Of a DNA stretch of 32,000 nucleotides, positions 1-32,000 are shown one piece after another. The position numbers and the translations under genes were made by a program. The notes under the pieces were generated by a model that worked only from the letters and a program-made list of their open reading frames with translations, was not told the origin of the DNA and did not search any database. Numbering within the stretch: position 1 is the first letter of the stretch; each line of letters starts with the position of its first letter. The stretch spans positions 4,416 to 36,415 of the forward strand of contig BAAFSQ010000088.1 of NCBI GenBank assembly GCA_054661495.1. The letters run 5' to 3'. This DNA comes from Zygophlyctis sp. KS116 (lineage: Eukaryota; Fungi; Chytridiomycota).

Positions 1-179
1 TTGGGGATACTTTTTTTAATTGGTACATTTTGGCGAAAACGACAAAAGGAAAAAGATCCAGAGCTTCATAATAACTTTCCAGGACTAACAAATCCAGGAG
101 TAGATCATAATTATATGCATTCATAATGTATATTAATAATAATATTGTGCAACATTACTGATTTGCGAATTTTCAGAGA

Positions 180-1637
180 ATGATAAGAGTACTGATTATA
201 CTAGTTTTAGTTATCTGCATTGAATGCTTTATCCAGTAATTTATTCTTAATAATTATAGTATTCCTCTTGAGTTATCCGATCACAGTAAATCATTTAGCA
301 ATTTAAACAGGAAATCACTTATCAAACTCAACTCTAGGAAATCACATCATACATTTGCTCTGATCAGTCAGTTGGGGATCGGAACTCCACCGCAATCATT
401 TAAAGTTATCTTTGACACTGGTAGTTCTGATCTATGGGTGAGATCAGTTGATTGCAAATCTTTAAATTGTTTGGATAAGCCTGCATTCAACTCTTTTGCA
501 TCTTCATCATTTATTAGTCTGGAAGATAGGTCAGGATCTGCTACTTATTATGATGGATTTAATATCAATGGAACTTATGGTAAAGATTCTGTGGATCTAG
601 AAAATAATCTTCTGCTAGAAAATGTTTGTTTTATTGCTGCTTCTGGAATTCCCAATCATACAATTGATATGGATGGAATCGTTGGACTTGATCTTGACTC
701 TATAAACAGGACTAATTCATTTCTAGATATAGCTCGAAACCAAAAGAATGCTTCATCTGTATTTTCTTATTATATAGATTTATCTAATATGTCTGGAGGA
801 ATTACATTTGGAGCAATAGATATTGCGAGATATCACGGAGATTTGAGATGGATTTCTCTATCTCCAACTTTTGATGATTCTCATATTCCTCAATTTAAAG
901 TTTGGAGAGTAAAGTTGGTACAAATATTTATACAAGGAGATTCAATGGATATAAATCCTATATTTACAATATTTGATACAGGATCTTCATTATCATTTGT
1001 ACCTAAAAGTTTAGCAGCATCTATAAATCATAAATTAGGACTTTTTAGGATTGATACTGGACTACCAGGTATACACTATGGTATTCCATGTTTTGATGGT
1101 GAACTACCAGAAATCCCATCAATGATTTTTAGATTTGGTGATGTAGATTTATCAATTTCACCAAATACTATCATGTATTTACAATCCCACGATTCTCAAC
1201 TTTATTGCATGTCTGGACTAGTTGGAAATCATGGTGTTTTATCAAATCAAAATCAATCCAACACAATAATATTGGGAAATGTAATTCTTCGACAATTCTA
1301 TACTGTTTTTGATTATGGAGCAATGAAAATAGGAATATCTGATTCAAACCGACATTCTAACACGTCTTGTAAATTTATTATTGCAGATTCTACAGACTCT
1401 CCGATTGGTCTTTCTCCTCTTTCATTAATTAGAGACACCAATTTTTATGAATCTGTATCTGACACCGGCTACAAGACATTATATATTATTGCCATGACTG
1501 TATTGATCTTGTGCGTAGTATTTATTATTTCTAAAATTTTTATATTCTCAAGGATGGATAATGGATACTCTCTAAATCATACAAATAGTCTTGACACAAG
1601 TTTCAATCTGATAAGCAATGAATCTATGGATCATTAA
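180..1637 (+). CDS. Pepsin-family (A1) aspartic protease 1, signal peptide plus C-terminal TM helix
   Basis: ATG180 MIRVLIILVLVICIECFI signal. A 24-nt intron (236-259) joins in frame to ORF 372. Catalytic FDTGSS twice, DGIVGL, ILGNVILRQFYTVFD. Hydrophobic LYIIAMTVLILCVVFII followed by a polar tail. Confidence 0.92.
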
Positions 1638-1696
1638 AAAGATAGAATGTCCGGATCATGTATAAACGACCGTCGGATCACCTACTCCTGTAATAA

Positions 1697-2894
1697 ATGT
1701 CACTTTTGGTTGATAAATACCGACCGTTAACTCTTGACGCTTTAGATTACCATTCCCAAATCTCAAATTACTTGAGAAATTTAGTATGAGTCAATGTCTA
1801 ATTTTAGGCCGACGGAGGAGATTTGCCGCATTTGTTGGTCGTTGGTCCTTCCGGTGCAGGAAAGAAGACAAGAATTATGGCAACGCTCTCTCAGATATTC
1901 GGACATGGAGTTGAAAAAGTAAATTGTTAAATGACTGATGCAAGTTAAAAATGGAAACAAAAACATTTGTCACTCCATCAAACAAGAAGATTGATTTGAA
2001 TATTGTGTCTTCTAATTATCATTTGGAATTAACTCCAAGGTTTGACATTTTAATCTCATCATAGTGATGTAGGAATGTATGATCGAATTGTTATTCAGGA
2101 ATTAATAAAGGAAATTGCTCAAACTCAGCAAGTAGATTTCAATGCTAAAAAGTCATTTAAAGGTATAATCATTCCAAAGATTAATTCTAGTGGTTGTATT
2201 TAATGAAGCTGATTCATTATCAAAAGATGCACAGGCTGCATTACGTAGAACTATGGAGAAATATATGGGTAATTTGAGAATGATTTTATGTTGTACATCT
2301 TCATCAAAGATTATATCTCCCATTCGTTCAAGATGTTTACTTTTACGTGTTCCTGCTCCTTCAGACTCTGAAATGGCGGCTGTATTGTATAAAGTTGCAG
2401 ATTCTGAAAAATTTGATTTACCTGCAGGATTTGTAACTAGACTTGTAAAAGAGTCAATGGGAAATTTAAGAAAAGCTTTATTAATTTTAGAAGCATCTAG
2501 AGTTGCACAGTAAGACATTTTAAAGAAATTAAATTTTAATAGTTTTCCATTATCTGATGATACACCAATTTTAGCAACAGATTGGGAATCTTTCATTCAA
2601 GAAATTTCATTATCTATTCTTTCTGAACAATCTCCAGCCAGATTATTACAAATACGTGGTCAATTGTATGATTTACTTTCTCATTGTATTCCTGCAGATG
2701 TGATTTTAAAACAATTAACATTTTCACTCTTGAAAACCATGGATCAGCAAATTGTTGGAATGATTTTAGAAGCTTCTGCAGAGTATGATCATCGTCTTCG
2801 ACTAGGAAATAAGGATATTTTCCATTTAGAAGCTTTTGTTGCAAAGGTTATGTCAATTTATAAGCGTTTCTTAATGGAACTGGGTATGGCCTAG
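1697..2894 (+). CDS. RFC5: Replication factor C subunit (yeast Rfc5 / human RFC3 orthologue)
   Basis: Spliced model [75 protein letters not shown]. Introns 1784-1807, 1919-1944, 2040-2064, 2163-2190, 2510-2542. Confidence 0.95.
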
Positions 2895-2915
2895 GCCGAA
2901 AGTGAAGAATTTGAA

Positions 2916-4350
2916 ATGAGAATCTTGTTTTTACTTTTTGTTTTTGATCCATTGGTCAGAGGAGACTCTCCAATCTTTCAGTAATTATTTCTATTTAAAG
3001 GCTAGTCTCCCATTGCATAATAATCATTTGAAAGCGATGAGACCAATCAAAAGATCCGATTCACATCATCCGCTAAAGAGACAAACATTTGATCCATTAG
3101 TAGCCAAGGACTCTAAAAGTCTCTTTGTTTTCACTGGAACTCTTGATATCGGAACTCCAAAGCAAACGCTGGGAGTACTCTTTGACACTGGAAGTTACAA
3201 TTTGTGGGTCAGATCTATTGAATGTCGATCTCTGGAATGCTCAGGATTGCCAACATATAATCCATCAGCTTCGTCAACATTTGTAAACACTACAAAACCA
3301 GCTACAAGCATTAAATATGTTGATGGGACAACTGTACAGGGATATTTGGCATTTGAAAGTATTTCTTTGGGAACTATAAATAATCCAAAACAACAGTTTG
3401 AGGCTGCAACTGAAACTAATGATGATTCATCAGCGTATGATGGAATTTTGGGGTAATTTTATTTAAATTTTTTCTAATATTTAGTCTTGCTTTTCGTAAT
3501 ATTTTTACTTTTTTTTAATATTTTAGCTCCTACAACTAGTGATTTTACATTTTGGGATACAGCTATTAGATCAAAGGCTTCAAGTTCATATTGTTTTTCT
3601 TATTATATTGATTCTACAAATACTGCCGGAGGGATGACATTTGGTGGGATAGATACTGCTAGGTATAATGGAAATCTAAATTGGATTCCAATTGTGCCTA
3701 CTGCTACTTCATTCGGACAGCCTGTGTTTGTGTATTGGCAGATTAAATTGAATAGTTTGGATGTAGGCGGAATATCTATCCCATTTAATCCTACTGAAGC
3801 AGTAGTGGATACAGGCACTTCTTTAGCAATTTTCCCAATAGAGACTGCCCAAAAAATCAATAATAATTTAGGGCTTCAACAAATAGGTGCTGGATCTAAT
3901 GGTTTACAAATGTATGGTGTAAGATGCTCGAATGGAGAGATTCCTAAAAATCTTCCTGATGTGGTATTTAACTTTGACTATATCACAGTTTCTATCCCTG
4001 CATCCACGTATCTGTTTGTTCATCCAGATGATAGTGGTAGATTGGTTTGTATTTCAGGATTTGTTGGATCATCTCTTTCTTCAACAGCAGCTCCTATCCT
4101 CGGTAATGTGATATTACGACAATTTTATATGGTTTTTGATTATTCTGCCCGAAAGATTGGAATAGCAAATGCTGACCGATCTCCTTACTTGAATTCATCA
4201 TTTGTGGCTGCAGATTTCAGAAATTCTCCTGTTGGAACTGCTCCTGCTTCATTAAATGGAGGAATTAAATATAATGGGCGTAGTGGGGCATCTAAAGCAT
4301 CACATATAAACGTTTTTGTATTCATGGGTTTACTCTCAATGATGTTATAA
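2916..4350 (+). CDS. Pepsin-family aspartic protease 2, probably GPI-anchored
   Basis: ATG2916 signal MRILFLLFVF. Introns 2981-3005, 3453-3484, 3496-3526. FDTGSY and VDTGTS motifs; DGILGLAF is rebuilt via an 11-nt micro-exon. C-terminal S/G/A spacer plus hydrophobic tail. Confidence 0.92.
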
Positions 4351-4441
4351 TGTCTAAAATGGGATTTCAGTGTCTAAAATTCTATTAATACTCTCATGTG
4401 CGCGATGTCTAATTTTAGACCACTTAGTTTTAAATAAAAAC

Positions 4442-5851
4442 ATGCAGCTAATCTGCTGCTTAATTCTCATGTTTGTTCTACTTGCCGAGGAAGGATCTTT
4501 GGTAAACTGTGAGACCCAATCAAGTTTTAAGTAAGTGTACTTTCTTAAAATTAGTATCCCACTTGCCAATCAATTAATGTCTGATCATCAGTCAGACCTT
4601 TCAGGTTTGAGATTTGAGAGCACACATTTTCATTTTAATAAGCGGCAAGTGACTCGAAGCATCACTGGAAATACTCCCAGGAGCTTGTTTACTGTAAGAA
4701 TTATCAATGTATTAATTCTGTAGTATGTAGGAGTTTTGTCATTTGGAACTCCTGCTATTGATCAAACATTTTTATTTGATTCAGGAAGTACTAAAACATG
4801 GATAAAAAGTTCAAAATGCAAATGTGGAGGGAATTTCAGTACTAATGCGTCATCTTCATTAATTCTTTATACTCAATCAGCATCGGTATCATACCTTGAC
4901 GGGACAAGAGTTAGCGGTCAATTTGCTTCGGACATCGTATCTATAAACAATCTTACAGCTGAAAAGTTTACATTTTTTTTGGCTGAATCAATAGTAAATC
5001 CTTCTCAGCCAGATCCGGCAAGTAACTATGATGGGATATCTGGATTTGGATTTTCTTCGGACAATCCTTCATTATTTCAAAAGATCTTTCAAAATTATCC
5101 GTCGTTATCTCCAGTAATTTCATACTTTATCGATCGTTCTGAAACAAATGGCGGAATAACTATTGGCGGTATAGATATATCCAGGTTCAGTGGACCTCTA
5201 GCAGTTGAAAGTATTATCCCAGCGAGTAAAGAAAATTCTGAAACCTTTTCTTTAAAGCTGGATTCGATCTATGTTGACAAAAGCAGCATATCTCTTGATT
5301 CGGCCTCGACTAAAAGCGTACTTATTGACACCGGAACATCATTAACTTTGCTTCCGGATTCTGTTGCCAAGTTGGTTCATCAAAAATTAAACTTTCTTCC
5401 TCTGGGAAACGATTTCCCAGGATTTTATGGAATATATTGTCCCGAGCGCACTGTTCCATCACGATTACCCGTAGTTACAATCACAATGGGGAAAGTTAAA
5501 TTAAGGTTTACTCCTGATATATATACTTTCATAATAACCGACACTTTAAAAAACAATTCGTACTGTGTTTCTGGATTCCAAGCCCATTCTTCAGACCAAT
5601 TTATTATTGGTAATGTTTTATTAAGACGGTACTACACTGTTTTCGATATTGTTAACAAGCGAATTGGATTTGCAACATGTAACAGAAATCCAAACGTTAA
5701 ATCGACAATTGTTTCGCTAGATTTGACCAAATCAGTAAAGGGAATTGCAGATCCCAGCTCTGTTTTTGGCGAAACTTCAAGTGAATCCTTTGCACAAGAA
5801 ATTTATTTAAACCGATTTATAATAATTGGCCTTCTGCCATTGCTTTTTTAA
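4442..5851 (+). CDS. Pepsin-family aspartic protease 3, probably GPI-anchored
   Basis: ATG4442 MQLICCLILMFVLLA. Introns 4531-4554 and 4694-4723. KR at the end of the propeptide. FDSGST and IDTGTS motifs, IIGNVLLRRYYTVFD, hydrophobic C-terminus. Confidence 0.92.
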
Positions 5852-6012
5852 TAAAAATATAGAATGGATTTTCAATTTTACGATTTGAGAAATTTACAGC
5901 ATATTTACAAGAGTATGTCGGACAAACTCCTTTCAAGTAGTGGGACTATTGTCGGGATCATTACAAATCACAATTATCGTGGCGAGTGGCACCGATCGGT
6001 TCTTAAAATAAA

Positions 6013-6978
6013 ATGAATATTGCAGCAGAAACAAAACAGCTGCTACAGCAATACTATGGGCTCTCTGAAGGACTTCCGGAGCAAAGAATAAAGTCCAAAT
6101 GGATGCCGGAAAACAACTTTGGCTTCTTGCTCGGCATCATTGCCTATGGAGATGATACCCACATCACTCAACTTCACAGCTTGCTGCAAAACAATCAGTT
6201 CAAAGATCAGGAACAGTATTTTATTGGCTTTATGTTTGACTGGTACATTAGGCCTTTTCACAAGAGCTACAATAATTCAGAATCCTGTCGCACGCCCTCA
6301 ATAGTGTCTTTAACGACATCATCAACTGAAGAAAATGAGCTGGCTCATAAGGATCTGAAAACAGCTGTGAAAAAGAGGGATGATGTCTGTTTGTTTTGTT
6401 GGGACATATTGTCATTGGAAGGTGCTCATATTATTGCACAAAAGAACATTGCAATCCAGTATGATGAATCGTCAATTTTACATCGAGCTGGTCTTATTCA
6501 GAAACACCAAGTGCAGAATGGTTTGCTCTTGTGTATTAAGTGTCACAGTCAGTTTGACAAATTGAAGCGATATGTCGATGTCGTTGATGGCAAGCTGGTG
6601 GTAAGGATAGTTAACGAATCAAATGATTTGGGCAGTTATAAGCACAAAATGTGGTATCAAAGTTCCAGAAGATTAAAAGGAGAACGAGATTTCAGTGAAA
6701 AATATTGGATTCTTATTGACAACCGCAAAGCCGTTGAATCCAATAAGGAAATGGCCCTGTATTTCGTTGAAAATGATCAAACTATTCTGCCAAACAGAAA
6801 TGCATTAGAATTTCACAAGACGGCTTGTCTTATTTGGAGAATGGCAGGTGGTTCTGAACCGGACGAGGAATACTGTTCTGATGATTATTATGATGATGAT
6901 GATGATGAACAAGGTCCTGTAGATACGGCTGCTTTGAGGAAACGTTTCAAACTAGCACAAGATTATTATCAACTCTGA
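6013..6978 (+). CDS. HNH endonuclease-domain protein (HNH_2-like, Crinkler-effector-type nuclease domain), intronless
   Basis: 321-aa ORF with KRDDVCLFC..AHII..NGLLLCIKCHSQFD: two CxxC pairs plus the H-N-H residues. Acidic C-terminal tract. Confidence 0.8.
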   Translation: MNIAAETKQLLQQYYGLSEGLPEQRIKSKWMPENNFGFLLGIIAYGDDTHITQLHSLLQNNQFKDQEQYFIGFMFDWYIRPFHKSYNNSESCRTPSIVSLTTSSTEENELAHKDLKTAVKKRDDVCLFCWDILSLEGAHIIAQKNIAIQYDESSILHRAGLIQKHQVQNGLLLCIKCHSQFDKLKRYVDVVDGKLVVRIVNESNDLGSYKHKMWYQSSRRLKGERDFSEKYWILIDNRKAVESNKEMALYFVENDQTILPNRNALEFHKTACLIWRMAGGSEPDEEYCSDDYYDDDDDEQGPVDTAALRKRFKLAQDYYQL

Positions 6979-7090
6979 GTCCTGACATTGAAAAATCCAC
7001 AGGTCTAAATCAGGCTACTAATTTGATTTCAATTAATAATAAATGCCTTTGTTTTTAACCTTAATAGCAGAAATTTAATGATTTTAGCTT

Positions 7091-7121
7091 GTGCCGTTGA
7101 TGCCGTTTCATGAAACGCCGT
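7091..7121. promoter_or_regulatory. Candidate cis-element upstream of protease 4 (TGCCGTT repeats and palindrome CGTTTCATGAAACG)
   Basis: GC-rich repeat in an AT-rich intergenic region, immediately upstream of TATAAA. A near-identical inverted copy lies at 10191-10230. Confidence 0.5.
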
Positions 7122-7147
7122 GTCTATAAATAATTATTCTATAAATA

Positions 7148-8498
7148 ATGAATGCAATTATAACAGCCCTGATTGCATTCAATCTATTGATGATGCATTC
7201 ATCAGCCGAGGTAGAGATGTAATCTAATGCAATTATTAATATTTAGGATATCACTCTCAAATCCTGTGATGAGCAGAACTAAACTGCTAGTGGAGTTGTT
7301 ATTGAATAATACTTTTCAAAAAAGGCAGGCCCCAACTCTGATACAAGATAATGATCGTAATATCATATTTAGCTTTAGAGGGGAGGCAACTGTGGGAACT
7401 CCTGCTCAGTCTTTCAATGTATTGTTTGATACTGGAAGCTTTCAATTTTGGATTCAGTCCGGAAGTTGCATGAATTGTAGCGGAAATTTATTCGATCCTA
7501 GCAAGTCTTCAACATTTGTAGATCAAAATAGGCCTGCAAGACCAATCAGATATGTTGATGGAACAATGGTAAATAGTCAATTCATTTCGGAGACTGTTTC
7601 TGTTAACAATCGCTCCAAGCAAAATCTGATCATGAATTTGGCTACGAGCATGAATGGAGATAATAACATTGATGGAATAATGGGATTTGGTTTCAGCGCC
7701 AGGGCAGAATATCCCACTTTTATTTCTGAAATTTTCAAATCTGATCCATCACTCTCCCCAATATTTTCATATTTTATAGATAACAGTGATATATCAGGAG
7801 GTTTGATGATTGGTGGGATTGATAAGTCAAGATTTAGCGGTCCATTAGCGACTGAAACTATTCTACCTTTGGAAAAATCACCATATTGGGAACTTTCGAT
7901 GAACTCATTGCTGATAGGAGGGACCGAATTAGACATTCCACAAAATATGACTGCAATCTTTGATACCGGAAGCTCTCTTGCAGTCTATAGTAACTCAATG
8001 TCAGATAGCATCAATCAGAAGTTAGGACTTTCTCAAATACCAAAATATCCTACTGGATGGTATGGATTGCAATGTAAAAATGGTCAAATTCCTGCAGGAT
8101 TACCAGACTTGGTAATGACTTTTGGGGGTGTCAAATTAAAGTTTACTCCAAAGGAATATATTTACTTGACAGGGAATCAAAATGATATTTATTGTGTTTC
8201 TGGGATAATCGGAATTTCGAAACTACGTTCTGATCAGTCCATAATTGGTAATGTCCTACTCAGAAGATATTATACAGTTTTTGATACCAAAAATCGAAAA
8301 CTGGGATTTGCAACATGCAATCGACAGCCACTAACGGAATCAAAAGTCGCACAGTTCGATCTCTCTACAGAGATTGTTGGTATCGCTGATCCCAGTACAG
8401 TAAATGGTGAAACAAACAGCAGGAGCAACAATGCAAATGGTCAGTATAATTCACTCGTTATTCATCTATTATATGTTTTAGTAGTAAAATTTATTTAG
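7148..8498 (+). CDS. Pepsin-family aspartic protease 4, probably GPI-anchored
   Basis: ATG7148 MNAIITALIAFNLLMMHSSA signal. Intron 7219-7246. QKR site, FDTGSF and FDTGSS motifs, DGIMGFGF, hydrophobic tail. Confidence 0.92.
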
Positions 8499-8609
8499 AT
8501 GAAACGAGAATTTTTACAATGAGTTGGAGTAATACATGTTTCAAATCGAATCCTCGGTCCATGAAACGAGAAAATTTTCCTGGTCTTTTCAAACTCAAGG
8601 AATTTAAGA

Positions 8610-10094
8610 ATGATCGTCCTTATTTCATTTCTATTGTATTGCCCCATGCTATTGGATGCGTTGGAGTCAGACATTGGCGGATCATCCAACAAGATCTTTA
8701 GGTAATTTTTACCTTTAACCGTAGTATAAAATTAGAAAATCCAAAGTTACAGCGACATCTTGAGAGAATCGCTAGTTTGGTCAAGAAGATTCCAATAATG
8801 CCTCATAAGAAATTTCTTCCTGTGCATAAGCTTCAGGAAAAGCCCATAAAAATGTCAACAATCGGTAATATCGCCAAGAATGTACTCAAGCATTTGCATA
8901 AGAGAGTTATGGACAATCGTCTGATTGGAAATGACGAATTACATTTATTTACTGTAAGTCTCAAGGAATTTTCTAAAAATATAGTATCATGGGCTGATTC
9001 AGTTGGGGAATCCGGCTCAACAATTCAAAATTTTGTTTGATACAGGAAGTACAAGATTATGGATTAGAGGACCCGGACAATGCACCAGTCAAACTTGTCG
9101 TACATTCAATCCAGCAAATTCGAGAACCTTTTCTAATCTAAATGCGACTGCTCCGAGAATTCAATATGGTGACGGATCTTTTGTGGAAGGAAACTGGGTC
9201 AGTGACAGGGTCCAAGTAGCAGACACATGGGTGAACAGTTTCAAGTTTCAAATAGGAACAAATGTTTATGATACAGCTGATGAAGACGGGATTATGGGTC
9301 TGGGATTTTCTCAAATGCGGCTAGAGCCCACGTATTGGGAGACTTTGGTTAATAACAAGTTGGTAACTTCACCTGTTTTTTCTGTTTTTATCGATTCAAC
9401 CGAAACATCAGGGGCCATAACATTCGGAGGTGTGGATTTGGCAAGATATTCAGGGCCTTTAATATGGATTCCTGCAGTAGGAAGTATGAAAGGATCATTT
9501 TACTGGGGTTTGGAACTCAATAGCTTTTTTGTGGGCTCTACTTCTATTCCTTTAGAGGAATCAGAAAAACATCCCATAATTGATACTGGAACTTCACTTG
9601 GAATATTTCCCTCAGCGCTAGCAAAGAAAATTAATAATCAATTGGGCTTACAAAGAGTTAATATTGGAGGGACTGCTGATGATTATAGAGGATTCCCTTG
9701 CCCATCAGGCAAAGTTCCATTGGTCACTAATCTTCCAAATTTGATACTATCTTTTGGTACTGCACAACTAACATTTACTCCTCAAGAATATTTGTTTATC
9801 CAAACGGACAATACTGATCAGCCGGTCTGTATTTCTGGTATTGTTCCCGGATCTTCGAATATTTTCATATTAGGGAATGTTTTAATCCGTAGATACTATA
9901 TAGTATTTGATCAAAGCTCTCGCCAAATTGGGTTTGCCGTAGCAAATAGAACGCCAAGAGTTAATTCGCAATTTGTGGCAGCCAGTGCTACAAACTCACC
10001 GATTGGTCGGTCTCCTCCTGCCTCTATTCCTATGGTTGGATTAAAACCGCCTGTTCCCTTTGGGACTCCTGTTCCAATAGCAATACCTGGTTGA
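8610..10094 (+). CDS. Pepsin-family aspartic protease 5, secreted, Pro-rich tail
   Basis: ATG8610 MIVLISFLLYCPMLLDA. Introns 8702-8724 and 8954-8984. Basic propeptide ending HKR. FDTGST and IDTGTS motifs, YGDGS flap. Confidence 0.92.
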
Positions 10095-10190
10095 TATTCT
10101 TTGGAAGATAATCAAATAAAATTTAATTTCATGATATTTTTAGCAAACTCAGTTGCTGAAGGAAAGGTTATTTGGGTGGCGTCCGGAAAG

Positions 10191-10230
10191 GTGCCGTGTG
10201 AAACGGCATCTGCAACGGCATCTGCTGCCG
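10191..10230. promoter_or_regulatory. Candidate cis-element upstream of protease 6 (AACGGCATCTGC tandem repeat)
   Basis: TGAAACGGCATCTGCAACGGCATCTGC; its reverse complement matches the element at 7091. Confidence 0.5.
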
Positions 10231-10246
10231 CAAATACCTACCAAAA

Positions 10247-11778
10247 ATGAGAGGAGCTGCAGTTTTTCTCTTTCTTTTTTTCATTCTTACAGTTAAATCA
10301 GATGTATTTCAGTAAGACAATATTATGTATTAACTCATTACAGAATCAAAACCACCAATCCGGTCATGATAAGATTGGGTGAATATATCAAAGCATTCAA
10401 ATTCAGAAAACTTTCACAACTCAGGGACTCTAAAAGTCCATTAAAACAAGCACAATTTGAGAGACCGCCAGCAATCAGACAACCAATTTCAGATCTACCG
10501 GACAAACACAAATTTCCTCCAGGAAAACCATTTCCAAATGTCAATCCTGTCGCACCCAATGCTGTTCCTCACCAAGTTCCAGAAATTCCAAAAGTTTCTC
10601 GATTCGGCTCTATAGGCAGCAAGGTTGCAAATGTTTTAAAGAAAATTGCTTTTAGAAAGCGACAGATACAGGAACAACAATTCAAAGGCAATGATGCTAA
10701 CCATCTGTTTTCGGTAATATTCTAATTATCCTTAATTTTTCAGTATCTTGGTGAATTTAGTGTCGGAACTCCTGGGAAATCATTGCGTTTGCTAATGGAC
10801 ACAGGAAGCAGTAGAATGTGGGTCAGGGGTCAAGGACAGTGCAATGCAGACTCTGATAAATGTCAAGTGTTTGATCCCGAGTCATCACAAACTGTTCGTC
10901 ATCTTAATGAGGCTGCACCTCGAATTACTTATGGGGATGGTTCTTTTGTCGAAGGACAATGGATAACGGATAAAGTCAGTATAGGCTCATTTACTTCTGA
11001 AAATTTCAAATTTCAACTTGGAACAACTGTTCAGGATCTTGCAGATGAAGATGGAATTCTTGGTCTTGGGTTTTCTGTGACTATGGGGGTACCTACTCTT
11101 TGGGAGAGCTTGATCATGCAGACAATACCCGATTCACCAGTCTTTTCAACTTATATAGATGAGACAGAAACGACCGGTTCATTCATTGTTGGCGGGACTG
11201 ATTTGGCAAGGTATAAGGGTGACATTACATGGAGCAGTGTTTCCAACAACTCTGGAGTATATTGGGCGATTGACTTGAAAGGAATTAATGTTGGTGAAAC
11301 AAGGATAAATAGCGCATCAAACTCAAATTTGAAGACGGTTATTGATACGGGAACTTCTCTAGCAATTTTCCCACAAAATGTAGCAGATGAAATCAGAAAT
11401 ACACTGAATCTACCAAGTTTAGATCTTGGTTCGACTCCAGATACATATGTTGGAATCTCTTGTCCTGATGGACATGTTCCGTCAAACCTCAATCTTCCAT
11501 CGATTAAATTGTCAGTAGATAATCAAGATCTTTTATTTTCACCAAATGAATACCTTTTCGTTTATCCCGACAATGCAGGAAACCTACAATGCGTTTTGGG
11601 AGTTATCGGTTCAGATATGGATCATATTATATTGGGAAATCTATTCCTTAGGAAATATTATTTAGTATTTGATCAATGGTTCAGAAAGATTGGCTTTGCG
11701 GCTCCAAACCGTGCGGTAAATGTTGAAAATAATTTTGTTCCTTCAAACTACCATATCTGGTGGCCAGGCCAAGGCTAA
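10247..11778 (+). CDS. Pepsin-family aspartic protease 6, secreted, long Pro/Lys-rich propeptide
   Basis: ATG10247 MRGAAVFLFLFFILTVKS. Introns 10312-10343 and 10714-10743. RKR site, MDTGSS and IDTGTS motifs, DGILGLGF. Confidence 0.92.
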
Positions 11779-11801
11779 TTGACTAATAAATGCTGATTTA
11801 T

Positions 11802-13344
11802 ATGATATTACTTTTGATTCCTCTTGTCCTTTCTAAGCCTCAGAAATGGGGATTTGCAACTTGTAAGATGATTTAGCCAATGATGACTAGCTGCCATACA
11901 AATCGAAGGAGCATGGAATGAATCTCGCAGCCCATCCGTTTGGGACAATTTTCTTAAAAGTGGAAATCCCAATGCTACAATATTTGGATCGATTGATGTA
12001 ACTGCGGATCATTATCATCGATATGAGTCTGATTTATCAATTTTGAAAACGTTGGGCGCCAACTTGTACAGATTTAGTTTCTCTTGGTCCCGAATTCTTC
12101 CTGATTGTAATGGAACTGTTAATGAAGATGCTATAAACCATTATTCAAAAGTGATTGATGCTATTATTTCAAATGGTGCTGAACCAGTAGGTACCATGCA
12201 TCATTGGGATCTTCCTGCATCTTGCATGAAGAACTATAATGGCTGGGCATCCAATGAGATTGTTTCTGATTTTGTAAATTATGCAGATGTGCTATTATCA
12301 AGATTTTCAGGGAAAATAAAGTATTGGTTGACAATGAATGAACCATCTAATATTTGTATTCTTGGATATGGCTTGGGGAAGTTTGCTCCTAATTTAAATC
12401 TGGGATTAGATGGACAATATAAATGTGGACATAATTCAATTTTAGCTACAGCTTACGTGATTCAATTAGCTAAAAACAAGTATCCAGGAACTGTTATTAG
12501 TTATCCTCTAGTATCTAGTTTTGGTGAACCACTTGATCCCAATAGTCAACAGGGTATATTATATAATTTATTAATTTAAGATATCGATGCAGGAATTAGA
12601 TCCATGGAATTTACTGTCGGCTGGTTTTTAGAACCATTTTTCACTAGAGATTATCCCATGACTATGAGAAATGATGCTCGTGTGGGACCAGTCCTACCTA
12701 TATTTTCTAGTCAAGACAAGGATGCTTTAAGTCTAGGAATAGAATTTCTAGCTATTAATTACTATACTAGTTATTTCATTCATGATTCAAACTCTGAACC
12801 TGGAAATTATGCTGCAACACCATACAGAAATGGGATACCAATAGGACCAATGACTGGAATAGAATGGCAATTTTCTTTTCCTCAAGGTTTAGATAAATTA
12901 CTTGAATGGATTGATTCAAGATATCCTTCAAAGAGTATTTGGATAACAGAATTAGGTTGTGCATCACCTAATGAATCCGAATTACCATTGACTGAAATTC
13001 TTAAAGATGATTTCCGTATAGATTTCTTGAATCAACACTTGAACGTGATTATGAATTCTACTACTTCAGTTTACGCCGTCTTGATATGGTCATTAATAGA
13101 CAATTGGGAATGGCAGTATGGTTATAAACCTCGTTTTGGAGTTGTATCTGTAGATTTTAACAATGGAACCTTGGCTAGAAACATTAAATCCTCTGGATAT
13201 TGGCTCAAAGAATATTTTAAATCTTTTAGCTCATTGAGCCCAGAAAATACTTTTACTCGAGGAAATACCAGTGCTAGAAACCATGCCTCAAATTCCTTCC
13301 CAGTGAAATATTTGATGTTTTTTATGATTATAATATTACTTTAA
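11802..13344 (+). CDS. Glycoside hydrolase family 1 (beta-glucosidase-like), signal peptide plus hydrophobic C-terminus
   Basis: [14 protein letters not shown] is formed across intron 11863-11890. [15 protein letters not shown] acid/base, ITELG nucleophile, DNWEW. Second intron 12554-12580. Alternative in-frame ATG at 11790. Confidence 0.92.
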
Positions 13345-13607
13345 AAGTCTGAAACTCTTCCTTTTCTCTCCCAGTCCCCATATCTAGTTGGCTCAGTCCC
13401 CTTTGGCCCTCCAATCTCTCCAGTCTGTGGATTAGTATTATCTGGAAAATCCGGATACTGATACTCTAATGGTTTGTCTGTAGACTCTTTTTGAAGTAAT
13501 TTTGTAAATTCCTCTTGATCTTTTCTATTTCCTAGAGGAATTGGCTGAGGACCTCTAAAAGGAGTATTTGTATAGAGTCTTTTAGCAAGAATCAATCTCA
13601 AAGACAT
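13341..13607 (-). CDS. SDHAF4: Succinate dehydrogenase assembly factor 4 (Sdh8/DUF1674)
   Basis: C-terminal [30 protein letters not shown] signature and a mitochondrial presequence-like [12 protein letters not shown]. Confidence 0.93.
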
Positions 13608-13632
13608 TTTTTTCAAGAAAAAAGGATAAAAT

Positions 13633-14178
13633 CTATTCTATAAACCATCTTTTTTGACTATTTTCCTTTTCAACTTGATCATGTTTATAAACTCCCTTGT
13701 ATCTATCCTGTAATTTAAATTTCATTCTATTCCTTCCGACTTTATCCAAATCCAAGGGAAATTCTACAGATAGTAAATCATTAATTTCCATACTAGAACT
13801 TCCAGCCTTTTCCAATTGTAACCTTTTAGTTTCTCTATCTACTAAATATACTGCTTGATCATATGCAATTTTCCTTTCCCATAAAACTCTTTTAATTCTA
13901 GACATTGATCTCTTTAGATCAAATAATCTATTTTTAAAAGGAAAAATAATTCTAAATCTGTTTGCTTCTACTTTTTGAGATTCCAACTTGTTTTGTTCTT
14001 TAATGCAAATCCACCAGAGTTTATGTAAATCATCAAAACTCTTTAATCTTAAATATGCACAAGTCCAAGGTCGTCCTGCTTCACCTTCTTTTTCTCTCCA
14101 GACCCATGCTTGATTAGACTCGAAAAACTCTTCTAGACCTCTAGACCAAGGAGAAATTGAAAAGAATCTTTTAAACAT
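13633..14178 (-). CDS. MRPL47: Mitochondrial ribosomal protein uL29m (MRPL47 / yeast MrpL4)
   Basis: GRPW...[21 protein letters not shown]...[12 protein letters not shown] motif and presequence MFKRFFS. Confidence 0.9.
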
Positions 14179-14283
14179 TTTTGAGTCTAAACCTGCCCAA
14201 AGGACTTGACATTATACTAAACTTTGCTTTTCAGATCAGACCATGAAAATTGATCAAGCGCTTAAATTTGACGCTTTGAAGTA

Positions 14284-15676
14284 ATGATCAAACAGACTCT
14301 CTTGTTCTTGTCTACTGTTTGTTGTTTTGTTGTGTCTAGAAAACAATTGATTTCTATCCCAGTCTACAAACCACCTTCTAAACGATCCTTTGCTTCTTAT
14401 ATCCAACCGATCGATCAAGATGGTAAATACAACAAACTTATACTAGTTGCTTATGAAATTATTGTTAAAGTTGAGGCACAAGATAGTCATGTTTTACATG
14501 TAGTTAATTTACCAACTGAATCGGTTGATTGTAGTGATGGTTCAGTGACTGTTAAAGTCTCAAACAAGAATATATTTTCTTCTTGGCCTATAATGTCACA
14601 AATAATTCTAGTTTTGGATTCAAGTCATAATTGTCCTCATGAAACTCCGATTTACGTATCTACAGAATGGGAAGAGAAGGGCGCTTTTATGACTTTTAAT
14701 ACAGTTTTGGCTAAAGATGCAGGAGTAGATGGTAAAATTAATATAATGGTTCGTCCGTCCTATTTACAAGATTTGGTAGAGGTTTTATTGAAACTAAGAT
14801 TAGTATGCTAATGGAGATTATGATGGTTTTGATGATTATGATGATTCTGATAAGATTGTAAACAGAACAAAAATATATCCTTACAGATTCGATTACGATA
14901 TTAATAGAATTTTTAATATTGGATCATCTGGATCATTTTTGAATTGTGAACCTTGTCATGTTCAAGGAGAACTAGATTTGGTAATGACGGCTGCAGGAAC
15001 AATTCTAAATGATTTTCAAGTAGCTTCTTATGTTGGTGGATCTATAACAGGTTCTTTTAAATTAGAAGCTGGGATTCAAGGGAAAACATCATCAGGTAAA
15101 ACTACATTGTTTAGAATTGAATTGCCTCAAGTTAATCTTCCTGGGATTTTGTATCTTAATCCTTCTTTTTCAGTGTATGGTGTCACTACTGTTGAATCTG
15201 ATCAAGAATTTAATTTTAATGTTGGATTACTGTCACAAGCACGAGATTTTCACCTTACATTAATGTCTTTTGGAAATCATAAAGAATCTAGTGCAACTTT
15301 GGATAATCTTATAAATTTAAGTCAAAAATCTCTAGGAATTTCAATAGTGACTGTTAATTCACCTTTAAATGGTGAAAGTGATTTTGGTGCAACAGTTTCT
15401 ATTCGTCCTGAATTAGAACTTGGATATAAGATTATGGGATATCCAAAATCTAAGGTATGCATTTTATTTCATAATGATTAGTTTTATGTTTCTGTTGATA
15501 GTGGTATTAAAGGAAGTTTCCAATATTTGAGATCTGGAGAAGTTTGTCCGAATCATGTTTCTGGTAGACTAGATGCTCGTAGTGCGATCATGGCAGATGT
15601 TGGATTTAAACAGATTATGAAGGAAAGTAGCTCCTTGAAGCTGATGGAGGGCTGTTTGGCTCGAAATCATCAGTAA
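14284..15676 (+). CDS. Secreted beta-rich protein of unknown function (resembles fungal DUF7029/DUF7223-type proteins)
   Basis: Signal peptide plus KR. Introns 14782-14803 and 15455-15481 join three ORF pieces in frame; possible extra intron 14423-14446. CEPC..G and LPGILYLNPSF segments. The family resemblance is from memory, not from a search. Confidence 0.7.
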
Positions 15677-15723
15677 GATTACTGGTTTTTAGTAGAAAAT
15701 CTAAACTGAAAAACTCTTTGAAA

Positions 15724-15734
15724 TTTTTTCGCGT
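15724..15734. promoter_or_regulatory. SCB/MCB/E2F-like cell-cycle element in the SPC25 promoter
   Basis: TTTTTTCGCGT (reverse ACGCGAAAA) just upstream of the SPC25 ATG. Confidence 0.45.
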
Positions 15735-15742
15735 CTTGTCCA

Positions 15743-16611
15743 ATGTCGTCCATTCTTATGCCAGCAACGCCAGGAAGAAGTAGAATGTCAATGCAAGGGC
15801 ATACAAGCTCTGTTTCAACATTTAATGACTTGAACAGGAAATGTGTTGATTTTACTGCAACGTTTGATTCTTGGGTTGAACGAATTCAGACTTTGAAAAG
15901 ACAACAAACTGCTGAATTCGACAACCAATACAAGGCTGATGTTGGTATGCTTTTGATTACTTAAATAAGCCCAAAAGGAAGAATATACTCGAGAAATCTC
16001 TTTAATCGTTGAGCAGACGGGGGAAGTGGAGGATCGTAAGTATTAAATCTTAATCAAAGAGAGGAAAACGCAATTGAATGAGTTGAATGATTTACGTAAT
16101 ACTATTGCGACACTATCTCAGACTATAAAGATGAAACAGATGGAAGAAGATGAATTAGCTCAACGGCTTCAAGAGTTGCAAGTAAAATATACTGTTAGAA
16201 AAAAGGGTAATTTAATTTTATAATTTGAAAGAATTGGATCAGTCAAAACTGGACAAGAAAAATCAACTCAAGAAAAATCGTCCGGAACTGGAATGCTTTG
16301 AAGAAAAATTGGGATTGAAAATTCATACTATAATTTGTAAGTTCTTGTAATCTAAATTATAAAGCTGATCAAATAAAGTTTATATTCACTCTGATTGATC
16401 CAGAAAACAATGATCGTGAATTTTCTTTTATACTGGATGTAAGCGAAAATAAAGTATACAAGGGTAAATCAAGTCTAATTAAAATCTTTTAGTCAAGGAT
16501 TGTAATCCGGCTGTACCAGATCTTGATGAATTAGTTCAATGGTTAAATATTTCCCGTAATTTCTATCATTTTCTAAAACTAATTCGTCAAAAGTTTACTG
16601 AATTGATATAA
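15743..16611 (+). CDS. SPC25: Kinetochore Ndc80-complex subunit Spc25
   Basis: Coiled coil then FEEKLGLKI..DQIKFIFTLIDPENNDREFSFILDV..CNPAVPDLDELVQWLNISRNFYHFLKLIRQKF. Introns 15945-15969, 16036-16059, 16207-16231, 16337-16364, 16464-16492. Confidence 0.9.
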
Positions 16612-16622
16612 TTTATAAGATT

Positions 16623-17236
16623 TTATTTTGTATATTCTAATTGATCTATTAACCAGTCTATTCCTCCAGAGATTCCATCTCCAGTTAATGCATTTGTGGC
16701 ACTTTTCTTTAGTTTCTAACAATAATCTTACCATATTGTCCAATTTCGATCCTTTATTATTTCTAGCTCAAGGGCATCAGAAATTTCCACTGCATTCATG
16801 CCTTCCATATCCATTTTATTTGCCAAAAACAGTATAGGAATCGATCTATTTTTGATTGCTTTAGTTATGAGAAATCAAATTGATTACCTCGATGTCCGAG
16901 AACCGTGTCCAGTTCATCTTTACACACAGAAATCCTCATCTTGTCCGAAGAGTCTATTACAAATACAATACTATCTGCATCCAGGAAATAATGTTCCCAT
17001 AGATCACGATATCTCCCCTGTCCACTCATATCAAAGGCAGTAAATGATAATTTTGATCTACTAAACTTTTCTACCGTAAATCCTATTGTTGGAACTATTT
17101 CTTCTAATGGTGTCTGATCTATCTTTAGTCTATTTAAAATTGTAGATTTTCCTGAATTATCAAGACCGACAAAGAGAACATTAACTTTTCTTTTTGCAAT
17201 TCCAATCGCAATTAGAAAGTTTGACCAGATCCCCAT
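16623..17236 (-). CDS. ARL6: ADP-ribosylation factor-like GTPase 6 (BBS3)
   Basis: MG myristoylation start, GLDNSGKST, VPTIGF, ARL6-typical FDMSGQGRYRDLWEHY, NKMD. Introns 16859-16887 and 16702-16731. Confidence 0.92.
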
Positions 17237-17379
17237 ATTTTCTGTGCTGATCTATCAAGGAATTTCCAAAAATTCGGACATTTAATTTCCGTTGACTTTT
17301 TAAGGAATATTTCTATTCAAACACATTCAGTATACATCTCAATAATTCCAATTACAAAAATACTGAAAGATCAAAATTA

Positions 17380-18028
17380 CTAATACAAAATAACGACAAA
17401 CAAGAACAGAATCCCAATCAGTAAAGATAACCGTGAAATGAAGCTTCGTGTCTCAGACAATGAATTTGGCTGATTTACATTATTCTGACCATTGAAATTT
17501 CTAGAATTTAATGCTAATTGTAAAAATAACGGAAATATTCCAAATGCACCAAAATGAAAAACAGTTGTTCCAGTGGTAAATTGAAATCCCTGAAACATAT
17601 CATTAAATGTATTATTCCTCCCAGGCGCCTCTGTTCTTTGTCCTTGAGGCCTCTCAGGAATCGTTTCTCTATAATTTATTTTACAGTCAGTTTACCTCGG
17701 ATCAGCATTCTTCCCTTTAGTGTAAATTGGTATTAACTTTTCTTTTTCAATTGCTGATTTACAAACAGGACATGTATTACACAGGGGAGTGTTAGAAATC
17801 ATCCATTGATAAATGCTTCAAATAAAAATGAGAAAATTACCAAGGCCAACAGAACAAATGACCACATAAAGTTATAACTGGCTGACTTGCCATATCTAAG
17901 CAAATATTACATTCAAATAAAACAGGCACTTCCGCCTCATCTTTGGCAGTTGGAGGGGCGGTTGTTGATGTCTGCTGGGTTGGATTATCGTCAGAATTGA
18001 ATCTGTTTCTTGCACCGCCAGATTCCAT
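17380..18028 (-). CDS. RNF5: RNF5/RNF185 (RMA1)-like membrane-anchored RING E3 ligase
   Basis: [53 protein letters not shown] plus C-terminal TM. Introns 17816-17840 and 17669-17695. Confidence 0.88.
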
Positions 18029-18236
18029 GTGGCCCTAAAACACACTTCTACGTTTTGTCCGAAAGGATCTTGCTGCCGCTCAGCTACTTACTACTGCCAT
18101 TAATAAATTTATAAATATAATTTGGTGATTTTCTCTTGTTGAATGTTTACTTATTTTCTTATTGATAAAATTGAAATTCAGGAATAGTGGGACGTACTTC
18201 AAAGATGACCTCATTTAGGATCTAACGAGATCTCAA

Positions 18237-19878
18237 ATGTCATTCACTCAAGACTGTTTAAAAGAATCATTTGAGGCAGAATATGTAGCACTAGCAACAT
18301 CATTGTCTCCTGGCGTAGCTCTAGCAGCTTTAATAAACTCTAACAATTCACCAGCAATCAATAAATACATAAAGGAAATTTCAGTAGCAGATATTCCAAT
18401 GCCTATATCTAAAGATGAGCAGAAAAATATTGACAGGATGATGAATGACTTATCTGTAAGATCAAATACTGAAAAGTCTCAAATGTCCGAACGAAAATAT
18501 ACAGACAAGAGGATGAAAGAAAAGTCTAAAGATGTCACTATTAAGGTTAAAGAAGAGGATCCTGATATAGCTGCAGAAAAAAGGGAGAAGGAAATGCATG
18601 ATAATGTAAATTGGTTGATTTATCATAGAGGGCAATAGCAATTTATGATCTTTTTGAAAGAAAAAGAGTAGCTTATCATGATCAGGGAAGAATAGAAATC
18701 AAGAAACATTTAATACAATCGAAACAAAGGCTGGAGAAATTGGAAAAGAATTTGAAATTGGCTGGTGAAAAAAAGCCCAAAGTAGAGGCAAAGGTATGTA
18801 ATTTTACAAAATAAATAAAAGAAAAAAGTAGAATTACCACTACATCTGCAGGGCGGACTGAACAATAACTTTAAAGTGGATGAATCAATGAAATCTTGTT
18901 GGTATGATCGAGTCGCAGAAAACTATTTATCAAAACGTAGATTACCCAAAAAGGAAAAATTAAAGAATAACTATATAAATCAAGTACCCATTCAACATGA
19001 TCAAATCGTTTCTCGACCTACTTTATCAAAAAAGGAAGAGATTGGTAATGTCCAAAAGGGTCTGTTAGATAATATATTTGGTGCTCCTGTAATGTGCTCA
19101 TTAAATACACAAATAGAAATGAATGATGATACTTCGTACTATTTTACAAAATATGATTATGATTTTCATTCGGTATGATGAATTCATTTATATTTAGGAG
19201 AAATTGAAAAGAAAAAACAAGCTAAAGCAGATTTCCGATCAGATTTCTAGAAATAAAGCTGTGACTTTGGACTCCTTAGTGCACAATGGAATAAATGTGA
19301 TAGCTCCGCCTGTCTCAGAAAAAGTAGAAGAGGAAACTATACTCATTAACATTCCAGACGATGACACATTAGAGGAAACAACAGATGATAAATCACTTCA
19401 AAGGCGACAATCTTTGCTCAGAACTAAAAAGTCATTCAGTGAAAAGGAAGAGAGACTAACTACTAGAAGATCATTCTTATTAAGCAGAAATAATTCAAGA
19501 AGAACTAATGAATCGGATTCAGATGCACGTATCAGTGTTGGAGAGGATGATATAATCAATATATTTTTTCCTCAGTCTCCAAGTAGTCAGAGTAACAACT
19601 TAAGTGTCATTTTTAAAGGAAAATCGCCAAGGAAAATTGATGAGAAGGATGCAATTAAATTGCCTGATTTTGCAATCAGTGAAAATACAGGATCAGAATT
19701 GCATACCAATATTTCTAAAGCAGCAGATAATCAAGTAACAAAAGTGGTCGAAAAGTCAAAAGTTAAAAAAGTACCAGAACCGCTTACATGGAATGAAATG
19801 GTTGAAATGGACAGTCAGAAAATAGTGGCACCTGAAAAAGTTCCCCTAATGAAATGGTATAATCCAAAATTCAATTAA
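18237..19878 (+). CDS. Hypothetical hydrophilic, Lys/Glu/Ser-rich protein
   Basis: Four exons joined in frame by introns 18606-18628, 18794-18821, 19173-19197. No recognised domain. Confidence 0.65.
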
Positions 19879-20966
19879 AGTTTTATCCAAATTGTATCAC
19901 CATTTTCAATTTCTAGACTTTGCAAGGATTCAGTAAAATCAAAAGCCTCAAATTTTTGCTTATGTTTCCCATCCTCTGTCTCATACGGAACCAATCTTCC
20001 TAACTTAAATGGTTGAACATTTCCCAGCGCAGCATCAAAAGCTGGCTTTGATTCTGACTGTCCGATTTGTAATTGTTTAATCGCAAAAAAATCTTGAGAA
20101 ATTTGTCTTTTCAACATATCTACAGACATATCCAGGGTGGGAACCATGATAGTAGCCCCATCAGACTTTTTAAGTTTACCACCTTCTTTATCTGCGTTTG
20201 AAGAATGTATTCTCAAGTGAATAAATATAACCTCCTATTTTTTAGATTTCCAAAATACCTCTTTATCAATAGGATCAACGGATGCCCGATTAATATAGTA
20301 TTTACTTTTAAGAGTCGGATCTAATGCTTGCCTTAAAATTGCATTTGTTTCTAGTTCTAGAGTATTGCTTGTTTTTTCGGACACCGAGCCAAATGTTTCG
20401 TAAATTTCATCCATATTTTGAAGCACTAATTTTTTAATTTCAATTATTTACATAATTCTTCCATATCTGCATGATGAGTTGCCAATTCCGAGTACCTCTT
20501 TGATTGTGATAAAACAGTATCATCCAACTGTCCGATATTTGCGTTTGCCAGACCTTTAACTGATTCAATCTGAGCTTGATGAATTCTATTATTTGAAAAC
20601 ATCAACTGTGCTTGTGAACCAATCATTACAGATCGTGAAAAGTTCTTATCACTTACCGATCTATACAATGCAATTTGTTGAGCAATCATTTTAGCCTTTG
20701 GTAAATCTAATATTCAATAAGAGTATAATACCTCCTTTACTAGCAAAGCTTTTAAGTTGAATCATCTAAATAATTAATGTTCAAACTTTTACTAAAGATT
20801 TTTCAGATCGATCTAAATTCGTACGATCTCTCTTCAAGTCTCGTTGACACGCTGTAGCATTCCTTTTAACATACTTTAATCGATCTGCTCGATCGTTTAG
20901 AGTTTTACTTTTGGCAGGAGTATTTTTAGTTAATTGCCAAGATGTCCAATCCATCATTGACTGCAT
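19875..20966 (-). CDS. ESCRT-III (Snf7 family, CHMP2/Vps2-Vps24 class) domain fused to a C-terminal ubiquitin-like domain
   Basis: QRDLKRDRTNLDRSEKSLMIQLKSFASKGDLPKAKMIAQQIALYR matches CHMP2 helices 1-2. C-terminal LDMSVDMLKRQI...SLQSLEIENGDTIWIKL. Introns 20766-20792, 20707-20731, 20426-20451, 20235-20258. Confidence 0.75.
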
Positions 20967-21049
20967 GTTTAGTTTCCGAATAGAATGACATAAGCCGGGG
21001 TATTTTGTAGTTATTTTTGCATTTGCACGCACAAAGTTTGCCGTTTAGC

Positions 21050-23437
21050 ATGTTTAAACGACCAAGGCCTCTTCAAAATCTACCAGATGCAAAAGACTTG
21101 TTAGTTGATGACTTTGGTAGAAGAGTAACATATTCTGATTTTACGACGATTGACTGGATTCATGATAATACAAAAGAACGAGTAAGACAGAGAGCATTGG
21201 CAAAGATAACTGGAATACGTGGAATTCTATTAAGAGTATGGGATGCTTCAATAGCATGGATTGCGGTTTTGTTGATTGGTATGCAGTCTATTTAATGCGC
21301 TAGGAGCAATTACAGGATTAATAGCGGGATATATTGATATATCCGCTGAATGGTTGTCCGATATTAAGGAAGGATACTGTTCTGATGGATTTTATTTGAA
21401 ATATAAGTTTTGCTGTCAGTACAGGGAAGATAATTGTCCTGAATGGGTTTCATGGGATCAAAGTTGGATAGTAGGATATTTTTTATATACAGGTTTGGCT
21501 GTTATTTTTGGGCTTTTAAGTGCAGTCTTTGTTTATCAATACGCTCCTTATGCAGCTGGATCTGGAATTCCAGAAGTGATTAAACTTTGAAATAAATTGT
21601 AGGTAAAGACTATTCTTGGTGGATTTGTGATTCGAAACTTTTTAAGTCTTTCAACTCTATTGATCAAAGTAGTCAGCTTGATTCTTTCTGTTGCGTCTGG
21701 TATGGCTTTGGGAAAAGAAGGTCCGCTAGTACACGTTGCGTGTTGTATTGGACAGATTATACCGTCTTTCTTTAGAAAATACTCAAATAATGAAGCTAAA
21801 AAGAGGGAAATGTTGAGTGTAGCATCTGCAACAGGTGTAAGTGTAGCTTTTGGGGCGCCAATTGGAGGAGTAAACAGTATTCTTTAATTTTCCAGGTTTT
21901 GTTTTCACTAGAAGAAGTCTCATACTATTTTCCTTATAAGACAATGTGGAGGTCATTTATTGCAGCTATGATAGGAGCTCTTTCACTTCAGTTGGTTAAT
22001 CCTTTTCGTAGTGGGAAATTGGTGCTGTTTCAGGTCTCATATCATCGTAATTGGAATACGTTTGAGCTTCCCTTTTTTGTATTCATTGGAGTTATGGGAG
22101 GCATTTATGGGACATTTTTTATCAACATGGTATCTTAAAATTGTCATAACCCCAAGAATTTGAAATATGCACGATTCAAGAAAAATTCATGGGTTAAGAA
22201 CTGGCCCATTGCAGAGGTTGCAGGCGTTGCATTTTTGACCGGAATGCTTAGTTATCCGTTTCATTTTTCGAGGTAAATGCCTTAACTCATTTTTCATTAG
22301 ATCAAATGCCTCTGAACTAGTTGCAAATCTTTTTCGCGAATGTGCTGAGGTTGAGAGGGATTTTTATGGTCTATGTAATCCAAATCAATTCTGGGTCAGT
22401 ATCATCTCATTAATAATTACGATTATAATCAAAATATTTCTAACTATAATCACGTTTGGGATCAAAGTGCCAGCTGGAATATTGTATTCTCCTGATAAAT
22501 AATAATACTTAGTATCCCATCCATGGCTATCGGAGCATCATTTGGTCGAATCGTCGGGATGATTATAGAAGCCTGGCAGCAAAAGTATCCTACATTATGG
22601 CTCTTTGCATCGTGTCAAGACAGTAGATGTGTCACCCCTGGAACCTACGCTATGGTTGGAGCTGCAGCCTCGCTTGCAGGAATCACTAGGATGGCTGTTT
22701 CTCTTACTGTGATAATGTTTGAATTGACAGGGGCATTTTCTTATGTTTTGCCGATTATGTTGACGGTTATGGTGGCTAATTGGGTCGGCAACGCTTTAGA
22801 AAAAAGAGGGTATTTTTGAATCAAAGTAACAAAAAAGAATATATGATGGGCTTATTCAACTAAATGACTATCCTTACTTGGATTTGAAAGAGAAATATCT
22901 TGAAGATAACACAGCAGGCGACCTTATGACGAGGGCGGAGGATATTCAACTAATTCCAGCCACTGGTCACACTATTGAGAGTCTAGGTACTTGTTAGTCT
23001 CTAATTTTATAGAGATTATGCTCTCTGAAAGTGAGTATCAGGGATTTCCAATTGTCTCATCACTGCAAGAAATGTATCTCGTTGGTTATGCTGGAAAAGC
23101 CGAACTATTATACGCTATCAAAGGAGCTAAGGACACTTTAATGTCCGCGAATAGCATTTGTTTATTTTCTGAAGATTCACATGTTTCAGATACGGATGTT
23201 ACTCTGGATCTAAGACCTTGGATGGACTCAACTCCATTTACTTTACATCCAAGGTATCCCATGGGATTGGTTTTAGAAGTTTTTAAAAAATTGGGACTAA
23301 GAAGCGTACTAATAACGCGCAGAGGGAAGTTATGCGGACTGATCACGAAAAAAGATTTGCTCCATCATCTCAACTGTCTAAATGATCCCACGGGAAGATA
23401 TAGTCCAGTCGGTGTATGGGATAGAGAAACTGGTTAA
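21050..23437 (+). CDS. CLC chloride/proton antiporter (CLC-3/Gef1 type) with CBS domains
   Basis: FTTIDW, GSGIPE, GKEGP (gating Glu), GVLFSLEE (proton Glu), PAGIFIP, C-terminal CBS pair. Eight introns of 25-29 nt (21279, 21576, 21870, 22130, 22273, 22484, 22810, 22987). Confidence 0.95.
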
Positions 23438-23540
23438 ACCACTCAAAATTCATCAATCCACTTAAAATGCATGATTCTATATATTAATTATCCGAAAACA
23501 TATATCGAGTAAAGGAATCAGACAGACCAAGGTACGTTTG

Positions 23541-25758
23541 TTATCTTCTCTTTTTATGTCGACTTTTGCTCTTGTTCTTTGACTTGAATTTCGGGCTAGA
23601 TTTCTTATCTTTAACAGAGGAGTTTCCTACTGAAGGCTTTTTCCGGTTATCAACTTCTCGGTCGAATGAGCCTTGTTTGGTAGTTGACTTTTTCTTTGGG
23701 GTCTCTTTTGCACTTGATTCAGATATTTTTAATATTTTTTTTGGTTTCAAACTTATTTTCGAAGATCTCGCGGCTGCCTTTTGAGATACCATTTCTTTAG
23801 AATCTTCCTCGACTGCTAGTCTGCGTCTTTTTTGCTTACGACTAAGGCCATCTAATTTTCCTCGTTTCAGTTGTTTAGTTTGTGAGTTATTAGAATTTTC
23901 TACCATACCAAAATCAAGCTTATGTTTGGCTGAACCAAGAGCTAAAAGATTATAATAAATATTTTTTACCTTTTGATTCAGCCTTACCAGATTCACTCTG
24001 GAACCATATTCTTGCAGGGCGGCTTTTTATCTCATTTTCATGAATAATCAGATTTTCAGCTTTGCTGGCTTCCATATCAGCTATTCTGAATTCTTTTTGC
24101 TCCTTTTCTTCAGAAAACACTTCTTTGATCTTGCCCTCCAAACTTTTAATTTTACCCTGGAACTTTTCAATTACCGACGATGGCATGACTCTACTTTTAA
24201 TCTGATCCTTTGAATTCTTAATTGCAAGTTTTAAAACATTTCTATCATCTTCCCCGACAAAACTAACGGCTCTTCCTGACTTTGAAGCACGAGCAGTTCG
24301 TCCAACTCTGTGAACATATTGCGAGTAGTTACGGGGCATTTCATAATTAATGACAGTTTTGATTCCAGAAATATCCAATCCACGAGAAGCCAAATCTGTA
24401 GCTAGCAAGAAATCTACTTTTTTCTCTCTAAACAGTTCTAATGACTCCAAACGCTGCACCTGAGTTAGATTTCCATGCAGCTCTGCCGATTTCAAACCCA
24501 AAAGTTTAAAAACAATATTCATGTAATGTGCAGCAGATTTTGATTTAAAAAAGATGATTGCTTCGCTAGTGTAAGTACGTGAGCAGAGAGCAACTAGTAG
24601 TGCTGCACGACTATCTTCTCTGTGCGCACGGACTCTTATAAACTCTTGCAGTAGTCTCTTTGCCATTGATGATTGATTATCAACAAATAGACGAACAGGT
24701 CGATTAAGAGATAATTTAATAAGGTCATCGACATTATCTGTCATAGTAGCAGAAAAGAGCATAGTTTGCCTAGATTTTGGCGTATGCTTTATAATTTCAT
24801 TCAATTCATCTGCAAATCCATCTTCCAACATTCTATCAGCTTCATCCATAATTAAAATTTCAATACTATCAAGATTAAAGCTCTGAGAATTGTGAATATG
24901 ATCAATCAATCTTCCAGGAGTTGCAATAATGACGTCTGGCCTTTTCTTCAATTCTAGTTCCTGGGTTTTTGAAGAAAGACCACCGACAGTTAGACAAAAT
25001 TCAATATCTGTATATTTTGCCAAATTCTTTGCCACATTAGCAACCTGTACTCCCAATTCTCTAGTAGGAACCAGAATCAAAACTCTAGATTTTGCAACAT
25101 CCTTTGCCCTAAAAAGTAATCTTTCCAAAACCGGGATAACAAAAGCAGCAGTTTTTCCAGACCCAGTGACCGCCCCACCACAAATATCTTTTCCCATCAT
25201 AGCAATAGGAATAGTCTTTGCTTGAATTGGAGTTGGTTTAACAAATCCAAGATCTGAAATACCTTTTAAAATTGATCTTGACAATCTTAAAACAGTAAAA
25301 CTATCAATCAAATCATCACCTTGATCATAAGCAGGCATTTCAAAAAACTCTTGTTTTCTTTTTTCATTGACTATATCCACTGGATCCTGTTCTTGAATAA
25401 TTTCTCTTTTTGAATCTTGCTGGTCTGATTGGATCGAATCTTGCTCATCTTCATCTTGATCATCACTTTCTTGATCATCTTCATCTTGACAATCACCTGC
25501 ATCACCTGCATCATTTTCCGATGCATCGCTTTCATCATCTTGACCAATGTCCGATGCATCACTAATTTCACTCTTTGCAGATTCCTTTTCTAGGGTTATT
25601 TGAGCACTGATCTCATTCTCCTTTTGTAGACCTTGAAAATCATCAAATTCAAAATCTTGATCCTATATTTAGCGAATGCTAATTACCATGATTGGGTCAG
25701 TCTCTGTGTCTGATAATGATGATGCATTGGAGAGTGCTTCCAGATCGATTTCGAGCAT
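23541..25758 (-). CDS. DRS1: DEAD-box RNA helicase Drs1/DDX27
   Basis: GKDICGGAVTGSGKT, PTRELG, DEAD, SAT, HRVGRTAR, EIKSRPARIWFQ. Acidic N-terminus and basic C-terminus. Introns 25663-25686 and 23942-23969. Confidence 0.93.
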
Positions 25759-25862
25759 TTTTTAGATAACCCTCAGAGTTGCAATTTCTCGCATGGACAT
25801 AGTTTGCCCTAGAGAGGTGCCCTAGAAATGTGACCTAATCAGATTGAATTAAGCTTTTTCAA

Positions 25863-26646
25863 ATGAGCGCAAGAATGCACGACCTTGTTTTTCAAGTTTT
25901 GGAGCCCGTTCTGGGACTTAAATGTACCCGCTCCGTTCAATCTTTGGATTTTGAGGATAAAGTTTGTATAGAATTACTCTTGTCTAAAATTATATCTGCT
26001 GGGATTATTGCTGGATCTTGCATTGTAAATCTTGAATTATAAAATTAGGTTAAAGTTCCTCAGATACTAAAAATACAATCTACTAAAACTACTGCTGGGC
26101 TTTCATTGTCATCTTATCTTTTACAAAATCTTGCGATATTGATTTCTCTAGCGTATAATTTTAAATCTGGAAATCCATTTTCTACTTATGGAGAAGGTGC
26201 TGCTCTTGTGATTCAGAATATGATTATAAGTGTTCTGATTGCTAAAGATACAAGGGTCTCAAATTTAGTGGTAGGTCTAGGTTTTGCTGGATTTACAATT
26301 TTGTCAAACTTTTTGCTTGATTCATCTATTCAACAATTGACTAAATTACAATGGATAAGTACTTTTATAGGATTGGGCTCTAAATTACCTCAGGTAAGTT
26401 TTATATAATATTTTACTCTAGATTTATTCTAATATTAAATTGAAAAATGTTGGATCTCAATCCATAATAACATTATTTTTGGAATTTGCAGGAACTTTGG
26501 CTAGAGTTTTTACTACTTTTGCTGAAGTTTCAGACAAACTTTTATTAGGATCTGCAATTGCTGCTGCGGCTTTAAATGGAATTTTGATGGTGCAATTCTT
26601 TATTTACTCTAAAAAGTCTGTAAAAAACAAAAAGAAGAAACAATAA
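25863..26646 (+). CDS. MPDU1: Mannose-P-dolichol utilization defect 1 (PQ-loop) protein
   Basis: GIIAGSCIVKVPQI, PFSTYGE, SKLPQI, GTLARVFTT, di-lysine tail. Introns 26025-26048 and 26394-26421. Confidence 0.9.
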
Positions 26647-26690
26647 ATCTCTTTTTTAAATTAAGAGTTTGAGTCAAGGTGCAAGAAAAA

Positions 26691-29671
26691 ATGCAGGAAT
26701 GGATTCCGTCGGCTGAAGAGATCTCTGGACTAGCGAAATTACTAGAAAATTCAATTTCATCAGATTCGGCTGTTCAGGCAACTGTTGTAAAGGTATATTA
26801 TTAATTTTTTATATTACAGCAATTGGCGACTTATAATGCAATTCCTGATTATAATCGGTATTTAGGTTATATTTTTGCTCTGGGAACTTCATATTCTTCT
26901 TCTGTTAGAGCCATTGCAGGGCTGACATTGAAAAATAATGTAAAGGATCATTACGCTCATCTGCCGCATCCAGTTGTAGAATATATTTTACACTGTTGCT
27001 TGATTGGTACGGCGGACGTTGAGTCGGTCGTGCGATCTACTGCAGGGACAATTATGACTACACTTGTTACAAAAGATTTTACTCATATTCACAAGATTTT
27101 AGGTAAATTGGTTGAAAATTTACAAGCTACAAATATACCAGTTGTAGAGGTAAGTTTTATTACTAATTTTGTAAGGGAGCGCTCTCAGCATTAAAGAAAA
27201 TTTCTGAAGATTCTGCTGTAGCATTTACAACTAGTGATCCTGCTCTTTTGGGTTTTATTATTCCTAAAATGATTTCACTCTTTAATCATGAATCTTGGAG
27301 AGTAAGAGAAGGTGCAATCTTTGTTGTGAATCAATTTTTGGCTTTAAGAGCTAATATAATTATGGGAGTACATTTTGATGCGTTCTTGGCAGCTTTATTT
27401 TCTAGAGCAAATGATAGTAATCCAGAAGTAAGAAAACGGGTTTGTCAGTCTCTTGGAATTATTTTAGATGCAAGGCCAGAGGCGATATTACAGCAACTTA
27501 ATCCTATTGTATCATTTATGTTACATGTCATGGAAACCGATGAAGAATCAATTTCTTTAGAAGCTTGTGAATTTTGGTTGTCTTTTGCAGAGCAGCCAGA
27601 GCTTAGAGATCACTTGAAAGGGCATGTTCCACAGTATTTTGATTTAATTTGACTTTTAGGCTTCTTCCGATTCTCTTAAAGCACATGGTTTATTCAGAGG
27701 ATAGTTTGTTTGCTCTTGAAGGGCTTCACGAAGATGCTTCTGTTCCTGACAAGGAAGAAAGTATTAAACCGCGTCATCATAAAGCTCGTACTGTAGCATT
27801 GGAGCACGAAGCAGAAGCAGAAACATCAAACCAACCTCAGCAAAATGATGAAGATGATGATGAGGATTATGATGAAGATGAAGACGATTTTGATACAGAA
27901 TGGACGCTAAGAAAATGTTCGGCTGCAACTTTAGATGTACTTTCAGTCACATTCTCTGAAGATTTACTCCCTCAATTGTTGCCATTGATCCAGCAATCTT
28001 TGGCAAATGGTTCTTGGGAGGTCCGTGAGGCGGGTTTACTAGCTTTGGGTGCAATAGCGGAAGGTAATTTGGAATAATCATAATCTTTTCAGGATGTTTT
28101 TATGGCATGGCTCCTCATTTACCAGCACTTTTGCCGCATTTAATTACATGTTTAAATGATCAGCATCCCTTGGTCAGATCCATAACCTGCTGGACTCTAG
28201 GGCGCTATGCTAAATGGGCATCTGATCCACCAAGAGATATAGTAACAAACGAAGAAGAGATGAACAAGCATATTGCCACATTTTTCGCACCATTATTAGA
28301 AGGGGTAATTTGAGTAAATTTTAAAAATAGCTTTTGCGAATGATGCTGGACAATAACAAGCGAGTTCAGGAAGCAGGATGTAGTGCGATTGCAACAATCG
28401 AAGAAGATGCACTGGAAAAGTTAGTCCCATACCTTGATCCAATTCTTGTTACGTTTAGCCATGCATTTGCTCGCTATCAGGTATTTTCAATGTTTTAAAT
28501 GATAGCATAAAAATCTGCTAATACTATATGACGCCGTCGGTACTTTGGCCGATTCGGTCGGAGAATCGTTACAATCAGAGAGATATGTATCACTGATTAT
28601 GCCTCCTTTAATACAGAAATGGGAAGTGATTCAGGATGATGACCGGGATCTCTTTCCCTTATTGGAGGTATATTAATCATTGATTAAGAAAAGTGTATGT
28701 CTTCTGTGGCTGTTGCCTTGGGTCCTCTGTTCGCTCCATATGCCCCTACAGTATGGCAGCGCTGCGTGAATTTAATAAAAAAAAATTTAATGCAAATTCA
28801 GGTAAATTAATGTATTTCTAACTTTCTAAGATGCATGCTCAGGACCCCAGTAATTATGAAGAGCCTGATAAAGACTTTATGGTAGTTGGTCTTGACTTAT
28901 TGAGTGGCGTAACTCAAGGTCTTGGTTCCGCAGCCGAGACTTTAGTTGTTAATATTCAACCCTCGGCCCTTCAACTCATGGCAGTCTGCATGACTGATTC
29001 ATTGGCAGATGTTCAACAAAGCGCATTTGCATTTTTGGGAGATATAGCTATATCTGCTTTTGGATTATTAAAGCCACAAATAGATCAAATTATACCAGAA
29101 GTTATTAAAGAAATCAATCCAGAAGTTCAGGCCTCACGTTCATCCGTTATAAATAATGCAATTTGGGCAACTGGAGAAATCGCTCTTAGACATCAATCTG
29201 GTATGGAACCTTTTATAGCGCCACTTATGCTTCGACTTGTACCTTTATTAAGCAACAAGCAAATCAGTCGTTCTATTCCAGAAAATGCAGCTATTACTCT
29301 TGGTCGTCTAGGCTTAGTCTGTCCTAATCAAATCGCACAGGAAGTTGGTAATTTTATCCAACCATGGTGTAGCAGTCTTCGAGCCATTAGGGATAACATG
29401 GAAAAAGAAACTGCATTTAGAGGATTAATTCGTGTATGTACAATCAATCCAGGTTCAGTTTTACCACATTTAGTTTATTTGTGCGATGCTATTCTTCACT
29501 GGCAACGACCTTCTCCTTCATTGAATGAGTTATTTAAACAGGTATTTCATAATAATTTATTATTAGACATTGATTGTGTTTCAAAACGGACTAGGCTCAC
29601 AATGGTCTGTATTGACTGCATCATGGCCAGCTCTTCTCCGACAGCGATTGAATGAAAGATATGGACTATAA
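26691..29671 (+). CDS. TNPO1: Transportin / karyopherin beta-2 (Kap104/TNPO1)
   Basis: [15 protein letters not shown], acidic H8 loop plus [49 protein letters not shown]. Nine introns of 25-29 nt. Confidence 0.95.
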
Positions 29672-29734
29672 AATATATTTTTCTTTAGAATCTTTTGTTT
29701 TTTTTAAAAAATTTACTCTCTGATTAGACGACGA

Positions 29735-31404
<1,670 letters not shown>

Positions 31405-31889
31405 GAAATAATAGAATAATAATATGATTTACTTGTTATCAGGGAATATAAACTGGCAATCGCCAATATCTATATAAGCAGCTCAGACCAATTAGAATGA
31501 TGATTTGCAACTACTGAATTAAATGAGATCAATTATCACTTTAATTAGTTAAATCGCATTTAGGAATTCATAAAATAAATTCTAGTGCTACATCTCATTA
31601 TGCATTTCTTGATTAAACAGTGGCTTCTCTCCAGACTCGTGCAAATGTATTCCTCAATGCTTGGCCGACCCTTCAATAGATTGCAGATGATTTTTCCTCG
31701 ATCGGTAAGCCCGCTATGAACCGTCTTTAGACATCATTAACCAATTTTTAGACGTTGATTCGAAACTGCAACGCCCGCCTTTATTTTCTTTTAAAAACCC
31801 CAGCAAGAGTTAACGGCCAAAATTATGATTGTGGCGAAAAGAGCTTTATTCAGCAGATTCTTTTGGGAAAAGAAGGTTAATAGAAATAA

Positions 31890-32000
31890 AAAATAAAATA
31901 TGGTTGCAATATGTTTAATTTTTGGATGATTTTTTGTAGATATAGCAAGGTAGAGTGCACCTTGGTTATCACACATAAGCGGTGTCGGCAAAGTTTGAGG
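31890..32000 (-). mobile_element. Degenerate Ty1/copia retrotransposon RNase H fragment
   Basis: PTPLMCDNQGALYLAISTKNHPKIKHI matches the copia RNase H CDNxxA..N..H.R.KHI motif. Similarity is lost straight after KHI. The element runs off the window edge. Confidence 0.75.

Follow-up and report, generated by a model that had tools for sequence, protein, structure and literature searches.

To our knowledge, all ESCRT-III subunits that have been studied well depend for the link to their regulators on short C-terminal MIMs, which bind the MIT domains of Vps4 and of other proteins. Ubiquitin is read upstream of ESCRT-III, by ESCRT-0, -I and -II. An additional globular module on the Snf7 core is found in one ESCRT-III member, CHMP7. 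Outside this family, UBX domains illustrate how C-terminal, non-conjugatable beta-grasp domains can bind Cdc48. The stretch of DNA analysed here (the window; 32,000 nt of contig BAAFSQ010000088.1 from the chytrid Zygophlyctis sp. KS116) carries a gene that very probably encodes an intact, divergent subunit of the Vps2/CHMP2 type in which the MIM tail is swapped for a ubiquitin-like domain (UBL), a combination found among named organisms only in Chytridiomycota and Blastocladiomycota. With a conserved subunit devoid of MIM1 and ending in a ubiquitin fold, the polymer of ESCRT-III would itself bear a ubiquitin-like signal, and the family is a natural case in which to ask whether the regulation of ESCRT-III filaments can do without the MIM-MIT code.

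The predicted protein shares with Vps2/CHMP2A (PF03357) a homologous alpha1-alpha5 core, as well as a basic N-terminal half and an acidic distal half. However, the family lacks MIM1, has about 120 residues of UBL at the place where the tail would be and is so diverged that most members miss the Pfam cut-off. Like CHMP7, it joins a Snf7 core to a fused globular module, but the module of CHMP7 is N-terminal and of the winged-helix type (ESCRT-II-like), whereas that of the window gene is C-terminal and predicted to be a beta-grasp. The integral UBLs of Dsk2/Rad23, Rad60 (SLD2), tubulin cofactor E and RING1B (RAWUL) resemble the window UBL in their beta-grasp fold and in being non-conjugatable parts of larger proteins. 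However, they have no detectable sequence relation to it (no Pfam match and no PDB sequence match), and the window UBL differs from them by two extra short helices, a beta1-beta2 insert and a signature of its own.

Gene structure and splicing

The first-pass annotation had joined the open reading frames of this locus through four introns of 24-27 nt into one protein of about 330 aa, and both the coordinates and the model hold. The gene has five exons, which add up to 990 nt (329 codons plus the stop), and four introns:

19875..20966, minus strand: whole coding region, from the ATG (20966-20964) to the TAA stop (19877-19875); 329 codons once spliced
20793..20966, minus strand: exon 1, 58 codons; N-terminal end plus the greater part of ESCRT-III alpha1
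20766..20792, minus strand: intron 1, 27 nt, GTA..TAG; contains a TGA in frame
20732..20765, minus strand: exon 2, 34 nt; last part of alpha1, then the turn (..ASKG-D)
20707..20731, minus strand: intron 2, 25 nt, GTA..TAG
20452..20706, minus strand: exon 3, 255 nt; alpha2-alpha3 and start of alpha4, aligning to the family
20426..20451, minus strand: intron 3, 26 nt, GTA..TAG
20259..20425, minus strand: exon 4, 167 nt; last part of alpha4, acidic linker, alpha5-equivalent (..ILRQALDP..) and linker to the UBL
20235..20258, minus strand: intron 4, 24 nt, GTA..TAG, its final TAG in frame; its removal links the UBL to the ESCRT-III half
19878..20234 (from 19875 with the stop), minus strand: exon 5, 119 codons; predicted UBL beta-grasp, no di-Gly

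Exon 1 is basic (14 K+R vs 7 D+E) and exon 4 acidic (10 D+E vs 6 K+R).

Tiny introns are usual in this genome, the introns of its own Snf7 gene measuring 24, 27 and 30 nt, and all four large exons of the window gene are collinear with uninterrupted chytrid proteins of 317-402 aa. The gene was also compared with a metagenome relative at 88% identity (L010) and with a more distant relative (L009). Intron 1 measures 23 nt in L010, vs 27 nt in the window, and about 73 nt in L009, where it occupies the same codon position. Intron 2 is precisely missing from L010 (25 nt fewer, with the frame kept) and likewise from L009, so that exon 2 runs directly into exon 3 in both. Introns 3 and 4 are 22 and 28 nt long in L010, vs 26 and 24 nt in the window, and neither difference is a multiple of three; every exon indel between the two genes is. 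A total of 115 codons differ from L010 only synonymously and 51 non-synonymously. The ATG is kept, and the sequence upstream of it has diverged and contains a large indel. In L009 (protein P0002), intron 4 is absent and the ESCRT-III half and the UBL lie in a single open frame. These comparisons with relatives place the five-exon model far beyond chance and indicate that the gene is intact, spliced and under purifying selection.

The same data bear on the possibility that the locus holds two separate genes, i.e. an ESCRT-III-like protein cut short by the TAG at 20237-20235 and an independent small UBL protein downstream, the 24-nt spacer being intergenic. The upstream frame does stop at this in-frame TAG under the standard code, and prokaryote-style callers gave the UBL alone on metagenome contigs (P0001, 93 aa). 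However, the UBL frame has no ATG ahead of its first beta-strand, and both halves share one frame in L009 and in all named orthologues. Moreover, the spacer differs by 4 nt in L010, where splicing it out is the only way to keep the flanks in frame, and its GTATTTTGG..TAG form is that of the tiny introns proven in the genome's own Snf7 gene. We thus consider two genes extremely improbable. A ciliate-type code, in which TAA and TAG are sense codons, had been prompted by the tiny introns and was rejected, given that long standard-code ORFs are abundant and that in L010 the frame would be lost if intron 4 were retained. Genomes with tiny introns conceal multi-exon genes from ORF-based callers, and the present gene is an example.

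The ESCRT-III-like half

A resemblance of the N-terminal half to CHMP2/Vps2 had been proposed by eye, and profile comparisons bear it out. When a family profile that included the window exons was compared with PDB sequences, CHMP2A was the top match (E 3.1e-10), followed by CHMP3 (0.005) and CHMP1B (0.6); profile positions 23-157 aligned with CHMP2A 6-143. Among the genome's own paralogues, Vps2 matched best by hhalign (96% probability, E 2e-9, 145 columns), vs E 0.005 for Vps24 and 0.1 for Did2, and the alpha5 block aligned with 'DEILQKVLDE' of this Vps2. Exon 1 is 44% identical to residues 12-43 of the same protein (BLASTP, E 5e-6), and the exon 3 region is aligned by the family profile to both CHMP2A and the own Vps2.

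As to Snf7 profiles, the relationship appears at the level of the family and not exon by exon; searches were made with individual exons of the window or with naturally occurring full-length orthologues. Two orthologues exceed the Pfam Snf7 cut-off of 27.3 bits (P0022 with 37.1 bits and P0009 with 29.2 bits), and six others fall below it. The window exons scanned singly against Pfam gave no Snf7 match at E up to 10, a six-frame Snf7 profile search of the genome did not flag the locus, and a PDB sequence search with exon 3 alone gave no match. An AlphaFold2 (AF2) model of the orthologue P0007 (pLDDT 84.3) has helices at residues 21-66, 69-123, 129-168 and 172-191, forming a long hairpin and two further helices, and its best Foldseek match is CHMP2A (7zcg_B, E 4e-3). 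Feature- and shape-based searches of the ESM Atlas returned only weak leads, to Snf7 and to UBLs, and no cluster of the same architecture. Altogether, the alignments indicate a divergent ESCRT-III subunit of the Vps2/CHMP2 type that retains the alpha1-alpha5 helical core.

The predicted ubiquitin-like domain

The C-terminal region had been suggested, from the spacing of its strands and helix, to be a beta-grasp domain with no di-Gly, and modelling agrees with this. Exon 5 yielded an AF2 model with a pLDDT of 83.5 and a pTM of 0.73, which superimposes on ubiquitin with a VIA-align Z score of 9.5 and an rmsd of 1.9 A over 72 residues. Of the 50 best VIA-align matches, nearly all are ubiquitin or UBLs, and the top Foldseek matches are all UBLs (E about 1e-3); the structural neighbours comprise ubiquitin, Dsk2, Rad60-SLD, TBCE and RAWUL. 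At the sequence level, exon 5 matched no Pfam family (PF00240, PF11976, UBX and others) at E up to 10 and no PDB sequence when searched alone, and language-model leads to UBL clusters were weak (0.84-0.87). It has 26 sequence relatives; a search restricted to the UBL part of P0008 gave 18 candidates and, besides the query, P0039 alone.

None of 25 family members ends in GG, and the window protein ends in ..WIKL. The model, taken with these termini, indicates that the last exon encodes a non-conjugatable ubiquitin-like beta-grasp fold. The two short helices that distinguish it follow helix 1 and precede strand 3; the beta1-beta2 loop holds a variable, low-complexity, disordered insert. The family signature reads TLD-S-DMLKR ... 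PF-LG ... SLK--G. Conservation peaks at the end of beta2 and in the first helix (TLD-S-DMLKR) and shows no obvious patch of the Ile44 type, which suggests that this UBL may be read by something other than classical ubiquitin-binding domains.

Paralogues in the genome and the missing MIM1

The genome contains seven canonical Snf7-family loci (Vps2, Vps24, Did2, Snf7, Vps20, Vps60 and the CHMP7-like L005), as well as a Vps4 gene. Whether a canonical Vps2 exists elsewhere in the genome was a question raised by the first-pass annotation; one is present on another contig (L001, at G000:C138), scores 142.5 bits to Snf7 and has MIM1. The UBL-bearing gene is therefore an extra paralogue, the eighth Snf7-family member of the genome rather than the Vps2 orthologue. 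In a small tree with long branches, built from the family N-termini and five of the genome's own paralogues, the family groups by itself, separate from these paralogues (support 83/93), and no canonical paralogue was singled out as its sister.

The MIM1 pattern (D/E)xxLxxRLxxL(K/R) was found in none of the window exons and in none of the 25 family members. As positive controls, the genome's own Vps2, Vps24 and Did2 all match it. The Vps4-recruiting MIM tail is thus replaced by the predicted ubiquitin-like domain.

Distribution of the family

A search of zoosporic fungi for the same architecture, as had been advised, was productive. At least about 30 full-length orthologues are present among the matches listed by searches capped at 8000 candidates, and all those from named organisms belong to Chytridiomycota or Blastocladiomycota; the matches listed include none from Dikarya and none from Spizellomyces. 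The architecture is real and conserved, and it is not unique to this genome. The public databases label every orthologue 'hypothetical protein', and we found no paper describing any family member. The earlier view that the architecture is undescribed therefore stands as regards the literature, but the protein is not one of a kind. For annotation, the finding allows about 30 'hypothetical proteins' to be given a name. In chytrids, genetic transformation has been published for Spizellomyces punctatus (PMC7213984).

Proposed function

By analogy with Vps2, which does so with Vps24, the core would join ESCRT-III polymers on membranes. Canonical engagement of the Vps4 MIT domain would not be possible because MIM1 is absent. 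The UBL may instead equip the polymer with a ubiquitin-fold surface on which another partner docks, candidates being a deubiquitinase, a segregase or a component of ESCRT that binds ubiquitin or UBLs. We hold this docking role tentatively, at somewhat short of even chances. That the matches listed from named organisms all come from zoospore-forming lineages suggests that the step concerned could be a membrane-remodelling event of the zoosporic life cycle, such as the cleavage of the sporangium into zoospores or the handling of flagellar membranes; this is a guess, and the phyletic pattern is its sole basis.

The position of the UBL, exactly where ESCRT-III subunits have their regulatory tail, would also suit a domain acting intramolecularly, as a regulatory cap that supports or replaces autoinhibition by alpha5 and the MIM, or that ends filaments by blocking the recruitment of Vps4. 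The strong conservation of the alpha5-equivalent right before the UBL is in line with such a cap, and the conserved basic face of UBL helix 1 (MLKR) could pair with the acidic alpha4-alpha5 region. However, there is no sign of docking between core and UBL, and the linker before the UBL, like the beta1-beta2 loop, is long, variable and of low complexity across the family, as expected of a freely tethered module; we regard a cap as unlikely. A complex prediction with the core (18-200) and the UBL (208-317) of P0007 scored 0.00, a value that counts neither way. The absence of MIM1 and the beta-grasp fold would also be accommodated if the UBL were a UBX-like handle for Cdc48/p97 and the polymers were disassembled by Cdc48 rather than by Vps4, for which UBX domains give a precedent by analogy. 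Yet exon 5 lacks a Pfam match to UBX or ubiquitin even at E up to 10, and none of the listed structural neighbours is titled a UBX domain, so that this handle seems very unlikely.

A further reading places the protein outside ESCRT altogether, as a derived coiled-coil scaffold in a zoospore-specific non-membrane structure, e.g. a flagellar or cytoskeletal one. The high divergence of the core, with most members under the Snf7 cut-off, a phyletic pattern that tracks the zoosporic grade and the UBLs of tubulin cofactor E among the structural neighbours are all compatible with it. However, the similarity to CHMP2A/Vps2 spans the whole alpha1-alpha5 core, the basic/acidic polarity is kept and structural matches between UBLs are generic, which makes a scaffold of this kind distinctly unlikely.

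An ESCRT-III subunit with a docking UBL can be taken one step further, to a dedicated zoosporic subunit whose polymers would be read or recycled via the ubiquitin fold instead of MIM-MIT-Vps4, in a zoospore-specific event that may be sporangium cleavage or may involve flagellar or contractile-vacuole membranes, and which terrestrial fungi would have lost along with the flagellum. In this full form the proposal is unlikely; if true, it would add a second way to couple ESCRT-III with downstream machinery. Since the family is found only in zoospore-forming fungi among named organisms, with no match listed from Dikarya, it is a candidate marker for cell biology lost on the transition to terrestrial fungi.

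Gene model and genome setting

The window belongs to a 12.7 Mb genome in 1175 contigs (C88:4416-36415), which uses the standard code, since long ORFs are intact under it. The gene studied here encodes an ESCRT-III-like half followed by a C-terminal ubiquitin-like domain (UBL). We recovered the same coordinates and exon/intron borders as the four-intron model of the first-pass annotation:

20966 (ATG) to 19877-19875 (TAA), minus strand, whole gene; exons total 990 nt, or 329 codons plus stop
20966-20793, minus strand, exon 1, 174 nt
20792-20766, minus strand, intron 1, 27 nt
20765-20732, minus strand, exon 2, 34 nt
20731-20707, minus strand, intron 2, 25 nt
20706-20452, minus strand, exon 3, 255 nt
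20451-20426, minus strand, intron 3, 26 nt
20425-20259, minus strand, exon 4, 167 nt
20258-20235, minus strand, intron 4, 24 nt
20234-19875, minus strand, exon 5, 360 nt including the stop

All four introns have the form GTA...TAG, and introns of 24-27 nt are routine in this genome. The canonical Snf7 gene has GTA..AG introns of 24, 27 and 30 nt, like those of the ESCRT-III-UBL gene. Its first intron (contig C86; 24 nt) is a multiple of three without an in-frame stop and, if retained, would add 8 residues with the frame unbroken.

Evidence that the exons are joined

A look-up of RNA runs listed none, and the support for splicing comes from comparison with relatives. An exhaustive search with exon 5 returned 26 relatives. 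Some of these are uninterrupted proteins of 317-402 aa that carry the matching domain at the C-terminus, and exons 1, 3, 4 and 5 of the window are collinear with them in alignment. Two DNA loci of relatives are of particular use. The Logan contig L009 (protein P0002, 64% identity over exon 5) has one intron exactly at the position of intron 1, downstream of which the ESCRT-III-like half and the C-terminal domain lie in a single open frame. In the metagenome contig L010 (88% identity over exon 5), introns 1, 3 and 4 measure 23, 22 and 28 nt, each differing by 4 nt from its window counterpart, and intron 2 is absent to the base with the frame kept, meaning that a tiny intron was recently gained or lost. 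All exon indels between the window and L010 are multiples of three; codons with synonymous-only differences number 115 against 51 with non-synonymous ones (47 against 16 in the C-terminal exon alone). Both halves of the gene show purifying selection.

In the window, no ATG lies upstream of the first strand in the frame of the C-terminal domain, and a divergently transcribed CLC chloride-channel gene adjoins the ESCRT-III-UBL gene in the window, L009 and L010 alike. Because of this collinearity, the open frame of L009, the introns, indels and codons of L010, the missing ATG and the synteny, we regard the five-exon gene, including the junction 20259|20234 that fuses the two halves, as established short of cDNA.

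The N-terminal half is related to Vps2/CHMP2

Throughout the analysis, the queries were individual window exons or naturally occurring full-length orthologues. Taken singly, none of the window exons reaches the Pfam Snf7 model (PF03357), and when the genome was scanned in six frames with this model, seven other loci were found and not this one. Two orthologues pass its cut-off of 27.3 bits (P0022, 37.1; P0009, 29.2), and six more give sub-threshold matches. A family profile of 29 rows, window exons included, was searched against all PDB sequences and matched CHMP2A (E 3.1e-10; profile 23-157 against CHMP2A 6-143), followed by CHMP3 (E 0.005) and CHMP1B (E 0.6). With hhalign, the same profile matched the genome's own Vps2 at 96% probability (E 2e-9, 145 columns, from alpha1 through the alpha5 block), own Vps24 at E 0.005 and own Did2 at E 0.1; exon 1 alone is 44% identical to residues 12-43 of own Vps2 (E 5e-6). 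For the full-length orthologue P0007, AF2 gives a model (pLDDT 84.3) with helices at 21-66, 69-123, 129-168 and 172-191, which Foldseek matches best to CHMP2A of the CHMP2A-CHMP3 polymer. Charge is distributed as in ESCRT-III subunits, with a basic exon 1 and an acidic exon 4. The ESCRT-III homology is clear at the family level, and profile scores favour a Vps2/CHMP2 origin. The resemblance to CHMP2/Vps2 proposed from the sequence by eye is borne out by the profile, hhalign and exon 1, but not by single exons against the Snf7 model.

The C-terminal exon adopts a ubiquitin-like fold

An AF2 model of the window's exon 5, built on a 38-sequence alignment (pLDDT 83.5, pTM 0.73), consists of two strands, three helices and three strands, with a disordered insert in the first hairpin loop. 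Its top 50 Foldseek matches in the PDB are ubiquitin-like domains (E about 1e-3), including Rad60 SLD2, the tubulin cofactor E UBL, RING1B RAWUL, Dsk2, ISG15 and Hub1. In a second, independent all-against-all alignment nearly all of the top 50 are ubiquitin or UBLs, the best with Z 9.5 and rmsd 1.9 Å over 72 residues, the whole length of ubiquitin. The beta-grasp suspected from strand spacing is found by both structural comparisons. Compared with Pfam families and PDB sequences, the exon belongs to no named UBL family; it has its own signature, conserved most strongly from the last part of strand 2 through helix 1. A C-terminal di-Gly is absent from the window protein, as initially noted, and from each of 25 relatives.

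A divergent paralogue beside a canonical set

The genome also encodes Vps4 and the following ESCRT-III genes, among them the canonical Vps2 that was to be sought elsewhere:

L001, canonical Vps2
L002, canonical Snf7
L003, canonical Vps24
L004, canonical Vps20
L005, CHMP7-like gene
L006/L008, canonical Vps60
L007, canonical Did2

The MIM1 pattern, the tail motif through which canonical subunits recruit Vps4, is found in own Vps2, Vps24 and Did2 and is absent from the window exons and from 25 of 25 family members checked. Because the canonical set lies elsewhere and MIM1 is absent from the family, the ESCRT-III-UBL gene is an eighth, divergent ESCRT-III gene, with the UBL in place of the MIM tail. 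As for the phylogeny proposed at first pass, a small tree with the own paralogues keeps the family together (83/93) but does not fix its position among these long branches.

Distribution

Orthologues from named organisms were found in Chytridiomycota (Zopfochytrium, Siphonaria, Obelidium, Rhizoclosmatium, Podochytrium, Blyttiomyces, Entophlyctis, Rhizophlyctis, Physocladia, Chytriomyces, Synchytrium, Phlyctochytrium, Irineochytrium, Chytridium, Cladochytrium, Gorgonomyces and Chytridiales sp.) and Blastocladiomycota (Catenaria, Paraphysoderma). Every named orthologue is labelled 'hypothetical protein', and the remaining matches are metagenome or Logan contigs. Dikarya and other non-flagellated fungi are absent from the matches listed in profile searches, which covered up to 8000 candidates each, and from those of a single-sequence search run exhaustively over 1.84 billion representatives. 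We take the architecture as shown to be real and conserved across a fungal grade. The first-pass annotation knew of no precedent; we likewise found no published description of an ESCRT-III protein with a C-terminal UBL, but the architecture is not unique to this genome.

Possible function of the fusion

The core would join ESCRT-III polymers, with Vps24 and Snf7 as its probable partners, and the protein could not recruit Vps4 via MIM1. Our tentative preference, at somewhat under even chances, is that the UBL presents a surface on which another factor docks. That it serves instead as an intramolecular regulatory cap seems unlikely; an action outside the ESCRT pathway altogether is less probable again, and we give slightly less credence still to the UBL as a handle for Cdc48.

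Neighbouring genes

Other features of the window are:

372-11778, plus strand, tandem eukaryotic aspartyl protease genes (PF00026, six ORFs, E 1e-35 to 1e-62)
6013-6978, plus strand, 321-aa ORF starting with ATG and encoding an HNH_2 endonuclease domain (PF13391, E 9e-7), within the protease array
19204-19878, plus strand, 224-aa ORF without Pfam match, forming the 3'-terminal part of the convergent neighbour
21050-23437, plus strand, CLC chloride channel gene (Voltage_CLC and CBS domains) with many short exons and tiny introns
23950-25380, minus strand, intact 476-aa DEAD-box helicase ORF (DEAD 2e-49, Helicase_C 8e-30), without intron in this stretch

The start codons of the divergent CLC and ESCRT-III-UBL genes are only about 85 nt apart, and the two genes are also neighbours in L009 and L010. 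On the other side, the stop codons of the convergent ORF and the ESCRT-III-UBL gene overlap by 2 nt at 19875-19878. Genes are packed extremely tightly here, and the 3' UTRs must extend into the adjacent gene. A gap of 2 nt separates this convergent pair in L010, where the neighbour is called as 486 aa with no Pfam family on record.
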